Origin: Escherichia phage vB_EcoS_SCS92 | Length of the DNA stretch: 44,240 bases | Sequence record: ON548432.1 | Reading direction: 5' to 3' (one strand) | In this document: positions 1 through 44,240 of the stretch, piece after piece | How positions within the stretch are numbered: position 1 is the stretch's first letter | Layout of the letters: every line of letters starts with the position of its first letter | Translations under genes and position numbers: made by a program | The notes under the pieces: model-generated | What the model was told of the DNA's origin: nothing | Database searches by the model: none | The model's input: only the letters and a program-made list of their open reading frames with translations

Positions 1-513
1 TTAACCCCGGTACACATTAAATGAGAAGCCGTTGTTAAGACCACCACACAGTAACGGGCGTAAGGCGTCGTCAGCGGCGGTAATCGCGGTTGTGGCCCCG
101 CTGTTGCCGTTGTTGAAGTAGGTAACTGTTACCGCACCCTCTACACGCTCGGTCTGCACGGAACGTCCATCGGAGTTAGCCCGAACATCAGTGCCCGCTC
201 CATACGTAACAGCGGCGATTACCTGCGCCCGGATTAACTGCGGTGGGATAACATTATCAGCTACGGTGAAGCCGTTTAGTGTTGTTCCCGTACGTGGGTA
301 CGCCAGGGACTGCTCGGCGGACACACGGCGGCCGCACATCTGCGGTTCTGCAAGCCCGACATAAGTAGCGCCGTTGCGCAAGGCTACTTCGGTGGCCGTA
401 TCGTCTTCCGGTAGCTCAAGGCCATAATTAGCCGCTAACGCGCGGGCGTCGGCCAGGCTAATGTAACTGTCAGCATTAGGGACGATTTCTCCCGTTTCCA
501 CGATTAGCGGCAT
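1..513 (-). CDS. DnaT-like (PF17948-type) phage structural protein, putative head-tail adaptor
   Basis: 170 aa. N-terminus IVETGEIVPNADSYISLADARALAANYG resembles the phage DnaT-like family from memory. Lies in the neck gene block between the capsid genes and the genes at the far end of the window. Confidence 0.4.
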   Translation of the reverse strand: MPLIVETGEIVPNADSYISLADARALAANYGLELPEDDTATEVALRNGATYVGLAEPQMCGRRVSAEQSLAYPRTGTTLNGFTVADNVIPPQLIRAQVIAAVTYGAGTDVRANSDGRSVQTERVEGAVTVTYFNNGNSGATTAITAADDALRPLLCGGLNNGFSFNVYRG

Positions 514-732
514 GAATTATTCCTCTGATTTACGGCGACGACGCTTGGCCCCACCGCCGTTTGTGTGCGCTTCTTCGTTGTCCGGTTGGGTAGTGACCAG
601 TTCATCCGCGTCTACAACACCGCGAACTGGCATCACCTGCCCATCAACAATATCAACGTGGGTGTACTTTTCGCGGATTACATAATTATCTGCCATGACC
701 TTTCCTTATTACGGCCCCGAAGGGCCGTTGTA

Positions 733-1074
733 TTAAGACACAGTTGCTACAGTGCTGCTGGAGATAATATTACCATATGCATCGTGAACAACCACTTTAT
801 ACGTGCCTGAATCAGCGCGAGCAGTGGTGGCTTTGGTGTACGTAGCTGAGGTAGCGCCTGCAATGGCGTTGTTGTTCTTGTACCACTGGTAGGAGTATGG
901 CTCCAGACCGCCAGTTACGGTTACGGTCAGTGTCATAGTTTCCCCTGTGTTTACTGAGGTAGTACTCGCCAGCGCAGATGAGAAAGACGCGGGGGCGATA
1001 TTTGCCATATCGATTTTAGCGCCTACGGTATCGGCTGAAACACCGGTAATGCGACGTTTGATTACATCAACCAT
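733..1074 (-). CDS. Ig-like domain protein, probable virion surface/decoration protein
   Basis: 113 aa. Ig-like motif EPYSYQWYKNN...DSGTYKVVVHD. ATG at 1074 preceded by AAGGGG Shine-Dalgarno. Confidence 0.5.
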   Translation of the reverse strand: MVDVIKRRITGVSADTVGAKIDMANIAPASFSSALASTTSVNTGETMTLTVTVTGGLEPYSYQWYKNNNAIAGATSATYTKATTARADSGTYKVVVHDAYGNIISSSTVATVS

Positions 1075-1086
1075 TTTTAAGCCCCT

Positions 1087-1386
1087 TTAGTTTACAGTTC
1101 CTGCGTTTTTAAGCGCAGTCAACAGATTTGCTACGGTAGTGCGCAGCGCGGTAACATCGGTTCGGAGTTTGTTGTACTCCGCTACAATGGCGTCGAACTC
1201 TTCCTTAGTCGGTGCCGCGGCGGACTGCACCCCGGCAGCGGCAGTAACGGCCGCGGGAGCAGCTACAGTAGCTGACTTTTTAACCCCACCAACTACGCTG
1301 GTAGTAGCAGGCGTGACTGGGATATCAAAGTCACCGAAGTCGACATTCTGAAGGCTGCGCGGCAAGCCTTTTCCGGTCTTAGCCAT
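1087..1386 (-). CDS. hypothetical structural protein (Ala/Thr/Val-rich)
   Basis: 99 aa ORF directly downstream of the major capsid gene. GAGGT Shine-Dalgarno before ATG at 1386. Confidence 0.35.
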   Translation of the reverse strand: MAKTGKGLPRSLQNVDFGDFDIPVTPATTSVVGGVKKSATVAAPAAVTAAAGVQSAAAPTKEEFDAIVAEYNKLRTDVTALRTTVANLLTALKNAGTVN

Positions 1387-1401
1387 AATTTACCTCTTAG
1401 T

Positions 1402-1428
1402 AAATGAAAAGAGGGACCGAAGTCCCTC
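1402..1428 (-). terminator. rho-independent terminator/attenuator after the major capsid gene
   Basis: GAGGGAC-cgaa-GTCCCTC hairpin followed on the minus strand by TTTTCATTT, between the capsid stop (1446) and the next start (1386). Confidence 0.45.
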
Positions 1429-1445
1429 TCGATTATAGCTTAACC

Positions 1446-2495
1446 TTAAGCACCGACACCAGTTACCAGGAAGGCAATCGGTACGTGCTTGCGGTCAACC
1501 ACACGGTTCCAGTTGGAGGAGTTCGCCAGGTCCTGCCAGGAAGCAGAGCGCGGGGTAGTCTCGGTGCCGTTGCCAGTGATTACTGCACTGGTGAAGCTGT
1601 AACCAAACGGATGTAGCAACCAGGTCTTACGGGTCCACAGGGTTTCAACGCCGCCGCCGTTGCCGCGGGACGCTTCGCGCTCGTATTCCAGCGGGTTGGA
1701 CGGAGAACCTTCACCGTAACCGATAGCGCCGTTGCCGAAGATGATGGAGATGAACTTACGGGTCGGGCCAGTGCCGACTACGGTCATGCTGTCGTCAACA
1801 ATCACGCGGTAGCCCTGGTAGGTGGCGAACATGGTGTTGTTGTCCGCGTCACGGATGAAGTCGATAAGCTGCTGCTTACGTGCCTGCGCATAAACGAAGC
1901 TGTGCATCGCGATAGCACCTAACACTTCACCGCCGTTACCAATCAGAGCGTCACCCATAGTCTGTGTAGCATCGATGAACGCACCGGGGTCGAAGCCCAG
2001 AGTAGCGGACACGTCAATTACCATGTCGTTCCGCTCGTGGTAGGCATCGGTAGCGGCTACGTTGTCGTTGTACAGGCCAAGCGCGGTAGCAATCAGACGG
2101 CGTTGTGCCTGACGCTGCCAGAAGTTATCCAGACGTGACGCTACGGATTGCAGCGGGTTCTGGCTGGTCAGTTCAACGGTCAAATCCGCCTGACCGAAAC
2201 CTTCGTTCAGGTACGCAACGCGCGCCATCATCTCGCCGGTCTGCACGTTACGCGGGGTGGCGATGTCCTGGTATACGTCGTTCGAGTAGTTCGGCTCGAT
2301 AGAGGTATCAATCGCTTTCCAGAAAGGAATATTAGCGACGTTGGACGGGCCGCGGGCAATCTCGGCGGCGTATGGGGTCGGGGTGAGAATACCAGACTGG
2401 AAGAACGCGGTTTTTTCTACCGGGTCCTCGGTCATATAAGACGCCAGGACCGGGATGTTGCCAGTTACGATATCGCCGATAGTGGTAATTGCCAT
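1446..2495 (-). CDS. major capsid protein
   Basis: 349 aa. Directly downstream of the scaffold gene and followed by an attenuator hairpin. Size and position are typical of an HK97-fold capsid protein; the call is by position, not by a recognised motif. Confidence 0.7.
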   Translation of the reverse strand: MAITTIGDIVTGNIPVLASYMTEDPVEKTAFFQSGILTPTPYAAEIARGPSNVANIPFWKAIDTSIEPNYSNDVYQDIATPRNVQTGEMMARVAYLNEGFGQADLTVELTSQNPLQSVASRLDNFWQRQAQRRLIATALGLYNDNVAATDAYHERNDMVIDVSATLGFDPGAFIDATQTMGDALIGNGGEVLGAIAMHSFVYAQARKQQLIDFIRDADNNTMFATYQGYRVIVDDSMTVVGTGPTRKFISIIFGNGAIGYGEGSPSNPLEYEREASRGNGGGVETLWTRKTWLLHPFGYSFTSAVITGNGTETTPRSASWQDLANSSNWNRVVDRKHVPIAFLVTGVGA

Positions 2496-2497
2496 TA

Positions 2498-3199
2498 TTA
2501 TTTCCTCAGGGCTTTAAGTTGCCGTTCAAATTCGGCAGGGTTCGATTTATACAGGGCTAAACGCTCTGCTTCACTCATGTCTTTAAACGCTGGTGCGGCC
2601 CCGCCGCCTTTGCTACCGGAAGCCCCGCCGCCGGAAGCTGCATTTGCTTTAATCAAATGCGAAAACGCTTTGTGCTCTCGCAGGTATTTGCGGAACTGTT
2701 CCGGGTCAGTCGTGATTACGTTACCGTCTGCGCCGACAAACTTAGTAACCACATCATCACCTTCGAACTCAGTCTTAACGAACGGCGCAAGGATGTCCAC
2801 TGCTTCCGGGGTAATAAAGTCACCCGCGAAAGAGCCTAGCACCGCTTTACGTTCGCTGCCGAGGATGCGCTCTGCCATTTTGGAGATGCGGCCATCTTTC
2901 TCGGCTAACACCGGGTCATACTGGCTACGAATCGTCTTTTCAAACTCGTCCATCTTACCGGCGGCCTTTAACGCCTCCTGGTGCGCACGCTGCCGTTCTT
3001 CTTCGGCCTCTTTTGCTTTACGGGCGGCTTCTTTCTTCTCCGCCAGCAATGCTTCCTGATTGGCCTTAAGCCCGGCAACTTCTTTCTCAATCAGCGCCTG
3101 AACTTCTTCAGCGGTGAACATTTTAGGAGCGTCACCGCCACCAGCTTTATCTTCTGCTCCAGCTTCTTCCTGGAACGGATAACGTAAAAAACGATTCAT
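2498..3199 (-). CDS. scaffolding protein
   Basis: Charged, helical, coiled-coil-like sequence (EEVQALIEKEVAGLKANQEALLAEKKEAARKAKEAEEERQRAHQEALKAAGK) immediately upstream of the capsid gene. Likely ATG at 3199 (MNRFLRYP); the track extends to 3253. Confidence 0.55.
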   Translation of the reverse strand: MNRFLRYPFQEEAGAEDKAGGGDAPKMFTAEEVQALIEKEVAGLKANQEALLAEKKEAARKAKEAEEERQRAHQEALKAAGKMDEFEKTIRSQYDPVLAEKDGRISKMAERILGSERKAVLGSFAGDFITPEAVDILAPFVKTEFEGDDVVTKFVGADGNVITTDPEQFRKYLREHKAFSHLIKANAASGGGASGSKGGGAAPAFKDMSEAERLALYKSNPAEFERQLKALRK

Positions 3200-3281
3200 A
3201 GTCAGTATGTCCCCTGGACGTTGGAATCCGGGCCACCCGGATTTACATGTCAAGAATAAATTATTCCAACATGCAAGGCAA

Positions 3282-3545
3282 CTATTCCAGAATATTCCTC
3301 ACGTAATCCTGCAACATGAACACTTTCAGTCTCAGTTGCCGTACGCATTCGGCGTTCTGAACGTCGATAGCTAAATCCTCGTCCGCGTCACTACTTGGTG
3401 GCGCCAGCTTGCACGGCGGCTGCATCATCGTCGTATCCGGGGATGGAATTGGCGTTGGCGACGGCGCGGGACTTGAGCTGCACGCGCTCAGGGTCAAAAG
3501 TGCACACGCTGCGACCTGGCGTTTTAATGTATTTAACGACTTCAC
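3282..3545 (-). CDS. o-spanin (Rz1-like outer-membrane lipoprotein)
   Basis: 87 aa. Signal peptide with lipobox-like LTLSAC, proline-rich mature part. Overlaps the 3' part of the i-spanin gene in another frame. Confidence 0.5.
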   Translation of the reverse strand: MKSLNTLKRQVAACALLTLSACSSSPAPSPTPIPSPDTTMMQPPCKLAPPSSDADEDLAIDVQNAECVRQLRLKVFMLQDYVRNILE

Positions 3546-3777
3546 GGGTAATCACCTCTGATTTCGTCTTGCCTTCGTTGTCAGCGGCGGCGGCCTTTGA
3601 TTCGTCCTGCTGCTGCCGTTGTGTTTTCTTCGCTAACTCAGCCTGCGCTTTCTGCTGTTGCTGCGAAACGAGATTCGCCCGGCCTTCGTTCCAGCCGCTG
3701 CGATACTGGTAGATGCCGTGGGCGTAAGCCAGGATGATGAAACATGCTCCTGCTACGACAGTTGCTTTAAGATTCAT
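3391..3777 (-). CDS. i-spanin (Rz-like)
   Basis: 128 aa. N-terminal transmembrane segment (VVAGACFIILAYAHGIY) followed by a Gln/Ala/Lys-rich coiled coil. AAAGGGGAAAC precedes the ATG. Confidence 0.55.
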   Translation of the reverse strand: MNLKATVVAGACFIILAYAHGIYQYRSGWNEGRANLVSQQQQKAQAELAKKTQRQQQDESKAAAADNEGKTKSEVITREVVKYIKTPGRSVCTFDPERVQLKSRAVANANSIPGYDDDAAAVQAGATK

Positions 3778-4028
3778 GTTTCCCCTTTCTCGATAAGTAA
3801 AGCCCCGCCTTAAAGCGGGGCGCTAGTCCTTATCATTTAAACATAGAAACGGCGTAATCTCAGTAAACCCGTTACTTTTTACACAAGCAATAGAGTATGG
3901 CCCTTCCGAACGCGTCAGCGTAACTACACTCAGGACTTACGTCCCGCTCCGTTACCTGCCCGCGCCGCGGTCGCTTGTTCATACTTCACAAGCTCAGGTG
4001 GAGCTTAGCACATTTTTAGTGAAAAGTC

Positions 4029-4044
4029 AACTATTCGAATAGTT
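4029..4044. repeat. perfect 16-bp palindrome AACTATTCGAATAGTT
   Basis: Read directly. Sits in a 375-bp ORF-free region and overlaps a TTGACT hexamer on the minus strand. Confidence 0.6.
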
Positions 4045-4096
4045 TATTCCAACATTTACAATTGAGTGGAATAACTGGAATACGTAAATAAATAGT

Positions 4097-4125
4097 TTGC
4101 ACACACCAATATAATAGGGTACTAT
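4097..4125 (+). promoter_or_regulatory. sigma70-like promoter (TTGCAC-N17-TACTAT class) with embedded AATAG-N4-CTATT palindrome
   Basis: TTGCAC at 4097-4102, 17-bp spacer, TACTAT at 4120-4125, about 28 bp upstream of a gene with an AGGAGGTG Shine-Dalgarno. Near-identical copies at 38905, 15547(-) and 16739(-). Confidence 0.5.
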
Positions 4126-4152
4126 TCATTTAACTTAAACAGGAGGTGAAAA

Positions 4153-4356
4153 ATGTATGCAATTTGCGAAGTAGTTCAAGAGTTCGATGAAGAGTTCGAC
4201 GGTGACTTGTGCCGGGTTAAAAAGGTTCTGCAGGTTTTCCCTGACGCAATGTCTGCTTACAAGGCATTAGATATATTTGAACCTGGAAGATACGGGGATT
4301 ATGACACTGTTCTGAGGGTTGTCCATGAGCAGGATTTAAACACAAGATTCCGTTGA
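4153..4356 (+). CDS. hypothetical acidic 67-aa protein (opposite-strand moron in the head gene block)
   Basis: Strong AGGAGGTG Shine-Dalgarno 7 bp before the ATG, own promoter and a downstream hairpin. No recognisable domain. Confidence 0.55.
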   Translation: MYAICEVVQEFDEEFDGDLCRVKKVLQVFPDAMSAYKALDIFEPGRYGDYDTVLRVVHEQDLNTRFR

Positions 4357-4380
4357 AAAATAAAGCCCCATTTCGGGGCC
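4353..4380. terminator. terminator hairpin between convergent genes (stronger on minus strand)
   Basis: GCCCC-atttc-GGGGC stem; the minus-strand RNA is followed by TTTATTTTTC. Lies between the 4356 stop (+) and the 4386 stop (-). Confidence 0.4.
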
Positions 4381-4385
4381 TCTTA

Positions 4386-4847
4386 TCATTCGGGCTTAAT
4401 AACCTTCGCCGCTTTACTGAAGGCCTCTACTCCATCGGCATCGGTAACTTTAACGAAGTATTCGCCGACCGCATTAACCGTCAGAGACAGAGCCTCTGCA
4501 GGGGCGTTTACCACTTCCTTACCGTCTTTGTACCAGGTCAGAGAATACGGCGCTTTGCCTGCCTTAACCTCGACAGTGATGGTTGCGCTGCCGCCCGCCA
4601 GTTCAGCGTCCTGCGGTTGCGCAGAGAAATACACGTCGCCAGCGTCCGCCAGATACGGAATTTCATAAAGCATACCGGCGGCGGGCAACGCAATACCGGT
4701 TTTATCTGCAAACGGCATATCATCTACCGGTGTACCGAGTACACTTTCGTCCTCAATAAATACCACGTTCTCGCCAGAGCCAGACACGCGGGCGTACTGG
4801 ACTACGCGACGAGACGGTACGTCAGTTACTTTGAAAAAGCCCATCAT
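4386..4847 (-). CDS. Ig-like domain protein (second copy), putative virion accessory protein
   Basis: 153 aa. C-terminal Ig-like motif APYSLTWYKDGKEV...GEYFVKVTDADG. Confidence 0.5.
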   Translation of the reverse strand: MMGFFKVTDVPSRRVVQYARVSGSGENVVFIEDESVLGTPVDDMPFADKTGIALPAAGMLYEIPYLADAGDVYFSAQPQDAELAGGSATITVEVKAGKAPYSLTWYKDGKEVVNAPAEALSLTVNAVGEYFVKVTDADGVEAFSKAAKVIKPE

Positions 4848-5890
4848 TATTCCCCTTTCAGATAATCAGCAACACGTTTATCGAGTTCCGCCATCTGCTT
4901 AAGCGTGAGCGGATTCCCGAAACCATCTACAGATATTACGCGAAACTCTTCCGGCGATATACCGCTGTTACGGAAAATCTTACCTCGCACCGGGCCGAGC
5001 GCCTGGTCCTGAAACCATGCTGGTTGTTGTTTCAGGAACTCGTAATATGTTGTGTCCGCGCTTACCTGAGTGCCGCCGTCAGCGCCCTTAGCCGCCCGTT
5101 TTGCGCCTTTATCGAGGAAGTCGAACTCTGAACTGATTACCGGAGCCGTGCACGACCGACAATTCGGATGGGCTGGGGGTGTCGGCCCTTTACCGATTTC
5201 CCACGTCATTCCGTCTCTGGCCCTGCAAATAGCGCTGGTACGGCTATCCAGCGTAGACACCCATTCATATTTCTCGATGATGTCGTCGTTCTGGCGGTAT
5301 GTCTCGTTGCGGGCTTCGTTGGATACGTGAGACAGCGCGGTGCGTATTACTGTAGCTGCGTTACGTTCTGAGATGTCAGCCAGCCCGCCCGCGCCTACGA
5401 CATTCTTAACAATCTGCCGTGTTGTCTGGCCTTGTACAAAGCCCATCTTAACGCCGGTTACAAGACGTGCTACTTCCGTTTCACCCCAGCCGTCCATCAG
5501 CTTAGTGAAATCAACGGGCTTGTCACTCAACGATAATGGCTGAAACTCGGCAGCAGCCCACACCTGTTCAGCGGTAGGTGTAACAAATTCCGCGTCTACG
5601 TTGGCGGTCAGTGTCTTTACGTTCCACTCAGCCTCGTACGCCGCCAGTTCCTTAAGGTCGTCTGTCAGCTTTGTCTGCCAGTCGCCCGTAATCCCTGTCA
5701 GTGCTTCTTCAAGGTCCCGTAACAGTTTATTCAGCCGCGCAGTGCTTCGCCCGTCGTCGCCGAATAACAGCACCTGCCGTTTGATTTCATCCCGCATCTC
5801 CTGAATGAACGGTGTGAGGTCTTTCACCTCACCGGATGCGGTGCGTTGCAGCCATATCTGATGGCTGATGAGGGATGTAAGTAAGCTCAT
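4847..5890 (-). CDS. head morphogenesis protein (Mu F / SPP1 gp7-like)
   Basis: 347 aa, directly downstream of the portal gene. Phage Mu F-like signature region (STLDSRTSAICRARDG). Confidence 0.7.
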   Translation of the reverse strand: MSLLTSLISHQIWLQRTASGEVKDLTPFIQEMRDEIKRQVLLFGDDGRSTARLNKLLRDLEEALTGITGDWQTKLTDDLKELAAYEAEWNVKTLTANVDAEFVTPTAEQVWAAAEFQPLSLSDKPVDFTKLMDGWGETEVARLVTGVKMGFVQGQTTRQIVKNVVGAGGLADISERNAATVIRTALSHVSNEARNETYRQNDDIIEKYEWVSTLDSRTSAICRARDGMTWEIGKGPTPPAHPNCRSCTAPVISSEFDFLDKGAKRAAKGADGGTQVSADTTYYEFLKQQPAWFQDQALGPVRGKIFRNSGISPEEFRVISVDGFGNPLTLKQMAELDKRVADYLKGE

Positions 5891-5924
5891 AGATCAACCC
5901 TGTGGCGCTAAAGTTAATAGCATA

Positions 5925-5949
5925 CTATAAGAAAGCCCCTTTCGGGGCT
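5925..5949 (-). terminator. hairpin (attenuator-like) between portal and head morphogenesis genes
   Basis: AGCCCC-tttc-GGGGCT stem; the minus-strand RNA continues with TTTCTTAT. Confidence 0.3.
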
Positions 5950-5959
5950 ATAGGTGAAC

Positions 5960-7441
5960 TTACTGCTGAGTGGTGTCCTGTTGCTGCGCCGACTGCGGAA
6001 TCTCTCCCGCTACCTGAGCAACAGAACCCAACGGCAGAGGTGCGTCTTCAATAGCGTTCTGAATGTCCTCATCTGTCCAGTCAGTCACACCTGCCTTGCG
6101 CAACGCAGCATAGTAAGCGGTGGCGGGTAGCAGGCCAGCGTTAATATCCGCCATCCACTGAGCGCGGTCCTGAGCTGTCATAGGTTGCAGGAAGAATTCC
6201 ATATTCAGCTTGAACTCAATCTCAGTATCTTCACTAAGCCCAAGCATACCCGCAACCCAGCGCAACGCATCGGTATACGCCATGCTTACATTACGTGCTA
6301 TTGTTGCCATGACTGACGTGTCGGCGCCGCGTTGCAGGCGGGCCGATTCCGCGGTGATTTGCTGCGTCGGGGTGATAAGCTGCGCGCCAATCTGGATGGC
6401 CTGATTCTCTTTATCCAGCATATTCTGTTTGGCGAGGTTAGTTTCCGCCGCCTGAACCAGAAACGCATTTCCGCCGGAGCCGATGTTGTGGCCTGAACGC
6501 GACCCCATGCGTATGCCGTGTGGGTTGGCTTCTTTCCACTGCTCCATGCTCATGTTCTCGCCGGGGGCAATGAACAGTGTCGGTTGACCTACTATAAAGC
6601 TGGCCTCTTCCACATCGGCCGAATTTCTGAAGTGTCCTATATTTAGCTCAGCTAACGGCAGTAAAGGCGCATCGTCTATAGTGGCGTCGTTGTTGCTTGC
6701 GCCAATGAACGTGAACGGGATTTTACCGCGCAACTGTTCGCCGAGTTCCGGGAAGATTTCGATTACTTCATCCTGTGCACCACCTTCGGCATCGAAGCGG
6801 TAGATGCGCTGGCGGTAGCGACCGTCAATCAGGTCAAGGACGCGGTATTGCTCGCCGAATTTTGTTTCAAACTCAGCGCCTGGTTCCGAGTATTCCCACA
6901 CCTCACGTAACACGACCATCGTCACACGGTTCACTGAGCCGATGCGGGTCAGTCGCCAGTTGATGATGTTCTCAGCAGTGTAGAATGCAATGACCGGGTT
7001 TAGTAACCCCGCGTTCTGTTCGGCTGCCGTTGCCGCGGCTGTCTCCGGGGCGTCCACCAGCAACCCGCCACGACCCACCGAATCAATCTCCATTAGCGTA
7101 TCCTGTGCGTGCTGCCACAGCCCGACACCAGAACCGTCCGCGTTACGTAACAGGTACTCCAGTTCAGGCGGTATAATCTGCTCGGGGTCTTTGCGCATCA
7201 CTGACCCGACCATCCCCGCCAGCGTTCTCTTGGTGAAGTTGTAACAGATAGCGCCGTTCTCGTATTCTTCCTGGCGCTGTGCCGCGTAGGTCGGGTCCGG
7301 CTCATTCTTCCCAACGTTGCGCAGATAGCGGATAAGGTCGCCTTCCAGCGCGTGGCGCACCTTCTGCCATTTATCGAAGTGGTGCAGCCATTCCCGGTGT
7401 TTTGTCTTAACACCCTGATTCTGACCGTTCATAGTTAACAT
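5960..7441 (-). CDS. portal protein
   Basis: 493 aa, immediately downstream of the terminase large subunit. Size, acidic C-terminal tail and position are typical of a portal. Confidence 0.75.
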   Translation of the reverse strand: MLTMNGQNQGVKTKHREWLHHFDKWQKVRHALEGDLIRYLRNVGKNEPDPTYAAQRQEEYENGAICYNFTKRTLAGMVGSVMRKDPEQIIPPELEYLLRNADGSGVGLWQHAQDTLMEIDSVGRGGLLVDAPETAAATAAEQNAGLLNPVIAFYTAENIINWRLTRIGSVNRVTMVVLREVWEYSEPGAEFETKFGEQYRVLDLIDGRYRQRIYRFDAEGGAQDEVIEIFPELGEQLRGKIPFTFIGASNNDATIDDAPLLPLAELNIGHFRNSADVEEASFIVGQPTLFIAPGENMSMEQWKEANPHGIRMGSRSGHNIGSGGNAFLVQAAETNLAKQNMLDKENQAIQIGAQLITPTQQITAESARLQRGADTSVMATIARNVSMAYTDALRWVAGMLGLSEDTEIEFKLNMEFFLQPMTAQDRAQWMADINAGLLPATAYYAALRKAGVTDWTDEDIQNAIEDAPLPLGSVAQVAGEIPQSAQQQDTTQQ

Positions 7442-7453
7442 TGAATAATCCTC

Positions 7454-8725
7454 TTAAAGTGCGAAAGTCACCGGGACATTAATAACTGGTTTGCGAATCG
7501 GCATTTCATACGCGATAGGATATGTGGTCCCGTCGTTCTGGTGGTCCACACCACCCGATTTATCCGGTTCGCCGTTCTTGTCGTAAGCCTGTTGCTCAAG
7601 GCATCGCGCCGTAACCGGGCATGCCTGCTCATTAATCATGACCATACCAGATTCAAGCGCCTTGTTCATTGCTGATACGCGGTCTTTAACCGGCGGGTTT
7701 GTTGATTTGGCGCGTACTTCGAAACCGGCCTGCTGTAACTGAGCGATGTCTGAGGTACTGGCGTTGTTGCTTTTACGGTTTTTGCCGCTGGCGTCCGGGT
7801 ACATAACGATATAGTGGCCCTTACTTTTCCATCGCTCAGTTATGGCCCGCACTACGTCAGGCGTATCGAACATATCAACCAACTCGGCAACAGCGTGCCA
7901 GACCTTACCGCGTTGCACGTAAACCGTGCTCGCCATGTGACCTACGTTAAAGTCCTGCCCAATATACAGAGTCTCGCCGGGATTGATTGTTTCGCGACTG
8001 CTGTTTTTCCTGCGGTCGTAAGCATAGTATACCGTTCCGGACGTGAGGTTTACGAACTTGCCGTCGATGTAGGCGTCAATCAACTGACCTGGGTATGTGT
8101 CGCGTAACGACTGCACATAATCTTCTGGCAGGAACGGGTTAGACAGGGTGGACGCCTGAATCATCTCGTAGCCTGGATTCTTTTTGACTACCCAGCGGTC
8201 ATGTACGAAACGGAATCCTTCCGGGGTAGTGAACACGGAAACGGTATTAGCAGGTTTCGGTGTAATAGGTTTATATGTCCGCGGCAACTGGCGGTTACGG
8301 GCGATGACTTTGTTCCACGCGTGCTCGGCGTGCTCCATGTTAAGGGTGTCCAACTCGTCGATTTTCGCACGAAACGATTCGTAGCCAACGATTCTTGCTG
8401 GATTATCAAGTGTACGCAGAACAAAATCCCCAAATTGTCCGGAAGACGTATAGATTATGTTGTCAGACTTGTTGTATTTGTACCGGATACCCCAGTCGGT
8501 GAGCTTTTCTTCCATACGCGGTGCAAGGATGAGGCGCACCAGGTCATAGGTCGGCTCATACATGGCGATGATAGAATCGCTACCACCTTCCATGCTGTCG
8601 AGTAGTGCAGAGTTGCACATAACTTCGGATTTACCCGTACCGAAGCCAGCTACGAATGCCGGAAACTTGCAATGCATACCGAGAAACGCGCCTTGCGGCT
8701 CCGTTGCCGTGATATTAACGTTCAC
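7454..8725 (-). CDS. terminase large subunit
   Basis: 423 aa. Walker A-like FVAGFGTGKS near the N-terminus and a C-terminal nuclease-like region; sits between the small subunit and portal genes. Confidence 0.85.
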   Translation of the reverse strand: MNVNITATEPQGAFLGMHCKFPAFVAGFGTGKSEVMCNSALLDSMEGGSDSIIAMYEPTYDLVRLILAPRMEEKLTDWGIRYKYNKSDNIIYTSSGQFGDFVLRTLDNPARIVGYESFRAKIDELDTLNMEHAEHAWNKVIARNRQLPRTYKPITPKPANTVSVFTTPEGFRFVHDRWVVKKNPGYEMIQASTLSNPFLPEDYVQSLRDTYPGQLIDAYIDGKFVNLTSGTVYYAYDRRKNSSRETINPGETLYIGQDFNVGHMASTVYVQRGKVWHAVAELVDMFDTPDVVRAITERWKSKGHYIVMYPDASGKNRKSNNASTSDIAQLQQAGFEVRAKSTNPPVKDRVSAMNKALESGMVMINEQACPVTARCLEQQAYDKNGEPDKSGGVDHQNDGTTYPIAYEMPIRKPVINVPVTFAL

Positions 8726-9224
8726 CGGACACCACCTTAATTGTTACTTCGCTGATTGGCTCGTCGCGTACTTCTTCGGCGACAACTGTTTTATTCAGGC
8801 CCAGTTTCGCGGCAGCAAACGTAGCAGAGATGCCTGCGGCCCCCGTTTCAGTGAAGTATGCCTCTTCCAGCGCCTGTGCTGTCTCCCAGGCTTCTGCAAA
8901 TGCGGGAATCTCACGCAGCCAAAGCTTAATAATAGGGATAGTGACGCCGATGTGTAAGGCGAAGCGGGCCAGTGATGGCGGTTTATCCTGAATCAGCGGG
9001 CGTTCGTCACCTTTGGACGTGGGCACAAGCTCCCACGACGTGCGGTCGAAGAACTCGATTAACGCGTCACAGTAGTCCGGGTCCCACAATGCCGCAGAAT
9101 TACGGGATGATTGATAAAGGCTCTGTTTACCGCGCGGTCGTTTACGGCGACGGTTTGCGCTAACAGCTTCTTCATGTGCAGCTTGTACCACCTCTGGCGA
9201 TGGCTGCTTAAGTTTCAGCTTCAT
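8715..9224 (-). CDS. terminase small subunit (putative)
   Basis: Overlaps the terminase large subunit start. Likely ATG at 9224 (MKLKLKQPSPE) with AAGGGGA Shine-Dalgarno; the track ORF reaches 9263 through a leader hairpin. Confidence 0.5.
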   Translation of the reverse strand: MKLKLKQPSPEVVQAAHEEAVSANRRRKRPRGKQSLYQSSRNSAALWDPDYCDALIEFFDRTSWELVPTSKGDERPLIQDKPPSLARFALHIGVTIPIIKLWLREIPAFAEAWETAQALEEAYFTETGAAGISATFAAAKLGLNKTVVAEEVRDEPISEVTIKVVSGER

Positions 9225-9240
9225 AGAATCCCCTTGCATA

Positions 9241-9297
9241 TGCGTCTGACCATCAGAGCGCACCAGACGCGCCCTACGCGTCTAAATGGATTATATA
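9241..9297 (-). promoter_or_regulatory. inverted-repeat cluster plus TATATAAT element in the leader of the packaging operon (candidate late promoter, attenuator or pac-associated site)
   Basis: AGACGCG-cccta-CGCGTCT hairpin (9265-9283), a further GCGTCTGAccaTCAGAgCGC near-palindrome, and TATATAAT on the minus strand (9290-9297). Confidence 0.35.
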
Positions 9298-9317
9298 GGG
9301 GGATTGCTCGGGATGTA

Positions 9318-9341
9318 CAGAAAAGCCCTCCGTAGAGGGCT
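9318..9341 (-). terminator. rho-independent terminator ending the minus-strand early gene block
   Basis: AGCCCTC-cgta-GAGGGCT hairpin followed on the minus strand by TTTTCTGT. Confidence 0.5.
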
Positions 9342-9440
9342 TGTATCAGTTATATAGGCCGTGGCGTGGCGCTCTTTTACCGTCGTCGCAATGGTCGTTA
9401 GCTACGGCGATAGCCCTGGCGTTTGGTATGATTAGTAGTC

Positions 9441-9659
9441 TCATATATGTTCCAGTGATTCTCTCCAGTCTGTATCTTGGTTCTCTACACACCCGAGGCA
9501 TTGTACTTCTCCATCCTCGCTCGACCATACCCATTCAAGACCCTCGATAATGGGTTCGTACTCGAAGCCGTACACAGCCCCGTCTTCATCCGTGGCAACA
9601 TAGTTTATATTATCCCACACATGAAAATGTTTACCTTTATATTCTATAGTACGACTCAT
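9441..9659 (-). CDS. hypothetical acidic protein
   Basis: 72 aa; ATGA overlap with the upstream gene. Trp/acidic-rich, no recognised domain. Confidence 0.45.
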   Translation of the reverse strand: MSRTIEYKGKHFHVWDNINYVATDEDGAVYGFEYEPIIEGLEWVWSSEDGEVQCLGCVENQDTDWRESLEHI

Positions 9660-9892
9660 TCCCCGCTCTCCTCTTTAGCAATGCGTTGCTCTGTTTTAGT
9701 GATACCCCGGCGCGTGAATAACACCGGGCTAGTCTTAACGTGCGTCATCAGACGATTGTTATAAATTACGTGGCGCTCACAATCAACGTCTTTACTGTAC
9801 TTAGCAATCGTCATTTCGTTGATACCGGTTTGTCGGCATGTCTCCGCCATCGTACCAAATTCTTTAATCAGGTTAGGAATGCTGGTAATCAT
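9656..9892 (-). CDS. hypothetical protein, possible HTH
   Basis: Likely ATG at 9892 (MITSIPNLIKEF); the track begins at a GTG at 9916. AETCRQTGINEMTIAKY is HTH-like. Confidence 0.4.
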   Translation of the reverse strand: MITSIPNLIKEFGTMAETCRQTGINEMTIAKYSKDVDCERHVIYNNRLMTHVKTSPVLFTRRGITKTEQRIAKEESGE

Positions 9893-10059
9893 CCTAAGAA
9901 ATTCCTCGTTGTCCACATCGCATTCGGATATTTGTTATCGCGGTCCTGCACCACGGCGACCATGTTACCACGTTGCACCAGGCAGAAGTGACGCTGTTGC
10001 TCGCCGTTGTAACGGCGCCAGATTGCTTCTTCGATTGCTGCGTTGATGTCGCTGAACAT
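9889..10059 (-). CDS. hypothetical 56-aa protein
   Basis: ORF below the track threshold, found by reverse-complement reading. ATGA overlap downstream and TAATG overlap upstream. Confidence 0.3.
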   Translation of the reverse strand: MFSDINAAIEEAIWRRYNGEQQRHFCLVQRGNMVAVVQDRDNKYPNAMWTTRNFLG

Positions 10060-10142
10060 TAGTATCTACCCCACAGAAAACCGACCAATAGCCCAATGAA
10101 GTAACTAAGACCAACCAGACTTATAACAACCTCAAGACTCAT
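10059..10142 (-). CDS. hypothetical 27-aa hydrophobic peptide
   Basis: MSLEVVISLVGLSYFIGLLVGFLWGRY; GGGGTGAG Shine-Dalgarno. Very short, tentative. Confidence 0.25.
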   Translation of the reverse strand: MSLEVVISLVGLSYFIGLLVGFLWGRY

Positions 10143-10146
10143 GCTC

Positions 10147-10344
10147 TCACCCCACTATCTCATCGCCAAGCCACGCCGTTTCTCGTATATCGTCTACTAC
10201 ACACGCAGCGTGCTCGCGGCTAATCGCAAAAATGTAGAAACTGAACTTCTTCCCATCGGCGTCGACGTGGTTAACCGAGTAAGGTTTCCACAGGACGCCA
10301 TCGATAACTACCGGCTCAGGCGTGCTCATCTGGCGCCTCAACAA
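10147..10344 (-). CDS. hypothetical protein
   Basis: 65-aa track ORF in the co-oriented early gene array. Confidence 0.4.
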   Translation of the reverse strand: MLRRQMSTPEPVVIDGVLWKPYSVNHVDADGKKFSFYIFAISREHAACVVDDIRETAWLGDEIVG

Positions 10345-10603
10345 GACAACTCAGCATGTCAGTAATCTCCGTCTCAAGCCGTTTTCCTAACGCCGATTTA
10401 GTGCAGTGTTCGGCCCACTCCCCGGATTGCAACAATCCAATCATATTTTCTATGTCCGCCGTGAGTGTGAGTAACAACTTAAATGCCTCCAGTTGAAACT
10501 CACCGTTAATTGACAATTGTCCGCCTAACGTCTGTTTTTCCGACTCAAGCACCAGAATACGACGCTCAAGTGATGAGATTGTGATTTCAGGCATTGGTAT
10601 CAC
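10316..10603 (-). CDS. hypothetical coiled-coil protein
   Basis: 95-aa track ORF in the early array. Confidence 0.4.
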   Translation of the reverse strand: MIPMPEITISSLERRILVLESEKQTLGGQLSINGEFQLEAFKLLLTLTADIENMIGLLQSGEWAEHCTKSALGKRLETEITDMLSCLVEAPDEHA

Positions 10604-10772
10604 CTTTGTTCAGGTTGAAGCGGTTAATCAGTTCGCGGCGCGTCTCATAAAGCGACTCCACCATTTGCTCGGCTACCGCGATTTTATTATTCAGGACGCA
10701 CATCACGTGGCTAATGTCTACGCCGCCGTTAACGGCCTCTACCATCATCTTTTCATATTCACGGTCAGTCAT
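10587..10772 (-). CDS. hypothetical protein
   Basis: 61-aa track ORF in the early array. Confidence 0.4.
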   Translation of the reverse strand: MTDREYEKMMVEAVNGGVDISHVMCVLNNKIAVAEQMVESLYETRRELINRFNLNKGDTNA

Positions 10773-10926
10773 TTTTACGCTCTCCCCACATGCGGTTGAG
10801 ATACTTGTTCTTGTCCGGCCCCGGGAAACTGTTACGTTTCATAAGTTCCTCTCGTGTCGGGAACGGGGTGTGATTGACTTTACGGCCTACACGTAATGGT
10901 TGGCTTACTTGACCTTGTTCGCTCAT
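10765..10926 (-). CDS. hypothetical 53-aa protein
   Basis: ORF below the track threshold; ATGA overlap with the upstream gene stop at 10923. Confidence 0.3.
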   Translation of the reverse strand: MSEQGQVSQPLRVGRKVNHTPFPTREELMKRNSFPGPDKNKYLNRMWGERKND

Positions 10927-11114
10927 TTTGTTAACTCCATCAATTTAGCGGCTAACTCTTTCGCTTGTTCTCTGGATAAAAGCAACACCTCTTCGTTAGT
11001 ATGAATACAGATATCACCATCGTCCCATGTGACTATTTCACCAATATCTCCTGCCTTATCCTTAAAGATATAACGGCCGCAGTACAAATCTCTTTCGTAG
11101 TTAAACATGCTCAT
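10923..11114 (-). CDS. hypothetical protein
   Basis: 63-aa track ORF in the early array. Confidence 0.4.
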   Translation of the reverse strand: MSMFNYERDLYCGRYIFKDKAGDIGEIVTWDDGDICIHTNEEVLLLSREQAKELAAKLMELTK

Positions 11115-11359
11115 TTCTTCTCTCCTGCATAAGCTGCTTTAAGTGTCTGCATCGCGGCGAACCAGAACGCGTCCGCAGGGATGCTATTGCTCAGGTTACT
11201 AACGGCGATGCGTGCCATCAGTTGTGCGTCTTTGAATGCTTCGATGTCTGTGATTTTCATTGGAAATTTACGCATAGCAACCGGGTCATTATCCATAGTC
11301 CATGCGATACATTTGGCTTCAAGTTCCTCGGTTATTGCGATTGTCGGTACGTTACTCAT
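11111..11359 (-). CDS. hypothetical protein
   Basis: 82-aa track ORF; first gene after the promoter at 11393-11421. Confidence 0.45.
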   Translation of the reverse strand: MSNVPTIAITEELEAKCIAWTMDNDPVAMRKFPMKITDIEAFKDAQLMARIAVSNLSNSIPADAFWFAAMQTLKAAYAGEKK

Positions 11360-11392
11360 CTTCTCTACTCCGTTCTCGTTGTCGATGGAGTA

Positions 11393-11421
11393 AATATAAT
11401 AGGGTCGTAGGTAATAGTCAA
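11393..11421 (-). promoter_or_regulatory. sigma70-like promoter (TTGACT-N17-TATATT) on the minus strand
   Basis: Minus-strand reading gives TTGACT, a 17-bp spacer and TATATT, just downstream of the terminator at 11443-11474. Confidence 0.4.
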
Positions 11422-11442
11422 CTAGTCATTGCAGAAAATAGA

Positions 11443-11474
11443 TAAAAAAAATCCCGGCTGGGTCAGGGCCGGGA
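11443..11474 (-). terminator. rho-independent terminator after the endolysin gene
   Basis: CCCGGC-N9-GCCGGG stem followed on the minus strand by a run of 8 T. Confidence 0.6.
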
Positions 11475-11539
11475 TAAAACTGGAGAGCAGAGGTATGGAA
11501 CAGGAGGTGATTTAAGTATCGTCGGATTAGTCTCAGGTG

Positions 11540-12043
11540 TCAACCTTTCACCGCGCGCCCGATAGCCTCTGCCTCTTGCCACGGTTTACCGTCGAACAGC
11601 GCCAGACGACCGGCAGTACGGCGGCGCAGACCAAGTAACGGTCTGCCGTTCTGGTTGATGAACAGTGTCAGCTTAGCCCGCAGCGTCTCGATATCACCAG
11701 AACGCAGTGCCTTACCTGTACCAGTAGCAGCCGCAATCACGCCGGCGCCAGCGTTATATACCAGGTCACACACCGCATCGAACTGAGCCTGTGTTAATGA
11801 ATGGTGTGCTGCTGCGTCAACCGCAGCTACGGCCTTAGCCATGTCGCGATTCAGTAACAGGAGTCCTTGCCCCGGGGTGATGGTCTGCCCAGCCTTAACG
11901 TCTGGCCCGTAGTGACCGTAGCCGATAGTCAGGTACTTCTCGTTCGGCGTAGCACGATACGCAGTACCTCGGAACCCCTCAAACGCAGCGGTGAAATGCA
12001 ACCCATTATCTGAAATGTTTCGAGACACGCTTATGTCCCCCAT
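11540..12043 (-). CDS. endolysin, GH24 lysozyme-like
   Basis: 167 aa. FEGFRGTAYRATPNEKYLTIGYGH matches the catalytic region of T4/lambda-type lysozymes. Sits downstream of the holin genes. Confidence 0.7.
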   Translation of the reverse strand: MGDISVSRNISDNGLHFTAAFEGFRGTAYRATPNEKYLTIGYGHYGPDVKAGQTITPGQGLLLLNRDMAKAVAAVDAAAHHSLTQAQFDAVCDLVYNAGAGVIAAATGTGKALRSGDIETLRAKLTLFINQNGRPLLGLRRRTAGRLALFDGKPWQEAEAIGRAVKG

Positions 12044-12278
12044 ACGACAGCCACGCCTGGCGAATCTGGCGAAGCGCGACTAATGTGATTAATGTCTCAG
12101 GCAGCGTTGGCGACATGCTGCCCTGTAACAGGTGGATACATCCGGCGGCGCAGACAATAGCAGTCAGAATATAAAGCACACGGCCAAATAATCCGTCATC
12201 CACGCTGGGGTGATATACATTAAACAGCGATGTGCCTCCGATTGCCAGCATACCGCCGAACCAGAATAATTCATTCAT
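12006..12278 (-). CDS. holin-like / antiholin membrane protein
   Basis: 90 aa with two hydrophobic segments, between the holin and endolysin genes. Confidence 0.45.
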   Translation of the reverse strand: MNELFWFGGMLAIGGTSLFNVYHPSVDDGLFGRVLYILTAIVCAAGCIHLLQGSMSPTLPETLITLVALRQIRQAWLSYGGHKRVSKHFR

Positions 12279-12579
12279 CTGTGCCTCCTCGACGTGCGAT
12301 GTATTCTCCGGCGACGATACCGGAGAGACGGGAATAGATGGGCATCCAGAGAATTGCGATGATGAATCCGAGGCCAGCTATCTCGCGCTCTCCGGTAATA
12401 CCGAACCATTGAGCCGCGAGAGGTGCGCCGAATACGGCGCAAGTGAAGCCAGTTGCAATAAAGCAGAAGCCGTCGATGGGGCCAGAAATAACGGACTTAT
12501 GTTGTCGTAGTCCGATTACCCCTCCGGCTAGCGCGGCAGCGAGAAGCCAGCCTGTCACTGTTTCAGTAAATTTATCCAA
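12271..12579 (-). CDS. holin
   Basis: 102 aa with three predicted transmembrane segments and a charged C-terminus, immediately upstream of the lysis genes. Confidence 0.55.
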   Translation of the reverse strand: MDKFTETVTGWLLAAALAGGVIGLRQHKSVISGPIDGFCFIATGFTCAVFGAPLAAQWFGITGEREIAGLGFIIAILWMPIYSRLSGIVAGEYIARRGGTDE

Positions 12580-12638
12580 GATGAATCCTCCAGGTGCGTA
12601 TTAAGTATGCAGTAACTGGAGGATAGCACGGTTAGGAA

Positions 12639-13076
12639 TTATCTTAATAACGGTTTGGTAATAATCTTGCCGCCGGTGTTGGTGTCGAACTTAGATGCAA
12701 CTGCTACGCCACCATGTGCTGAATACCCACACTCCATAGCCGCCAGTGCATATGACGAGCCAGACCCTACGGCGGCAAAGCCGTCTGCAATTGGAATAAC
12801 AGAACTTAGAGTGCAATCCCAAGATTTGTAGAACTCCACCTTATACAACGTTTCAATGTCTTTAACCCATACCAAAGCAGAGAAATCAAAATCATAATGC
12901 TTAGGCACTAAAATACTATCGTCCTTCACTAAAAGGATACCAGCTTCAGCATTACCCGCTACACCGATAACAGCAAACTCGTTCTCATATATCTTGGTAT
13001 CTGTGTTGTAGATGTGGTCCCCGGCTACTCGGGTGTCACAGGCCATTGTCTTTCCGTCAAACGCGATAGTAGTCAT
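12639..13076 (-). CDS. HslV-like (proteasome-type Ntn-hydrolase) peptidase
   Basis: 145 aa. Starts MTTIA (the Thr nucleophile position of HslV), and has the GSGSSYALAA region aligning with HslV GSGGPYAQAA and a C-terminal DTNTGG region. Confidence 0.6.
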   Translation of the reverse strand: MTTIAFDGKTMACDTRVAGDHIYNTDTKIYENEFAVIGVAGNAEAGILLVKDDSILVPKHYDFDFSALVWVKDIETLYKVEFYKSWDCTLSSVIPIADGFAAVGSGSSYALAAMECGYSAHGGVAVASKFDTNTGGKIITKPLLR

Positions 13077-13390
13077 TTATGTCTCCAGATGTATTGTCGT
13101 CTCTGTGGTTTCGTCGGAATATCATCGTACCCCAGCGATTTCCAGTAATTAAATAGCCGGTTCGCGATAGCTGCGCGTTCCTTTGTTTTAAACTCACCGA
13201 GATTCACGGCCTTTCCGTTCTGGAATCCACAGGCGTGGATAGCTTTACGCCGTTCTTGTATCTCTGGGTACAGCACGTTACGGCGACGCTTGTGTATACG
13301 TGTCTTCGCTCTCGGTGACAGCGGCGCAAGGCCGCTTCGTTTCAGGATGTCAGTTGCAAGGCTCATTGCGATACTTCTCCAGAATCTCAC
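13073..13390 (-). CDS. hypothetical basic protein
   Basis: Track ORF of 105 aa; the real start may be the internal M (MSLATDIL, near 13366). Lys/Arg-rich. Confidence 0.35.
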   Translation of the reverse strand: MRFWRSIAMSLATDILKRSGLAPLSPRAKTRIHKRRRNVLYPEIQERRKAIHACGFQNGKAVNLGEFKTKERAAIANRLFNYWKSLGYDDIPTKPQRRQYIWRHK

Positions 13391-13601
13391 CTACTCTATC
13401 GTATGCATATTCGTCCGGTATTACGCCGTAACCCAGGTCGTTGTCCAGCTTAACTAACATATCGAGTATATCGTTGAGTTCGGCTTCGAGTTTCGCGTAG
13501 TCTTCGTAACTTACATAACGCCCTTCATGAGAGTCCGGAACAGGCGTTATATCTACCACGCCACTCGCGCAGTCTTCTGTTAAATCGTAGCGTATAACCA
13601 T
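13350..13601 (-). CDS. paralogue C of a triplicated small-protein family
   Basis: Starts MVIRYDL with a GGAGG Shine-Dalgarno and a TGATG overlap with paralogue B. The longer track ORF (to 13646) is an upstream extension inside the 94-bp repeat. Confidence 0.45.
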   Translation of the reverse strand: MVIRYDLTEDCASGVVDITPVPDSHEGRYVSYEDYAKLEAELNDILDMLVKLDNDLGYGVIPDEYAYDRVGEILEKYRNEPCN

Positions 13602-13690
13602 CACTCCACCCCCTCCACATGTGTAACTGACCCGCAGTTCGCGCACTCGACGTAATCAGGGTACTGGTCTTTGTATTTCTGTAGCTCGGC
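13597..13690. repeat. 94-bp direct repeat, copy 1 (about 91% identical to 13866-13959)
   Basis: Read directly. Spans the junction of paralogues C and B. Confidence 0.7.
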
Positions 13691-13870
13691 GTTTACTTCT
13701 GCCAGTCTCGACACAAGCCCTTCTATTTCCTTGTCGGCGTCGGCTAGACGTTCCTGGTAATAGTCGTCCAGTTCCTTATAGCTGTCGTACTCTACATAAT
13801 CGCCGTATGCGTACTCAGCCATCTCAGGCTCTGGCAGGCCCCACGCTTTTACCTCATATCTCTGTACCAT
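13601..13870 (-). CDS. paralogue B of a triplicated small-protein family
   Basis: Starts MVQRYEV with a TAATG overlap with paralogue A. C-terminus AELQKYKDQYPDYVECANCGSVTHVEGVE is shared with paralogue A. Confidence 0.45.
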   Translation of the reverse strand: MVQRYEVKAWGLPEPEMAEYAYGDYVEYDSYKELDDYYQERLADADKEIEGLVSRLAEVNAELQKYKDQYPDYVECANCGSVTHVEGVE

Positions 13871-13959
13871 TACTCCACCCCTCCCACATGTGTAACTGAC
13901 CCACAGTTCGCGCACTCGACGTAATCCGGGAACTGGTCCTTGTATTTCTGTAACTCGGC
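13866..13959. repeat. 94-bp direct repeat, copy 2
   Basis: Read directly. Spans the junction of paralogues B and A. Confidence 0.7.
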
Positions 13960-14073
13960 TTCAACTTCCAACAGCTTTAGGTCAAGATTCTGGTAGTCCT
14001 CAAACTTAACCCACTTCCCGTGGCGGTCAATGAAATGGTTGTCGGACCCATACTTAGAATATCTCTGTACCAT
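13870..14073 (-). CDS. paralogue A of a triplicated small-protein family
   Basis: Starts MVQRYSKYG at ATG 14073 with an AGGAG Shine-Dalgarno just after the upstream stop. C-terminus ELQKYKDQFPDYVECANCGSVTHVGGVE. Confidence 0.45.
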   Translation of the reverse strand: MVQRYSKYGSDNHFIDRHGKWVKFEDYQNLDLKLLEVEAELQKYKDQFPDYVECANCGSVTHVGGVE

Positions 14074-14074
14074 G

Positions 14075-14278
14075 TTATTTCTCCTGTTTTCCAAGTCGCT
14101 TAGGTGAGCAGATAGCGCGTACCTCTGAATCGTTGGGCTTGTCACCCTGAAACAGAAAGTGCGCGTTCTCGGCGGCGCGTGCCGCTGACTGGCACGCCTC
14201 CATCGAGTAAAACGTTTCTGATGCCGCCAGGTGCATCTGGCCTGCGGACAGTACCCAGATAAATAAGATGCTGGTCAT
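14075..14278 (-). CDS. small protein with N-terminal signal peptide
   Basis: 67 aa. N-terminus MTSILFIWVLSAGQMHLAAS is hydrophobic with an AxA-like cleavage site; two Cys in the mature part. Confidence 0.4.
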   Translation of the reverse strand: MTSILFIWVLSAGQMHLAASETFYSMEACQSAARAAENAHFLFQGDKPNDSEVRAICSPKRLGKQEK

Positions 14279-14748
14279 TTGATTTTCCCGTGGTTGTCGT
14301 GAAACCCATATTTGTTCTCAGCGTCGGCCCTCGCTGCTCTTGCGGCAGAAAGGTCGTCGAAATATCCTAAATGTACATTTTTACCGTTAACCTTTATGGT
14401 CCCTTTCCATTTACCCGCACGCTGGAACCAATACACTCCAGTAACACCTGACCGGTTGTTGGCGGCTAATTTTGTGTTTCTATGGTTTTCGGATGCTGTT
14501 ACTTTCCTAAGATTGCACAAACGATTGTCACTACGGTCGTGATTTATGTGGTCTATTTGCTCCCCTGGGTGAAGTAAATCGTCGGGGTTAAACATGTCCC
14601 ATATTATTCGATGTGCGCGGTACTGCCTCTTTTCGACCTTCAACACAACATAGCCATCCCTATTCTTACACGTTACTTTTGCTGAGGTCTTCTTCCATGA
14701 AAGAATGCCGGTAGTATGGTCATAATCGAATAGTGTGTGCCATTTCAT
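14275..14748 (-). CDS. HNH homing endonuclease with AP2-type DNA-binding domain
   Basis: HNH motif IDHINHDRSDNRLCNLRKVTASENHRN and an AP2-like C-terminus (SGVTGVYWFQRAGKWKGTIKVNGKNVHLGYFDD...KYGFHDNHG). Confidence 0.8.
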   Translation of the reverse strand: MKWHTLFDYDHTTGILSWKKTSAKVTCKNRDGYVVLKVEKRQYRAHRIIWDMFNPDDLLHPGEQIDHINHDRSDNRLCNLRKVTASENHRNTKLAANNRSGVTGVYWFQRAGKWKGTIKVNGKNVHLGYFDDLSAARAARADAENKYGFHDNHGKIK

Positions 14749-15212
14749 TTGTTGTCAGCGTCCCATTTTCGGCAACCAGATTGCTCCCACCCGTACCTGC
14801 CCTTGCAGATAAGTTTGTACGACTCCACGTCACCTGTGGCCTCAGCCAGCTGTTTTGTCAGGCCCTTAACTTGCCCTGTCAGGTGCGATATGTGCTCAGA
14901 TTTCTTAATGTTGTCTTCCTGTAACTCGGCCACCAGCGACGAAGCATCACGTAACTGGTTTTTAAGTGACTGCACCTCATGCGCCAGGTCTTCGCACTGG
15001 CTGTTATTTACCTGCTGCCGTAAACTGTCTTTCAGCGCTCGTATTTCGTCATCCTTACCGGCGATATGCTGCTGTAGGTTGTGAATTACCTGCTTGACCT
15101 CATCAAGGTCGGATATCCGCACAGACACATTGAAAGATGTGACATCTTTCTTATTTACCTGCTGCCGTAGTTGGTCAATCAGGTACTCGAATACTTCGTT
15201 TTTGTTACTCAT
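14745..15212 (-). CDS. hypothetical coiled-coil protein
   Basis: 155 aa, Gln/Leu/Lys-rich with heptad-like repeats. Confidence 0.45.
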   Translation of the reverse strand: MSNKNEVFEYLIDQLRQQVNKKDVTSFNVSVRISDLDEVKQVIHNLQQHIAGKDDEIRALKDSLRQQVNNSQCEDLAHEVQSLKNQLRDASSLVAELQEDNIKKSEHISHLTGQVKGLTKQLAEATGDVESYKLICKGRYGWEQSGCRKWDADNK

Positions 15213-15397
15213 ACTACGTCTCCTACTAACCCAACCTTCATGACGCCGCGTTCACCTTTCTTGCCTGCACGAAGCCACTCACGCGCAACTTTCTCATCAG
15301 TGAACACAAATTTCGGTACGTGCTTTCCGTCGGGGGCGATAACCCACGCCGACCATACCGGGGTAACTTTAATCAAATGCTCGTTTTTAGTATTCAT
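15209..15397 (-). CDS. hypothetical protein
   Basis: Track ORF begins at a GTG at 15406; ATG at 15397 (MNTKNEHL) is more likely. Confidence 0.4.
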   Translation of the reverse strand: MNTKNEHLIKVTPVWSAWVIAPDGKHVPKFVFTDEKVAREWLRAGKKGERGVMKVGLVGDVV

Positions 15398-15515
15398 ATT
15401 CTTCACTCACTCCGTTATAGACGCCGTTGTAATCTCCGTCGCAGATGAACGGGTAGAGCATATCTTCATACTCGTCCTGCAACTCGCCTAAAGTCACTTC
15501 GCTATAATCTTTCAT
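15387..15515 (-). CDS. hypothetical 42-aa acidic protein
   Basis: ORF below the track threshold. GAGGAG Shine-Dalgarno; first gene after the promoter at 15547-15575. Confidence 0.3.
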   Translation of the reverse strand: MKDYSEVTLGELQDEYEDMLYPFICDGDYNGVYNGVSEEYEY

Positions 15516-15546
15516 CCTCTGTCTCTCCTCTCGTTTGTGTAAATGA

Positions 15547-15575
15547 ATAGTAGCCTATTCTATATTAGTGTGCAA
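15547..15575 (-). promoter_or_regulatory. sigma70-like promoter (TTGCAC-N17-TACTAT class) with AATAG-N4-CTATT palindrome
   Basis: Minus-strand reading gives CTTGCAC, a 17-bp spacer and TACTAT, about 30 bp upstream of the 15515 ATG. Confidence 0.5.
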
Positions 15576-15654
15576 GTAAATTTTATTGGTGTTTGTATTG
15601 TTGCGTCTCCTGCAATAGTCGCTTCGATTGTTGCGTTTGGTGAAATAGAACAAA

Positions 15655-15689
15655 AATGAGAAAAATGATACGCTGCTGTGTAGCAGCGT
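15655..15689 (-). terminator. rho-independent terminator
   Basis: ACGCTGCT-gtgt-AGCAGCGT stem followed on the minus strand by ATCATTTTTCTCATTTTTG. Confidence 0.55.
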
Positions 15690-15722
15690 AAGTCACTCAG
15701 TAAAATCCCAAACTATTGAACA

Positions 15723-15923
15723 TCACACTTCTGGCGGCTCGGGTAACGGCATCCAGTGCGTCACGTACTTATCGTAGTGATTCCAGAAAGGCTTTCTCCC
15801 GTCATCAGGAACGATGTAATAATCGTGTTGAACTGCGTTATTTAACGTTTCATACACCAGGAACTCTTTATCCGTACACCCATTACCCGGCAGCATCTCA
15901 CTACACTTAATCCACTCACCCAT
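15723..15923 (-). CDS. hypothetical protein
   Basis: 66-aa track ORF with a GAGGTG Shine-Dalgarno. Confidence 0.45.
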   Translation of the reverse strand: MGEWIKCSEMLPGNGCTDKEFLVYETLNNAVQHDYYIVPDDGRKPFWNHYDKYVTHWMPLPEPPEV

Positions 15924-16071
15924 ACCTCACACCTCTTTCAATCAAGGATTGCACACCAGCTTTCCACGCCCGCCATGCGAGACGCGTCTTAACGTTCAGG
16001 TACTCTTTCTTCGAACCCTTGTTAACCGGCAGACCCTCGACGACGGCCCACCGTTCGAATGCTTCTCTCAT
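15916..16071 (-). CDS. hypothetical 51-aa protein
   Basis: ORF below the track threshold; ATGA overlaps at both ends suggest translational coupling. Confidence 0.3.
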   Translation of the reverse strand: MREAFERWAVVEGLPVNKGSKKEYLNVKTRLAWRAWKAGVQSLIERGVRYG

Positions 16072-16223
16072 ACCAGAACCTCGCATTCATCCCGATACAC
16101 GAACAATAATGACCCTTTGTACTCAATCATAAAACCATAATGGTTGCTGCTGAACGCCAGAAAAACATCACCTACCGAGATACCGAAATCTATAAGCCTG
16201 CGGTCAGTTATTCGAATTCTCAT
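16068..16223 (-). CDS. hypothetical 51-aa protein
   Basis: ORF below the track threshold; ATGA overlap with the stop of the 16220-16516 gene. Confidence 0.3.
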   Translation of the reverse strand: MRIRITDRRLIDFGISVGDVFLAFSSNHYGFMIEYKGSLLFVYRDECEVLV

Positions 16224-16516
16224 TGACGGCAACCTCCCTCAGAGTCGTCGGCACGAGCATCACGATTCGATGCCGTTCTCATAAACAATTTGCCCTTACG
16301 CTGTAGCAAGTCCATCGTTACCACACCTGCACCTGACTTATTAGGGCGACGCAGTATGCTAAAGTTCCATACCCTGGCCTTTGTTACGTCTCTGGCGTTA
16401 CACACCCACAAAGCGCCATTTTCTCTTAGTTCCAGCAATTCAGAAATGTTGAAATTATTTACGGGAATAAACCCGCTAATGAACTGGCGTTCGCATTGAG
16501 GTAATTCTTCCATCAC
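16220..16516 (-). CDS. hypothetical protein
   Basis: 98-aa track ORF in the coupled early array. Confidence 0.4.
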   Translation of the reverse strand: MMEELPQCERQFISGFIPVNNFNISELLELRENGALWVCNARDVTKARVWNFSILRRPNKSGAGVVTMDLLQRKGKLFMRTASNRDARADDSEGGCRQ

Positions 16517-16704
16517 TTCGCCCCTTTGAATTTAAAATTGTTGCCGATGAGCTTCATTTCATACTCTTGGTAATACGCCGCGGAACTTAACCCGTGCTCC
16601 CTTAGTAAGCTAACGACATAAGAACTTCGATACACTGTCGATTTCTTTTCAATAATACCTAAGCTACCGTATATAGTTTTTACTAACTGACCCTTCTTAA
16701 ACAT
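16513..16704 (-). CDS. hypothetical protein
   Basis: ATG at 16704 (MFKKGQL) with a GAGGAG Shine-Dalgarno; first gene after the promoter at 16739-16767. Confidence 0.45.
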   Translation of the reverse strand: MFKKGQLVKTIYGSLGIIEKKSTVYRSSYVVSLLREHGLSSAAYYQEYEMKLIGNNFKFKGAK

Positions 16705-16738
16705 AACCACCACTCCTCTGTCTCGTTCCGATAAGTGA

Positions 16739-16767
16739 ATAGTATCCTATTATATTGGGGTGTGCAA
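16739..16767 (-). promoter_or_regulatory. sigma70-like promoter (TTGCAC-N17-TACTAT class) with AATAG-N4-CTATT palindrome
   Basis: Minus-strand reading CTTGCACaccccaatataataggaTACTAT, almost identical to the promoters at 4097 and 38905. Confidence 0.5.
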
Positions 16768-16836
16768 GAGGATAGTTACGTTGCCGTTGTGATTCTTCGG
16801 GGATGGTTGTGCCATTATTCTTATTACTTGGTAACT

Positions 16837-16860
16837 AAAGGGCAGGCCTTAAGCCTGCCC
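16837..16860. other. GC-rich hairpin GGGCAGGC-cttaa-GCCTGCCC in the divergent early intergenic region
   Basis: Read directly. Lies in a roughly 370-bp ORF-poor region that also has GCTTAAC repeats at about 17015-17050. Confidence 0.5.
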
Positions 16861-17138
16861 AATAATCGTTACATTTTTACGGTTGCGAATCTACGGCACT
16901 TTAAGAAAATCAGATACTTAAGAGATATGCTGTCGATGAGAATAGAGCTTGCCCAGGGCAACCGGAGATACTTAGGAAGGAAAGTTACAACAATTCTCGT
17001 GTTCAGTAAGCCTGCTGCTTAACCCTTTGCTTAACGCACGGGTTAAGCATTCTTACAAGGTGAACAGGAATCAAAGTAACTAAGATATAGAAGCACCTTA
17101 AACGAAGATTTTCTTAATGTCAATAGGTGTGATTATGT

Positions 17139-17167
17139 TTGATTTCCCATTATTCGCAATGTATACT
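17139..17167 (+). promoter_or_regulatory. sigma70-like promoter (TTGATT-N17-TATACT) for the plus-strand replication operon
   Basis: Hexamers with a 17-bp spacer about 30 bp upstream of the ATG at 17200. Confidence 0.45.
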
Positions 17168-17199
17168 TGGTTTCGTTAACTGATAATGAGGGCTTTGGA

Positions 17200-17370
17200 A
17201 TGACACAGAATGAAGTAGCTGAGCGTATCGGGGTTACCCGTCGTACGCTGAATAACTGGTTAAAGAGTGGGAAGTTCCCGGATTGTTGTATTCGCATTAT
17301 GGGCCGCAGGCAGCCTGGTACGTTTGACCCGGAGAAAGTGGAAGCGTGGATTAAGGAGAACGTGAAATGA
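17200..17370 (+). CDS. HTH DNA-binding protein (AlpA/excisionase-like family)
   Basis: MTQNEVAERIGVTRRTLNNWLKSGKFP is a typical HTH. GAGGG Shine-Dalgarno before ATG 17200; the track begins at a TTG at 17167. Confidence 0.6.
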   Translation: MTQNEVAERIGVTRRTLNNWLKSGKFPDCCIRIMGRRQPGTFDPEKVEAWIKENVK

Positions 17371-17600
17371 CAGAGTTTCAGTCACGCGTATTTACGGCAG
17401 TCGTTTCATTAACACGTAAAAAAGGGTCGTGCAGCGTTATCGACTTGCGCCGTAGTTATTTTAAGTACTATAGTTCCGCCATTATTGAAGGGTCGTTGAA
17501 GGTACTGGTTAAATCTGGTGTCGTGAAAAATGTTGGCGGGAAATATAGTGCTGTTGCCGAAGTTCGCGGAATGACCGCTACTTTAGAAGACCTGGAATAA
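17367..17600 (+). CDS. hypothetical protein with C-terminal LEDLE acidic motif
   Basis: 77 aa; ATGA overlap with the upstream gene; C-terminus ...TATLEDLE. Confidence 0.45.
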   Translation: MTEFQSRVFTAVVSLTRKKGSCSVIDLRRSYFKYYSSAIIEGSLKVLVKSGVVKNVGGKYSAVAEVRGMTATLEDLE

Positions 17601-17617
17601 AAGAAAGCCCCGACGCG

Positions 17618-19900
17618 GTGAACGCCGAGGCCAAATTACTTGCTGAAGGAATATACAACATGTCCGATGTAATTTTATCCTACTCGTGGTCACGCCGCAA
17701 CGCGCGGGCGGGGAAAAAGGATATAAATGTCAGAACCGCACACACGGCAACACTGGACGACCTGAAAGAGTTAATCCAGCCGCTCGATGCCGTTCGTGAC
17801 GGGATTAACCCCAAGACTGCGCCCGGTTATATCACGGCCGCGTGCGATTCTACACACAGCACCGTAAAAGACCCGGAAACCGGTGGCTTTAAACAAGCGC
17901 GTAAAGGCTTCTTCTATCGCTGTGACGCGTCTGTGAGCAAATCGTCGCTGGCGTATCTGGACTTCGACAGTGCAACACCGGAAGAGTACCAGGAAGCGGT
18001 GCGCCTGGTTAATCGCAGCCGCCGGGCGATGTGTCTCTACACCACGGCATCACATACCGATGAGGTCGCCCGCTTTCGCGTCGTCATGCCGCTGGCCCGC
18101 CCAGTTGAGGGTGGTGATATCATCCGTGTTCGTCATGGGTTGCTGGAGCACTTCTTCAAAGGCATGGGTGCGGACCGCAGCGGGTTCACTCTGTCGCAGC
18201 CGATGTACCTGCCGCCGGTCGGCGCTACCGTTATCTGGTCGCGCCGCAACGACCTGATCGACCCGAACGAGTTACTGGAAGGCATCCCAGCCGTTGACGT
18301 TAGCAGCGCATCGGATTACCAGATACCGGAAGAACTGCGCACCGCGTTTACAGACGCGTTTGAAGCACTGGCGTTTGAGTACGGCGGCGTCATGACGCCG
18401 CGCGGCCTTAAGATGCCAGCCACACCGGAACATGCCGAAAACTACAGCGACCCGACACCGCGCCCGGACGACTTCCTGCTGTGCTTCCCGCGCGAGGGGT
18501 ATGAAGCGCCAAACGTAACCATGATTCACGACACAGACATTACGGCGACAGAAGGCCTGTCACCGAAAGAGGTGTGGAAGTACGCGTGCGATGCGACCGG
18601 GCTGCCGTTCAGTGAAGTCGCAGAGGCCATCGGTTGGGGGGCGCGTGAATCTGTCTCATGCAGCCTCGACGACCTGGAAGACGACGAGGACTCAGAGGAG
18701 GACGAGTTACCGGAGCCGGTAAAGGCTGATTTCGTCGTTGAGGGGTACATGCCGTCGGATTGTATCTGGGGTATCGTCGGAGAATCGGGCACGTACAAAT
18801 CATTCTATACGCTGGGGATGATGTACCTGAGCGCCGCCGGATACCGGTTTGCAGGGGCTGACACCCAGCGTTGTCACCATTTCTATATCGACGGCGAGGG
18901 TGGGGCAGCCACACGTACACGTATTGATGCGCTCGCGGCTAAATACGGCGAGGAAGGTAAAGATTATGTACATGTCATCGATATGGGCGAAGTCGGCAAA
19001 CTTAAAAGCCTGATTAAGTTAATGCGCGAAACTGCTGGCGACGAGCCAATTGGCATGGTTGCGTTCGACACCCTTAACCAGACCCTGGCACTGACGATTG
19101 ATAAGTTCGACGAGAACAGTTCATCAACAGCAATCGGCATGGGTAAAGTTATCGCCATTCTGAAAGAAGTACGCGATGCAACTAAAGCCGCTGTCGGTGT
19201 CGTTCACCATACTCCGAAGGGCGGAAAGAAAGCCCGCGGCAGTGGGGCGCTGTATGCGGGTGTTGATGTGGAACTGACAATCGAACGTGCAACCGACCGT
19301 CAGATAAACGTATATCACTCGAAATTCAAGCACGGGCCTCAGCAGAAGACGGTTGGCATGGTGCTGGAGTCGGTACAGTTCCGTGAAGCGCCGCCGCCTA
19401 AAGAATACCGAGCGGTTGAGTTCCTGGGTAGCACAGAGGAATACGGCACAATCGTAAACCTGGACCTGCCTGAACCACACAAGGCGCTTGTGTTGATGCC
19501 GTGGGGTTTCGAGCCGTTCAAAACTGACGAGGAGAAAGAGCGGGAAGAAGGGTTGACGAAAGAAGGTAAGAAAAAAGTAAAGGAAGAAGTTAAACGCGGC
19601 AGGGATGAAGTAAGGAAGGAGTCAATACTTTCGGCACTGGAAGACCTGCAACAGTCAGATGACACAGGTCGCGGTTTTACTCAGCAGCAGATAGTGGCTC
19701 GTTCCGGTGACTTCTCTGTGACTAACACCCATCTTGATAAAATGTTGAAAGATGGAGAACTAATGCTTGGTTGCGATGCTAACGGCGAAGTAGTACCGAG
19801 AACATATCGTATACCCGAAAGAATAGGGGATAGATTAAGGCCGAAGACACTATACGAACCAAATGAGATGCTGGTGGTGACAGAGGAGGATTTGGAATAG
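17618..19900 (+). CDS. primase-helicase (RecA-fold ATPase with N-terminal primase-like domain)
   Basis: Walker A GIVGESGTYKS and Walker B-like VAFDTLNQ in the C-terminal half, large N-terminal domain, C-terminal TEEDLE. Likely ATG at 17660; the track starts at a GTG. Confidence 0.6.
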   Translation: MNAEAKLLAEGIYNMSDVILSYSWSRRNARAGKKDINVRTAHTATLDDLKELIQPLDAVRDGINPKTAPGYITAACDSTHSTVKDPETGGFKQARKGFFYRCDASVSKSSLAYLDFDSATPEEYQEAVRLVNRSRRAMCLYTTASHTDEVARFRVVMPLARPVEGGDIIRVRHGLLEHFFKGMGADRSGFTLSQPMYLPPVGATVIWSRRNDLIDPNELLEGIPAVDVSSASDYQIPEELRTAFTDAFEALAFEYGGVMTPRGLKMPATPEHAENYSDPTPRPDDFLLCFPREGYEAPNVTMIHDTDITATEGLSPKEVWKYACDATGLPFSEVAEAIGWGARESVSCSLDDLEDDEDSEEDELPEPVKADFVVEGYMPSDCIWGIVGESGTYKSFYTLGMMYLSAAGYRFAGADTQRCHHFYIDGEGGAATRTRIDALAAKYGEEGKDYVHVIDMGEVGKLKSLIKLMRETAGDEPIGMVAFDTLNQTLALTIDKFDENSSSTAIGMGKVIAILKEVRDATKAAVGVVHHTPKGGKKARGSGALYAGVDVELTIERATDRQINVYHSKFKHGPQQKTVGMVLESVQFREAPPPKEYRAVEFLGSTEEYGTIVNLDLPEPHKALVLMPWGFEPFKTDEEKEREEGLTKEGKKKVKEEVKRGRDEVRKESILSALEDLQQSDDTGRGFTQQQIVARSGDFSVTNTHLDKMLKDGELMLGCDANGEVVPRTYRIPERIGDRLRPKTLYEPNEMLVVTEEDLE

Positions 19901-19926
19901 GTAAAAAGAAAGGGGCTTTAAGCCCC
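19901..19926 (-). terminator. terminator hairpin between the convergent primase and HTH genes
   Basis: GGGGCT-tta-AGCCCC stem; the minus-strand RNA is followed by TTCTTTTTAC. The stem overlaps the HTH gene stop. Confidence 0.45.
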
Positions 19927-20133
19927 TTCACCTAACGCCAACCACTTGGCGTCTACTTCAAGCACTTCCGCCAGTTTAAACAGCGTCGCCGGGCGGACAT
20001 CCTGAGTTACCCCAAGTGCAAGCTGGTTAATCGCGCCCTGGGAGACACCGGCCAGGACAGCCAGACGGCGCTGGGAGATGCCGAGTTCTTTACGGCGTTG
20101 TTCTACACGAATGCCTAGTTCAGATGGTTGCAT
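19918..20133 (-). CDS. XRE-family (Cro/CI-type) HTH transcriptional regulator
   Basis: 71 aa. QRRKELGISQRRLAVLAGVSQGAINQLALG is a classic HTH_XRE motif. AAGGAG Shine-Dalgarno. Lone minus-strand gene with a divergent promoter region. Confidence 0.8.
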   Translation of the reverse strand: MQPSELGIRVEQRRKELGISQRRLAVLAGVSQGAINQLALGVTQDVRPATLFKLAEVLEVDAKWLALGEGA

Positions 20134-20164
20134 GTCAGCTACTCCTTAGTTAGTTGATATGTGA

Positions 20165-20193
20165 ATAGTACCATATTAATTATTTTAGAAAAG
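20165..20193 (-). promoter_or_regulatory. extended -10 promoter (TGnTACTAT) for the HTH regulator gene
   Basis: Minus-strand reading TGGTACTAT about 25 bp upstream of the AAGGAG Shine-Dalgarno; weak -35. Confidence 0.4.
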
Positions 20194-20197
20194 CCCA

Positions 20198-20226
20198 TTG
20201 ACATGTGAATAGTTCGCTATTATAGT
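20198..20226 (+). promoter_or_regulatory. near-consensus sigma70 promoter TTGACA-N17-TATAGT with AATAG-N4-CTATT palindrome in the spacer
   Basis: TTGACA at 20198-20203, TATAGT at 20221-20226, 32 bp upstream of the ATG at 20258. A weaker tandem copy (TTGATA ... TAATTA) lies at 20154-20182. Confidence 0.6.
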
Positions 20227-20257
20227 TAACCCATACCAAACGAGAGGTGAGAAACAA

Positions 20258-20758
20258 ATGTTAGAACAATTCTTAAAATTACTGGAACGTTTCGTAGTTG
20301 CACATGAACTGATTGCTGCGAACAGTGCGAAACAGTCAGCACAAGTTGCAGCGCCGTTAGAAGTAGAGACGGTAGTGTATACCAAAGAAGCGGTAGCTGA
20401 GTGCGAAAAAGAAGCAACAAAAGAAATCCCTGTTGAAGGTGAAGACATCGTTGACGCTAAACCAGCAGAAGAAGAGAAGCCGAAACGCAAGCCGCGTAAA
20501 GCTAAAGTAGAGGAGCCGACTCCAGAACCAGAAGAAGAGAAAGAAGAGGTCGATTACCAGTCTCTTCGTGACCAGATTCAGGCTATCGACGATGCAATTA
20601 ACGAAGGTCCGAGCGATGCCGCGTGCGACGATTCCGATGAACTGCTGGAGGAGTTCACCGGTAAGAAAATGAAGATTGCCGCGATTAAAGACGAAGACCT
20701 GGCTGAATACCTGAAACGCCTGACGGCGATTAAGAACAAGTATTTCGAAGAAGAATAA
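20258..20758 (+). CDS. highly acidic hypothetical protein (first gene of an early operon)
   Basis: 166 aa, Glu/Asp-rich with a short Lys-rich patch. GAGAGGTGAG Shine-Dalgarno. Followed by the hairpin GCGGCC-tccg-GGCCGC. Confidence 0.5.
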   Translation: MLEQFLKLLERFVVAHELIAANSAKQSAQVAAPLEVETVVYTKEAVAECEKEATKEIPVEGEDIVDAKPAEEEKPKRKPRKAKVEEPTPEPEEEKEEVDYQSLRDQIQAIDDAINEGPSDAACDDSDELLEEFTGKKMKIAAIKDEDLAEYLKRLTAIKNKYFEEE

Positions 20759-20801
20759 TTTATCTGGCGGCCTCCGGGCCGCTTTAACAGAGGGTCGTAA
20801 T

Positions 20802-21074
20802 ATGATTTACCAACTCTACCGAGGTATTGACCGACGGGATAACACAGAGGCGTTGTGGCTGTTGCGTGCGCCGTCCGGCGCGCACCAGATGGAAGAGATG
20901 GCCTACCTCGGCAAAGTACCGAAGCCGAAAGATATAGGCCGTCACCTGTCGCAGATTAAGCGCACGACATTCGTTAAAAGTGACTTTTATGTCTTCGAGT
21001 CGATGTATAGCTGGGCGATGCATTGTGACCACAAGACACGACATTTAATTGACCAGTGGGAGGTCAGGGTATGA
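20802..21074 (+). CDS. hypothetical protein
   Basis: 90-aa track ORF with a Shine-Dalgarno-like AGAGGG. Confidence 0.45.
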   Translation: MIYQLYRGIDRRDNTEALWLLRAPSGAHQMEEMAYLGKVPKPKDIGRHLSQIKRTTFVKSDFYVFESMYSWAMHCDHKTRHLIDQWEVRV

Positions 21075-22312
21075 TTCTAAAAGAACGAGGCGGCAATAAT
21101 GATGTACACGCCTTACTGTCACCGTCAGGCGCTAAAAAGTGGCTAGTCTGCGCTGCGTCGCTGGCGTGTGAAAAAGATATCCCTAACACGTCGGGTAAAG
21201 CCGCTGTATTAGGAACCGCCTGCCACACCATAGCTGAGGTCCATCTCAATGCCTATATACGCGGCACTGCGTTGCCGTTGGAGCGTGAAGTCGGCGCTTA
21301 CGTACTGGATGAAGGCAAAGGTCAGATTAAGGCGCTAATCAGCCCGATGAAAGGCGCGGTACTGATTACGGCGGACATGATTGAGCAGGTGCGCAAGTAC
21401 ACCGACTACTGCAAAGCGATTATAGACGTAGCGACTTACGCCAAGCTGGAAATGCGTGTTAATCTTACTGAGGTATTGCATCCGGGGTATGAAGGCGTTG
21501 AGACGTTCGGAACTGCTGACCTTGTTGCCATACAGGAACTGGCTAACACCGACGAACACATGCTTATCATCTGCGACCTGAAAACCGGGCGGCATCGTGT
21601 CGAAGCGAAAGAAAACAAGCAGCTTATGCTTTATGCTCTCGGCGTTTATCGCCGACTCAAGAGACGGTATAGCATAACAACCGTTCGACTGGTCATCTTC
21701 CAGCCGTACGCTGGCGGTGCATCGGAGTGGGACATCTCGGTTGAAGGTCTGGAACTGTTCGCTAAGTTTGCACAGAAACGGGCGCTGTTGGCTCTTGATG
21801 CCTATTTCCGGGGTAAAAAGAACCTGAAAGCGTCGGACTTCAAGCCGTCGGTAGATGGTTGTCAGTGGTGTCGGTTCTCTGAACAATGCGCAGCGCGTAC
21901 AAAAACCGTTAACGCGGGGCTGGCGGAAGAACTGGAGGACGACTTTGCACTTGAGCTTACGCCAGAGCAACTCGTAGCTGAGTATGAGAAGTTGCCGTTG
22001 TTGCGCCAGCACATCGACAAGGTTGAGAAAGCTATGGCTGCTACGTTACATTCCGGTAAGAAAGTGCCGGGTTACAACTTGGTTGAAGGACGCCCGGGTA
22101 ATCGTGCGTGGAAAGATACCGATGCAGTATCAGAAGTCTACGGTGACAAGCTGACAAAAGGAGTTCTTATGACACCGACCGAAGCTGTTAAAGTCGTACC
22201 GGAAGAAGAACTGAAAGACTTCATTACACGTAAGCCTGGGGCGCCATGCGTCGCAACGGCAGACGACAAACGTCCTGAGTGGAATCAGGTGACCGAGGAG
22301 GATTTAGAATGA
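21071..22312 (+). CDS. PD-(D/E)xK exonuclease with Cas4-like Cys cluster (DUF2800-like)
   Basis: D...ICDLKTG nuclease motif and C-terminal CQWCRFSEQC cysteine cluster. Likely ATG at 21071 with a GGAGG Shine-Dalgarno. C-terminus QVTEEDLE. Confidence 0.65.
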   Translation: MILKERGGNNDVHALLSPSGAKKWLVCAASLACEKDIPNTSGKAAVLGTACHTIAEVHLNAYIRGTALPLEREVGAYVLDEGKGQIKALISPMKGAVLITADMIEQVRKYTDYCKAIIDVATYAKLEMRVNLTEVLHPGYEGVETFGTADLVAIQELANTDEHMLIICDLKTGRHRVEAKENKQLMLYALGVYRRLKRRYSITTVRLVIFQPYAGGASEWDISVEGLELFAKFAQKRALLALDAYFRGKKNLKASDFKPSVDGCQWCRFSEQCAARTKTVNAGLAEELEDDFALELTPEQLVAEYEKLPLLRQHIDKVEKAMAATLHSGKKVPGYNLVEGRPGNRAWKDTDAVSEVYGDKLTKGVLMTPTEAVKVVPEEELKDFITRKPGAPCVATADDKRPEWNQVTEEDLE

Positions 22313-22512
22313 TTCAAGTAAATGAAATGCCCACAGATAAAGATTTTGTGATGATATGGCGCTGGGGCGGTTATATCCATTCGGAATCGTTTACGTTCCT
22401 GAACGGCACGATGGTGCGATACAACCATGTGGAGGATGAATTCGAACCCGTTGATATGAATGATTTCGAGAACATAGTCCGTATTGCGAAATTTTATTTG
22501 ACACCTGAATAG
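22309..22512 (+). CDS. hypothetical protein
   Basis: ATG at 22309 with an AGGAGG Shine-Dalgarno, overlapping the nuclease stop. Confidence 0.4.
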   Translation: MIQVNEMPTDKDFVMIWRWGGYIHSESFTFLNGTMVRYNHVEDEFEPVDMNDFENIVRIAKFYLTPE

Positions 22513-22526
22513 TTAGCTATTATAGT
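22498..22526 (+). promoter_or_regulatory. sigma70 promoter TTGACA-N17-TATAGT with AATAG-N4-CTATT palindrome
   Basis: TTGACAcctgaatagttagctatTATAGT, overlapping the stop of the upstream gene, 60 bp before the ATG at 22586. Confidence 0.55.
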
Positions 22527-22585
22527 TCTAATCACTGGCCGGGCAGCTTCCCGGAGTAAACGAAACTTAAAAGCGAGAAATTAAG

Positions 22586-23212
22586 ATGGGTATTAAACTG
22601 AATCTGCGTAAAGTAAACACTGCATGGGTTAACGTATTCGAACGTGCTGCCGACTCTGAGGACGAAAACCGGTCAATTATTAAGGGTAAATACAGCGTTA
22701 CGTTCATCATGCAGCCTGACCACCCTCAAATCGACGCGCTTTATGACACCGTTTACGCTGGAGTTGAACAAGCAATCGGTGCCGCCGCTGCCGAGAAATG
22801 GATGAAAGCCAACTACGGTGTAGACCACCACGCGGACAAGTGCGTGATACGTGACCTGGCAATGCGAGACAATCCTATTGAGGATTTTGAAGAAGGTCTG
22901 TATTTCCGGGCCACTACACCGTCACAGCCGGTGATTATGACATCGGCTAAAGGTGAAAAACAAACAGAGCCTGATTTCAACATCGACGGCGAACAGAATG
23001 AAGGCGAGCAGGTATATAGCGGATGTGTCGCAAACGTATCTGTAGAGTTATGGTGCAGCCAAAGATTGAAAAACCTGTGCGCTACCATCCTGGCGATCAA
23101 GTATATGGGTGAAGGTAAAGCGTTCGGCGGCTCCAGTGTAGTAGCGAGCACTGACGACCTGGAAGACGACGAAGAAGATGAAGCACCGCGTCGCGAACGT
23201 CGCCGCCGTTAA
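22586..23212 (+). CDS. ssDNA-binding protein (T7 gp2.5-like / DUF2815-like), putative
   Basis: N-terminal KLNLRKVNTAWVNVFE...KGKYSVTF pattern, acidic DDLEDDEEDE stretch near the C-terminus, and position between the nuclease and the polymerase. Confidence 0.5.
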   Translation: MGIKLNLRKVNTAWVNVFERAADSEDENRSIIKGKYSVTFIMQPDHPQIDALYDTVYAGVEQAIGAAAAEKWMKANYGVDHHADKCVIRDLAMRDNPIEDFEEGLYFRATTPSQPVIMTSAKGEKQTEPDFNIDGEQNEGEQVYSGCVANVSVELWCSQRLKNLCATILAIKYMGEGKAFGGSSVVASTDDLEDDEEDEAPRRERRRR

Positions 23213-23234
23213 TTTCTGAATCAATTTAACTAAG

Positions 23235-23255
23235 GCCCTTCATTGGGCCTTTTTA
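23235..23255 (+). terminator. attenuator-like hairpin upstream of the DNA polymerase gene
   Basis: GGCCC-ttcatt-GGGCC stem followed by TTTTTACT. Confidence 0.4.
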
Positions 23256-23271
23256 CTAAGGGTCGAAAATA

Positions 23272-25452
23272 ATGAGATACTTATACCTGGACTTTGAAAC
23301 ATTCTCCGAGGCCGATTTAAAGAAAGTCGGCTCCTACGCTTACGCTGAACACCCAACTACCGAAGTGCTTATCTGTACCTATGCTTTTGACGACGAGCCT
23401 GTGCAGGTATGGGATTGCACCGACGGCAGCGACATGCCAGGTGATTTGCACCGCGCACTGCGCCGTCTGGTGAAGCCGAACAGCCGCATCAAGATGGTAT
23501 GGCACAACGGTGGGCTTTTCGATAGGCTCATCATGAAGCATTGCTGGGGCTTTGATATTCCGGTAAGCAACACCATTGATACGATGATTTGGGCGTTTCG
23601 TCACGCGCTGCCGGGTTCTCTTGATGCGCTGTGCGAAGTGCTGGGCGTGTCTGCAGACAACGCGAAAGATAAACGCGGCAAGGCTCTGATTAAGCGTTTC
23701 TCTAAACCGACGCCGAAGAACTACAAAATCCGCCGCTACACCGCAGAAACTCACCCTGACGAGTGGGCGATGTTCATCAGGTACGCCGTGAGCGACATCA
23801 CTGCGATGCGTGAAGTCTTCCATAAGCTGCCGCGTTGGGGTAACTCCGAGTTCGAAGACCGTGTACTGGAACTTGACCAGTTAATCAACGACCGTGGGTT
23901 TAAGGTTGATGTGACGCTGGCGGAAGCCGCGATTGAAGCCGTGGAAAAACACAAGGCCAAGCTACAGGAAGAAGCACAGCGCAAATACGGCGGCTCGCTT
24001 ACTGGTAAAGACTTCCTGCCGATTCTGCGTGAACTGGCCCCCGCACACCGCATACACAACGCACAGAAGTCGACGCTGAATGACCTGCTGGCCGATGATG
24101 ATTTACCTGACGACGCCCGCACGATTATCGAAATGCGCCTCGGGGCCGCGTCAACAGCGTCCACGAAATATAACCCGCTGCTGTTAGGCCGCTCGTCGGA
24201 CGACCGACGCCGCGGTTGTATCCAGTACGGTGGGGCAAAGCGTACGTTACGGTTCGCGGGTAAAGGCTTCCAGCCACAGAACCTGGCGCGCGGGTACTAT
24301 CACGATGATGAACTGGATAAAGGTATTTCAGCGTTACTTAAAGGCCGCGCGCATCGCCGTTTCGATGTAGCCAAGCTAACGGCATCGACGGTGCGTAGCT
24401 GCATCATACCGGAAGCCGGGCGTAAGTTTGTCGTAGCTGATTACTCTAACGTTGAAGGTCGCGGGTTGGCATGGCTGGCGGGAGAAGAAACCGCTCTCGA
24501 TACCTTCCGTGCGGGATTGGATATTTACTGTGTAACCGCGGGTAAGATGTTCGGCATGGACCCTGATTACATTCTGAAAGCACGTAGTGACCTACGCCAG
24601 ATAGGTAAAGCATGTGAATTGGGCCTTGGCTATGCTGGTGGTGTCGGTGCTTTCGTTCAGTTTGCTAAGAACCTCGGACTTAACCTGGTTGATATGGCAA
24701 AAACAATGGACGGGACATTCCCCGACCATATATGGGCCGCTACTGCACGCGGCTATGAATGGGCACGTATTCAGGAAGCCAAGCGACCTCCGCGGCCAGG
24801 TGAAAAGGATGACCGACCATCGTATATTCTTGATAAGAAAGTGTGGCGTACCTGTGACGCTATCAAGCGCATGTGGCGCGAGTCCCACCCGGAAACAGTA
24901 GCGTTCTGGCGGGATATTGAAGACGCCGCTATGGCAGCTATCCGCAATCCAGGTAAAGAGTTCACTGCGGGACCGCGGGGTGTTAAGTTTTCGCGTAACG
25001 TAGAAACGGACAACAACGGCAACAAAGTCGCTGGTTGGTGGTTGCGCATGACGTTGCCGTCGGGTCGCGTTATGTCTTATCCGGGGGTCGGGTTGAGCGT
25101 GTCGAAAGAAACAGATGGAGACGGGAAGGTGTCTACTAACGTGCGCATTAAGTACCAGGGCGAAAATCAGCTAACCCGTCAGTGGGGGTTCCAGTACACC
25201 TACTCGGGTAAACTGGTGGAAAACTGCACTCAGGCATTGTGCCGTGATTTGCTGGCTAATGCCCTGCTGAACGTAGAAGCAAACGGCTACCCGATTGTAC
25301 TTCACGTACACGATGAGATTATCTGCGAGACACCAGATTCACCGGAATACAATGTAGCAGAGCTTGAGCGGTTGATGTGCGAATTGCCGGAATGGGCGGA
25401 GGGGTTCCCTCTTGTAGCTGAAGGTGCGGAGATGAAGCGATATGCCAAGTAA
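23272..25452 (+). CDS. DNA polymerase, family A (with 3'-5' exonuclease domain)
   Basis: Exo I YLDFETFS, pol motif A VVADYSNVEGR, motif B RQIGKACELGLGYAGG, motif C VLHVHDEIICE. Confidence 0.9.
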   Translation: MRYLYLDFETFSEADLKKVGSYAYAEHPTTEVLICTYAFDDEPVQVWDCTDGSDMPGDLHRALRRLVKPNSRIKMVWHNGGLFDRLIMKHCWGFDIPVSNTIDTMIWAFRHALPGSLDALCEVLGVSADNAKDKRGKALIKRFSKPTPKNYKIRRYTAETHPDEWAMFIRYAVSDITAMREVFHKLPRWGNSEFEDRVLELDQLINDRGFKVDVTLAEAAIEAVEKHKAKLQEEAQRKYGGSLTGKDFLPILRELAPAHRIHNAQKSTLNDLLADDDLPDDARTIIEMRLGAASTASTKYNPLLLGRSSDDRRRGCIQYGGAKRTLRFAGKGFQPQNLARGYYHDDELDKGISALLKGRAHRRFDVAKLTASTVRSCIIPEAGRKFVVADYSNVEGRGLAWLAGEETALDTFRAGLDIYCVTAGKMFGMDPDYILKARSDLRQIGKACELGLGYAGGVGAFVQFAKNLGLNLVDMAKTMDGTFPDHIWAATARGYEWARIQEAKRPPRPGEKDDRPSYILDKKVWRTCDAIKRMWRESHPETVAFWRDIEDAAMAAIRNPGKEFTAGPRGVKFSRNVETDNNGNKVAGWWLRMTLPSGRVMSYPGVGLSVSKETDGDGKVSTNVRIKYQGENQLTRQWGFQYTYSGKLVENCTQALCRDLLANALLNVEANGYPIVLHVHDEIICETPDSPEYNVAELERLMCELPEWAEGFPLVAEGAEMKRYAK

Positions 25453-25573
25453 ACTGATTATTGCGGTACTGGCGGGATTCGCCGCCGGTGTCTACTGTCA
25501 CGAGGGTCAATACGGCATGATGGTTGCCGTATTAGGTATGTTAGTAACAATTTATCTGTGGGTGCTGGAATGA
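25442..25573 (+). CDS. hypothetical 43-aa membrane protein
   Basis: ORF below the track threshold. Begins inside the polymerase stop region; two hydrophobic segments (LIIAVLAGFAAGVY, MMVAVLGMLVTIYLWVL). Confidence 0.3.
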   Translation: MPSKLIIAVLAGFAAGVYCHEGQYGMMVAVLGMLVTIYLWVLE

Positions 25574-25659
25574 AAATTTACTGGTTCTACGAAGAAGACC
25601 GCCGGATCTGTCCGCGCTGTGGTATTGCGCATACGAAACGTGAGGGGTGCGTATTATGA
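25570..25659 (+). CDS. hypothetical 29-aa CxxC peptide
   Basis: MKIYWFYEEDRRICPRCGIAHTKREGCVL; ATGA overlaps with both neighbours. Confidence 0.25.
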   Translation: MKIYWFYEEDRRICPRCGIAHTKREGCVL

Positions 25660-25808
25660 CAATGTTTGTATTTAGGACCATAGTAACCATGCTCGCACTG
25701 TTACTCGGTGCGGGAATAGCTGCTATGTTCTGTTACGGCCTGTTCTTTCAGTTTGCCGGTGTTGCCATTCTAGGCTGGGTTTTCCTTACCTGGATGCTGC
25801 GGTCATGA
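25656..25808 (+). CDS. hypothetical 50-aa membrane protein
   Basis: Two hydrophobic segments; ATGA overlap with the VRR-NUC gene start. Confidence 0.3.
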   Translation: MTMFVFRTIVTMLALLLGAGIAAMFCYGLFFQFAGVAILGWVFLTWMLRS

Positions 25809-26089
25809 CTAAAGAGGGACGCATACAGAAATACGCAAAAGAGCGATTCGAGGCCCTTGGTGGCCTCGTTCGTAAACTTTCCTACGAAGGACGTTCCGGC
25901 GCCCCTGACCTGCTGGTAATTCTCCCCGGCGGCATCGTCTGGTTCGTCGAGATAAAGAAAGACGAAAGCACGAAGCCGGATCCCCACCAGTTACGGGAGC
26001 ACGAGCGGATGCGTAAGCGTGGTGCTAATGTTTTTGTCGTTGGTTCGTTTAAACAGGTTGACGACCTAATAGCGAACTATTATAGTTAG
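25805..26089 (+). CDS. VRR-NUC domain nuclease
   Basis: 94 aa. GAPDLLVILPGGIVWFVEIKKDES fits the PD-(D/E)xK pattern of VRR-NUC. Confidence 0.7.
   Translation: MTKEGRIQKYAKERFEALGGLVRKLSYEGRSGAPDLLVILPGGIVWFVEIKKDESTKPDPHQLREHERMRKRGANVFVVGSFKQVDDLIANYYS
26058..26086 (+). promoter_or_regulatory. sigma70 promoter TTGACG-N17-TATAGT with AATAG-N4-CTATT palindrome
   Basis: Overlaps the 3' end of the VRR-NUC gene, 34 bp before the ATG at 26120. Confidence 0.5.
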
Positions 26090-26119
26090 TCCTACACCAA
26101 CAATATAAGGAATTGAGAA

Positions 26120-26311
26120 ATGAAACACGAATATGACCGCAAACCAGCACGTGACATCGTACCTGGCGACATGATTTTCAACGTTAAGACCCGTCGGCCT
26201 GTTGCCGTTGATACGGTGTACGTCGAGTCGAACGGTAAACTGGTTATCGAAGATGTAACCGGTAACGTTACGGCGTTCGGGCGTAAAGAGTTAGTTCTGG
26301 TGGCAAAATGA
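26120..26311 (+). CDS. hypothetical protein
   Basis: 63-aa track ORF with an AAGGAA Shine-Dalgarno; ATGA overlap with the methyltransferase start. Confidence 0.4.
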   Translation: MKHEYDRKPARDIVPGDMIFNVKTRRPVAVDTVYVESNGKLVIEDVTGNVTAFGRKELVLVAK

Positions 26312-27102
26312 ACTATTACAACGAATGGGATAAAGGCGCAGCCGCGTGGCTGCGTGAATTAATAAAACAGGGTCACATACCTTTTGGAGTTGTAGATGAA
26401 AGAAGCATTACTGAAGTTAAGCCAGAAGACCTCGACGGATTCACCCAGTGTCATTTTTTCGCTGGTATCGGCGGCTGGCCTCTCGCGCTCAGACTTGCGG
26501 GAGTTCCGGAAGATGCGCCTCTCTGGACGGGAAGCCCGCCTTGCCAACCGTTTAGCGCAGCGGGAAAGCAACTCGGACAGTTCGACCCGAGACACCTCGC
26601 ACCTGTGTTCCTCGACCTCATCAGCGAGTGCCGCCCTCCAGTCCTCTTTGGGGAGCAGGTTGCGCCAGCAATTGCAAAATCGTGGATGTGCGATTTACAA
26701 ACTCACCTGGAAGGAGAAAACTACGCCGTCGGGTTTGCCGTACTCCCAGCTTGTAGCGTCGGCGCACCGCACAAACGCGACCGACTTTTCTTCGGCGCGC
26801 AGCAACTGGCCAACACCGTGTGCGAACAACTCGGCGGGAGCAGGCCATCAGGGCAGGAACGGGGGCCACAATCTGCAAACAGAGGCATCTCTGACACAGC
26901 CAATCCGCATCACGGCTTCTGGTCAGAGGCAGACTGGCTCGGATGCCGGGATGGAAAATTCAGGCCAGTTGAACCCGGCACATTCCCGCTGGCTGATGGG
27001 ATACCCGCCAGAGTGGGACGATTGCGCGGTTACGGCAATGCCATCGTCCCGCAAGTAGCTGCTGAATTTATAAAGGCATTCATGGGGGCGGTAAATGAGT
27101 AA
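26308..27102 (+). CDS. DNA (cytosine-5)-methyltransferase
   Basis: Motif I FFAGIGG, motif IV PPCQPFS (catalytic Cys), ENV-like GEQV, RDR motif VIII, motif X GNAIVPQVA. Short (264 aa), so a compact target-recognition region. Confidence 0.8.
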   Translation: MNYYNEWDKGAAAWLRELIKQGHIPFGVVDERSITEVKPEDLDGFTQCHFFAGIGGWPLALRLAGVPEDAPLWTGSPPCQPFSAAGKQLGQFDPRHLAPVFLDLISECRPPVLFGEQVAPAIAKSWMCDLQTHLEGENYAVGFAVLPACSVGAPHKRDRLFFGAQQLANTVCEQLGGSRPSGQERGPQSANRGISDTANPHHGFWSEADWLGCRDGKFRPVEPGTFPLADGIPARVGRLRGYGNAIVPQVAAEFIKAFMGAVNE

Positions 27103-28519
27103 GTTTCAAAGGCGTGAGTACCAAAAGCTCATGACTTCGTTCATGCTGCGGCACCATCGCTGCAACATATGGGCAAGCATGGGCGCTGGGAAGACTGGCA
27201 GCGTACTGTGGGCATTAAACCGACTGTTCCGAAACGGCCAACTTAATGATGACGACCGCGTGTTAATCCTCGCCCCGCTGCGGGTTGCGTCTGGTACGTG
27301 GCCTGCAGAGCAAGAGAAATGGCAATTCCCATGTCTGCGTGTTGTAGATGCGACTGGTTCAGAGAAGCGCCGCATCGCGGCGCTGGAGTCAGATGCTAAC
27401 GTGGTTTGCACGAACTATGAGGTTATCGAGTGGCTGATTGACTACTACGGCAAAGACGACTGGCCTTTTACGGTTATCGTTGCAGATGAAAGCACGAAGC
27501 TTAAATCATTCCGCAGCCGTTCAGGTGGTAGCAAGCGTGCAAAGGCGCTTAGTAAAGTGGCTTTCGGAAGGGTTAAGCGTTTTATTAACCTGACTGGTAC
27601 ACCGTCACCAAACGGCCTCAAGGATTTGTGGGGCCAGAACTGGTTTATCGACGCTGGCGAGCGCCTGGGTTCGTCGTATACAGCATTCACCGACCGCTGG
27701 TTTAATTCGGTACAGAAAGGAAAATCTGCGATGGCACGTGAATATCACGCCCGCCCTGGTGCAGATAACGAGATTCACCAGAAGATGAAGGACATCAGTC
27801 TGACGATTGACGCCGCCGAGTGGTTCGGTTGTGAAGCGCCTGTTATCGTGCCGGTTGAAATCGACCTGCCGAAGAAAGCACGTCAGGCGTACATCGATAT
27901 GGAGGAGAAGTTATTCGCGGAACTGGAAAGCGGAGAAGTTGAAGCGGCTAACGCTGCGGCGAAGACGTCGAAGTGCCTACAGATTGCCTCCGGTGCCGTG
28001 TATGTATCGGGGCCAGATGGCGAATCAACCAAAGAATGGGAGAAAGTGCACGACACGAAACTTGATGCGCTGGAGTCAATTGTGGAGGAGTTGCAGGGCG
28101 CGCCGTTGCTGGTCGCCTATCAGTTCAAGCACGAACTTGAGCGCATCCTTAAGCGATTCCCACAGGCGCAGGCGTTTTCCAAAGGCGCGAAGGGTAATAA
28201 GCAGATGGAAGCGTGGAACCGCGGCGAAATAGAAATCTTATGCGTACACCCTGCGTCAGCCGGGCATGGTTTGAATTTACAGGACGGCGGCCATCATCTG
28301 GCGTTTATTTCACAAGGCTGGAATCTTGAGCACTATTTGCAGGTTGTCGAGCGCATCGGCCCTGTTCGCCAGAAACAAGCTGGGCACGAGCGCCCGGTGT
28401 TCCTTTATCACATAGTCGCTAAAGACACGCTGGACGAGGTTGTTGCCGCGCGTACCGACGAGAAGAAATCGGTACAGGAAGAGTTGCTTAACTACATGAA
28501 GAGACGAGGTAAGAAATGA
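27095..28519 (+). CDS. SF2 DNA helicase (SNF2/DEAD-like)
   Basis: Walker A SMGAGKTGS, motif II VIVADESTKLK, and C-terminal helicase motifs. Confidence 0.8.
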   Translation: MSKFQRREYQKLMTSFMLRHHRCNIWASMGAGKTGSVLWALNRLFRNGQLNDDDRVLILAPLRVASGTWPAEQEKWQFPCLRVVDATGSEKRRIAALESDANVVCTNYEVIEWLIDYYGKDDWPFTVIVADESTKLKSFRSRSGGSKRAKALSKVAFGRVKRFINLTGTPSPNGLKDLWGQNWFIDAGERLGSSYTAFTDRWFNSVQKGKSAMAREYHARPGADNEIHQKMKDISLTIDAAEWFGCEAPVIVPVEIDLPKKARQAYIDMEEKLFAELESGEVEAANAAAKTSKCLQIASGAVYVSGPDGESTKEWEKVHDTKLDALESIVEELQGAPLLVAYQFKHELERILKRFPQAQAFSKGAKGNKQMEAWNRGEIEILCVHPASAGHGLNLQDGGHHLAFISQGWNLEHYLQVVERIGPVRQKQAGHERPVFLYHIVAKDTLDEVVAARTDEKKSVQEELLNYMKRRGKK

Positions 28520-28653
28520 ACATCATAGCCCCGATTCCAGCATTGCAAAAACGTATCAAGGAACTCGAAGAGGAGGTTCTACGCCTACGGCAACAGAGAG
28601 ATGCCGCTAATGCGCAACTGGCGTTTGTGCTGGAGAAGTTATCAGAAGAGTAG
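28516..28653 (+). CDS. hypothetical 45-aa coiled-coil peptide
   Basis: ORF below the track threshold; ATGA overlap with the helicase stop. Confidence 0.3.
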   Translation: MNIIAPIPALQKRIKELEEEVLRLRQQRDAANAQLAFVLEKLSEE

Positions 28654-28655
28654 AG

Positions 28656-28681
28656 AAAAGGCCCCGTTTGGGGCCTTAGTT
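28656..28681. terminator. bidirectional rho-independent terminator between the replication and tail modules
   Basis: GGCCCC-gttt-GGGGCC stem flanked by an A-run upstream and TTAGTTTTAAT downstream, so it is T-rich on both strands. Confidence 0.6.
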
Positions 28682-30862
28682 TTAATCGCAAAGTAAGGAT
28701 TTGGTGAAGTTTGGCACCCACGGCATCCTGTCAGAAATTACTAAATCTCTGATTAATATGCCGCAGTCTGCAGATGCGCCGCTATAGGTAACTTGGATAT
28801 TAAAACTAGTTGCCTGGCTTCTGGCAAGACTGATGGCTGCAAAATAATCGTTACCGGTCTGTGGTGATATAGTCACATATGAGGTTCCTAGTCCTATTTT
28901 TACGACAGTATTTGTCCCATAACTGGTAAATTGATGACGGAAAAGAACATAAACGCGGTCGTGATTGTTGAAAACCGCGTTTGTAGTTGTGATTGGTATT
29001 GTGAATGTTTTTGTGGTAGCGTCTCGTGCAAAGGTAACCTGTAGATTATCACCAGAAGTAGCCATAGTTACGCCTGATTCCTGCGGGTAAGCAGAACCGT
29101 TATTGGCGTTAAGCGCAGACCTTTTAAAAAGAACAAATGGTTTTGAAGACATTTGTTCACTCTCCCAGGTACTTGTCCCACTATCGTCCCAAAAAAGACC
29201 CTTAAAATAATACATTACACTGGATGACACGGTCCAACCGGCTAAATCAAACATGCTCCCGGTTGCATCTGTTAAGTCACAGTTAATAAATCTATTAAAT
29301 CTGTTGGTGGAGTTCTGGTATACGCAACAAGGTGTCGTTGTTCCTGTTGTGATATTAGGGTCCGCAAATGATACTGAGTTGAATGTTACGTATTCGCACC
29401 CATCCATGATAATGCCGCCGCGAGTCACAGCGCCGGAGCGTTGGATATTAGTAAATGTACTGTTACGCATATTCGCAAGAAGGGCAAAAGTACAGTCCGC
29501 TGTTAATGACCCATCGGCATTGTGGGCTTCTCCGTGGAAATCTGTAAAATGAATATCGCGGAAGCCCTTGACATCAGATGCACTATTTCCGGCTAGGCTT
29601 TCTGAATAGATGGCGTATGTTGCGCGACTCGCCCATCCTACACGGTCGAATGTACATGCAAAAATCTGTCGGTCTACATGGCAGGAGAACCTGATACTAG
29701 GGTTGCCAGATGTCGCCCATGAAGGGTTGTTGTCGATTGTGCTGAAAAACATACAATCCCGGAATGACAGGCCTGTTAAATTTCCACGGTCGATATCTGT
29801 ATTAGTCCTGAGCACAAGCCCACCGCCTAATGTCCATACGTGGCTTAATTCCAGGTTCTCCACGTCTCCAGATGTTGCGTTTTTAGGGTGGATAACAACA
29901 GCAGCATCGAAGGTTCCAGATACAGATATCCGACGGACGACGGAATTACGGCAGCCGCCAATGTGCAGCCCAACCACATTCGGCTGGGAACCATCTGCGT
30001 TTATCTGGAAACCTTCAATATAAAACGGGTCTTGTCCTGTGTTATCAATAGCGACTATAGCGGGTCCTGTGGAACCGGCAATTACGTTAGTGCCAGTAAA
30101 GTCAGGGAGAGCCATAAAGTATGTTTCTGGGTAGACCCCAACAATACGCGTCCTTTTTGGAAGGTTAAGAGTAGAATCAAGCCAAAAGAACCCAGCCGGG
30201 AAACGTAAAGTAACCCCAGTACCGATATTCTCGCTAGTTGCTGCCGCTAAAGCCTGCTCAATGTATGTCCTTACGCTTCCTAGTGCTTTTGACGCGTTAA
30301 CATCGTTTAGAGCTGCGATCACGTTAGCTGGAAGGTAGTCAAGTATGTTTATCTCTGTTTTTGCTGCTTGAGTCTTGCGGTAGTCAAACTCTGCCTGTAC
30401 GGTCCTGCCGGATGTTGTCCCAACTAACCCTGCGCCAGTGCTTAGGGCCAAATCACGGCGCAATGCAGCTTCACTAACGGCAACCCATGCGGTCTGGCCT
30501 ACTCCGCCCGTAGACGCCGGGGTTGAAGATGCCGGGATGGTTTTTGGCAGAGCACCCTTCCATGCATAATAGTTGCCGTCGCCTGATGGCCCTGGCCACA
30601 ACACCGCCAGGTCAGCGTCGTTAACGCCCAAAGTCCCACCTGTTTCGAATGTGAAAGACGCAGGTCTGAAACCCGCGTCGCGCAACACGGCAGGAAGCGT
30701 CTTCTGCGCCTGCCCGGTAACCTGATTTGTTGCGTAATCAATGTCTGCACCCGTAGCTACACCGCCGGATTTGCCAGTGATAACCTCGGCCTCGAAAATC
30801 TGATGTTTCTTGGCGGTCTGTAAATCCGCCAGGCTTAAAACGTCACCGCATCCGCTTGACAT
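28682..30862 (-). CDS. tailspike / receptor-binding depolymerase (beta-helix type)
   Basis: 726 aa, last gene of the tail module. N-terminal region (GNYYAWKGALPKTIPASSTPASTGGVGQTAWVAVSEAALRRDL) resembles the conserved N-terminal anchor of other phage tailspikes such as K1F endosialidase; the rest is Asn/Gly/Thr/Ser-rich and repetitive. Confidence 0.7.
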   Translation of the reverse strand: MSSGCGDVLSLADLQTAKKHQIFEAEVITGKSGGVATGADIDYATNQVTGQAQKTLPAVLRDAGFRPASFTFETGGTLGVNDADLAVLWPGPSGDGNYYAWKGALPKTIPASSTPASTGGVGQTAWVAVSEAALRRDLALSTGAGLVGTTSGRTVQAEFDYRKTQAAKTEINILDYLPANVIAALNDVNASKALGSVRTYIEQALAAATSENIGTGVTLRFPAGFFWLDSTLNLPKRTRIVGVYPETYFMALPDFTGTNVIAGSTGPAIVAIDNTGQDPFYIEGFQINADGSQPNVVGLHIGGCRNSVVRRISVSGTFDAAVVIHPKNATSGDVENLELSHVWTLGGGLVLRTNTDIDRGNLTGLSFRDCMFFSTIDNNPSWATSGNPSIRFSCHVDRQIFACTFDRVGWASRATYAIYSESLAGNSASDVKGFRDIHFTDFHGEAHNADGSLTADCTFALLANMRNSTFTNIQRSGAVTRGGIIMDGCEYVTFNSVSFADPNITTGTTTPCCVYQNSTNRFNRFINCDLTDATGSMFDLAGWTVSSSVMYYFKGLFWDDSGTSTWESEQMSSKPFVLFKRSALNANNGSAYPQESGVTMATSGDNLQVTFARDATTKTFTIPITTTNAVFNNHDRVYVLFRHQFTSYGTNTVVKIGLGTSYVTISPQTGNDYFAAISLARSQATSFNIQVTYSGASADCGILIRDLVISDRMPWVPNFTKSLLCD

Positions 30863-30874
30863 ATAGAGTCCTCT

Positions 30875-33442
30875 TTAATTAAAACCATTGCTGAATCCGT
30901 CGGAGAAGCTGCTGCCGTATGGCGCGACGCCGTCGTATTTATAGAATCCGTCGTCATAGTTGTAACCAGTAATCTTGACCGTGCGGTCGTCGCCGGGGTC
31001 GATTGAAGAAACAACTATCTTCTGAGCATTATGCCTTGCTTCGTTGCCGAATGAAAACTCAGTTTTTAGTGCGCTATTCCCTGTGTAGATTGCCTCCTCC
31101 GGCGCGGAGAGCATAATCACCTCGCGGTCGTGGCTTCCTTTGATAACAGAAATACTCTGCACGGAGCCATCGCGCTTCTTGAGGATGATGGAGTGGTCAT
31201 CGCCGGGGGTAAACGTAACAGGTTGCGACAGTGTCAGCGTAAGCCCATTAACGGCAACAACATAACCATCCTGAGGCGCGATACGTGAACCTTTAACCAC
31301 GCTGATTACGCCGCCGGGAGTAGCGAGAGCGCCTTCTTCGGTAGCTTCGAACTCTACGACAACTTTACTTAACGTGTTGCGCTGGTAGCGACGCCACGCC
31401 AGCCAGTACGCTTGCTGATAGTTACGTACACCCTTCGATTCGTACTCCTCGGTGTTCGCGCCGAGTTCTTCCGGGATATAAATCGTCTCCTGTACGTTAG
31501 TATCCGGGTCAATGTACGAGAACGACAGGCTATCGTAGGTTGTCGAATCGTTGAACGTGCGCGTCCATTTCTCTGTACCAGTAGTTTTGCTGCGGTGGGT
31601 GAACACCATTTCGGGCCCCGCAACCGGACGATCAAATCGCAGCATAATATCCGCACCTTTACGGTACGCAGTACAGAAAACGGCTTCCGCGATGGTCTGA
31701 ACGATGTCCTGCATCGTGGTGTCGTAGTCGTCGAACGTGTAGCAGAACTGCCCCGCTAATTCACTTCCAAAATAGGATTCAATTTCTTCCTGCACGGCAA
31801 GTAACTTGTCCATGTTTGCCGTTGTCAGTTCCAGATTACCCACCACAGGGTCACGCGCCAGCCTGATTAGCGACTGCACGGCCTGAGTGTTCGGTGTCAT
31901 TACCGTATCGAATACGCCGTTACCTAAGTATTTGTAGCACATCTCGGTAGCAATCATGCGCAGTTCCGGTTCTGACACCTCGGCGGCACGTGGGGTTTGT
32001 TTACGAGCGCAGTGTACAGTAGTGCGGTTGCCGTAGTGCGGGGTTGTATCCAGTGACTGCCCGTACAGATTAGTGAAAGTAACCTCGTCGCTAACAGTAC
32101 CCTCAAAATCTTTATCAGTATCGGAAACACGGCGCATACGGGCGCGGAATCTGGAAGCGGTAGGCAAGCTTCCGTATAGGGTAATACCAGTGTAATCGGT
32201 GTTTCTCCCTGTAACAGTGCCTTGCACGGTGAATATGCCACCAACGGGCTGTTTCAATTCGTCCACCATCTGGTATTGCAGTTCCACCGTAACGGAGGCA
32301 CGGTTATAATCGCCGTTATATTTATACATGCCGTTGCTGGCGGCGACATTGGCTACAACACGGTTGACCGTACCGCGGGTGATGTACGCCCATTCAGAGA
32401 GGGAAGCCGCGTAAGTGTCCGCCGGACCTATGAGATGGTTACCCTCTTCACCTATAAACCACACCGATGACCCTAGCTGGTTCCATATTGATTGATTTGT
32501 ACTGACGTCCACAATAAGGGTCGTTTCACTAACAGAAAGAACCGTGTACCTCCCGTCCAGGTTAACCTCATTACCTAAAGACCCAGGAGTTGTGTCCGCA
32601 TATACGTTATCGAAATATGCCAGGTCTCCGACAGCCAAAAACTCATCGAAACCAGCGTCATCGCCTACTACAACGCCGGTTGTTCCCTGCCGCTGGACAG
32701 TGTAGTCCTGCACGTCTATAGCGATATCATTAGGGGCGGGAAGAACAGCGCCATCGACATCGGCGTTTTTAAATGTAACGTACAATTTCTGGTCTATCGG
32801 GTCGCCAATATGCAATTGTGGGGCGTTGGTGTTATTCGGCGAAGTGTAAGGGGAATACACCGCCACCGACGAGCCAGTTATCTCGCTGATTCGGGTATCT
32901 GCCTCAGTTACACCGTCTTCCTCAATATGCAGATACCCTCGACCGGCGTCATAGTACGCATATTCAATAAGTGCACCCGCGGCATTAAACACCTTATATG
33001 TTTGCATCAGGTCATTGGGGATGGTCTGCACTGTCCCGCAGATATCATAGGAACGCTCATAAGGTCGTGGCTTGTTTGAGCGGTCGGTGAGACTGTTGTT
33101 AGGCGACGTAGCCTGATTGTTGGTAGCGGAATAATTAGCGTTAGCCGCTGTGTTTAGCCCGAACAATTTGGCGATTGGCTTAAGGATGAAACTGAATACA
33201 CTCCCGATGGCGTCGCCAATGCCGCCGCCAGCGCCCTCAATAATGTGGTACACGGCGTCCTCGTCTTTGAGCGCGTCGAAGTCGTCTGTAACATCAGTAT
33301 CATCCCCAATCTCGCCAAGATAGACGCGTACCGGAACGCCGTCCGGGATACGGTTAACGACAAACTCCATCGGCATCCCGACGTGTTTTGTACGGTTGAA
33401 AGCCCCGTCGGCATTTCGCGTGTAGTGCAGGATTATCGCCAA
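30875..33442 (-). CDS. tail tip / central fibre protein (lambda J-like)
   Basis: 855 aa, directly downstream of the K-like gene; called by size and position. Confidence 0.55.
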   Translation of the reverse strand: MAIILHYTRNADGAFNRTKHVGMPMEFVVNRIPDGVPVRVYLGEIGDDTDVTDDFDALKDEDAVYHIIEGAGGGIGDAIGSVFSFILKPIAKLFGLNTAANANYSATNNQATSPNNSLTDRSNKPRPYERSYDICGTVQTIPNDLMQTYKVFNAAGALIEYAYYDAGRGYLHIEEDGVTEADTRISEITGSSVAVYSPYTSPNNTNAPQLHIGDPIDQKLYVTFKNADVDGAVLPAPNDIAIDVQDYTVQRQGTTGVVVGDDAGFDEFLAVGDLAYFDNVYADTTPGSLGNEVNLDGRYTVLSVSETTLIVDVSTNQSIWNQLGSSVWFIGEEGNHLIGPADTYAASLSEWAYITRGTVNRVVANVAASNGMYKYNGDYNRASVTVELQYQMVDELKQPVGGIFTVQGTVTGRNTDYTGITLYGSLPTASRFRARMRRVSDTDKDFEGTVSDEVTFTNLYGQSLDTTPHYGNRTTVHCARKQTPRAAEVSEPELRMIATEMCYKYLGNGVFDTVMTPNTQAVQSLIRLARDPVVGNLELTTANMDKLLAVQEEIESYFGSELAGQFCYTFDDYDTTMQDIVQTIAEAVFCTAYRKGADIMLRFDRPVAGPEMVFTHRSKTTGTEKWTRTFNDSTTYDSLSFSYIDPDTNVQETIYIPEELGANTEEYESKGVRNYQQAYWLAWRRYQRNTLSKVVVEFEATEEGALATPGGVISVVKGSRIAPQDGYVVAVNGLTLTLSQPVTFTPGDDHSIILKKRDGSVQSISVIKGSHDREVIMLSAPEEAIYTGNSALKTEFSFGNEARHNAQKIVVSSIDPGDDRTVKITGYNYDDGFYKYDGVAPYGSSFSDGFSNGFN

Positions 33443-33798
33443 AATTCAATCTCCGTGTACGTGTCTCTGAGGTCCGCCAGCCGGTCAAGTCGTACCTGAC
33501 GGGACGCAAGCTCGCAATGACTCACCATCCCGTCGAAGTAAACTCCCGCGTGCCACACGATACGACCGCCACGGCGATACCCCATAAGCACCGCACAGAA
33601 GTTTTCAGGCTTATCAATCTTCGTAAGCCCCTTCGTGTCACGATGGCCTTCGTCGAACGCTTCGTTAATCGCCGTTGGGCTTGTAACGTCGAACGCCGGG
33701 GTTTCTAACCCGGCATCGGCCCGTACAATGCGAACGTGATGCCAGCAATTGCGCTTGCGAAAGTCGTAAGGTATGCCCGTGTAGTCGTTAATATTCAT
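33433..33798 (-). CDS. tail assembly protein K-like, NlpC/P60 (C40) peptidase fold
   Basis: 121 aa with a Cys...His...His arrangement (RNCWHH, VWHAGVYF) typical of NlpC/P60. Confidence 0.6.
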   Translation of the reverse strand: MNINDYTGIPYDFRKRNCWHHVRIVRADAGLETPAFDVTSPTAINEAFDEGHRDTKGLTKIDKPENFCAVLMGYRRGGRIVWHAGVYFDGMVSHCELASRQVRLDRLADLRDTYTEIEFWR

Positions 33799-34310
33799 GT
33801 GGTCAACAGGCCGCGTAATAACGGTATCTCTTTAGGTGTCATCAGTATACCAGTGCTTCGCTGGTTCAGCATAGGTGTACCAACATCCGCGGAGAACTCG
33901 CCCTTCTCCTGGTTGATGGCCTGCAACTCATACATGACAGGACCGTCAGCCGGATAAGACAGGTCTGTGCTGACGTAACGACGGAAGACGAACTTCGGCA
34001 ACTCGGTGTTACTCATAGGGATTTTATCCATCTCATCGTCAAGTTGATTGAGAATATCCGGTAAAGTAAATGTCGTCGTCTGGTCCATATCACTGTTGTT
34101 AGCCGCACCCGACGCTTCCATAGGAGTAGGTTCGAACGTGATTGTTTCTCCCGTCTCCAGCGTTGCCGTAAGTTCCTGTAGCCCGCGCACAAGATAGTAC
34201 GTCTTTGACAGCAACGGGTGGCTGATTTGCAACGTGATGTAGTCCATCTCGCCGTCGGGATTTGAGGCCAGCTTACGGCGATAGGCGGCTTCTACAGATT
34301 CCTGGCTCAT
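33795..34310 (-). CDS. minor tail protein (lambda L-like position)
   Basis: 171 aa, between the distal tail protein gene and the K-like gene. Confidence 0.45.
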   Translation of the reverse strand: MSQESVEAAYRRKLASNPDGEMDYITLQISHPLLSKTYYLVRGLQELTATLETGETITFEPTPMEASGAANNSDMDQTTTFTLPDILNQLDDEMDKIPMSNTELPKFVFRRYVSTDLSYPADGPVMYELQAINQEKGEFSADVGTPMLNQRSTGILMTPKEIPLLRGLLTT

Positions 34311-34313
34311 AAA

Positions 34314-35714
34314 TTAACCGTCCACATTAAAATCAATACGAGTGATGTATTTACTACCCCACGCCGAATCCGCTTGTGGTATGGAGGCGTAACCGTCAAC
34401 AGCCTGAACGTTTATCACGGAGCCGTCGGAGTAGGTAATGTCAATGCTTGTCGCGCCATTCATGGTTACTTTTGCTGATGCCGTTGGACGAGTTACCGGT
34501 GACTCCTCGGTCACTATCGGGGAGGAGGCAAACTCTGAAGGCTCCATCTGGATTAGGGCTATAATGAACCCACTGACATCATCCCCTGTGAAGGTGAGGG
34601 AGTTAGACGGAGACAACATGTTTATCTGCGAATAAATCAATCCGCCGGAGTCGTTAGTGTCCGCTGACATTGAAACGTGATACCACCCACCACCAAGATT
34701 GCTTACGAACGACCTTGAGGTGTCGCCTGATATCAAATAGCCGGAGGCTAAGTCAACATAGGCATACTGGAAATTATCTAAAGCGGCTCGGTTGCCGATG
34801 GCTACCGCTGCCGACTGGTACTCATCTGCTTTTATAATAGCACTAATAGAGTATCTTGTTTCTTGTTCTGGGGCCTCTGCCTTGTTTATATAATGGTTAC
34901 CTGATACCGACGTTGCGGTTAATTTAGCAGCATAAGTTTCTTGGAATAACGCCAAAGAACTCGCCGTGGTTGTTGTTCTGGTACGTGAAAATGATGTAGA
35001 TAGTAAGTTGTTAGAATGTTCTACCACATTGGTAGCAGCCTTTTCCGGCGGCACACGCCCAACTGCAGTTCCGTCAATAAACGTAAGAGGCCATTCATTA
35101 GTGGCGGACTGCACAAGATTGCCGTTGCGGTTGATGTAATAAACCTGCGGCCCTTCATACACAATGCGGCTATCAAGAGTCGACGCCAGAAGGTTAATCG
35201 GCGGATACCCGGCAGGGCCTTCATTACTCCAGATTCGTGGAAACGTTGATTGCGCGGTTCCGTAGGCTTTAAGGAAACACCCCAGCCCGTCACCATAGCA
35301 ACCATACAAATCCGGCAGATTATTGACAAGACACTGGTTCTCGAGGTCCTGGAACGGGGATTTCTCGGCGGTTGCCGTGAAAGTAATCGTCCAGTTAATG
35401 CCGTCTTCGGTGGACTCCGCGATGGTGGACGTGATGGTTACCTGATAATCTTCAATACCCATGCCGAAGTCATGCGCCATCCAGAAACTTGACGCACCGC
35501 CGTCCACTTTCTCAAGGAACGACAGAAACGCCTGTCGCCCTAGTGCAGATGTAATCAGGGTTACGCTTATTGGGAACACATCATAATACGTGTCACGGCC
35601 CTGGCGCACTCCACCGCCGGCTAAATCTACACTCCAGACGTTGTTGCGTCTGGTCATTGAGTAGCCTTTCGATACCACCGGCTTAAGGCTACGTGGGAAA
35701 TATAAGTCGCTCAT
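34314..35714 (-). CDS. minor tail / distal tail protein
   Basis: 466 aa; ATGA overlap with the tape measure stop. Confidence 0.5.
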   Translation of the reverse strand: MSDLYFPRSLKPVVSKGYSMTRRNNVWSVDLAGGGVRQGRDTYYDVFPISVTLITSALGRQAFLSFLEKVDGGASSFWMAHDFGMGIEDYQVTITSTIAESTEDGINWTITFTATAEKSPFQDLENQCLVNNLPDLYGCYGDGLGCFLKAYGTAQSTFPRIWSNEGPAGYPPINLLASTLDSRIVYEGPQVYYINRNGNLVQSATNEWPLTFIDGTAVGRVPPEKAATNVVEHSNNLLSTSFSRTRTTTTASSLALFQETYAAKLTATSVSGNHYINKAEAPEQETRYSISAIIKADEYQSAAVAIGNRAALDNFQYAYVDLASGYLISGDTSRSFVSNLGGGWYHVSMSADTNDSGGLIYSQINMLSPSNSLTFTGDDVSGFIIALIQMEPSEFASSPIVTEESPVTRPTASAKVTMNGATSIDITYSDGSVINVQAVDGYASIPQADSAWGSKYITRIDFNVDG

Positions 35715-38026
35715 TATTTAAACCCCGGCGCATTTCTTGTGGCCTTGCGGGCCTTGCTAATCTTACTGTTACTGTTCTGCAAAGAGGCAGCCACTTGCTC
35801 CTCGATGATGATACGCAAACGGCCTTCATCATCTTGCTCAGTGGATACGTTGCCGATTTGAGAACTCGTGTTGTTTACGATAGTAACATTAGACGGTCCG
35901 GAAGAAGACCCGTTTTGCCCCATAATTTCTTTCATCTGCTGTGCGGTGCGTACACGTGACGCACCAGCGGGCATGATAACTTCTGGTTTACCGCGTTCGG
36001 CGATGGTTGAAGCCTGCCCCGCGGATAACTGTCCGCCCTGTTCACGTGCGGACCTGATAGCGGAAATCTGCGCCATACCCGCCCCAACGGCAGCAGCGGC
36101 AGCTACAGGAGCCAGGAACGGGCCAACTACAGGGATAGCCGCTGTTGACTTATACGCCTCAATAGCCGCGGTGTACGTGGCTATAGTGGCCTGCACGATA
36201 GCGAATGCCTTGTACGCGCCAGAAGCCTCGCCCAAAGCCGAACCGATGTTTGAGGCCATGTTACCGAAGGCCGTTGCCGTTGCGTCGGCACGCTTCGTGG
36301 CGTACTGCTCATTGATGGCGTTAAGCGCCGCCTGGTACTGCTTCTCACTAATAAGCCCCTGCTCACGGTACTTATCCGCTACCTTCAGTTTCTGCTGTTC
36401 CTGGATGTCGAGAAGCTCAAGCTCAGTAGCGTTCTGACCCATAATCTGTGCCATGAAGTCCTCGCCTTTCTGCTGCTTTTCCTGCTGCTCTTTTCTTTTC
36501 TTATCCAGTTCTTCCTGTCTGGCCTGCTCGGCTGTGAGCATAATTTGAGTTTTGGCGTTTTCATACTGCTGCTGGCTTATCGTTCCGGCGCGGTTGAACT
36601 CCTCCAGTTTCGCCAGTTTCTGTTCTTCCGCAGCGGTAATGCGCGAAATCTCATCTCCGGTTGTGCGGTCGACAGTAGCCAGGAAATCTTCCGCCGCTTT
36701 TTTCTGTCGTTCAGCCGCCGTTTCTTCGCGTTTGGCTTGTGCCGCCAGCCGTTTCTCGTTCGATTTAGCCTCGCGGTCTGCCTTCTCTTTCTCGGTCTTG
36801 TCAATGCGGGCGATGTCTTGCTGAGCTTCCGTGTCGCGAGCGGCATTATACGCGGCTATCTGTTCTTTGGTGACAGCTTCACGTTTAGCGAACGCCTGTT
36901 TATCGAGTTCAGCTTGCGCCCGGATGCGCTCACGGTCGCTTAAGATGGCAATTTGCTGGTTTTTGACGATGGCGTCGTTCTGTTCCTGGAATCTCTGCGT
37001 GGTTGAGTTGACGTTACGGCCGAGATTCTTTTGGGCCTCCGCCGCCGCGTTTGCCGACTTCTCCGCGTTCTCCAGTGCCGTGGCGTTCTTGTTGGCATTG
37101 TCGGTCAGGCGGATAAGCTCCGGGTTCAGCTGTTTTGTGTTACCCAGCCAGTCGGTAAACACATCGGCGATGCGGCGGGCATTCTCCGCGGTTGGTTCTT
37201 TGTTAAACGCACTCTGCGCCGCTATCATCTCCAGCGCCTGGTCACGGTTAACCCCGAACTTACTGCTAAGCTCTGCGATATTCTGCGCCAGCATGTTGAC
37301 GCCTACGATGTTACCCTCGTAAGTGCCGCCGAGTTTTTCTAATGTGTCGCCTACATCTGCACCCTTAGACACCAGCGCATCATACTGGCTAATAGCTGAT
37401 GCTGTGGAGGCTTTCCATGTTTCCCATGATTCCGCGTCCTCACGAACAGCTTTAGCTGTTTGCTGTGCGATAAGGTCAGCGTTAGCCTTAGCCAAAGCGA
37501 GCTGAGTCTCCGCCGCTTCTCTGCTGATTTGGGTAAGCTGGATAAGGCCGTCTGTCAGTTCGAGGGAGCCAGATGCCGTTTGTTGGAAAGTATCTTTTAA
37601 CTGTTTCTGTGCGGCTTCGAGGTCTTTTGAACTGCCTTCTGCTTCGGTTAGCGATTTATACAGGACGCCACCAACAGCTGATGCAAGAGCAATTACAGCC
37701 CCAAGCACCGCACCACCGGGGCCGAAAGCACCCGCAAGCTGCGAACCTTGCTGTCCTATCGCGACGAATGCGGACGTACCGGATTGCAACTGGACAACCA
37801 TGTCCTGCACCTGGAAGCCTACCTGCCCAGCGGCATTACGGAACTTAGCGAAACCGTCAGAGGCGGCTTTAGACGTAGCGGAGTTTACTTTATTAACATC
37901 CGGAGTCAGCTTGTTTACTGCGGTATCCGCACGGTCTGCAGACGACGCCATAGCGTCAAGCTGTTTGGCAGCTACGTCAGCACCTTCTGTTTTTACTCTG
38001 GCAATTAGGGAAGCCGTATCAGCCAT
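35714..38026 (-). CDS. tail tape measure protein
   Basis: About 770 aa, helical and Ala/Gln/Lys/Glu-rich, downstream of the G/GT chaperones. Likely ATG at 38026 (MADTASL) with a GAGGG Shine-Dalgarno. Confidence 0.8.
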   Translation of the reverse strand: MADTASLIARVKTEGADVAAKQLDAMASSADRADTAVNKLTPDVNKVNSATSKAASDGFAKFRNAAGQVGFQVQDMVVQLQSGTSAFVAIGQQGSQLAGAFGPGGAVLGAVIALASAVGGVLYKSLTEAEGSSKDLEAAQKQLKDTFQQTASGSLELTDGLIQLTQISREAAETQLALAKANADLIAQQTAKAVREDAESWETWKASTASAISQYDALVSKGADVGDTLEKLGGTYEGNIVGVNMLAQNIAELSSKFGVNRDQALEMIAAQSAFNKEPTAENARRIADVFTDWLGNTKQLNPELIRLTDNANKNATALENAEKSANAAAEAQKNLGRNVNSTTQRFQEQNDAIVKNQQIAILSDRERIRAQAELDKQAFAKREAVTKEQIAAYNAARDTEAQQDIARIDKTEKEKADREAKSNEKRLAAQAKREETAAERQKKAAEDFLATVDRTTGDEISRITAAEEQKLAKLEEFNRAGTISQQQYENAKTQIMLTAEQARQEELDKKRKEQQEKQQKGEDFMAQIMGQNATELELLDIQEQQKLKVADKYREQGLISEKQYQAALNAINEQYATKRADATATAFGNMASNIGSALGEASGAYKAFAIVQATIATYTAAIEAYKSTAAIPVVGPFLAPVAAAAAVGAGMAQISAIRSAREQGGQLSAGQASTIAERGKPEVIMPAGASRVRTAQQMKEIMGQNGSSSGPSNVTIVNNTSSQIGNVSTEQDDEGRLRIIIEEQVAASLQNSNSKISKARKATRNAPGFK

Positions 38027-38390
38027 CTTCTCTGCCCTCAAATATTCCGTCTAAGCCCATGATAACCTCGGCTTCGAACAAACTTATGCCGTAACCGGCG
38101 ACATCACGAAACGCTACCAAATCTTGCCATTTGAGCGCATCGCGCGGGATTATAACGATAGTATCATCTGTTTCGCGCTGTAGGAATTTAATGGCACGGT
38201 ATTTCTCGAACACGTCGATAAGAGAAACGGGGCATTCCGGCCCCGTCGCTTCTTTCATCTGCGGTTCTTTAATCACGCCCATTGCAATCAAAGCCGCCTG
38301 GTGGCCCGCCGCGATGTCGTCGAATTGCTTACGTTTGTGGCGGTCGACAAAGCACCATTGCGCAAATTCATACAGCGCTTTTACTTTTCC
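38019..38390 (-). CDS. tail assembly chaperone, -1 frameshift extension (T part of G/GT)
   Basis: The -1 frame stays open from the G stop to 38019. Slippery heptamer GGAAAAG lies immediately before the G stop codon (minus strand, 38384-38390). Confidence 0.4.
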   Translation of the reverse strand, partial: GKVKALYEFAQWCFVDRHKRKQFDDIAAGHQAALIAMGVIKEPQMKEATGPECPVSLIDVFEKYRAIKFLQRETDDTIVIIPRDALKWQDLVAFRDVAGYGISLFEAEVIMGLDGIFEGREDG

Positions 38391-38797
38391 GAGAGTTTCT
38401 CACGGCTATCGGTGTGATGCTTAACTACGGCCTCTGCCAACCCACTGTACTGGTCGAACAGGTTAGCAAGCGCCTCTTTGCTGAATGGTTCGTCGAATGA
38501 CCAACCGGTGACGATTTCCACGGCAAGCTGCTTGTTCAGGTCCATCACCCGCCAGCCCTTCTCATCATTATAGCGCGCCCAGTTATTCAGCGCCTCGCAC
38601 TCTTTATCTAATGGCGCAAGTTCTTCCGTAAGGCGTCGAATTGCCGTTGTGTAGGCGCGGCCCGCACGAACACCAGCGTCACAATCGGGGCCAATGACCT
38701 GTAGCCATTCACCAGAGTCTTTACCACTCGGCAGAAGGATAGGCATTTTAGTGCCAGCAGCATGGCGGTCCGCAAAATAAAAATCAGAAAGTTTCAT
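38381..38797 (-). CDS. tail assembly chaperone (lambda G-like)
   Basis: 138 aa, immediately upstream of the tape measure gene, with a slippery site at its 3' end. Confidence 0.5.
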   Translation of the reverse strand: MKLSDFYFADRHAAGTKMPILLPSGKDSGEWLQVIGPDCDAGVRAGRAYTTAIRRLTEELAPLDKECEALNNWARYNDEKGWRVMDLNKQLAVEIVTGWSFDEPFSKEALANLFDQYSGLAEAVVKHHTDSREKLSEK

Positions 38798-38904
38798 TCT
38801 TTAATCCTTTGGTTAAGAGGTTACTGGTTAAGGTTGACGCGCCAGACGGGAACCACCCGCTTTTCGTGTGCGACACTAGGCGCAAAATTATTCTAGCACA
38901 CTAC

Positions 38905-38933
38905 TTGCACACCCCAATATAATAGGGTACTAT
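38905..38933 (+). promoter_or_regulatory. sigma70-like promoter (TTGCAC-N17-TACTAT class) with AATAG-N4-CTATT palindrome, driving the opposite-strand island
   Basis: CTTGCACaccccaatataatagggTACTAT, 28 bp upstream of the ATG at 38962. Confidence 0.55.
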
Positions 38934-38961
38934 TCACCAGTAACTTACTGAGGGTATAATT

Positions 38962-39288
38962 ATGCGTAAATTAGTATTAGCTCTGGGGTTTATGTCTTTT
39001 GCTACTTTTGGAGCCCCGTGCGAACAGGTATTTAGTGAATCCGTTCTTATGACTTCTGGTGTGCTTGATAAAGCCGACCTTACTATTGTAAAGGCATTTA
39101 AAGACTCTACAGTTCGCGAGTGTGAGGCTGCCGTAGTGGTTGGTAAATCGGGCCTGCCTCCGCAAGCCGTAACATACTCGGTAATACGTTCTGTAGAGAA
39201 AAACGGAGACGCGTTTTACAGCCTACTGACAGCCACCCGCCTGCAAATGGTGATGACCGGGTGGGCGATAGGCGCGGAAAGTAAATAG
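38962..39288 (+). CDS. small secreted/periplasmic protein with signal peptide (candidate superinfection-exclusion factor)
   Basis: 108 aa. N-terminus MRKLVLALGFMSFATFGAP is a signal peptide. Opposite strand to the tail genes, with its own early-type promoter. Confidence 0.5.
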   Translation: MRKLVLALGFMSFATFGAPCEQVFSESVLMTSGVLDKADLTIVKAFKDSTVRECEAAVVVGKSGLPPQAVTYSVIRSVEKNGDAFYSLLTATRLQMVMTGWAIGAESK

Positions 39289-39353
39289 TCGCCTTTATTT
39301 AAAGGAATGCACTGTGGTTAAATAGGACAAATCCTAAACACGAGGAAGTAAGC

Positions 39354-40484
39354 ATGGCCCGGAAGAAAATAACCGACGAACAGTTGCAGGAAGAATTGAA
39401 CGCCGGGATGAAGAATATCGATATCGCCCGTAAATACGGAATCTCAGACCGCGTTATTCGTATCCGTAAAGCGAAGCTGGCTAAGAAAGGTGTAGGCCAC
39501 GGGCGTGACGTTAGCCACCTTGTCCCAGACGGCTACAAGATTAAAGGGACGTCGTCCCTGGTGGACGAGTTCGGCAACACTAAGTTGCAATGGGTTAAGA
39601 CCGACGCTGATGCCGAACGTCAGGTTGAATTGATGAAAGCCGTAATAGAGGGCATGAAGTCAGAGATTACGCCCGTTGCGCCTGTTAAACCGGCACGAGC
39701 CAAACGTGACGATAAACTACTCAATCTTTACACGGTATCTGATTTCCATCTCGGTATGCTGGCATGGGCCGATGAGAGCGGCGACGACTGGGACATGAAG
39801 ATTGCAGAAGACCTGTTCTCTCGGTGGTTCGACGCGGCGTTTCAGAAAGCACCGGATGCAGGAACAGGAGTTATTAACCTGCTTGGCGACCTTGCACACT
39901 TCGATAGTCTGGACGCCGTTACCCCGGCAAGTGGTCATGTTCTCGATGCGGACACGCGCTACCAGAAACTGGTTCGCTACATGATTCGTATGGTCCGCCG
40001 TGTTGTCGATATGGCCCTTGTTAAGCATAAAAATGTTCGCTTGCTTATCGTACAAGGGAACCACGACGAAAGCGGAATGATTTGGTTAGCTGAGATGTTC
40101 AGTACGCTGTACGACAATGAGCCTCGTGTGTTCGTCGATACGTCGCCGGATGTTTACAAGATGGTGCAACACGGCAAAACGACGCTGTTCTTTACACACG
40201 GGCATAAATGCCGGTTTGAGGTGGTCGAACCCATTATGATAGCTAAGTTCAGAAAAGCATTTGGCGAAAGCGAGTACAGTTACGCACATGTCGGTCATCT
40301 CCACCATCAAAAGATTGTAGAAAGTAGGAATATGGTAGTGGAACAACATCGCACTCTCGCGGCGAAAGATGCATATGCTTCCCGCGGTGGGTGGATGTCT
40401 AAGAGGTCCGCTAATGTCATAACCTATAGTTCAGAGTTCGGGGAAGTAGGTAGGCTTTCGATCTCACCGGAGATGCTAAGATGA
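39354..40484 (+). CDS. HTH-fused metallophosphoesterase (calcineurin-like)
   Basis: 376 aa. N-terminal HTH-like region (NIDIARKYGISDRVIRIRKAKL) and C-terminal metallophosphoesterase motifs (DFHLG, LLGDLAHFD, VQGNHDE, FTHGH, HVGHLHH). Confidence 0.65.
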   Translation: MARKKITDEQLQEELNAGMKNIDIARKYGISDRVIRIRKAKLAKKGVGHGRDVSHLVPDGYKIKGTSSLVDEFGNTKLQWVKTDADAERQVELMKAVIEGMKSEITPVAPVKPARAKRDDKLLNLYTVSDFHLGMLAWADESGDDWDMKIAEDLFSRWFDAAFQKAPDAGTGVINLLGDLAHFDSLDAVTPASGHVLDADTRYQKLVRYMIRMVRRVVDMALVKHKNVRLLIVQGNHDESGMIWLAEMFSTLYDNEPRVFVDTSPDVYKMVQHGKTTLFFTHGHKCRFEVVEPIMIAKFRKAFGESEYSYAHVGHLHHQKIVESRNMVVEQHRTLAAKDAYASRGGWMSKRSANVITYSSEFGEVGRLSISPEMLR

Positions 40485-40951
40485 AGTACCTTGATGTTTC
40501 AAAACAATTTAAATACTGCCCTGATACTGGGCAGGTTACCAGGATATCTACTGGTGCTGAGGTTGGTACGGTTGGTGTAAGAGGCTATCTGTGCTGCGGT
40601 ATGGGTGGCAAAACAGTGTATGTCCACCGCATAGCATGGTGTCTTTATAATAAATGTGACTTAGACAGGAAAACTCAAATAGACCACATAAACCATAACA
40701 GGCTAGACAATAGAATAGAAAATCTACGCGCCACCGACAATACAGGGAACAGTAAAAATAAAACTATGAGAAAGATAAATAAATCCGGGGCTACAGGTGT
40801 AAGTTTCCACAAAGCCGCGGGTAAGTGGCGCGCGTTTATAAAAGTTAACTACAAACAAGTGCATTTAGGGCTTTACGACGATTTTGATGTAGCGGTTGCC
40901 GCGCGTAAAGCCGCCGAGAGTAAATACGGTTTCCATGAAAACCATGAGTAG
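40481..40951 (+). CDS. HNH homing endonuclease with AP2-type DNA-binding domain (second copy)
   Basis: IDHINHNRLDNRIENLR HNH motif and AP2-like C-terminus (SGATGVSFHKAAGKWRAFIKVNYKQVHLGLYDD...KYGFHENHE). Paralogous to the gene at 14275-14748. Confidence 0.8.
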   Translation: MKYLDVSKQFKYCPDTGQVTRISTGAEVGTVGVRGYLCCGMGGKTVYVHRIAWCLYNKCDLDRKTQIDHINHNRLDNRIENLRATDNTGNSKNKTMRKINKSGATGVSFHKAAGKWRAFIKVNYKQVHLGLYDDFDVAVAARKAAESKYGFHENHE

Positions 40952-40964
40952 GGGAGATTGATTT

Positions 40965-41195
40965 ATGACTTCAAAATACAACCGCACAATGACAAATACT
41001 CACGGCAGCACTATGACAGTAGACGTTTATGATGTGCTCCGCGCCTTCGATATACGCGACCCGGCGCTACAGCACGCATTGAAGAAGCTATTGTGCATGG
41101 GCTTGCGCGGACACAAGGACACCGGAACCGACTTAGCGGAAGCAATTGAAAGTCTGGAGAAGTTACGGGAATACCGAAGCAATATTGATGAGTAA
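40965..41195 (+). CDS. hypothetical conserved phage protein
   Basis: 76 aa. VDVYDVLRAFDIRDPALQHALKKLLCMGLRGHKD resembles a recurrent small phage protein family seen from memory. Confidence 0.45.
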   Translation: MTSKYNRTMTNTHGSTMTVDVYDVLRAFDIRDPALQHALKKLLCMGLRGHKDTGTDLAEAIESLEKLREYRSNIDE

Positions 41196-41223
41196 GAAAA
41201 AGGCCCCGAAAGGGGCCTTAGTT
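41196..41223. terminator. bidirectional rho-independent terminator
   Basis: GGCCCC-gaaa-GGGGCC stem with an A-run upstream and TTAGTTTTA downstream, between the convergent stops at 41195 and 41224. Confidence 0.55.
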
Positions 41224-42396
41224 TTATGCGTAGGTGATACGTTGAATTACGATAGACGACTGGTACTGGTTGCCGGTGGCCTGCCCCTCAATGGACTGAG
41301 TGATTGACTCGGGTCCGCCAATCTCTGGTGTTACTGCTGTAAGCTCTGCGCGTTTCAAACTGAAAGACATAGCCCCGTTTACCCCCGCCAGAATAGAGTT
41401 AATCTCTACCTGCTGTTCGTTGATAAACTTCTGAATCATCGCCATGTCGTACAGCTTGCCGGAGATGGAGAAAGTGTTAGCCGCGCGGCTACGCTCAACA
41501 AACGCTACGTTAGTGTTACCAAGTTCGAACTGCGCGGACGCGCTGTTATCGTTGGTGATAGTCAGACTGTCGCATCGCAACGGCGTAGAACCATCGAACA
41601 CGGAAACGTCAACCGAAGAAAACGGCTCATCACCAAAAGTAACAGATGAGAAGTTGGAACCGGTCGGCGGCGTGGTGAGAATCTCCTGACTGCGACCGAT
41701 GAATGGGAAGCTGCCAGTTACCATCGCGTTAACAGCCTGTTCGATGGTAAAACCAGAAACTTCCACGCCTTTGGTTAACGTGTACGCGTCAGTACCGCCG
41801 CACTGGCCTTTGTACCAGGTAAGGATAGAGAACGTCTTACACGTATTACCGGTTTCCAGCGTGTCGCCAGTTTTAGCCTTACTAGTTTTTGTCTCGGTGG
41901 TCAGGGTGTGTTGGATGCCTGCACCAGTAACAACCGTAGCCGTTACTGCAGTAACAATAAATGGTTTTGCATTATCGCCAGTTAAATCGGTAAACGCAAT
42001 CAGGTCGCCTACCCCAACTCCGTCAGTGATAAAGCTGCCGGTGGCACGTGTGAACGTCTTGCCAGCCGGTGCGACGGTAATCGATAGCCCTGACAGAGAT
42101 ACGCCAGCCTGCCACGTAGAGCCTAAAGCCCCGGCTAGCCAGTCATCCTGGCTTTTCGAGCTAAGCTCAATAGCATATTCACCGCTAACCTGCTTGTTAC
42201 CGGTGCGGATGGATGTAGTTTCGCGGCTGCCGTCCAGTTCGTTGGAGGTCAGCGTGTCACGGGTAATGGCAGGAACGCCGCCTGTGTTACGCAGTGGCGA
42301 CCATACCGGGTTAGCCGGTGTTACGCCCGGGGTAGTTTCCGCCACATAGAATTGCGCGGTATTCGCGCCCTTAAAAGGAGTTGTAGCCATATTCAC
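41224..42396 (-). CDS. major tail (tube) protein, putative
   Basis: 390 aa, Thr/Gly/Ser-rich, downstream of the neck genes and upstream of the chaperone and tape measure genes; called by position. Confidence 0.5.
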   Translation of the reverse strand: MNMATTPFKGANTAQFYVAETTPGVTPANPVWSPLRNTGGVPAITRDTLTSNELDGSRETTSIRTGNKQVSGEYAIELSSKSQDDWLAGALGSTWQAGVSLSGLSITVAPAGKTFTRATGSFITDGVGVGDLIAFTDLTGDNAKPFIVTAVTATVVTGAGIQHTLTTETKTSKAKTGDTLETGNTCKTFSILTWYKGQCGGTDAYTLTKGVEVSGFTIEQAVNAMVTGSFPFIGRSQEILTTPPTGSNFSSVTFGDEPFSSVDVSVFDGSTPLRCDSLTITNDNSASAQFELGNTNVAFVERSRAANTFSISGKLYDMAMIQKFINEQQVEINSILAGVNGAMSFSLKRAELTAVTPEIGGPESITQSIEGQATGNQYQSSIVIQRITYA

Positions 42397-42809
42397 AGCC
42401 TCTTGGTGAATGCAATAAAGTTAATTGACAATGGTCTTTTGGCCCATCCGTTTTCTACAATCAGCGGCCCCAGGCTAACCGATTGAACCTCGGCGCAGAT
42501 GTCGTTACGTGAAAATGACTTACCTGATTTAAACGCCGTGTTAAGTAAGTCTGCCATTTTATTGATTGGCGCGCTACCTTTCACCGATGCGTAGTTAATG
42601 TCTATCTGATAGACACCGGCGCGTTGTTCCGTGAAGAATAAGTCAGCCTGCTCGGTATCCGCCAGCAACATGTAACTTGCCAGATACGGCGTATCTGTTG
42701 ACGTCGGCGCGTCGATGTTTTCAAGCGCTACCTTGATGCCGTTGGTGGTTCCGAAGGCTACCAGCGGCACATCAAACGCTTTTGTTAAGTCCTCAAAGTA
42801 GCCCATCAT
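42393..42809 (-). CDS. tail terminator / tail completion protein (putative)
   Basis: 138 aa, immediately upstream of the major tail gene; called by position. Confidence 0.4.
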   Translation of the reverse strand: MMGYFEDLTKAFDVPLVAFGTTNGIKVALENIDAPTSTDTPYLASYMLLADTEQADLFFTEQRAGVYQIDINYASVKGSAPINKMADLLNTAFKSGKSFSRNDICAEVQSVSLGPLIVENGWAKRPLSINFIAFTKRL

Positions 42810-43306
42810 CTCACCTTGCTAGCTTCTTCTTCGAGCAGTTTATTGAATCGCTGAACGTTAACCCGGACAACACCTTGCGGAGCCTGAAGGGAATATCCGT
42901 CTGTGGTTGTTCTGCTGGGCGCTTTCGGCCTCAATGGGCCAACAAATTTAGAGCCTAAGTTAGAAGGACGCTTAGGGCCATGGAAGCCGGTAGCGTAACC
43001 CCCGAACTCTATAACTTCCGCATACGGCAGATTATTTGTCAGGGTGAACTCGCTCCAGTCGGGTAAACCAGACACGGTAGAAACCATGGCACTTATTGCG
43101 TTCGCCCCGCTAGGGTCAGTACCGCGGCTTGTACCGGAAGCAGGAGTACCGCCAGATGCCATCCAGTTCATGCGAAACCGACCAGTATCTACCGGACTCG
43201 CCTTTATAATAGCGGAAAACAGCTTGATAGACACCTGACGCATCACCTTCTCAGGGTTCTTCTTCGCCTTTTCCACGAACTTAGAGACATCAAGCGCGAA
43301 ACTCAT
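42806..43306 (-). CDS. neck protein, HK97 gp10-like
   Basis: 166 aa. PVDTGRFRMNW matches the PVDTG.LR signature of the HK97 gp10 family. Confidence 0.55.
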   Translation of the reverse strand: MSFALDVSKFVEKAKKNPEKVMRQVSIKLFSAIIKASPVDTGRFRMNWMASGGTPASGTSRGTDPSGANAISAMVSTVSGLPDWSEFTLTNNLPYAEVIEFGGYATGFHGPKRPSNLGSKFVGPLRPKAPSRTTTDGYSLQAPQGVVRVNVQRFNKLLEEEASKVR

Positions 43307-43662
43307 TTTCTCACCTGAATAAAATATGCCACGACATCATCGTTAACCATCTTCGTCTCGATAGCTACGATAGACCATTGCGCGCCGCTAAACTGAACCT
43401 TGTCTTCCATCTTCGGAACGACGCTGTAATCGGCTTTAACAATCATGTCGGCCGCCTGAATCGTCGAACCGTTTACCAGTCCAGCATTAACCGGAACCGG
43501 AACCGCTTTCAACGGCAACACTTCATCCGCAGACCAGACGTACTCACCGAGAACTTCATCCCACACTTTCGAACCAGCACGAACCAGAGATACCGTGCTG
43601 CCGAATTTGGTTAGCAGGCGTGTACCCACGCCTTGCATACGTTTACTGAAAGCGGTGCTCAT
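43303..43662 (-). CDS. head-tail joining (head closure) protein, putative
   Basis: ATG at 43662 (MSTAFSKRM) with a GGAGG Shine-Dalgarno and a TGATG overlap with the upstream gene; the track ORF extends to 43716. Confidence 0.4.
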   Translation of the reverse strand: MSTAFSKRMQGVGTRLLTKFGSTVSLVRAGSKVWDEVLGEYVWSADEVLPLKAVPVPVNAGLVNGSTIQAADMIVKADYSVVPKMEDKVQFSGAQWSIVAIETKMVNDDVVAYFIQVRK

Positions 43663-44180
43663 CAGGCGGCCTCCAGTCTCGAAATAACCAGCAACGCGGA
43701 CGGGGCTGTACCCCATGCGGTTACGGTAGCCGCTTGCGGGTATACACCACCGAAGTTAGTTCCGACGCTATCCCGCATAATCTGAACGGCAAACGTCTGG
43801 CCTGCTGTTGGGTTAATAACAACGCGAGATTCAATCGGGATTGTGGTGTCCGCGCTTACCAGTTTCGTGGCGGCAGGTGAGCCGTACTGAGCACCGTTCA
43901 GAAGAATGCGTGATAACAGGATAGACGTTCCGCTGGCACCTGTGCGGCCTGCCTGTAACTTGATGCGAACGGCGTAGTTACCGGCGGTGTTGAATGTAAC
44001 CAGCCCCGCAGCATTAATCATTACCGGGTCGGATGCACTACCCTGAGCTGCACCGAAAGTTAACTGCAATGCCGTATCTACCGCGGTAGGCGCTTGGGTT
44101 ACCGTAGACGCGGCACGGAGAACTTCAACCTCTTTAACACCTGGAGTGGCGTAAATAGGTGAGTCAGCCATCTGTGTCAT
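43662..44180 (-). CDS. hypothetical structural protein
   Basis: ATG at 44180 (MTQMADSP) with a GAGGT Shine-Dalgarno; the track begins at a TTG at 44192. Sits in the neck gene block. Confidence 0.35.
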   Translation of the reverse strand: MTQMADSPIYATPGVKEVEVLRAASTVTQAPTAVDTALQLTFGAAQGSASDPVMINAAGLVTFNTAGNYAVRIKLQAGRTGASGTSILLSRILLNGAQYGSPAATKLVSADTTIPIESRVVINPTAGQTFAVQIMRDSVGTNFGGVYPQAATVTAWGTAPSALLVISRLEAA

Positions 44181-44240
44181 TACCTCGCGCAACGCTGCGG
44201 GGGTAATAAGCCCGGTAGTGTTATCGGGGAGGTTTGCGCC

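Follow-up and report, generated by a model that had tools for sequence, protein, structure and literature searches.

Recurrent acidic D-L-E peptides on replication proteins of Escherichia phage vB_EcoS_SCS92 and their candidate role as a shared docking motif

Several proteins encoded in the replication region of Escherichia phage vB_EcoS_SCS92 (ON548432.1) carry nearly the same short acidic peptide, which raises the question of whether this likeness is compositional, originates at the DNA level or reflects a common binding partner. The whole stretch of DNA analyzed here, 44,240 nucleotides long and hereafter called the window, is that of a Kagunavirus (Guernseyvirinae) and is collinear with phage NTEC3. 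Phages of the Guernseyvirinae and of Dhillonvirus are common on E. coli and Salmonella, and many were isolated on pathogenic strains. The initial annotation had noted DLE-type ends on three proteins and regarded them as a possible docking peptide. All three ends are present: the primase-helicase closes with VVTEEDLE, the DUF2800 nuclease with QVTEEDLE and a 77-aa protein, gp41, with MTATLEDLE. The tripeptide DLE is indeed found in every copy, but the motif is better written as [S/T]-x-[D/E]-D-L-E, in which one hydrophobic anchor, Leu, is set in an acidic stretch.

Searching all six frames of the window with [ST].[DE]DLE returns five matches, which are exactly the five known copies: one in gp41, two in the primase-helicase (linker and C-terminus), one in the DUF2800 nuclease and one in the DUF2815 SSB, a protein that binds single-stranded DNA. 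Across 5000 within-protein shuffles of the 72-protein proteome, the mean number of matches was 0.07 and the maximum 2, compared with the 5 observed; three proteins end in [DE]DLE, where the shuffles gave 0.004 on average and never more than 1. Five of the eight DLE tripeptides in the proteome are located in the four motif proteins. The motif does not occur at random, and only these four proteins carry it. Judged from sequence and by analogy, the five copies, which lie in disordered segments, probably constitute one short linear motif, a docking peptide through which its carriers and the SSB would occupy one and the same acceptor site.

The carriers, all encoded on the plus strand, are otherwise diverse. 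The first, gp41 (17367..17600), is a winged-helix protein according to its AF2 model (pLDDT 87.7, topology H-H-H-beta-beta) and to Foldseek matches with the LexA DNA-binding domain, the MotA N-terminal domain and RPA32C at TM 0.6-0.7. Its copy, T-L-E-D-L-E (nt 17580-17597), lies in a C-terminus predicted to be disordered, with pLDDT down to about 60-69 over residues 67-77. The gp41 family is confined to Kagunavirus and Jerseyvirus; 29 of 31 close homologues retain the terminal AT[LP]EDLE, which Jerseyvirus has as well. The primase-helicase (17660..19900 from ATG 17660, or from GTG 17618; Pfam and PHROGs matches, phrog_3228) contains an AAA_25 helicase domain at aa 351-522 and bears two copies. 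One, SLDDLEDDEDSEEDE (18662..18706), occupies the linker between the primase and helicase parts, where aa 335-349 read CSLDDLEDDEDSEEDE; the other is the C-terminal T-E-E-D-L-E (19880..19897). The DUF2800 protein (21071..22312; PF10926 at 1e-66, PF12705) is a Cas4-like, Cys-rich PD-(D/E)XK exonuclease with T-E-E-D-L-E at nt 22292-22309, and 116 of its 120 close homologues end in EEDLE.

The fourth protein, a T7 gp2.5-type SSB/annealing protein (22586..23212; DUF2815 / Enc34-type, PF10991 at 3e-13, phrog_112), has a folded domain spanning about aa 1-181 in its AF2 model and a disordered tail at aa 182-208. Foldseek matches it to 4KLK, 5ODL/5ODJ, 4JG2 and T7 gp2.5 (1JE5). The tail shows no confident docking on its own fold in the AF2 model (pLDDT below 50). 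The C-terminal region of the protein reads ASTDDLEDDEEDEAPRRERRRR, and the motif copy STDDLEDDEEDE (23147..23182) follows directly after the OB fold. The motif that had been assigned to the SSB tail is thus present, but it does not form the C-terminus, since nine mostly basic residues, APRRERRRR (23183..23209), come after it. Such a basic end is unusual for an SSB tail; in the SSBs of Cornellvirus and Dhillonvirus the block is expanded to repeats that are acidic and basic in turn.

Some of the copies are also alike in their DNA. The linker and SSB stretches, previously described as almost identical over 20 nt, are in fact exactly identical (GACGACCTGGAAGACGACGA, 18668-18687 and 23153-23172), and the two TEEDLE tails have 21 of 23 nt in common (19876-19898 and 22288-22310). 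The peptides could therefore be by-products of a ribosome-binding or translational-coupling sequence in gene ends, or of recent gene conversion between short repeats. The nuclease tail favors such an origin, as its DNA, GAGGAGGATTTAGAATGA, supplies a Shine-Dalgarno sequence (GAGGAGGA) for gp47, whose ATG comes 6 nt later and forms an ATGA overlap with the stop codon. After the primase-helicase tail come a terminator-like hairpin and a gene in convergent orientation, and no coupled start, so no downstream gene is coupled to this tail. In Cornellvirus and Dhillonvirus the primase-helicase lies on the opposite strand and its tail is kept. Relatives also preserve the peptide with varied codons (TTA/TTG/CTG/CTC, GAT/GAC, TCA/AGC), and the downstream genes differ. 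The 20-nt identity between linker and SSB copies is not preserved in these relatives; because they use other codons, it adds nothing to the functional argument. An origin in the DNA is accordingly very improbable, and the nuclease tail is the only one whose codon choice a translational-coupling signal may influence.

Since codons, strand and gene order vary, selection acts on the peptide and not on a ribosome-binding site or a DNA repeat: the motif is selected at the protein level. In Jerseyvirus, Cornellvirus and Dhillonvirus it persists in the primase-helicase, nuclease and SSB at protein identities as low as 45-50%, so the proposal does not founder on absence from homologues. In a primase-helicase alignment of four genera, D338/L339 of the linker copy and D744/L745 of the terminal copy are invariant, and the linker pattern C-x2-[DE]-D-L is conserved in Kagunavirus, Jerseyvirus, Cornellvirus and Dhillonvirus. 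Primase-helicase homologues end in TTEGDLE, SEEDDLEN, ATDDDLKD, ASDEDLNS or AEDDDLAD, and distant nucleases in ATDSDLDD, ATDEDLSNE or VSDEDLS; D191 and L192 of the SSB are at least 90% conserved among 24 clade SSBs. When 2540 six-frame ORFs from 17 clade loci were scanned for the tail pattern, the only matches besides the primase-helicase and the nuclease came from an unrelated ORF of 62 aa that ends in AMTATDEDLE (loci L016/L017).

The window further contains the gene order PF10926, PF10991, PF00476 (21071-25452), that is, the duf2800-gp2.5-polA module, and the same order is found in 80 related loci. Across about 35 lineages of this module, the nuclease C-terminus matches the SSB motif located after the OB fold, and the hydrophobic anchor shifts in step in the SSB and its partners: F in most lineages, L here and W in Chi-like phages. 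In Cornellvirus the SSB (ATDSDLDDDD) and the nuclease end (ATDSDLDD) contain an identical 8-mer. In the Chi-like phage iEPS5 the SSB ends in SDAWDEDEDWEDEV, the nuclease in SGAWDDEDDDEV, the primase in PFDDEDEV and the SNF2 protein in VWDDEE. Staphylococcus phage phi2958PVL pairs AAEDDFDEL in the SSB with a terminal SAEDDFDKL in the nuclease; one further lineage (L024) pairs the ends DDFDDLSVEDEGDLV and DDFEDLGAEDLV, respectively; and another (L076) has a common DDL end on SSB, nuclease and primase-helicase. Phages of Listeria and Corynebacterium likewise show matching SSB and partner tails. Some lineages, such as Vibrio 489E54-1 and Liberibacter GZQL4, have no acidic nuclease tail.

Permutation bears out this pairing. 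In 22 lineages below 50% nuclease identity, nuclease tails score 22.0 against the cognate SSB tail and 16.96 +/- 0.96 in permuted pairs (0/5000), a significance inflated by related lineages, with the derived anchors L and W representing about two independent changes only. The corresponding values are 3/5000 for 9 lineages below 40% identity and 19/5000 for primase-helicase against nuclease tails. Module-wide, primase-helicase and SSB tails do not match significantly, and the polymerase, VRR-NUC and SNF2 controls score the same as permuted values. When the nuclease tail is compared with the entire cognate SSB, its best match is among the last 40 residues in 13/22 lineages (p = 6e-5) and on the motif after the OB fold in about 16/22. 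The motif co-varies between the SSB and partner proteins across lineages.

These data bear on the simplest alternative, in which the tails are generic, independent acidic DNA mimics with no partner in common, each folding back on the basic DNA-binding surface of its own protein for auto-inhibition or ssDNA selectivity, and the likeness is one of composition. Each of the four proteins binds DNA or acts on it, the tails are strongly acidic in every lineage, and the Enc34 SSB gains dsDNA binding when its tail is missing (PMC5686142). Composition does not account for the conserved non-acidic positions, namely S/T at -3 and the hydrophobic anchor, for an anchor that changes together in SSB and partners, or for the identical Cornellvirus 8-mer. 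The Bacteroides-type pair, SAAQAF in the SSB and a terminal SAAEAFKEEN in the nuclease, is barely acidic yet still matches, and cognate pairs significantly outscore permuted pairs whose composition is the same. Generic tails are thus an unlikely explanation.

A second possibility is that the peptide recruits or decoys a host factor; this could be a reader of SSB tails or a processivity factor, but also a protease or a defense sensor of phage SSB. Some metagenomic primase-helicases of the module do end in tips resembling bacterial SSB (GFDDIPF, DFDQAPF, FLDPPF), the T7 polymerase uses host thioredoxin beside its tail-binding patch (PMC12593628), and Retron-Eco8 is reported to sense phage SSB. 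The motif nonetheless bears no resemblance to DDDIPF, the tip of E. coli SSB, or to the QL[SD]LF of clamp-binding motifs. Moreover, phages that infect the same enteric hosts differ in their anchor, with L in Kagunavirus, Jerseyvirus and Dhillonvirus and W in Chi-like phages; the motif therefore tracks the phage's own SSB and not the host, and a host target is decidedly unlikely.

Shared docking within the phage machinery is the reading we favor. The prototype would be the SSB motif after the OB fold, of which the primase-helicase, the DUF2800 exonuclease and gp41 would carry copies. A common acceptor site could couple the synthesis of DNA with its unwinding and priming, with 5' resection or the removal of primers, and with the coating of ssDNA in a single replisome/recombination machine. 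One candidate acceptor is a basic patch on the family A DNA polymerase (23272..25452, plus strand; Pfam DNA_pol_A, PF00476, with an exonuclease domain), by precedent of T7, whose acidic tails bind basic patches of gp5 (PMC12593628; PMC12339929). The polymerase segment RGVKFSR (nt 24976-24996) aligns, weakly and at about 20% identity, with the T7 front basic patch KWKRR (K587-R591), and in this alignment it is partly basic in relatives; at the same level of identity, no thioredoxin-binding domain is recognized in the window polymerase. The tail-receiving patches of the T7 enzyme are situated at its front and near its thioredoxin-binding domain. The polymerase itself has no acidic tail in any lineage compared. 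The other candidate is the basic ssDNA-binding cleft of the SSB, with a precedent in crystals of Enc34 ORF6, 4JG2, 4KLK and gp2.5, where the concave groove of a neighboring SSB holds the tail (PMC5686142). Both acceptors may operate together. The initial proposal of a common docking peptide on polymerase or SSB is thus supported in part, by conservation in homologues, by the likeness to T7 and by nuclease-SSB tail co-variation across many unrelated lineages, with polymerase and SSB standing as candidate acceptors.

A more specific and more tentative version of shared docking envisages a module-wide hub-and-peptide system, in which carriers insert a mimic of the SSB tail into the ssDNA-binding cleft of the SSB/annealase and thereby actively load, unload or hand over SSB on ssDNA. 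The mechanism would then be an exchange of tail for DNA instead of mere tethering to the polymerase. The mimic would reside on the Cas4-like exonuclease and, in some clades, also on the primase-helicase, the SNF2 helicase and small DNA-binding proteins, and the scheme would apply to the very widespread duf2800-gp2.5-polA phages of Proteobacteria, Firmicutes, Bacteroidota and Actinobacteria.

If the motif is a docking peptide, it offers a simple, testable scheme of how the replication and recombination proteins of Guernseyvirinae and Dhillonvirus are wired together, and one that would extend to thousands of duf2800-gp2.5-polA phages and prophages, including those of Staphylococcus, Streptococcus, Listeria and Bacteroides. 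It would explain how an uncharacterized Cas4-like nuclease is coupled to a gp2.5-type SSB/annealase and would predict that gp41 and the 62-aa ORF are replisome members. Short peptides could then serve as specific competitive inhibitors or probes. The acidic-tail principle of T7 would be ancestral to a much larger group, as a co-evolving peptide code with F, L or W as its anchor.

Short peptides that connect DNA-metabolism enzymes are familiar from other systems. The bacterial SSB tip DDDIPF is read by many partners, and clamp-binding or PIP-box motifs are common to polymerases, FEN1 and ligase. In each of these hubs, as proposed here, one short and often C-terminal peptide is reused by several enzymes to reach a single site. 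The sequence and the hub differ from those of both systems, and the partners here carry an SSB-like peptide and do not read one. The bacterial SSB hub was rejected as an identity for the motif given a gp2.5-type SSB with a basic end and no IPF tip in the four proteins; a clamp-binding or PIP box (QL[SD]LF or Qxx[LIM]xx[FY][FY]) was rejected on the sequence [ST]x[DE]DLE. The annotation and the ORF lists of the window show no clamp gene. Lambda Exo-Red-beta and RecE-RecT similarly place a 5'-3' type nuclease gene beside an ssDNA-annealing or -binding gene, and specific physical pairing is expected. The folds here are instead Cas4-like PD-(D/E)XK and gp2.5-type OB, and the proposed contact would be made by an SSB-tail mimic, not by a folded C-terminal domain.

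Other SSBs of known structure, ORF6 of Enterobacter phage Enc34 (5ODJ/5ODL), 4JG2 and 4KLK, belong to the same Pfam family and have the same fold and a disordered acidic tail; the last ordered residues of 5ODJ, about TSDAYD, appear from their sequence to occupy the position homologous to STDDLE here. Unlike the window SSB, Enc34 and Chi-like proteins have Y or W as anchor and an acidic end (DEV). The Enc34 SSB paper makes no mention of matching nuclease, primase or SNF2 helicase tails (PMC5686142). The gene trio and its order are those of the module of Steczkiewicz et al. 2021 (PMC8093625), the published description of which concerns gene context only, and no description of a shared peptide motif for it was found in the literature searched. 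The parallel with T7 is stronger than originally proposed, as the SSB is a structural homologue of gp2.5, and the tails of gp2.5 (ESWDEDDE, ending in DGDF) and gp4 (ending in STDWSNDTDF) share motifs likewise. Both systems have a family A polymerase, a gp2.5-fold SSB whose tail is acidic and disordered, and a primase fused to a helicase with a tail resembling that of the SSB; each tail is an acidic stretch bearing one hydrophobic anchor. T7 tails end in Phe, whereas here Leu is followed by a terminal Glu, and the window SSB motif is internal and precedes an Arg-rich end (RRERRRR). The T7 gp4/gp2.5/gp5 principle would thus take in a nuclease and a small DNA-binding protein as well, with Leu replacing the aromatic anchor of T7: T7 gp6 is without such a tail, and the additional carriers here are the Cas4-like exonuclease, the winged-helix protein and a second, linker copy in the primase-helicase.

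The sequence represents the entire genome of a Kagunavirus (Guernseyvirinae) and matches that of Escherichia phage NTEC3 (NC_073318, 44,240 bp) position by position, the two being collinear, with the same gene coordinates, 1461 substitutions and no indels. The substitutions fall in patches, and 58 of the 208 amino acids of the SSB differ while gp40, gp41, gp45 and gp47 are identical; from these sequences, the divergence resembles the outcome of homologous exchange, patch by patch, among collinear Kagunaviruses. The finding described here is confined to the rightward replication module, which comprises the helix-turn-helix protein gp40, the 77-aa gp41 (17367-17600), a primase-helicase (17660-19900; phrog_3228, AAA_25 domain), gp44 and gp45, a DUF2800 nuclease of the PD-(D/E)XK type (21071-22312), gp47, a DUF2815 or Enc34-type SSB (22586-23212) and a family A polymerase (23272-25452). 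A convergent XRE-type regulator on the minus strand (19918-20133) lies 5' of gp44 and gp45, which in turn precede the nuclease, and gp47 separates the nuclease from the SSB. The module also contains two strong, near-identical sigma-70-type promoters at 20198-20226 and 22498-22526, both on the plus strand (TTGACA, 17 nt, TATAGT; 11/12 matches), the first preceding the gp44-nuclease operon and the second the genes for SSB and polymerase. The spacer of each holds a palindrome, TGAATAGTT[C/A]GCTATTATAGTT (AATAG/CTATT), which may serve the neighboring XRE-type regulator as its operator. Between the gp41 stop and the primase-helicase ATG, 59 nt apart, lies a GC-rich hairpin with an 11-bp stem (17606-17632), which scores as terminator-like on the minus strand only.

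The initial annotation proposed that four proteins of this module share acidic tail or linker peptides, and every one of these sequences is present in the window translations. The C-termini of gp41, the primase-helicase and the nuclease read MTATLEDLE, VVTEEDLE and QVTEEDLE, respectively; a further copy sits in the primase-helicase linker (CSLDDLEDDEDSEEDE) and another in the SSB (ASTDDLEDDEEDEAPRRERRRR), motif-bearing peptides including NEMLVVTEEDLE, WNQVTEEDLE, GMTATLEDLE and VVASTDDLEDDEE. The SSB does carry the motif, but its description as a tail needs amending: a basic block follows this copy, which is therefore internal rather than terminal. SSBs of the clade end in such an Arg/Lys-rich block and not in an acidic tip (23183-23209 in the window; 10830-11525 and 10721-11521 in the related loci L003 and L004), and in Cornellvirus and Dhillonvirus this tail has grown into several repeats that are acidic and basic by turns (DDDDEDD-KPRKSKKSKRR and onwards), a polyampholyte arrangement that is unusual for an SSB. 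Across all six reading frames of the window, the pattern [ST]-x-[DE]-D-L-E occurs exactly five times, as these five copies, compared with 0.07 occurrences in shuffled proteomes, and three proteins end in [DE]DLE compared with 0.004. A chance origin of the copies is ruled out by this shuffling.

AlphaFold2 models of the SSB and gp41 both give the motif-bearing tail lower confidence than the folded domain, placing the motif in disordered segments. The SSB has a folded domain (residues 1-181) and a tail (182-208) with pLDDT below 50, in which T-D-D-L forms a one-turn helix; where docking of the tail in cis was looked for in this full-length model, the tail was simply of low confidence. Disordered segments are the expected place for short linear interaction motifs. 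The SSB model matches 4KLK, Enc34 ORF6 (5ODL/5ODJ), 4JG2 and T7 gp2.5 (1JE5) in Foldseek. For gp41, whose winged-helix domain is confident and whose tail is less so, the fold search returned generic winged helices only, and a profile search of 1.84 billion representatives recovered only Kaguna- and Jerseyvirus relatives.

Could the resemblance have arisen in the DNA rather than in the peptide? Translational coupling was first suspected because the DNA encoding the nuclease tail, GAGGAGGATTTAGAATGA, holds a Shine-Dalgarno sequence (GAGGAGGA) and an ATGA overlap for gp47. The nucleotide identities are real as well: the stretch said to be common to the primase linker and the SSB is exactly identical over 20 nt (18668-18687 and 23153-23172), and the two TEEDLE tails agree at 21 of 23 nt. 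However, no coupled gene follows the primase-helicase tail, beyond which lie a terminator-like hairpin and a convergent gene, and in Cornellvirus and Dhillonvirus the primase-helicase lies on the opposite strand among other neighbors and still carries the tail. Furthermore, across 15 loci the peptide stays constant while its codons vary (TTA, TTG, CTG or CTC for Leu; GAT or GAC for Asp; TCA or AGC for Ser). Coupling, or another origin at the DNA level, is thus rejected as the main cause. The idea of a DNA repeat or of gene conversion was likewise discarded, since the 20-nt identity, real in the window, is not shared by relatives.

Conservation of the motif in homologues had been named beforehand as a check, and it extends well beyond the genus. 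The primase-helicase and nuclease end in SEEDDLEN and ATDSDLDD in Cornellvirus, and in ATDDDLKD and ATDEDLSNE in Dhillonvirus. In alignments spanning four genera, D-L is invariant in both the linker and C-terminal copies of primase-helicases whose overall identity to that of the window is 29-66%. D191 and L192 of the SSB are at least 90% conserved among 24 clade SSBs, and EEDLE is the ending of 116 of 120 close homologues of the nuclease. When 2540 six-frame ORFs from 17 clade loci were scanned for tails of the form [DE][DESGA]DL plus 0-3 residues, only the primase-helicase, the nuclease and one unrelated 62-aa ORF matched. This last, found between the SSB and polymerase genes of two loci (L016, 12421-12609; L017, 12394-12582), ends in AMTATDEDLE, close to the GMTATLEDLE of gp41, with the remainder of the protein showing no similarity; by its sequence, the tail appears to have been gained independently by a different small protein.

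None of the relatives from a search for nuclease homologues fell below 93% identity, and diversity was taken instead from widely spread tblastn matches and IMG/VR loci. The sample consisted of named phages and 80 IMG/VR loci around DUF2800 homologues, with ORF families assigned by blastp with seed proteins and their C-termini tabulated. In lineage after lineage, the nuclease C-terminus echoes the motif directly after the SSB OB fold. For instance, the SSB and nuclease carry EVATDSDLDDDD and PATDSDLDD in Cornellvirus, TSDAWDEDEDWEDEV and SGAWDDEDDDEV in the Chi-like phage iEPS5, SAAEDDFDEL and SAEDDFDKL in Staphylococcus phage phi2958PVL, SAAQAFG and SAAEAFKEEN in Bacteroides-type phages, SAKEDFADL and AADDFADDLEN in Listeria phage LWP01, SAEADFGG and SAADDFGTK in Corynebacterium phage IME1320_01, and, in the related loci L024 and L044, DDFDDLSVEDEGDLV and DDFEDLGAEDLV, and SADDFDSYEDEE and SADDFDDVSEED. 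In iEPS5 such a tail is also found on the primase (PFDDEDEV), the SNF2 helicase (VWDDEE) and two small proteins, and in locus L076 the SSB, nuclease and primase-helicase alike end in DDL. Most lineages have F as the single hydrophobic anchor; Guernseyvirinae and Dhillonvirus use L and Chi-like phages use W, derived states that represent about two independent switches. The acidic nuclease tail is absent in a few lineages (Vibrio 489E54-1, Liberibacter GZQL4), and none was ever found on the polymerase or VRR-NUC C-termini of the tabulated lineages. Judged from these C-termini, the window motif is a local dialect of a module-wide rule.

Such tails might instead be generic acidic, auto-inhibitory segments acquired independently. 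This is disfavored, as non-acidic positions also match, and by permutation controls in which the last 12 residues of the nuclease were compared with the last 30 of the SSB (best ungapped BLOSUM62 segment). Cognate pairs from 22 lineages below 50% nuclease identity averaged 22.0 compared with 16.96 +/- 0.96 for permuted pairs, a value reached in 0 of 5000 permutations, and the corresponding count for the 9 lineages below 40% identity was 3 of 5000; these figures are not exact probabilities because the lineages are related. Against the whole cognate SSB, the best match to the nuclease tail fell within the last 40 residues in 13/22 lineages (binomial p = 6e-5) and was the post-OB motif in about 16/22. 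Primase-helicase and nuclease tails also resemble each other (19/5000 permutations), while the similarity of primase-helicase to SSB tails is not significant module-wide and polymerase, VRR-NUC and SNF2 tails match SSB tails no better than permuted pairs do. On these scores, the primase-helicase tail is clade-specific. The same comparisons are evidence that the mimicry between nuclease and SSB is an ancestral trait of a very large group of phages. A host protein as target of the peptide is also disfavored, since the anchor differs between phages that share hosts and follows each phage's own SSB.

Two further observations concern possible variants. In one metagenomic lineage of the module (IMG/VR loci L064, L046 and L070), the primase-helicase ends in GFDDIPF, DFDQAPF or FLDPPF, resembling the bacterial SSB tip, an ending that points to the host SSB tail, and not the phage SSB motif, as what is mimicked. 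gp44 (20258-20758; phrog_3127), a very acidic protein of 166 aa ending in YFEEE, may be a further tail-bearer, since the small Chi-like protein in the same position, 5' of the nuclease, ends in the local dialect (NSEEDDV, DDDEEI).

Taken together, the best-supported reading is that the shared peptide is a putative docking motif, through which the primase-helicase, the Cas4-like nuclease and gp41 would reach the site of the SSB tail on the polymerase, in the SSB cleft, or both. In T7, gp5 has basic patches to which the gp4 and gp2.5 acidic tails bind, and loss of the gp4 tail lowers processivity (PMC12593628; PMC12339929). In crystals of Enc34 ORF6, 4JG2, 4KLK and gp2.5, the SSB tail lies in a concave groove of the neighboring molecule (PMC5686142), and we infer from sequence that the last ordered residues of 5ODJ, approximately TSDAYD, are the homologue of STDDLE in the window. 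The window polymerase has RGVKFSR opposite the T7 front basic patch KWKRR, a counterpart that is suggestive only, the alignment being weak and the sequences having diverged too far to settle the match. Following motif B, Kaguna-, Cornell- and Dhillonvirus polymerases carry about 45-70 extra residues (FVQFAKNLGL to AKRPPRPGEKDDRPSY; 24646-24864, aa 459-531 in the window), an insertion absent from those of Chi-like, Staphylococcus, Streptococcus, Listeria and Croceibacter phages and T7; it is a possible clade-specific docking surface, as the same clade uses the Leu anchor. The polymerase ORF of Jerseyvirus jersey (L002, 11367-14465) encodes 1032 aa compared with 726 in the window, with the same termini, which suggests an intein or other in-frame insertion.

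Earlier publications have described the T7 principle, the gp2.5-type character of DUF2815 SSBs and the duf2800-gp2.5-polA gene module (PMC5686142; PMC8093625); our literature search recovered this module and the structure of the Enc34 SSB, and no account of the DUF2800 nuclease or other proteins sharing a tail motif. The T7 tails show the same mimicry, gp2.5 ending in ESWDEDDEESEEADEDGDF and gp4 in STDWSNDTDF, whereas the T7 gp6 exonuclease, unlike the window nuclease, has no such tail. The window further differs from T7 in its Leu anchor and in having the SSB copy inside the protein, ahead of a basic block. Also new relative to T7 is the set of carriers, namely a nuclease, a winged-helix protein and a linker copy, while the logic is the same.

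Follow-up and report, generated by a model that had tools for sequence, protein, structure and literature searches.

The closest described counterparts of the regulatory system analysed here are the Cro proteins of phages 434, lambda and P22, single-domain helix-turn-helix (HTH) proteins of five helices. 434 Cro is 71 aa long, and 434 operators are 14-bp dyads with the half-site ACAA, in which the outer arms are conserved and the centre is free and which overlap promoters; the Cro gene is divergent from a strong promoter. In phage 434 the operators belong to two regions, the tripartite OR and OL, and Cro stands beside a CI partner, the PRM promoter, an integrase and a prophage state. A different arrangement is found in phage P1 and mycobacteriophage L5, where small repressors, C1 and gp71, maintain lysogeny through many asymmetric sites scattered over the genome (in L5, the "stoperators"). 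Dispersal of this kind freezes the operator sequence, and dispersed sites therefore evolve in concert. Among virulent phages, phi29 encodes p4, an early-to-late regulator that bends DNA, acts jointly with p6 and switches on the late promoter A3; p4 and lambda CI bound at OR2 are precedents for a protein that represses one promoter and activates the divergent one. C.AhdI and C.BclI, the controller proteins (C-proteins) of restriction-modification systems, are small XRE dimers that time gene expression; the dyads they use are graded in affinity and belong to their own promoter region, their control is limited to one operon, and they start out as activators.

Phages of the Guernseyvirinae, such as those of the genera Kagunavirus and Jerseyvirus, rank among the phages suggested most frequently for use in therapy and biocontrol, and to our knowledge their transcription programme is essentially uncharacterised. 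Here we describe the divergent promoter region of one Kagunavirus, Escherichia phage vB_EcoS_SCS92 (ON548432.1), which lies at positions 20134-20257 of the window, i.e., of the whole stretch of 44,240 nucleotides that was analysed. A dyad found in this region, AATAG-N4-CTATT, recurs in promoters all over the genome and probably marks a phage-wide repression circuit rather than a local lysogeny switch.

The likeness to 434 Cro extends to the length and the single five-helix domain of the regulator, to the 14-bp dyads with conserved arms and a free centre that overlap promoters, to the position of the gene opposite a strong promoter and, as we propose below, to a role in turning down early lytic transcription. 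The half-site is different (AATAG instead of ACAA), and the sites are spread over at least 8 promoters genome-wide instead of two operator regions. The window phage has no CI partner, PRM, tripartite OR/OL, integrase or prophage state, and, with the CI partner, the tripartite operator and the lysogeny module all missing, the locus is not a CI/Cro bistable lysis-lysogeny switch. Of the Cro/CI-type layout that the original prediction had read from the sequence, the Cro-like regulator is supported and the arrangement as a switch is not. With P1 C1 and L5 gp71 the phage would share one small repressor acting at many dispersed sites; it differs from them in being virulent, in the Cro type of its protein and in having symmetric sites that lie strictly inside promoters. 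With phi29 it shares a virulent life style dependent on the host RNA polymerase and, if our proposal is correct, a small DNA-binding protein that shuts early transcription at divergent promoters, although the fold of p4 is different and activation is not supported in the window phage. The C-proteins are among the top structural matches of the regulator but, unlike them, the window phage has its site at many promoters.

The phage and the genomes compared

A megablast search with positions 19700-20800 matched 411 phage records, with Escherichia Kagunavirus phages at the top. The window is a complete genome of a Kagunavirus (a siphovirus of the Guernseyvirinae) with about 97% identity to phage NTEC3 (NC_073318.1). 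Both genomes are 44,240 bp long and are separated by 1,461 substitutions and 0 indels; since they are collinear, the gene map of NTEC3 can be transferred to the window. Replication genes occupy the plus strand between 16.8 and 28.6 kb, and the minus strand holds most of the small early, lysis, packaging and structural genes. The temporal classes (early, middle or late) given below to genes downstream of promoters were assigned from gene function. In agreement with the original prediction, there are no integrase or lysogeny genes in the annotation of the collinear NTEC3, and a prophage copy was found in 0 of 5,426 complete E. coli genomes, the longest match being one of 33 bp to a CRISPR spacer. 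An Rfam scan of the window gave 0 matches. Whole-genome scripts were run on the window, NTEC3, SE2 (a Jerseyvirus), phiEap-2 and TS6; for Ent1, PhiSTP1 and 37 IMG/VR loci the comparison was made with pattern and alignment tools only.

Anatomy of the divergent region

The divergent promoter/operator region predicted at 20134-20257 is genuine, and its features are present where they had been placed. On the minus strand, the regulator gene (19918-20133, start codon 20131-20133) is preceded, as had been described, by the ribosome-binding site AAGGAG (20143-20148), which is near-invariant, with small variations, in 26 aligned relatives, and by an extended -10 element, TGgTACTAT (20165-20173), which is accompanied by a poor -35, CTTTTC (20188-20193), and has a predicted start near 20158. 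The TACTAT is invariant in Kagunavirus and Jerseyvirus, and in the latter the promoter takes the form TTGCGT-N17-TACTAT. An alternative promoter for the regulator, TTCACA-N16-TAAAAT, is not conserved in Jerseyvirus, for which reason TGgTACTAT is preferred. Between the convergent helicase-primase and regulator genes lies a GC-rich hairpin (19909-19929), an inverted repeat detected in a minus-strand terminator scan as GAAGGGGCTTAAAGCCCCTTT followed by a T-run. Because this hairpin ends its transcript, the regulator gene forms a lone monocistronic unit, which runs against the flow of the replication operon.

On the plus strand, the strong promoter of the original prediction is confirmed. It consists of TTGACA (20198-20203), a 17-nt spacer and TATAGT (20221-20226), matching the consensus at 11 of 12 positions, and is followed by GAGAGGTG and by the ATG at 20258; from a predicted start near 20233 the 5'UTR would be 25 nt long. 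The gene that it serves (20258-20758) encodes an acidic protein of 166 aa belonging to PHROG 3127 (function unknown), in which no DNA-binding domain is detected by Pfam, PHROGs or NCBIfam, and this protein is not a repressor. A second, weak promoter had been placed in tandem with the strong one. Read as TTGATA-N18-AATTAT, it matches the consensus at 9 of 12 positions, and sites of this quality number 13 in 8 kb against 8.3 +/- 2.8 in shuffled sequence, i.e., the match is no better than chance, and the stretch is more simply viewed as the flank of the O_A module described next.

Two palindromes sharing a common string had also been proposed to overlap the promoters of both directions. The string, TGTGAATAGT, does occur exactly twice, at 20160 and 20204, within a 25-nt direct repeat (20154-20178 and 20198-20222) whose copies are 84% identical; the symmetric element, however, is not this string but the dyad AATAG-N4-CTATT. 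Its perfect copy, O_B (AATAGTTCGCTATT, 20208-20221), occupies the spacer of the strong promoter in such a way that the -10 begins with the last T of the dyad. Its imperfect copy, O_A (AATAGTACCATATT, 9 of 10 arm positions, 20164-20177), overlaps the -10 of the regulator's own promoter. The two copies, one per promoter, are 44 bp apart from centre to centre. Another palindrome, ATTGACATGTGAAT, was rejected as an operator because its centre is not conserved in relatives, where it carries substitutions and indels. Readings of the region as a CRP or ArgR site were rejected as well, the half-sites being absent.

The dyad in promoters across the genome

The operator is not a local feature: the same dyad is found in seven further promoters across the 44-kb genome. 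Perfect copies of AATAG-N4-CTATT occur at 7 sites of the window (4113, 15546, 16738, 20208, 22508, 26068 and 38921), to be compared with a shuffle mean of 0.04 strand-counted matches, or about 0.02 sites. At up to one mismatch there are 12 dyads against 0.94 expected, a number reached in 0 of 100 shuffles. In promoter context, the dispersed copies comprise the 7 perfect dyads and at least three with one mismatch. All 7 perfect dyads and O_A lie within sigma70-type promoters with 17-bp spacers, from which predicted 5'UTRs of 21-28 nt (53 nt in one case) lead to a ribosome-binding site and the ATG of a non-structural gene. The three best consensus promoters of the plus strand all bear the dyad.

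The promoters fall into two classes. In the TTGACA class, TTGAC(A/G) is separated by 4 nt from the dyad and TATAGT starts at the last T of the dyad; its members, at 20198, 22498 and 26058, head genes for an exonuclease, a Gp2.5-like ssDNA-binding protein, DNA polymerase, a methyltransferase and a helicase. Thus, the plus-strand promoter TTGACA-N17-TATAGT at 22498-22526 (dyad 22508-22521) precedes the genes of the Gp2.5-like protein and DNA polymerase, and TTGACG-N17-TATAGT at 26058-26086 (plus strand, dyad 26068-26081) precedes gene 26120 and the methyltransferase and helicase genes. In the TACTAT class, TTGCAC is followed after 10 nt by the dyad, and the -10 is composed of the last two bases of N4 and CTAT. 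Its four members, at 4097(+), 38905(+), 16767(-) and 15575(-), have the form TTGCAC-N17-TACTAT. The first (4097-4126, dyad 4113-4126) lies before the small gene 4153-4356 in a divergent region adjoining the head operon, and the second (38905-38934, dyad 38921-38934) lies before 38962-41195 (phosphoesterase, HNH) in a divergent region adjoining the tail operon. Of the two minus-strand members, the one at 16738-16767 (dyad 16738-16751) heads a leftward block of small genes starting from 16704, and its -35, -10, ribosome-binding site and spacing are conserved in 13 relatives; the other, at 15546-15575 (dyad 15546-15559), precedes the leftward gene 15515. The regulator's own promoter has the -10 register of this class, with TG replacing the -35. 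For the six promoters outside 20134-20257, transcription is predicted to start near 22533, 26093, 16732, 15540, 4132 and 38940.

The sites of the TACTAT class may also be taken for promoters without a -35 that point toward the structural operons. This reading was replaced by TTGCAC-N17-TACTAT on the opposite strand because GGGGTGTGCAAG is the reverse complement of the -35 TTGCAC and because the distance to the gene start is constant. The opposite-strand reading accounts both for the conserved GTGCAAG block and for the constant 5'UTR of 21-28 nt (about 27-34 nt counted from the dyad).

One-mismatch dyads are also found at two places on the minus strand where late transcription might begin. At 11393-11426, a candidate late/packaging promoter, TTGACT-N17-TATATT, has its -35 formed inside the dyad AATAGTCAACTAGT, an arrangement that SE2 shares; at 4002-4035, a candidate head-operon promoter, TTGACT-N17-(TGc)TAAGCT, has its -35 inside the dyad AAAAGTCAACTATT, and variant dyads occupy the same place in SE2 and phiEap-2. 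The late functions of both are assigned tentatively.

The distance between the -35 and the dyad is 4 or 10 nt in the window and 7 nt in SE2, where the orthologue of 38905-38934 consists of two back-to-back promoters with one dyad in common (TTGACG-N7-dyad-N7-ATGCAA). The existence of three registers favours steric occlusion of RNA polymerase over a precise contact with it or activation. It is unlikely, in our opinion, that the dyad binder combines repression with activation or acts chiefly as an activator; at 4113 and 38921 such a protein would repress the early promoter and activate a divergent late one. A leftward promoter at 38921, TTGGGG-N16-(TGc)TAGAAT, would place the dyad centre near -44.5, typical of a class II activator, but this promoter has no conserved counterpart at the other sites of its class. 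One of the back-to-back promoters of SE2 is aimed into the tail operon, and late operons have no strong consensus promoters, both of which would suit an activator; on the other hand, the TTGACA-type dyad promoters are near-consensus and need none, and the variation in register speaks against a contact with RNA polymerase at a fixed position.

The motif itself has been noticed before in another Kagunavirus phage. The consensus tgAATAGTa-ccTATTat-T of seven PHIRE copies in fBC-Eco01 is the same motif, there ascribed to a phage RNA polymerase (PMC9825357), and seven promoters predicted by PHIRE are listed for the Kagunavirus phage Golestan in the available part of its description (PMC7203180). 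Neither the dyad symmetry nor the embedding in sigma70 promoters nor a link to the HTH gene is mentioned in the available parts of these two papers (PMC9825357, PMC7203180), and our literature search returned no study that ties the motif to the regulator gene or notes its symmetry, and no functional study of the regulator. The published label would make the motif a signal intrinsic to the promoter, as would another possibility, that it is the loading site of a Q- or AlpA-type antiterminator, the binding elements of which likewise lie between -35 and -10 (PMC9371919). We consider readings of this kind very unlikely. The window contains no gene for a phage RNA polymerase, its ORFs of at least 700 aa being all accounted for by primase-helicase, DNA polymerase, tailspike, tail protein and tape measure, and each copy of the motif is embedded in a canonical sigma70 promoter (-35/N17/-10), the register of the dyad relative to the -10 being different in the two promoter classes. 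AlpA reads, as a monomer, an asymmetric element of 6 bp, and this element needs a -10-like pause element downstream (PMC9371919), whereas the element described here is a symmetric dyad, and no conserved sigma-dependent -10-like pause element was found downstream of the start of the dyad promoters.

Conservation and lineage-specific dyads

The O_B dyad is present in every Kagunavirus IMG/VR locus that covers the site (37 loci examined), and the other dyad sites recur at orthologous positions and are perfect in most of the Kagunavirus loci that cover them. In about 20 relatives aligned by position, the arms of O_B are invariant and its N4 is CGAA, CTAG, CTAA, TGAA or CAAA. Kagunavirus loci hardly differ at O_A, where one change in N4 was recorded, in locus L038. 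At the other sites, the first two bases of N4 vary in the TACTAT class and several of its positions vary in the TTGACA class.

Across the subfamily the 5-4-5 geometry of the dyad is kept and its sequence depends on the lineage, the lineage versions being situated at orthologous promoters. AATAG-N4-CTATT is the form found in Kagunavirus and also in Jerseyvirus (SE2), where AATCG variants accompany it; phiEap-2 has AATAG-N4-GTATT; and TS6 and the Cornellvirus PhiSTP1 have ATTAG-N4-GTAWT, in 5 copies each against 0.06-0.12 expected, a pattern that for TS6, as that for phiEap-2, was defined post hoc and that is confirmed by PhiSTP1, itself a close relative of TS6. The Kagunavirus-type dyad at up to one mismatch is absent from TS6 and PhiSTP1. 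TS6 has a parallel to O_A: in its regulator promoter, a TS6-type dyad with one mismatch covers the -10.

These differences make it highly improbable that the dyad is the site of a host transcription factor exploited by the phage. The TGTGA found here is similar to a CRP half-site, but the right half of a CRP site is missing; moreover, Jerseyvirus and TS6/Cornellvirus both infect Salmonella and carry different dyads, which indicates that the binding factor is encoded by the phage.

Apart from the XRE regulator, two phage proteins might recognise the dyad, in which case the XRE protein would have a local or another role: a NinH/Fis-like protein (9656-9892) and an excisionase-family protein of the HTH_17 type (17200-17370). 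The former was the only one, among about 30 small non-structural proteins scanned, with a possible DNA-binding domain. Each of the four lineages (Kagunavirus, Jerseyvirus, TS6 and phiEap-2) has this protein, conserved at 64-70% identity, and its putative HTH differs in TS6, a lineage with a different dyad; however, its match to NinH is below threshold (23.4 bits against a Pfam cutoff of 29.8), and the intergenic regions flanking its gene contain no dyad. Between Kagunavirus and Jerseyvirus, whose dyad is the same, the identity of the HTH_17 protein is 87.5% and that of the XRE protein just 49%. The HTH_17 protein was nevertheless rejected as a universal dyad binder because no homologue of it is detectable in TS6 and phiEap-2, although both have 14-bp dyads at orthologous promoters. 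In addition, excisionase-type proteins normally read direct repeats, whereas the dyad is symmetric. The XRE gene is the only one with two flanking dyads, of which one lies in its own promoter, and this is so in two lineages with different dyads. We thus regard another phage protein as an improbable reader of the dyad.

The regulator

The regulator is a 71-aa single-domain XRE protein resembling 434 Cro. It matches Pfam HTH_3 (PF01381) with 47.2 bits against a cutoff of 23, and its best sequence match in the PDB is 434 Cro (71 aa; E 2e-6, residues 6-68 of 71), alignment with which shows that the Gln opening the recognition helix is kept. In the AF2 model (pLDDT 80) the protein is folded into five helices (5-17, 21-28, 32-39, 48-57 and 62-66). 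Foldseek matches this model to the N-terminal domain of SinR, to 434 Cro, to the DNA-binding domains of the 434 and P22 repressors and to C-proteins, with TM scores of 0.7-0.8, and in the structural alignment the regulator is 40-42% identical to 434 Cro. Only HTH domains were detected in the regulator and there is neither a C-terminal oligomerisation domain nor an S24 peptidase domain; in the absence of a second domain, the protein is of the Cro type and not of the CI type.

Database records annotate the regulator gene variously as repressor, Cro or DicA. It has a syntenic position in each of the four lineages, and its product has strongly diverged from the Kagunavirus version, with identities of 49% (Jerseyvirus), 41% (TS6) and 38% (phiEap-2). 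Neighbouring genes are 64-92% identical between Kagunavirus and Jerseyvirus. A search for homologues of the protein found close relatives only, on contigs of up to about 45 kb; a distant XRE homologue, L039, is from a GC-rich phage not related to these and adds no information. In an RNA-seq study of a Kagunavirus, K1B4, an HTH-domain gene, "008", which may or may not be the counterpart of the regulator, was one of only four genes with an early peak of expression (PMC12645636).

The XRE protein is the best candidate for the dyad binder on four grounds: proteins of its family bind such dyads as dimers, its closest solved relative reads operators of 14 bp, there are two dyads beside its gene, and its own promoter tracks the dyad of the lineage. 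The recognition helices read QGAINQ in Kagunavirus, QSLITH in Jerseyvirus and QSAISH in TS6. Kagunavirus and Jerseyvirus have the same dyad despite regulators that are 49% identical and have different recognition helices, and Jerseyvirus and TS6 have similar recognition helices and different dyads. Since the similarities of helix and of dyad disagree among these three, the covariation of protein and operator is not clean.

Proposed mode of regulation

From the anatomy of the region, the enrichment of the dyad, its promoter context, its conservation and the family of the protein we infer binding, dimerisation, the sign of regulation and its timing. We think it fairly probable that the 71-aa XRE protein works as a global repressor of the Cro type, lowering transcription from early and middle promoters and exerting a weak control on its own synthesis. 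At the beginning of infection, the dyad promoters would be unoccupied and strong. The regulator would then accumulate from its own monocistronic unit, whose extended -10 promoter is modest, whose ribosome-binding site is strong and which ends in a terminator hairpin, and its dimer would bind the 14-bp dyad. As the perfect dyads lie between -35 and -10 and overlap the -10, a dimer bound to them would block RNA polymerase at the seven host-sigma70 promoters of replication, recombination and small early genes. With the rise of the regulator level, early and middle transcription would be turned down, as is done by Cro in lytic growth. Because O_A is imperfect, autorepression would set in only at a higher concentration of the regulator, and occupation would come last at the one-mismatch dyads over the -35 of the two candidate late promoters. 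The imperfect dyad at the -10 of the regulator's promoter and the perfect dyads at the promoters of replication genes fit the original suggestion that the regulator is autoregulated, controls the timing of transcription, or both.

Every recognisable promoter of the phage bears a dyad, perfect in the early and middle promoters and imperfect in the regulator's own and the candidate late promoters, and for this reason a more far-reaching role can be imagined. The Cro-like protein could act as a genome-wide silencer that gives a phage devoid of integrase a reversible dormant or carrier state, or an immunity-like block to superinfection by relatives with the same dyad, in which case the lineage-specific dyads would define immunity groups. 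We find this role doubtful and prefer that of a Cro-type repressor of early and middle promoters.

Significance

The results correct the label "phage RNA polymerase promoter" that has been published for the motif. They also offer an explanation for the presence of a gene labelled "repressor", "Cro" or "DicA" in a lytic phage, a label that would be no marker of lysogeny. A phage of the Guernseyvirinae, CM001, already serves as a chassis for synthetic biology (PMC11990801), and engineers would gain a set of strong, repressible promoters together with the matching repressor. The lineage-specific dyads may represent a natural case for studying the concerted evolution of dispersed operators. If the proposed circuit is true, a 71-aa protein and a 14-bp dyad would explain the order of gene expression in these phages without a phage RNA polymerase or sigma factor.

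Divergence around the regulator and its promoter region

In the comparison of Kagunavirus with Jerseyvirus, the 71-aa XRE-family regulator (19918-20133, minus strand) is the most diverged protein in its neighbourhood, being 49% identical, whereas the neighbouring genes are 64-89% identical and the major capsid protein is 92% identical. The dyad AATAG-N4-CTATT, the putative operator, is identical in Kagunavirus and Jerseyvirus despite the divergence of the regulator.

At closer range, the window and the genome of phage NTEC3 (NC_073318.1) are of equal length and are 96.7% identical, with 1,461 substitutions and not a single indel. Such a total lack of indels is odd given this level of divergence. 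The substitutions, which for the most part fall in third codon positions, are unevenly spread: some 2-kb bins contain none, and there are 242 in the 22-24 kb interval. The divergent promoter region (20134-20257) differs from that of NTEC3 by five substitutions, none of which affects a promoter hexamer or a dyad arm.

It was also observed that a 33-bp segment of this region (20170-20202), located between O_A, the dyad copy that overlaps the regulator's own -10 element, and the -35 element of the strong rightward promoter, is 100% identical to an E. coli CRISPR spacer. In E. coli strain 2017.09.02CC (NZ_AP025214.2), the spacer belongs to a type I-E array adjoining cas2e; it is the sole match among 5,426 complete E. 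coli genomes. The PAM of the protospacer, read in the direction of array transcription, is ATG, with its G constituting the first base of the spacer.

Sparsely coding stretches and a NinH-like gene

Flanking the leftward dyad promoters (16738-16767 and 15546-15575, minus strand) on their -35 side are two largely non-coding stretches, 16752-17199 and 15560-15722, which are long for so compact a genome. The former contains GC-rich hairpins at 16840-16860 and 17019-17050 and a single small annotated ORF (16807-17022); no Rfam match was found in either stretch. Elsewhere, immediately upstream of the terminase genes, lies a minus-strand gene (9656-9892). Its product, a small protein conserved in all four Guernseyvirinae lineages at 64-70% identity, matches lambda NinH at 23.4 bits, short of the 29.8-bit threshold.

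Further dyad copies and the region upstream of the head operon

In some Kagunavirus relatives there is one more perfect dyad (L005, 9663-9676; L010, 9337-9350; L018, 9750-9763), set in another sequence context, GGTGTAACAGGyCAATAGkTTACTATTT..., to which none of the seven perfect dyads of the window corresponds. A one-mismatch copy, AATAGCATACTATA, is located at 5916-5929 between the portal and head-morphogenesis genes, after a terminator hairpin; judging by its minus-strand sequence, TGcTATTAA, it is a possible extended -10 element for the gene that begins at 5890.

At 4029-4044, 5' of the head operon, lies the perfect 16-bp palindrome AACTATTCGAATAGTT, which is built from the half-sites of the dyad, here everted, and precedes the inverted repeat TTATTCC...GGAATAA. 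Similar motifs (TTCCAGTTATTCC and GAATAA-N-TTATTC) occupy the equivalent position in Jerseyvirus SE2 and in phiEap-2, a phage of another Guernseyvirinae lineage; phiEap-2 has four copies. The 4029-4095 region may be a control region for a late promoter.

Follow-up and report, generated by a model that had tools for sequence, protein, structure and literature searches.

Genes at the junction described here have been deposited before: in GenBank their products already carry the labels calcineurin-like phosphoesterase, HNH homing endonuclease and hypothetical protein, and orthologous units sharing position, strand, promoter, terminator and core gene are found in other Guernseyvirinae (NTEC3, K1H, Jersey, SeF1 and the BASEL phages Bas70-76). 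At the sequence level the lambdoid morons are also comparable, each being a self-contained transcription unit, with its own promoter and terminator, set between a pair of structural genes. Free-standing homing endonucleases of the phage T4 SegG type, which cut at a distance and co-convert flanking markers, offer a third point of reference.

The window analysed here, the whole 44,240-nt stretch of Escherichia phage vB_EcoS_SCS92 (ON548432.1), is a Kagunavirus (Guernseyvirinae) and essentially Escherichia phage NTEC3 (~97% identity, zero indels); the cassette under study is identical in sequence in NTEC3 (OK539620). Four plus-strand open reading frames (38962-41195), each preceded by a legible Shine-Dalgarno sequence, separate the tail-tube gene from the tail-chaperone genes (Table 1). 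A sequence-only reading had described an opposite-strand four-gene unit with its own promoter and a bidirectional terminator, and this was borne out by the reading frames, by the repetition and conservation of the promoter, and by a hairpin call. As that reading also held, no cassette product resembles a structural protein in Pfam or PHROG profile searches. All of the cassette genes are under purifying selection, with figures given below for the 76-aa and phosphoesterase genes. Because phage T1 has its tail-tube and chaperone genes side by side, the interruption of the tail module is a genuine peculiarity; in every inspected Kagunavirus and Jerseyvirus locus the two genes are separated.

Table 1. 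Features of the cassette and its flanks (positions in the window)
Feature	Position	Strand	Basis
Structured leader, chaperone/tape-measure transcript	38822..38886	-	resembles Rfam int-alpA RNA
Chaperone genes	38019-38797	- (strand from the sequence-only reading)	Pfam Phage_TAC_4 + Phage_TAC_18
Predicted divergent promoter, chaperone/tape-measure genes	38890..38917	-	scan + six-phage alignment
Cassette promoter	38905..38936	+	TTGCAC-N17-TACTAT; within 32-nt genomic repeat
Slot-1 gene, 108-aa secreted protein	38962..39288	+	ORF; phrog_14165
Core gene, 376-aa HTH-metallophosphoesterase	39354..40484	+	phage T1 gp16 family, phrog_704
Mobile segment, HNH gene + ~290 bp foreign phosphoesterase 3' sequence	40191..40970	+	divergence profile
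Free-standing HNH homing endonuclease, 156 aa	40481..40951	+	Pfam HNH_3; phrog_99
Conserved 76-aa protein	40965..41195	+	phrog_2452
Bidirectional intrinsic terminator, cassette + tail-tube gene	41200..41219	.	called on both strands
Tail-tube gene	41224-42396	- (strand from the sequence-only reading)	Pfam Phage_tube_2, E=7e-38

We think it probable, if well short of certain, that the cassette is the Guernseyvirinae version of a small, host-polymerase-transcribed and probably early operon fixed between the tail-tube and tail-chaperone genes. Host sigma-70 RNA polymerase would start at ~38940 from the TTGCAC-N17-TACTAT promoter, a type that would also head two leftward small-gene clusters and a second opposite-strand gene at 4153. 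The cassette transcript would run against the tail genes and stop at a hairpin shared with the tail-tube gene, whose own transcript would terminate there as well, and the chaperone and tape-measure genes would be restarted by a divergent promoter with a structured leader. Within the operon, the HTH-metallophosphoesterase, with its intact two-metal site, is the constant core, the 76-aa protein may be its conserved small partner, and slot 1 is a swap site for small envelope-targeted proteins. The HNH gene entered an operon that already existed; its product probably cuts HNH-less alleles ~290 bp upstream of its own gene, which would then be copied in along with a tract of ~290 bp.

The cassette is present at the same junction in every inspected Kagunavirus and Jerseyvirus locus, with the same layout in NTEC3, Bas73, Bas74, K1H, Jersey, SeF1, 590B, AV104, Ro145clw and ER21. 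In IMG/VR both flanking tail genes are held by 47 of 72 loci, and the phosphoesterase gene lies between them in all 47. Around this core the contents of slot 1 and slot 3 recombine freely in the 47 complete cassettes: the slot after the core is filled by the 76-aa protein or by PNKP in split form, and Ant or HNH genes are sometimes added. In Cornellvirus an opposite-strand unit at the tail-tube/chaperone junction carries entirely different genes, and a phosphoesterase-HNH pair sits at another opposite-strand site, from which it follows that the unit has moved at least once. Fixation in two genera and a widespread core gene mean that the cassette is no presence/absence element; it is a conserved, previously annotated feature of the subfamily.

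The HNH product matches Pfam HNH_3 at 39.4 bits (cut-off 24.8) and phrog_99, and carries an AP2-like domain that scores below the Pfam cut-off (E=1e-3). At amino-acid identities of at least 96% it occurs in 38 records from both Jerseyvirus and Kagunavirus, compared with 415 records that match the region, and this HNH type is absent from all 72 IMG/VR loci. Among the matches listed, every HNH record adjoins the phosphoesterase gene, and the next best match (71%, Cornellvirus) also lies immediately after such a gene. An HNH gene is likewise found after the phosphoesterase gene in T1, in Cornellvirus and in a Vibrio phage, and a second, unrelated HNH_3 gene occupies the same junction in other phages. 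Compared with Bas73, Bas74 and Jersey, the window has exactly 484 bp inserted where the phosphoesterase and 76-aa genes meet. Between the window and the Salmonella Jerseyvirus SeF1, only 3 of the 471 nt of the HNH gene differ, while the phosphoesterase genes differ by 23.2% over nt 1-837 and by 1.4% over the last 294 nt; in this 294-nt tract both HNH-carrying alleles are 27-30% different from all four HNH-less alleles. The left boundary of the tract is common to all six HNH-carrying phages and falls at the codons of catalytic motif IV (FFTHGHK). The tract starts at the codons of a catalytic motif and therefore predicts where the endonuclease cleaves: its target is probably the HNH-less phosphoesterase alleles near the motif IV codons, at the equivalent of ~40190-40215, as judged from the tract boundary alone. 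On these sequence comparisons, the HNH gene is a sporadic selfish homing endonuclease and a later arrival in an existing operon.

The sequence-only reading had instead taken the cassette for an accessory island within the tail module, with cargo for host takeover, exclusion or anti-defence and with the HNH endonuclease as its possible mobiliser; we regard this as unlikely. In its favour are the cassette's own promoter and terminator, the variation of the flanking slots, with moron-type genes (Imm-like, Ant/KilAC, Rha), and the opposite-strand phosphoesterase-HNH pair elsewhere in Cornellvirus. Variable cargo is indeed a fair description of the slot-1 and slot-3 genes and of the HNH gene, but not of the cassette, whose core is missing from no Kagunavirus or Jerseyvirus cassette examined and occurs in >2000 phages. 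Mobilisation of the cassette by the endonuclease has to be given up, given that the gene is in only 38 records and missing from most cassettes, that it is a precise 484-bp insertion with its own 290-bp flank, and that the mobile tract spans only 40191-40970. Nor does any cassette product match a defence or anti-defence model in PADLOC, apart from a generic homing-endonuclease model; an NCBIfam search of the products was uninformative.

The first gene of the window's cassette encodes a 108-aa protein with a signal peptide readable from its sequence (MRK, a hydrophobic stretch, then FGA/PC) and, in alignment, two invariant cysteines (C20 and C54). It is found in 98 phage records, all labelled Salmonella, Escherichia, Kagunavirus or Shigella, and in Guernseyvirinae only. 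Its sole PHROG match is phrog_14165; Pfam, NCBIfam, PADLOC and PDB searches gave zero matches, to known exclusion proteins or otherwise, and neither the Imm-type PF14373 nor phrog_1039 was matched. In most relatives slot 1 holds instead an Imm-like membrane protein (Imm_superinfect, 364 records; E=9e-13 for the Bas74 protein), and a third, unrelated signal-peptide protein occupies it in Cornellvirus and two IMG/VR loci. As most relatives fill the slot with an Imm-type superinfection-immunity protein, an exclusion role for the 108-aa protein is plausible; under our preferred explanation, a role of the superinfection-exclusion kind is likely.

At the other end of the cassette, the 76-aa protein (phrog_2452) is found in 773 phage records and has the core motif KY..DVYDVL.AF..PA.QHALKK.L..G.RGHK...DL. 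Codon changes in its gene within Kagunavirus number 12-16 synonymous and 0-1 non-synonymous. An AlphaFold model (pLDDT 88) has a beta-hairpin and three helices, with nothing meaningful among solved structures (best E=1.2) and no Pfam family even at E=10 across 22 members. PHROG matches covered the C-terminal portion of profiles 235-246 aa long, which suggested a truncated ATPase. This idea was rejected: by eye the P-loop protein of K1H is not related, and most homologues stand alone at 61-127 aa. A likeness to DUF3310/SaV-like proteins found zero Pfam support.

In the 376-aa core protein an N-terminal HTH (residues ~8-44) is followed by a beta-hairpin plus helix (61-104), then by a metallophosphoesterase domain (119-376). 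The protein narrowly misses the Pfam cut-offs for Metallophos_2 (25.2 vs 27 bits) and Metallophos (19.5 vs 21.5 bits), and the HTH match is weak (GerE, E ~0.01-0.02) but is modelled as three confident helices. Of the domains named by the sequence-only reading, HNH thus scores above its Pfam cut-off, and the AP2, Metallophos and HTH scores are weak or below it, the phosphoesterase being backed by motifs and fold. All five motifs (DxH, GD, GNH(D/E), H, GHxH) are present. Since a first homologue search gave only sequences at least 94% identical, a search of 50%-identity clusters was used instead, of which the family has 4694; across 50 homologues D130, H132, G178-D179, N236-H237, H282, G314 and H317 never vary, and conservation of H315 is at least 90%. 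The AlphaFold model (pLDDT 92) contains the beta-sandwich phosphoesterase fold, and comparison with K1H gives 57 synonymous and 7 non-synonymous codon changes. By its motifs and modelled fold, then, the core is a member of the calcineurin-like metallophosphoesterase superfamily with active-site motifs intact. The family occurs in >2000 phage genomes, mostly away from tail modules, as in T1, pSf-2, Dhillonvirus, Cornellvirus and a Vibrio phage.

The nearest folds are nuclease-type enzymes (PolD DP1, Mre11 and SbcD), and we infer from the model that the protein may use Mn as a nuclease or phosphodiesterase and work on DNA ends in early DNA metabolism. A PDB sequence search with the four cassette proteins and a 50-sequence profile gave only weak HTH and Mre11 matches, and no Rad50/SbcC-type partner is annotated among the 72 genes of NTEC3 or beside the gene in the relatives examined. 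The gene neighbourhood of one distant homologue was uninformative, and a literature search found neither a function for the phosphoesterase family nor a description of the cassette.

In bacterial Pnkp a kinase is paired with a metallophosphoesterase domain, and the core enzyme could likewise heal nucleic-acid ends, repairing with a polynucleotide kinase and phosphatase the ends left by host nucleases (e.g. an anticodon nuclease), in the manner of T4 Pnkp or bacterial Pnkp. This idea is favoured by 16 of the 47 complete IMG/VR cassettes, and by 57 phage records, where the two PNKP halves (a phosphatase matching HAD_PNKP at E=7e-20, and a P-loop kinase) come directly after the phosphoesterase gene. 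Against it, the window has no PNKP genes and no annotated ligase, in T1 the PNK gene lies far away from that of the phosphoesterase, DNA nucleases lead the list of fold neighbours, and the N-terminal HTH points to DNA; we judge it quite unlikely.

The cassette promoter consists of a -35 TTGCAC (38905-38910), a 17-nt spacer and a -10 TACTAT (38928-38933), matching the consensus at 7 of 12 positions and too weak to be listed by the scan tool. The claim that it is of the same type as other promoters of the genome nevertheless stands: the hexamer pair has four identical intergenic copies in the window, at 4097(+), 15575(-), 16767(-) and 38905(+), three of which share a 32-nt sequence with at most one mismatch (0 expected by chance). 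The hexamers are kept in six phages of two genera, even ahead of differing first genes, and the spacer diverges in Jerseyvirus. A candidate that scored better in the scan tool, TTCACC-N16-TATAAT at 38933-38960, was set aside: it runs into the ribosome-binding site, and relatives do not conserve it. Expression of the cassette is probably early, a timing read from promoter identity only. In a Kagunavirus RNA-seq study the orthologous first gene (Imm-like K1B4_045) was classed 'late', in a coarse scheme in which 'early' means a peak within 30 min and four genes are so classed (PMC12645636); we count that class against our preferred explanation.

The terminator hairpin, AAGGCCCC-GAAA-GGGGCCTT, is predicted on both strands, and its stem is identical in Bas73, Bas74, K1H, Jersey and SeF1, with differing loops. 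On the minus strand, our own scan found a -35 TTGGGG, a 16-nt spacer and an extended -10 TGCTAGAAT; invariant columns of a six-phage alignment read TGnTAnnnT on this strand, and TAGAAT occurs at the same distance in Cornellvirus. We predict from these sequences that this is a divergent promoter serving the chaperone and tape-measure genes. The leader that follows has two hairpins within an outer stem and scores 30.3 bits (E=0.002) against Rfam int-alpA (RF02996; gathering cut-off 35.8 bits), with orthologues at 35.8 (Bas73), 31.6 (K1H) and 18.9 bits (Cornellvirus). The Cornellvirus stems are altered in sequence yet still paired; across the alignment 97.8% of cells are paired, with two compensatory pairs and five wobble-preserving changes. 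The folding energy is no better than that of shuffled sequence (z=0.52).

It may be that position matters more than products, the convergent unit and shared terminator serving mainly to uncouple expression of the tail tube (hundreds per virion) from that of the chaperone and tape-measure proteins (few). A terminator for both strands directly after the tail-tube gene, with one there in T1 too, the predicted divergent promoter and structured leader conserved before the chaperone gene in all three genera, and the entirely different genes of the opposite-strand unit at this junction in Cornellvirus all speak for such a role. In T1, however, the terminator alone suffices without a cassette, and every cassette gene is under purifying selection, so we hold this explanation to be improbable. 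More improbable still is that the phosphoesterase counters host defence by degrading nucleotide immune signals (cyclic nucleotides or oligonucleotides): matches to such enzymes rank below nuclease-type ones, an enzyme acting on small molecules has no obvious need of an HTH domain, the BASEL Kagunaviruses are not unusually resistant to those defence systems against which they were tested (PMC11990801), and a literature search gave no support.

We return to the fixed, host-transcribed operon as our preferred reading. It is tempting to speculate further that HTH-metallophosphoesterases of the T1 gp16 type are early counter-defence or DNA/RNA-end-processing enzymes whose neighbours (PNKP halves, lysis genes, envelope-targeted exclusion genes, repeated attack by homing endonucleases) reflect that role, that the 108-aa protein represents a new superinfection-exclusion family, and that the int-alpA-like leader controls chaperone and tape-measure expression; we consider this combination rather unlikely. 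Since hundreds of public genomes already have it annotated, the cassette as such adds little. Three points are of modest value: the distinction between a fixed core and cargo slots can guide engineering and screening of Kagunavirus and Jerseyvirus phages, which serve in phage therapy and in the BASEL collection; the HNH gene provides a clean natural case of homing without an intron, its co-conversion tract fixed at 290 bp; and attention is drawn to a very large phage phosphoesterase family with intact active-site motifs.

Set beside known systems, the window's cassette differs in no essential point from its Guernseyvirinae orthologues; variation among relatives lies in slot 1 (Imm-like genes) and in slot 3 (PNKP halves, Ant or other HNH genes), and this HNH gene is mostly absent from them. 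The slot-1 and slot-3 genes act like lambdoid morons, but the presence/absence pattern of morons fails for the cassette as a whole, its core being in 47 of 47 complete IMG/VR cassettes and all 10 named relatives. Slot 1 of most relatives, behind the same promoter, is taken by proteins of the T4 Imm and Imm_superinfect (PF14373) type, which like the 108-aa protein are small and envelope-targeted; they share zero sequence similarity with it, and have transmembrane helices where it has a cleavable signal peptide and two cysteines. The core protein is equal in length to T1 gp16 (ST16) of the 'DNA repair exonuclease' family, with the same HTH-linker-metallophosphoesterase architecture, 44-48% amino-acid identity, conserved catalytic motifs and an HNH gene after it, but in T1 the gene points the same way as its neighbours and lies outside the tail module, a short way upstream of the lysis genes. 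Mre11/SbcD and PolD DP1 are more remote: identity is only 12-18%, the phosphoesterase has no demonstrated match to their capping domain and no annotated Rad50/SbcC partner, and the N-terminal HTH is foreign to those families. SegG is a GIY-YIG enzyme, whereas the cassette endonuclease, known here from sequence, is of the HNH_3 type with an AP2-like domain. The likeness to SegG-type homing endonucleases lies in behaviour: the gene is sporadic, occupies the same insertion point in diverged genomes, is near-identical across genera and carries a fixed flanking tract along with it.

The cassette is a fixed, subfamily-wide operon built on a widespread phosphoesterase; two of its slots carry real cargo, and its homing endonuclease was acquired recently. 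The sequence-only reading had described four plus-strand genes between minus-strand tail genes, with a promoter of the same type as others in the genome and a bidirectional terminator, and all of this holds. The open reading frames and their flanking genes were found as described (table below). The promoter hexamer pair recurs with identical spacing in four copies in the window, all intergenic and each facing a gene cluster, and a 32-nt sequence, TTGCACACCCCAATATAATAGGGTACTATTCA, is common to three of the four with at most one mismatch (none expected by chance). Across six aligned phages of two genera both hexamers are retained whether the gene that follows encodes the 108-aa protein or an Imm-like protein; the Jerseyvirus spacer differs. 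The terminator hairpin is called on both strands; five relatives have the same stem, with the loop in four versions. Promoter copies, conservation and two-strand terminator thus confirm the opposite-strand arrangement. A higher-scoring promoter called by the scan tool (38933-38960) was rejected for its lack of conservation and its overlap with the ribosome-binding site. The spacer of the 32-nt sequence includes TATAAT and a partial dyad.

Coordinates of the features discussed (positions in the window unless another phage or locus is named)
Feature	Position	Strand	Basis
Slot-1 gene (108 aa)	38962-39288	+	ORF, Shine-Dalgarno upstream
Phosphoesterase gene (376 aa)	39354-40484	+	ORF, Shine-Dalgarno upstream
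HNH gene	40481-40951	+	ORF, Shine-Dalgarno upstream
76-aa gene	40965-41195	+	ORF, Shine-Dalgarno upstream
Flank, tail-tube protein	41224-42396	-	Phage_tube_2, E=7e-38
Flank, two tail-assembly-chaperone ORFs	38019-38797	-
Cassette promoter TTGCAC-N17-TACTAT	38905-38933	+	sigma-70 consensus match 7/12; unlisted by promoter scan tool
TTGCAC-N17-TACTAT family members	4097-4128(+), 15547-15575(-), 16736-16767(-), 38905-38936(+)
Terminator hairpin	41200-41219	both	predicted on each strand
Extended -10 element TGnTAnnnT	38898 to 38890	-	invariant columns of six-phage alignment; faces chaperone gene
Putative int-alpA-like leader RNA	38822-38886	-	Rfam int-alpA 30.3 bits vs 35.8-bit cut-off
HNH beside phosphoesterase, T1 (L012)	40822-42510
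HNH beside phosphoesterase, Vibrio phage (L007)	4953-6750
HNH beside phosphoesterase, fetched locus L009	2371-3971
HNH beside phosphoesterase, fetched locus L015	2759-3247

That the cassette and the leftward small-gene clusters have one promoter sequence in common points to co-regulation and to early expression, and a phage regulator might use the 32-nt form as its operator. The sole Kagunavirus RNA-seq paper places the orthologous first gene in the 'late' class of a coarse three-class scheme (PMC12645636), which counts slightly against early expression of the cassette.

The cassette had also been proposed as an accessory island, and as a whole it is not one. The same order of chaperone gene, divergent intergenic region, slot-1 gene, phosphoesterase gene, further genes, terminator and tail-tube gene is found in ten named relatives (NTEC3, Bas73, Bas74, K1H, Jersey, SeF1, 590B, AV104, Ro145clw and ER21), and in the 72 IMG/VR loci fetched with the phosphoesterase, both flanking tail genes are present in 47 and the phosphoesterase lies between them in every one. 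The idea of accessory cargo survives for the neighbours of this fixed core, where two slots vary. Slot 1 is taken by an Imm_superinfect protein, which comes in two subtypes (PF14373, E=9e-13; 364 phage records), by the 108-aa protein (restricted to Guernseyvirinae, 98 records) or by an unrelated signal-peptide protein as third alternative. The core is followed by either the 76-aa protein or a HAD_PNKP phosphatase with a P-loop kinase (57 records), to which may be added an Ant/KilAC or Rha-Ant gene or either of two unrelated HNH genes. Left- and right-slot contents occur in all combinations in the IMG/VR loci. The cassette is a constant core with two cargo slots. In the SeF1 genome paper, roles in superinfection and host takeover are already discussed for the orthologous Imm-like and Ant genes (PMC9409062); Kagunaviruses showed no unusual defence resistance in the BASEL paper (PMC11990801).

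The suggestion that the endonuclease mobilised the cassette fails on the distribution and position of its gene. This HNH allele (at least 96% amino acid identity) appears by tblastn in only 38 records, from Salmonella Jerseyviruses and E. coli Kagunaviruses, at the phosphoesterase gene in every match listed; the next best match (71%, Cornellvirus) also lies directly 3' of a phosphoesterase gene. Relative to Bas73, Bas74 and Jersey, the HNH gene is a precise 484-bp insertion into the operon, between the phosphoesterase stop codon and the 76-aa gene start, and part of the phosphoesterase gene travels with it. Compared with Salmonella phage SeF1, the window differs by 23.2% over the first 837 nt of the phosphoesterase gene and by 1.4% over its last 294 nt; the HNH gene differs at 3 of 471 nt, and divergence returns just past the 76-aa gene start. 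In this 294-nt tract the two HNH-carrying alleles are 27-30% divergent from each of the four HNH-less ones, which differ by only 7-14% among themselves. The left boundary of the shared tract falls near 40190 in all six HNH-carrying phages examined, at the codons of catalytic motif IV (FFTHGHK in HNH-carrying, FFHHGHK in HNH-less alleles). Judged from sequence, insertion and tract together are the signature of a free-standing homing endonuclease: HNH would cut a conserved coding site at a distance from its own gene and be copied into the recipient along with the tract in between. In other phages the same junction is occupied by a second, unrelated HNH_3 gene, and HNH genes also lie 3' of the phosphoesterase gene in T1 and a Vibrio phage. 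In very different phages, HNH genes from at least two unrelated lineages adjoin the phosphoesterase gene or closely follow it, so this gene is a recurrent homing target. HNH therefore came late into an existing operon and was not what moved it. Another homing endonuclease gene of HNH-AP2 type lies within the leftward small-gene cluster (14275-14748, minus).

The core protein matches phrog_704 'DNA repair exonuclease' (E=6e-166) and occurs by tblastn in 2038 phage records (Escherichia, Klebsiella, Salmonella, Vibrio, Campylobacter and others); an exhaustive search places the family at 4694 50%-identity clusters. Across 50 homologues (31-51% identity) the residues that make up the five metallophosphoesterase motifs vary hardly or not at all, so the enzyme should be active despite Pfam scores slightly under the curated cut-offs. 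Its AlphaFold model (pLDDT 92) has a three-helix N-terminal domain, with weak likeness to LuxR/GerE HTH domains (E about 0.01-0.02), a beta-hairpin plus helix, and the catalytic domain. Our best guess is a putative nuclease acting on DNA; no Rad50/SbcC partner is annotated in the genome (NTEC3 record). Outside Kagunavirus and Jerseyvirus the gene repeatedly adjoins lysis genes (holin, endolysin, spanin), away from the tail module: immediately upstream of them in T1 and pSf-2, between lysis and terminase genes in Dhillonvirus (73% amino acid identity), and on the opposite strand of the head module, adjoining the spanin gene, in Cornellvirus. This neighbourhood may be a meaningful association or a mere module boundary.

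Of the two small proteins, the 76-aa product is one of a family of short phage proteins (homologues found: 61-127 aa) that share a strongly conserved core; its gene is under purifying selection, and its structure model is confident, with no match in Pfam or among solved structures. The 108-aa protein, confined to Guernseyvirinae, has a putative signal peptide and two invariant cysteines and matches nothing in domain and structure databases. The one hint at a possible envelope or exclusion role is its position, in a slot also used by Imm-type proteins and another signal-peptide protein.

On the chaperone side, no other non-coding part of the divergent intergenic region is as conserved as the putative leader RNA, which begins at the start site predicted from the minus-strand extended -10 element. 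Orthologous leaders score 35.8 bits against int-alpA in Bas73, equal to the cut-off, and 18.9 in Cornellvirus, where the architecture is kept with different paired bases; from genus to genus the stems change in a compensatory way. Over ten sequences pairing is kept in 97.8% of cells, and compensatory changes occur at two pairs and wobble-preserving ones at five; folding energy is unremarkable. Element and leader together suggest that the tail operon is restarted past the cassette from its own promoter, behind which the transcript would have a structured leader.

Whether the tail genes are adjacent elsewhere depends on the phage: in T1 only a terminator separates the tail-tube gene from the chaperone genes that follow it, whereas in the Kagunavirus and Jerseyvirus relatives the cassette intervenes, and interruption by the cassette is therefore specific to Guernseyvirinae. 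The Cornellvirus Salmonella phage PhiSTP1 (37973-38700) has an opposite-strand unit of different genes at this junction, encoding a 120-aa signal-peptide protein and a DUF3268 zinc-finger protein. A second opposite-strand island in the head/lysis region of the window (4153-4356, plus; gene also in NTEC3) comprises a 67-aa ORF that matches no Pfam family and is preceded by the same promoter; PhiSTP1 has its phosphoesterase-HNH pair at this position.

Megablast of 37900-42500 matched 415 phage records, headed by Escherichia phage NTEC3 (Kagunavirus, Guernseyvirinae), likewise 44240 bp. From end to end, 1461 substitutions and no indels separate the window from NTEC3; the cassette is identical, and the window may be either a mosaic relative or an altered copy. 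The differences cluster in patches (for example 7-8, 17-27, 30-33 and 41-43 kb), and 34-40 kb is identical. Between capsid-related genes, 1.1 kb (1387-2497) lacks an annotated gene in the NTEC3 record and probably contains a structural gene. The components of the cassette are all of known kinds and already annotated in public records, the four genes standing in the NTEC3 GenBank entry as hypothetical protein, calcineurin-like phosphoesterase, HNH homing endonuclease and hypothetical protein.

Follow-up and report, generated by a model that had tools for sequence, protein, structure and literature searches.

A predicted periplasmic two-cysteine protein shares an exchangeable slot in the tail operon with T4 Imm-family genes in Guernseyvirinae phages

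Introduction

What does a small, apparently secreted protein do when its gene lies inside a phage tail operon, on the strand opposite to the structural genes around it? The question is raised by gp65 of Escherichia phage NTEC3, a 108-aa coding sequence at 38962..39288 (+ strand), running from an ATG at 38962 to a TAG at 39286-39288. The window analysed here, the whole stretch of 44,240 bp, is identical to the complete NTEC3 genome (NC_073318 / OK539620; Kagunavirus, Guernseyvirinae), and all coordinates refer to it.

A preliminary description of this DNA had pointed to a signal peptide, a promoter-proximal position and tail genes nearby, and had proposed that gp65 is a superinfection exclusion protein, by analogy of architecture with T5 Llp and the Cor-type proteins that block the receptor of the phage encoding them. 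Here we ask where the gp65 product would act, what stands in its place in related phages, and which function these observations favour.

Results

A four-gene island inside the tail operon

gp65 is the first of four + strand genes (gp65, gp66, gp67 and gp68) that form an island inside the - strand tail operon, between gp69 on one side and gp64 and gp63 on the other. The divergent neighbour at the gp65 end, gp64 (38381..38797, - strand), encodes a tail assembly chaperone (Pfam PF08748, phrog_15027) and forms one side of the slot that gp65 occupies; gp63, likewise a tail assembly chaperone gene, lies beside it. At the other side of the island is the gene for the tail tube protein, gp69 (41224..42390, - strand; Pfam PF18906, E 7e-38). 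The gene following gp65 in the same transcription unit is gp66 (39354..40484, + strand), encoding a metallophosphoesterase ('DNA repair exonuclease', phrog_704) and called the exonuclease gene below; our scan found no terminator between the two. The distal part of the island, comprising the HNH endonuclease gene gp67 and the 76-aa gp68 (40481..41195, + strand), is variable, and relatives carry in its place either a polynucleotide kinase and an ATP-binding protein or an anti-repressor. A bidirectional intrinsic terminator, AAGGCCCC-GAAA-GGGGCCTT (41200..41219), separates the island from the convergent tail-tube gene. No integrase or repressor gene is annotated in the NTEC3 genome. The placement of gp65 next to tail genes, as first described, is accurate for the tail chaperone gene gp64, which it adjoins, but not for the receptor-binding tailspike gene, which lies about 8 kb away (28682-30862).

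gp65 is a conserved gene of a family without assigned function

A Shine-Dalgarno sequence read from the DNA (GAGGG, 38950..38954, + strand) precedes the gp65 ATG by 7 nt. Across 10 Kagunavirus alleles gp65 has a dN/dS of 0.06 (exonuclease gene, 0.05; chaperone gene, 0.01), and the same alleles carry no signal of an arms race or of diversifying selection. Searches with tblastn found the gp65 type in 98 phage records, namely Salmonella (64), Escherichia (29), Kagunavirus (3) and Shigella (2). Because of this low dN/dS and the homologues in these records, we conclude that gp65 is a real gene under strong purifying selection. Its G+C content (48.0%) differs little from that of the genome (51.0%).

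Against PHROGs v4, gp65 matches phrog_14165 from end to end (E 5.4e-54, residues 1-108 on profile positions 1-109 of 109), and the same family is matched by 17 of 18 diverse members of the gp65 superfamily; yet it carries no functional annotation, so that membership says nothing about function. Scans of Pfam, NCBIfam and PADLOC up to E=10 returned no match for gp65 or for its close or distant homologues, and a comparison of gp65 with the superinfection immunity family PF14373 gave none at E≤1. A profile search of 1.84 billion representatives yielded 11 proteins at E≤0.001, namely short members of the gp65 family (about 89-121 aa) together with a 744-aa repeat protein and a 4022-aa protein; these last two, which lack an aligned stretch, were taken as spurious. 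Three of the family proteins (P0024, P0026 and P0027) were looked up in their contigs, which are phage-like, and all three adjoin tail-chaperone genes. The search found no named bacterial homologue.

Two labels attached to homologues in public records were not adopted. The name 'DUF3718 domain-containing protein', given to the homologue in Salmonella phage S4lw, could not be reproduced at E≤10, and we judged it unreliable because the same record names the chaperone frameshift product 'RNA polymerase III subunit'; our literature search found no paper mentioning DUF3718. The label 'glycoprotein precursor' on the homologue in phage Henuyfy11N was likewise irreproducible and without support. gp65 itself is already in the public records as a 'hypothetical protein' (YP_010749198, in NC_073318), and phrog_14165 is a family of no known function.

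Promoter and expression

Upstream of gp65 we read from the sequence a sigma-70-like promoter (38905..38933, + strand) consisting of a -35 hexamer TTGCAC (38905-38910), a 17-nt spacer and a -10 hexamer TACTAT (38928-38933). The match to consensus is modest. When 16 diverse relatives representing six cassette types were aligned, TTGC proved invariant and TAnTAT was kept while the spacer varied freely, a pattern that is the signature of a working sigma-70-type promoter. gp65 lies directly behind this TTGCAC-17-TACTAT arrangement, which bears out the earlier statement that the island promoter is followed first by gp65. The best-scoring promoter in the scan was a different one, TTCACC-16-TATAAT (38933-38960), which is probably a chance match because it ends 1 nt before the ATG and is found only in close relatives.

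The type of promoter and the DNA-metabolism genes downstream of gp65 fit early or middle expression of the island. In the one temporal RNA-seq study of a Kagunavirus, that of phage K1B4, the corresponding position is held by an Imm-type gene (see below), which falls in the latest-peaking class (PMC12645636). Every 'middle' and 'late' time point in that series falls after the 30-min latent period (PMC12645636), and because those samples post-date the latent period, the data are uninformative on whether the gene belongs to an early or a late class.

A structured element of 45 nt (core 38839-38883, model match 38836-38888) lies on the - strand of the conserved intergenic region, within the chaperone gene's leader; its outer 5-bp stem encloses two hairpins. 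Pairing holds in 98.6% of cells over 12 diverse loci, and compensatory changes occur in 5 of 12 pairs. Covariation scores 0.388, compared with 0.124 in shuffles (none of 500 reaches 0.388) and no more than 0.10 in slid controls. Of the two strands, only the - strand RNA makes standard pairs of the seven G-U cells. A covariance model of the element finds a single match per genome, always before the chaperone gene and also where the island is absent, and Rfam gave no match on the whole window, this element included.

gp65 is predicted to be exported

We judged the N-terminus by rules (n-, h- and c-regions, with Kyte-Doolittle hydropathy) rather than with a trained predictor. Residues 1-17 (38962..39012, + strand) form a predicted Sec signal peptide, in which an n-region M-R-K is followed by a 13-residue hydrophobic core (LVLALGFMSFATF; 9-residue Kyte-Doolittle window up to 2.3) and by a c-region with a (-3,-1)-compatible site, T-F-G|A-P-C, at which cleavage is likely. 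These features are family-wide: a K or R within the first 6 residues and a hydrophobic core are present in all 80 family members considered, and a signal-peptidase-I-compatible site stands no more than 7 residues before the first conserved Cys in 79 of them. Distant homologues have textbook A-x-A sites (for example LPALA|SPCEQ, SFGAKA|TTCDQ and APVAA|EEKFPCEQ), compared with which TFG|AP in NTEC3 is a less canonical cleavage region. The signal peptide noticed in the preliminary description therefore stands up to these rule-based checks.

A contrary reading is that the hydrophobic N-terminus is not a working signal peptide and that gp65 stays in the cytoplasm. Such a reading can draw on the rule-based nature of the assignment and the atypical c-region in NTEC3, as well as on the strong-looking TATAAT 1 nt before the ATG and on a second in-frame ATG at codon 11. 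The charged start and the hydrophobic core are, however, retained in 80 of 80 homologues despite sequence drift, distant members carry the A-x-A sites just described, the invariant Cys pair (below) fits an oxidising compartment, and the TATAAT at the gp65 ATG is absent from Jersey-type relatives. We consider a cytoplasmic gp65 very improbable.

Beyond the signal peptide, no second membrane span is predicted in gp65, because the 19-residue Kyte-Doolittle means in this part never exceed about 1.0. The C-terminal helix was considered as a membrane anchor and rejected (19-residue mean 0.88, with Arg and Gln in mid-helix). The predicted mature protein (39013..39285, + strand) comprises about 91 aa, with a mass of about 9.7 kDa and a pI of 5.3, and is all-helical in an AlphaFold2 model (pLDDT 78.6) that leaves the signal peptide disordered and places helices at residues 19-25, 28-31, 40-63, 68-76 and 84-106. 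Comparison of this model with solved and viral structures gave no informative match. Exactly two Cys residues follow position 15 in 79 of the 80 family members, and across the whole superfamily only C20, C54 and G64 are invariant. Given this invariant pair, Cys20 (39019-39021, + strand) and Cys54 (39121-39123, + strand) are presumed to be partners in a disulfide formed in the periplasm. gp65 is thus predicted to be a small, soluble, Sec-exported protein of the periplasm, a location that we infer from the features above.

gp65 lacks the hallmarks of receptor-masking lipoproteins

A predicted secreted protein encoded first in a host-polymerase-type transcription unit within the tail region could block the receptor of its own phage, as the preliminary description had it. 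It would then act at the outer membrane, as Llp and Cor do on FhuA, and prevent further adsorption and the loss of progeny on debris. T5 Llp and the Cor proteins of T1, phi80 and N15 do resemble gp65 in being small, exported and encoded within or close to the tail region. They are, however, lipoproteins that inactivate the receptor FhuA, whereas no lipobox ([LVI][ASTVI][GAS]C) was found in gp65. The NTEC3 sequence reads ...TFGAP-C. Of 16 close and Jersey-type sequences aligned, 15 have Pro immediately ahead of the first Cys and one has Gln; among the 80 family members this position is P, T, V or Q, sometimes S, with no conserved lipobox. What precedes the Cys in 79 of these 80 is instead the signal-peptidase-I-compatible site.

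Neither Pfam nor PHROGs nor the solved structures gave a match to an Llp or Cor family, which agrees with the original remark that gp65 has no sequence similarity to these proteins. The biology of the group also argues against the analogy: phages of the genera Kagunavirus and Jerseyvirus reportedly need O-antigen or capsule glycans, to which their enzymatic tailspikes bind, rather than an outer-membrane protein open to plugging by a lipoprotein (PMC11990801), and a soluble periplasmic protein of 9.7 kDa could not mask glycan receptors. Highly similar gp65 proteins are moreover carried by phages of different glycan specificities (K1-capsule, O16 and Salmonella phages), and the tailspike gene, at its distance of some 8 kb, is not adjacent. 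Receptor masking is on these grounds highly improbable.

An exchangeable slot shared with Imm-family genes

Alignment of the DNA of NTEC3, K1G, EC3-1 and Jersey, combined with blastn of locus pairs, delimited an exchangeable cassette, which in NTEC3 is a segment (about 38938..39321, + strand) without counterpart in K1G-type genomes. Homology extends to just past the -10 hexamer and resumes just before the ribosome-binding site of the exonuclease gene. Between this same promoter and this same exonuclease gene, K1G, EC3-1 and many other phages encode a 63-aa protein with two transmembrane segments. The K1G protein (ORF21) matches PF14373 (Imm_superinfect) with E 7.5e-13 and 48.6 bits, the cut-off being 27.9, and is by homology a member of the T4 Imm family. 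We found this Imm type in 368 phage records, about 350 of them from Salmonella or Escherichia phages, and both slot types are present in both genera.

The exchange can be followed at the level of a single gene. In Jerseyvirus, L018 (gp65 type) and L024 (Imm type) have collinear backbones that are 86-94% identical, with chaperones 96% identical, and only the slot gene is exchanged, 344 bp in the former being replaced by 188 bp in the latter. NTEC3 encodes no Imm homologue anywhere in its genome and K1G no member of the gp65 family; in these two complete genomes, which were compared in full, the two types are mutually exclusive.

A census of 46 IMG/VR loci, found via the chaperone gene, extended the range of occupants. 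Besides the gp65 and Imm types, the slot holds diverged secreted two-Cys proteins, another signal-peptide protein, or a miniprotein with one or two transmembrane segments; elsewhere it is empty, with the tube gene followed directly by the chaperone gene. The diverged two-Cys proteins, which like the small membrane proteins belong to more distant relatives, end in G-[YF]-A-[FY]-G-E; profile comparison identifies them as homologues of gp65 (hhalign probability 96.6%, E 5.7e-10). All readable occupants are predicted to be targeted to the envelope or otherwise to lie outside the cytoplasm. In several distant relatives nothing but a gp65-like gene separates tube from chaperone, which indicates that this gene is retained on its own merits rather than carried along with the exonuclease operon. 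New here, to summarise the locus, are the slot itself, conserved as a site of exchange where tube and chaperone genes meet in Guernseyvirinae-like phages, the shared predicted envelope targeting of its occupants, and the standing of the secreted two-Cys family as the main alternative to the Imm-family gene.

NTEC3 and K1G diverge in a second segment as well. Their chaperones are 50% identical and the frameshift extensions 48%; over its first 438 residues the tape-measure protein gives no match, while the genes flanking this block are mostly 88-99% identical. A conserved intergenic region separates the two divergent segments, slot and chaperone block, and in the Kagunavirus sample the slot type tracks the diverged chaperone/tape-measure block. 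We considered and rejected co-evolution between slot gene and these tail genes: the linkage is broken in Jerseyvirus, where chaperones that are 96% identical accompany different slot genes, and for this reason we do not count it as evidence for a tape-measure target.

Comparison with known exclusion systems

The Imm-type genes share with gp65 the slot itself, the promoter upstream and the exonuclease gene downstream, with exchange limited to one gene, and their products, like gp65, are predicted to leave the cytoplasm. In build the two differ: the Imm type has 63 aa and two membrane spans, whereas the 108-aa gp65 precursor is predicted to combine a cleavable signal peptide with a domain that is soluble and helical, and there is no sequence similarity between them. 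The idea of superinfection exclusion nevertheless gains support because a protein of the PF14373 superinfection immunity family holds the same slot in most relatives. Of the original proposal, then, the function is supported by position and the Llp/Cor model is not. The argument for exclusion rests on position, and hot spots can hold unrelated accessory genes; the lack of an arms-race signal in dN/dS also speaks against it.

In T4, Imm acts alongside a further exclusion factor, Spackle (Sp, gene 61.3), which the T4 record annotates as 'spackle periplasmic'. Its precursor has 97 aa compared with the 108 aa of gp65, and in both a Sec signal peptide, predicted in the case of gp65, precedes a mature part containing two Cys. 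When the gp65 family profile was aligned with T4 Sp, hhalign gave a probability of 1.9% with only the signal peptides aligned, and no Spackle chain was among the structural matches of gp65. By Pfam, the NTEC3 tail proteins gp57-gp62 contain no muralytic or peptidoglycan-hydrolase domain, the tape-measure protein and gp61 being without any domain assignment; the scan thus pointed to no target for a Spackle-like inhibitor of an incoming phage's tail-associated lysozyme.

gp65 shares its size class and predicted compartment not only with Spackle but also with the secreted T4 antiholin RI, and T4 responds to superinfection by immunity, spackle and lysis inhibition, which are linked physiologically. 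gp65 might accordingly regulate lysis from the periplasm, or protect against lysis from without. The genes expected to take part are nonetheless far away, the endolysin gene (11540-12028, with neighbouring small genes) and the spanin gene (3391-3777) lying 27-35 kb from gp65; no holin with a periplasmic domain was identified in NTEC3, and gp65 has no similarity to RI or Spackle. A role in lysis seems to us improbable.

A further parallel is gene 15 of HK97, a moron located between the genes for the chaperone and the tape measure; its product blocks genome injection in a way that depends on the tail of the incoming phage (PMC3594210). Like gp65, it is an accessory gene in a tail operon beside a chaperone gene, and its product, as predicted for that of gp65, is targeted to the envelope (PMC3594210). 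The products differ, HK97 gp15 being an inner-membrane protein of the YebO family from a prophage and gp65 a predicted secreted soluble protein, and so do the genes, gp65 having no terminator of its own and heading a four-gene operon. gp65 shows some traits of a moron and lacks others: it is present, absent or replaced in otherwise collinear genomes and has a promoter, one common to the downstream operon, but no terminator was found between it and gp66 and its base composition deviates little.

Discussion

Tentatively, and with a confidence somewhat short of an even chance, we favour the reading that gp65 is a periplasmic factor that excludes secondary infection after adsorption, probably as an alternative to the Imm-like protein found in its place in other phages. 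The course of events would be as follows. gp65 would be transcribed by the host RNA polymerase as the promoter-proximal gene of an operon set between the tail-tube and tail-chaperone genes. Sec would export its product, which signal peptidase I would cleave near G17|A18; Cys20 and Cys54 would probably be oxidised to a disulfide, and the mature protein would remain in the periplasm of the infected cell as a soluble helical protein of about 9.7 kDa. There it would most likely shield the cell from related phages once these have adsorbed. It would do so by binding a component that passes through the periplasm as DNA is delivered, be it the tail-tip or tape-measure proteins that are ejected or a host factor on which these depend. 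gp65 would in this way be a functional alternative to the T4-Imm-like membrane protein of the same slot, and its logic would be that of a periplasmic exclusion factor such as T4 Spackle or P1 Sim, not of a receptor plug such as Llp or Cor.

The main rival keeps the periplasmic location and changes the job: gp65 would be an effector, unconnected with exclusion, that inhibits or redirects a function of the host envelope in favour of the infection. Its target might be a periplasmic protease, a peptidoglycan enzyme, a step in glycan assembly, a stress sensor or an envelope-based defence. Predicted periplasmic targeting under strong purifying selection suits such a role, as does the absence of a diversifying signal; the identity of 59-63% between the proteins of E. 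coli and Salmonella phages suggests a conserved target, possibly one in the host, and the fold, for want of an informative match, is compatible with any target. An effector of this kind would, however, leave unexplained both why an Imm-family gene is the main alternative in the slot and why the two types do not co-occur, and about three quarters of the related phages lack gp65, which makes it dispensable for the basic infection cycle. We hold this explanation to be a real possibility, though one well short of probable.

The exclusion reading can be carried further. phrog_14165 may represent a new family of periplasmic, disulfide-bonded helical exclusion proteins of Guernseyvirinae that capture the ejected tape-measure or tip proteins of related siphoviruses and so block genome delivery; the slot would then be a recombination-prone exclusion locus whose alternative occupants (Imm-like, secreted two-Cys and mini-membrane proteins) define exclusion groups. 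In this full form, with its specific target and its general role for the slot, we regard the proposal as somewhat unlikely.

Should the slot gene decide which related phages can enter a cell that is already infected, phages of the gp65 type and of the Imm type would belong to different exclusion groups. In the search for therapy and biocontrol agents against E. coli and Salmonella, phages of Kagunavirus and Jerseyvirus are widely isolated, and such groups, if they exist, would bear on the design of cocktails and on recombination between co-infecting phages. To our knowledge, very few soluble periplasmic exclusion factors are understood, T4 Spackle and P1 Sim being the examples. Small, easily expressed and provided by nature with an 'allelic' partner, the gp65 family may offer a clean system for finding which periplasmic steps of siphovirus DNA delivery can be blocked.

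Gene content around the gp65 island

Protein identity comparison of NTEC3, whose genome is identical to the one studied here, with the related phage K1G revealed a mosaic block on the − strand (35714-38797) covering the tail chaperone and tape-measure genes. Identity between the two phages is 93-99% for most genes flanking the block, versus 50% for the chaperone gp64 and 48% for its frameshift part gp63. Within the tape-measure protein, residues 1-438 of NTEC3 found no match in the K1G comparison, and residues 439-770 are 88% identical. In the Kagunavirus sample, the mosaic block tracks the type of gene in the promoter-proximal slot of the island (gp65 in NTEC3, Imm in K1G); no such association holds in Jerseyvirus.

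A second variable slot occupies the distal end of the island (NTEC3 40481-41195, + strand; 3119-4158 and 3504-4546 in relatives L002 and L004, respectively). Gene content comparison showed that this slot holds an HNH endonuclease and the 76-aa gp68 in NTEC3, a polynucleotide kinase and an ATP-binding protein in K1G, and an anti-repressor with a gp68-like protein in Jersey. The gp68 protein is not related to the K1G distal-slot proteins, and its PHROG matches are to longer families, of which it covers only the C-terminal third (in phrog_2452, positions 150-220 of 235).

At the promoter-proximal end, two distant relatives carry an additional gene for a 65-aa protein (L005 7760-7957; L007 4876-5073), which separates the promoter region from the gp65-like gene. 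The protein lacks a hydrophobic segment (translated for L005: MNEGFRVKKLGELK...). Allele comparison of gp65 itself identified two strain-specific changes in NTEC3, both at otherwise conserved surface positions: Leu40 (codon 39079-39081, + strand), where eight of nine close Kagunavirus alleles have Pro and one has Thr, and Val59 (codon 39136-39138), where all nine have Glu or Asp.

Two further observations concern structural genes on the − strand. The distal tail protein gp61 (34314-35714, 466 aa) matches K1G only over its first 162 residues (98%), and the K1G counterpart encodes ~166 aa; NTEC3 gp61 is thus longer by a C-terminal extension of ~300 aa, with no Pfam domain detected. Elsewhere in the record, a 349-aa ORF (1446-2495) shares 97% identity with gp09, the major head protein of K1G. 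The annotation passes from 1087-1386 to 2498-3199 with no CDS for this ORF, and the major capsid gene has therefore been left unannotated in the deposited NTEC3 genome.

A structured RNA motif in the chaperone leader

Covariation analysis and a covariance model defined a conserved structured RNA motif in the gp64 leader on the − strand (38836-38888; core 38839-38883). Across 12 diverse loci, 98.6% of cells are paired and compensatory changes occur in 5 of the 12 pairs, with a covariation score of 0.388 versus 0.124 in shuffles (0/500) and ≤0.10 in slid controls. Only the − strand accommodates its G-U pairs. Covariance model searches recovered one copy per genome, every time 5′ of the chaperone gene, including in three genomes that lack the island (L028, L025 and L050); Rfam returned no match. 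The motif folds as two small hairpins inside an outer 5-bp stem.

Sequence and alignment also exposed features flanking the motif (38800-38835 and 38890-38917, − strand). Downstream lie four (T)AACC repeats, and the complementary GGUU sits in the loop of the second hairpin. Upstream, a conserved extended −10-like element, TGCTAGAAT (complement of 38890-38898), overlaps the + strand promoter of gp65 in a back-to-back arrangement, and the two divergent promoters may therefore compete. A possible role for the RNA motif itself, between tail-tube and chaperone expression, is in mRNA stability, processing or attenuation.

Follow-up and report, generated by a model that had tools for sequence, protein, structure and literature searches.

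The gene at positions 39,354–40,484 (+ strand) encodes a helix-turn-helix (HTH) domain joined to a calcineurin-like metallophosphoesterase whose catalytic site is intact, and it is an orthologue of phage T1 gp16 in the PHROG 704 family. This architecture had been correctly read in the original prediction, and motifs, profiles and a structural model all bear it out; the functional interpretation given there is partly supported. We tentatively regard the protein, at a little under an even chance, as a DNA-tethered phosphodiesterase that would act as an exo- or endonuclease in phage DNA metabolism, in the early-to-middle phase.

A core gene in T1-like, Jersey-like and many other phages

The window, by which we mean the whole stretch of 44,240 nucleotides analyzed, has the sequence of Escherichia phage NTEC3 (OK539620.1/NC_073318.1; genus Kagunavirus, subfamily Guernseyvirinae), to which it is identical over the 2.3 kb tested. 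The coding sequence of 376 codons plus stop is defined by the list of open reading frames, the PHROG 704 match, the GenBank annotation and orthology with T1, and a Shine-Dalgarno-like GAGGAAG (39,342–39,348, + strand), read directly from the sequence, lies 5 nt 5' of its ATG. It corresponds to UDG73305.1 in OK539620.1, where the product is named "calcineurin-like phosphoesterase superfamily domain protein"; gene, domains and family alike were already known, being present in public annotation. The PHROG 704 profile ("DNA repair exonuclease") matches residues 4–375 with an E-value of 5.8e-166, and T1 gp16 (ST16, YP_003929.1; 377 aa) is 45% identical over 377 aa (E 9e-117). Pfam scores are all below the gathering cut-offs (Metallophos_2, 25.2 bits against a cut-off of 27 bits; Metallophos, 19.5 against 21.5 bits; GerE, 15.6 bits), so that membership of the superfamily rests on the motifs and the fold. 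NCBIfam profiles gave nothing above noise, and a single-sequence phmmer search of the PDB returned nothing significant. The PHROG 704 family is a divergent branch of the calcineurin-like metallophosphoesterase superfamily.

The fusion had been described as something other than a standard phage protein, which is wrong, because apart from its PHROG, its T1 orthologue and its GenBank entry, a tblastn search of 50,697 phage records finds relatives in 2,063 of them (~4%), 1,958 covering at least 80% of the protein, and the gene is a persistent core gene in the Drexlerviridae pangenome (508 of 522 genomes; PMC13164509). The hosts of the phages in these tblastn matches include Escherichia, Klebsiella, Salmonella, Vibrio, Campylobacter, Flavobacterium, Rhodobacter, and Roseobacter. 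When 1.84 billion representative proteins were searched exhaustively, 4,694 clusters (50% identity) matched at E ≤ 0.001, far beyond chance, and 1,164 of them at E ≤ 1e-30. The family is a core gene in two large coliphage groups, the T1-like and the Jersey-like phages, and is found in many other phages. Our literature searches found no functional or experimental study of the PHROG 704/T1 gp16 family, and its name, DNA repair exonuclease, is a putative one assigned from sequence.

Domain architecture, active site and fold

We examined the organization of the protein in an AlphaFold2 model calculated from an alignment of 88 relatives with 32–51% identity, which is confident overall (mean pLDDT 92.6). 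Residues 1–45 (39,354–39,488, + strand) form a three-helix HTH of the LuxR/GerE/sigma-70 region 4 type according to model and profile matches, with helices at residues 8–16, 21–28, and 32–44. The family profile of this N-terminal part matches LuxR/NarL/GerE DNA-binding domains (RhlR, E 5e-5; NarL, E 6e-4), and individual family members match Sigma70_r4_2 (1.5e-9), GerE (2.4e-8), HTH_8, and HTH_1; by profile as well as by fold, the domain is an HTH of the LuxR/GerE/FixJ type. The N-terminal 80 residues had been assigned to the HTH as a whole. The domain is real but extends only from about residue 5 to 45, and is followed in the model by a flexible linker (residues ~46–60; 39,489–39,533, + strand; pLDDT 50–70) and by a module specific to the family (residues 61–104; 39,534–39,665, + strand), defined by alignment and model, in which a β-hairpin (residues 61–85, with the conserved G74 and W80) leads into a long helix (residues 87–104). 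A structural match was sought for residues 61–104 and none was found; the module is present in 134 of 150 family representatives and possibly serves in dimerization or DNA contact. An HTH profile match was obtained for 128 of the 150 representatives, with the domain undetectable in the other 22, and in the alignment of relatives the HTH is the least conserved part of the protein.

The calcineurin-like core spans residues 119–376 (39,708–40,481, + strand), as delimited by Pfam, the model and fold searches. All five motifs are encoded there, on the + strand: motif I, D130-F-H132, with metal ligands (39,741–39,749); motif II, G178-D179-L-A-H182, with the bridging Asp (39,885–39,899); motif III, G235-N236-H237-D238, with the metal ligand Asn and the catalytic His (40,056–40,067); motif IV, H282-G283-H284 (40,197–40,205); and motif V, G314-H315-L-H317 (40,293–40,304). 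The full motif set claimed originally is therefore present, except that motif II reads GDxxH (GDLAH), as in Mre11, and not GDxxD. In the 88 relatives, D130, H132, G178, D179, T190, N236, H237, H282, G314, and H317 are invariant, and H182 (96%), D184, G235, D238, G283, H284, and H315 (96%) are at least 90% conserved, as are the family-specific positions G74, W80, L197, D198, D200, R202, and R258. When 88–136 relatives are considered, D130/H132, G178/D179, G235/N236/H237/D238, H282, and G314/H315/H317 are either invariant or at least 92% conserved. The core contains a complete binuclear metal-ligand set (D130, H132, D179, N236, H282, H315, and H317) together with the catalytic H237, and combines the five-motif set with the β-sandwich phosphoesterase fold of the superfamily. 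Nothing follows the final strand and helix of this core (residues 363–375), so the protein has neither a capping domain nor Rad50/SbcC-binding helices.

Foldseek searches with the model, a check that had been suggested at the outset, returned Mre11 (4o43) first (E 4e-8) and then DP1. Ranked by resemblance score, the core is closest to the proofreading exonuclease DP1 of PolD (15.8), followed by Staphylococcus aureus SbcD and Thermotoga maritima Mre11 (15.1 each), LpxH (14.0), MJ0936 (13.6), further Mre11/SbcD entries (12.6–13.6), GpdQ (12.1), and Rv0805, from the group of class III cNMP phosphodiesterases that includes CpdA (12.0); protein phosphatases score 9.5 or less. The depositors' record for fFiEco02 likewise reports an HHpred match to DP1, with 99.5% probability. 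The lean towards nucleases is real but modest, because sequence identities to the fold matches are only 9–19% and the best catalytic-domain matches of the family HMM in the PDB, T. maritima Mre11/SbcD, are not significant (E 0.34–1.1).

The likeness to Mre11/SbcD extends to the motifs, including GDxxH in motif II as in the aligned Mre11, but the NTEC3 protein carries an N-terminal HTH instead of a capping domain and a Rad50/SbcC-binding region. We found no Rad50/SbcC-like gene in the NTEC3 annotation, nor one as a conserved neighbor in 59 diverse loci (annotation and neighbor clustering), and because both capping domain and partner are absent, we do not file the protein as an Mre11/SbcD. A similar phosphodiesterase domain is found in DP1, the 3'-5' proofreading exonuclease of archaeal PolD. 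Here, the identity is 12%, NTEC3 has no DP2 partner, and there is no established counterpart of the OB-fold region of DP1, residues 61–104 being a hairpin and helix alone with no fold match; the polymerase of NTEC3 belongs to family A and is annotated as DNA polymerase I. We infer that the protein works like a stand-alone phosphodiesterase of the Mre11/DP1 type.

Gene neighborhood in NTEC3 and in other phages

In NTEC3 the gene is part of a four-gene + strand island (38,962–41,195) that has the - strand tail-assembly-chaperone genes on one side and the tail tube gene on the other, and that is probably transcribed separately from the - strand tail operon in which it is embedded. The first island gene (38,962–39,288, + strand; open reading frame list and PHROG, phrog_14165) encodes 108 aa with a signal-peptide-like N-terminal segment and occupies the slot of a gene annotated "immunity to superinfection" in SETP3. 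Directly downstream of the phosphoesterase gene, whose stop codon overlaps its start (ATGA), lies an HNH homing endonuclease gene (40,481–40,951, + strand; Pfam and PHROG), which is absent from close relatives such as fFiEco02 and is a mobile insertion. The last gene (40,965–41,195, + strand; 76 aa) follows the phosphoesterase gene in other Guernseyvirinae as well (SETP3 gp21, fFiEco02 FE2_021), and a strong bidirectional intrinsic terminator, AAGGCCCC-GAAA-GGGGCCTT (41,200–41,219, acting on both strands), closes the island against the convergent tail-tube gene. The same island in SETP3 (Jerseyvirus) has an annotated promoter and terminator and contains the superinfection immunity gene, the phosphoesterase gene, the 76-aa gene, and an Ant-like gene. 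T1 gp16 shares the order of HTH, hairpin and phosphoesterase, and in T1, too, an HNH gene is found directly downstream, but the T1/Drexlerviridae gene precedes the lysis cassette, whereas the NTEC3/Guernseyvirinae gene sits in the + strand island of the tail region.

Regulatory signals were sought around the island. The only sigma-70 consensus match (38,933–38,960) overlaps both the start of the first gene and its ribosome binding site, and such matches are at least as numerous when the sequence is shuffled, so that the island promoter could not be located. The only palindrome upstream of the phosphoesterase gene, CCTTTATTTAAAGG at 39,292–39,305, was considered as an operator for the HTH; it occurs once in the genome, and no operator set is thus evident. 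We also considered a shared small-protein partner, since the 76-aa protein of NTEC3 and a 176-aa protein encoded upstream of the phosphoesterase gene in five other loci looked alike by eye. BLASTP produced no alignment between the two, and the 176-aa protein has no PHROG match.

For comparison across phages, we clustered the neighbors of 59 IMG/VR loci (46–97% identity), which had been found with a 10-sequence alignment. Neighboring open reading frames were called with a simple longest-frame heuristic that yields spurious antisense frames in high-GC contigs, and we therefore used only clusters confirmed with Pfam. In lambdoid contigs the order is NinB ... NinG ... gene ... Q, with the antiterminator Q directly downstream in 11 of the 59 loci, NinB upstream in 11, and NinG upstream in 6; in lambda itself, the slot upstream of Q belongs to NinI, a calcineurin-like phosphatase. 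A dhillonvirus-like block, seen in 5 loci, consists of a FEN-like exonuclease, endonuclease VII, the gene, a PNKP-type HAD phosphatase, and a MazZ-like dNTP diphosphohydrolase. The PNKP-type neighbor is supported by matches to HAD_PNKP (E 9.3e-16) and phrog_415 (E 4e-70), and in Webervirus, too, a PNKP-type HAD phosphatase and a dNMP kinase follow the gene. In the Drexlerviridae, including T1, the DNA-metabolism genes end with it and those for holin, endolysin and spanin follow (see also PMC13164509), in the order Dam methylase ... gene ... (PNK-like, dNMP kinase) ... holin, where a dNMP kinase and a PNKP-type HAD phosphatase sometimes intervene. Lysis genes also adjoin it in one Casjensviridae phage and one Vibrio phage. 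Neither a recurrent ATPase partner nor a ligase as a conserved neighbor was found among the clustered loci. Its companions in these other phages act in recombination, repair and nucleotide salvage, and the group stands where the early operon ends, just ahead of Q or the lysis cassette.

Candidate functions

Of the three roles proposed originally, fold ranking and gene neighborhood most favor that of an Mre11/SbcD-like DNA phosphodiesterase. In this mechanism the protein would be an active phosphodiesterase, probably Mn2+-dependent, with DNA as its likely substrate. Anchored on duplex DNA by its HTH, the enzyme would use its Mre11/SbcD/DP1-like core to cut DNA at ends or in single-stranded or branched stretches, and would do so by itself or as a homo-oligomer, with no ATPase of the Rad50/SbcC type. 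Its role may be to process ends and intermediates in recombination-dependent replication, or to break down DNA and so feed nucleotide salvage. The full-length PHROG 704 membership and the identity to T1 gp16 are consistent with this assignment, the invariant or nearly invariant motif residues and the confident model argue for an active enzyme, and the top rank of Mre11 and DP1 in Foldseek, the GDxxH motif II, and the DP1 match recorded for fFiEco02 point to a nuclease. DNA binding is predicted from the HTH in the large majority of representatives, and the recombination, repair and salvage neighbors recur across unrelated phages. A precedent exists in mycobacteriophage A10ZJ24 Gp48, a metallophosphoesterase of another family that was shown to be a phosphodiesterase and, in vitro and in vivo, a DNase, and that has a counter-defense phenotype (PMC12287305).

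Several findings count against this assignment. The sequence-profile matches to Mre11/SbcD are not significant, and capping domain and ATPase partner are missing. Nucleotide-metabolism genes are also found in the neighborhoods, so that a nucleotide substrate fits as well. The NTEC3 gene itself lies outside the replication module; its neighbors in the moron-like island are genes for a putatively secreted protein and a homing endonuclease. Two other nucleases, one resolvase-like and one a PD-(D/E)XK exonuclease (phrog_69), are already encoded in the replication module.

T1 is a textbook example of a phage that degrades host DNA, and the enzyme could alternatively be a nuclease of host takeover, degrading the host chromosome early to release nucleotides and to shut down host genes, including those for defense. 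We consider this unlikely. It would suit the location of the NTEC3 gene among accessory-type genes in an island transcribed on its own, the HAD phosphatase and dNMP kinase that come after the gene in Webervirus, and the observation that in Drexlerviridae without an SH3 gene such kinases are the commonest genes after the exonuclease, which has been read as boosting nucleotide supply (PMC13164509). Gp48 again provides an example, as a phage metallophosphoesterase DNase linked to counter-defense (PMC12287305). Gp48 and Bxb1 gp47 (Cluster A) are calcineurin-like phosphoesterases with all five motifs, but they comprise about 254 aa with no HTH or hairpin module, and common family membership is ruled out by an hhalign probability of 6.8% between phrog_221, to which they belong, and phrog_704. 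In addition, temperate lambdoid phages carry the gene in the nin region beside recombination genes, a position not typical for a host-destroying enzyme.

A distinctly unlikely alternative is that the substrate is not DNA but nucleotides, either cyclic mono-, di- or oligonucleotide signals (CBASS, Pycsar, type III CRISPR) or the (d)NTP/(d)NDP pools. In some phages a HAD phosphatase, a dNMP kinase and a MazZ-like dNTP diphosphohydrolase adjoin the gene, and the bacterial defense pair Calcineurin-CE and HAD, which hydrolyzes dATP to dAMP, illustrates that such a pair can act on nucleotides (bioRxiv 10.64898/2026.01.15.699771). The nearest folds are nucleases, however, and the retained HTH would have no obvious use in an enzyme acting on soluble nucleotides. 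The degradation of host second messengers as an anti-defense function, raised in the original prediction, found no positive evidence: the PADLOC library of defense and anti-defense proteins gave no match to the phosphoesterase, and literature searches revealed no such link for the family. More broadly, we find it quite improbable that the family is a counter-defense enzyme rather than a housekeeping nuclease. A DNA-tethered phosphodiesterase might in that case destroy nucleotide immune signals or, with the HAD phosphatase, remodel nucleotide pools; or its DNase activity might silence host defense genes, in the manner of mycobacteriophage Gp48. If true, this would explain why virulent phages of the T1-like and Jersey-like groups have kept the gene, and why in NTEC3 it is found in a separately transcribed accessory island beside a candidate superinfection-exclusion gene.

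Clostridium thermocellum Pnkp has a metallophosphoesterase module and can serve as a model for an end-healing enzyme, which would act with the PNKP-type neighbor as a 2',3'-cyclic phosphodiesterase or 3'-phosphatase on broken RNA or DNA ends. The PNKP-type HAD phosphatase lies directly 3' of the gene in Webervirus and in the five dhillonvirus-like contigs, and T1 has a gene for a T4-like polynucleotide kinase at another place in its genome. Such a role is nevertheless very unlikely, given that the PNKP-like association is confined to some lineages, with none annotated in NTEC3, that no ligase is a conserved neighbor, and that no Pnkp structure is found among the top fold matches.

Still less probable is a protein phosphatase, also one of the roles proposed originally, which would be a functional analogue of the Ser/Thr/Tyr phosphatase NinI of lambda. 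In 11 lambdoid contigs the gene, directly upstream of Q and downstream of NinB/NinG, takes the very slot of NinI, which belongs to the same superfamily. Despite this shared position, homology at the family level is ruled out by an hhalign probability of 0.6%: NinI has 221 aa, motifs of the PPP type, and no HTH, whereas the NTEC3 protein has GDLAHFD and GNHD in place of the PPP signatures GDxVDRG and GNHE, and its HTH argues for a DNA context. A transcription regulator, whose HTH would control late or lysis genes with the phosphoesterase domain as a sensor or accessory, might be suggested by the GerE/LuxR/sigma-70 region 4 type of the HTH, by a weak match to phrog_836 ("late transcriptional activator", E 9e-4), and by the place of the gene, in several groups of phages, right ahead of Q or the lysis cassette, but is highly improbable, as the invariant catalytic residues indicate selection for enzyme activity, the HTH is the part that varies most and is at times undetectable, and the sole upstream palindrome is a single copy in the genome.

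The sequence-named, three-part HTH-phosphoesterase, carried by about 4% of deposited phage genomes, is thus a target for characterization, and many of its T1-like and Jersey-like carriers are phage-therapy candidates. The identity of its substrate, and whether it needs a Rad50-like partner, would confirm or correct thousands of annotations, and the family could define a minimal, stand-alone Mre11-like nuclease.

Transcription of the phosphoesterase island

The NTEC3 phosphoesterase gene (39354-40484, + strand) is one of four genes in a + strand island (within 38797-41224). The island breaks up the long late (tail) operon of the - strand, with the chaperone genes on one side of it and the tail tube gene on the other. 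Transcription of the island thus runs head-on against late transcription, and the convergent units are kept apart by a strong bidirectional terminator at 41200-41219. We did not locate the island promoter in a sigma-70 consensus scan. The gap between the 108-amino acid and phosphoesterase genes contains a near-perfect palindrome, CCTTTATTTAAAGG (39292-39305); it is found only once in the genome and thus shows no sign of belonging to an operator set.

Outside the island, a 349-amino acid ORF at 1446-2495 (- strand) matches phrog_247 (E = 2.9e-119) and clearly encodes the major head protein. GenBank record OK539620.1 has no CDS for it, leaving 1.1 kb unannotated between the gene labeled 'capsid and scaffold protein' and that labeled 'scaffold protein'.

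First and last genes of the island

The first gene (38962-39288, + strand) encodes a 108-amino acid protein with a signal peptide-like N terminus, which matches phrog_14165 (unknown function). In the related phage SETP3, its position is occupied by a small gene whose annotation reads 'immunity to superinfection', and we thus consider its product a candidate superinfection-exclusion or envelope-modifying moron. The 76-amino acid product of the last gene (40965-41195, + strand) matches several PHROGs of 235-250 amino acids, among them phrog_2452 (unknown function) and phrog_17613 ('ATPase'), over their C-terminal ~70 residues only. The product seems to be a free-standing version of a domain that other phages carry in fused form. 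In SETP3 (gp21) and fFiEco02, this gene is kept immediately after the phosphoesterase gene.

Homing endonuclease genes

An HNH homing endonuclease gene (40481-40951, + strand) starts on the phosphoesterase stop codon with an ATGA overlap. It is missing from fFiEco02 and other close relatives, and DNA homology between fFiEco02 and NTEC3 ends immediately past this stop codon. The phosphoesterase orthologues of T1 (HNH gene at 42028-42510 in locus L090), Vibrio phage 98E28-2 and at least seven metagenomic phage contigs are likewise followed directly by HNH genes; such neighbors include those at 6241-6750 in locus L004 and in several IMG/VR loci. These findings together suggest that the 3' end of the conserved phosphoesterase gene is a recurrent homing site. 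A second homing endonuclease gene is annotated in GenBank in a small-gene region (14275-14748, - strand), and NTEC3 thus contains at least two such mobile genes.

The slot upstream of Q

In lambdoid contigs, the phosphoesterase family is found directly upstream of the antiterminator gene Q (IMG/VR loci L041, L044, L046, L048, L049, L051-L053, L057, L059 and L066), which corresponds to the slot of NinI in lambda (3225-3890 in comparison locus L091). NinI is a calcineurin-like phosphatase unrelated to the NTEC3 phosphoesterase family, yet it occupies the same slot. Two different branches of one superfamily thus share the same genomic position.
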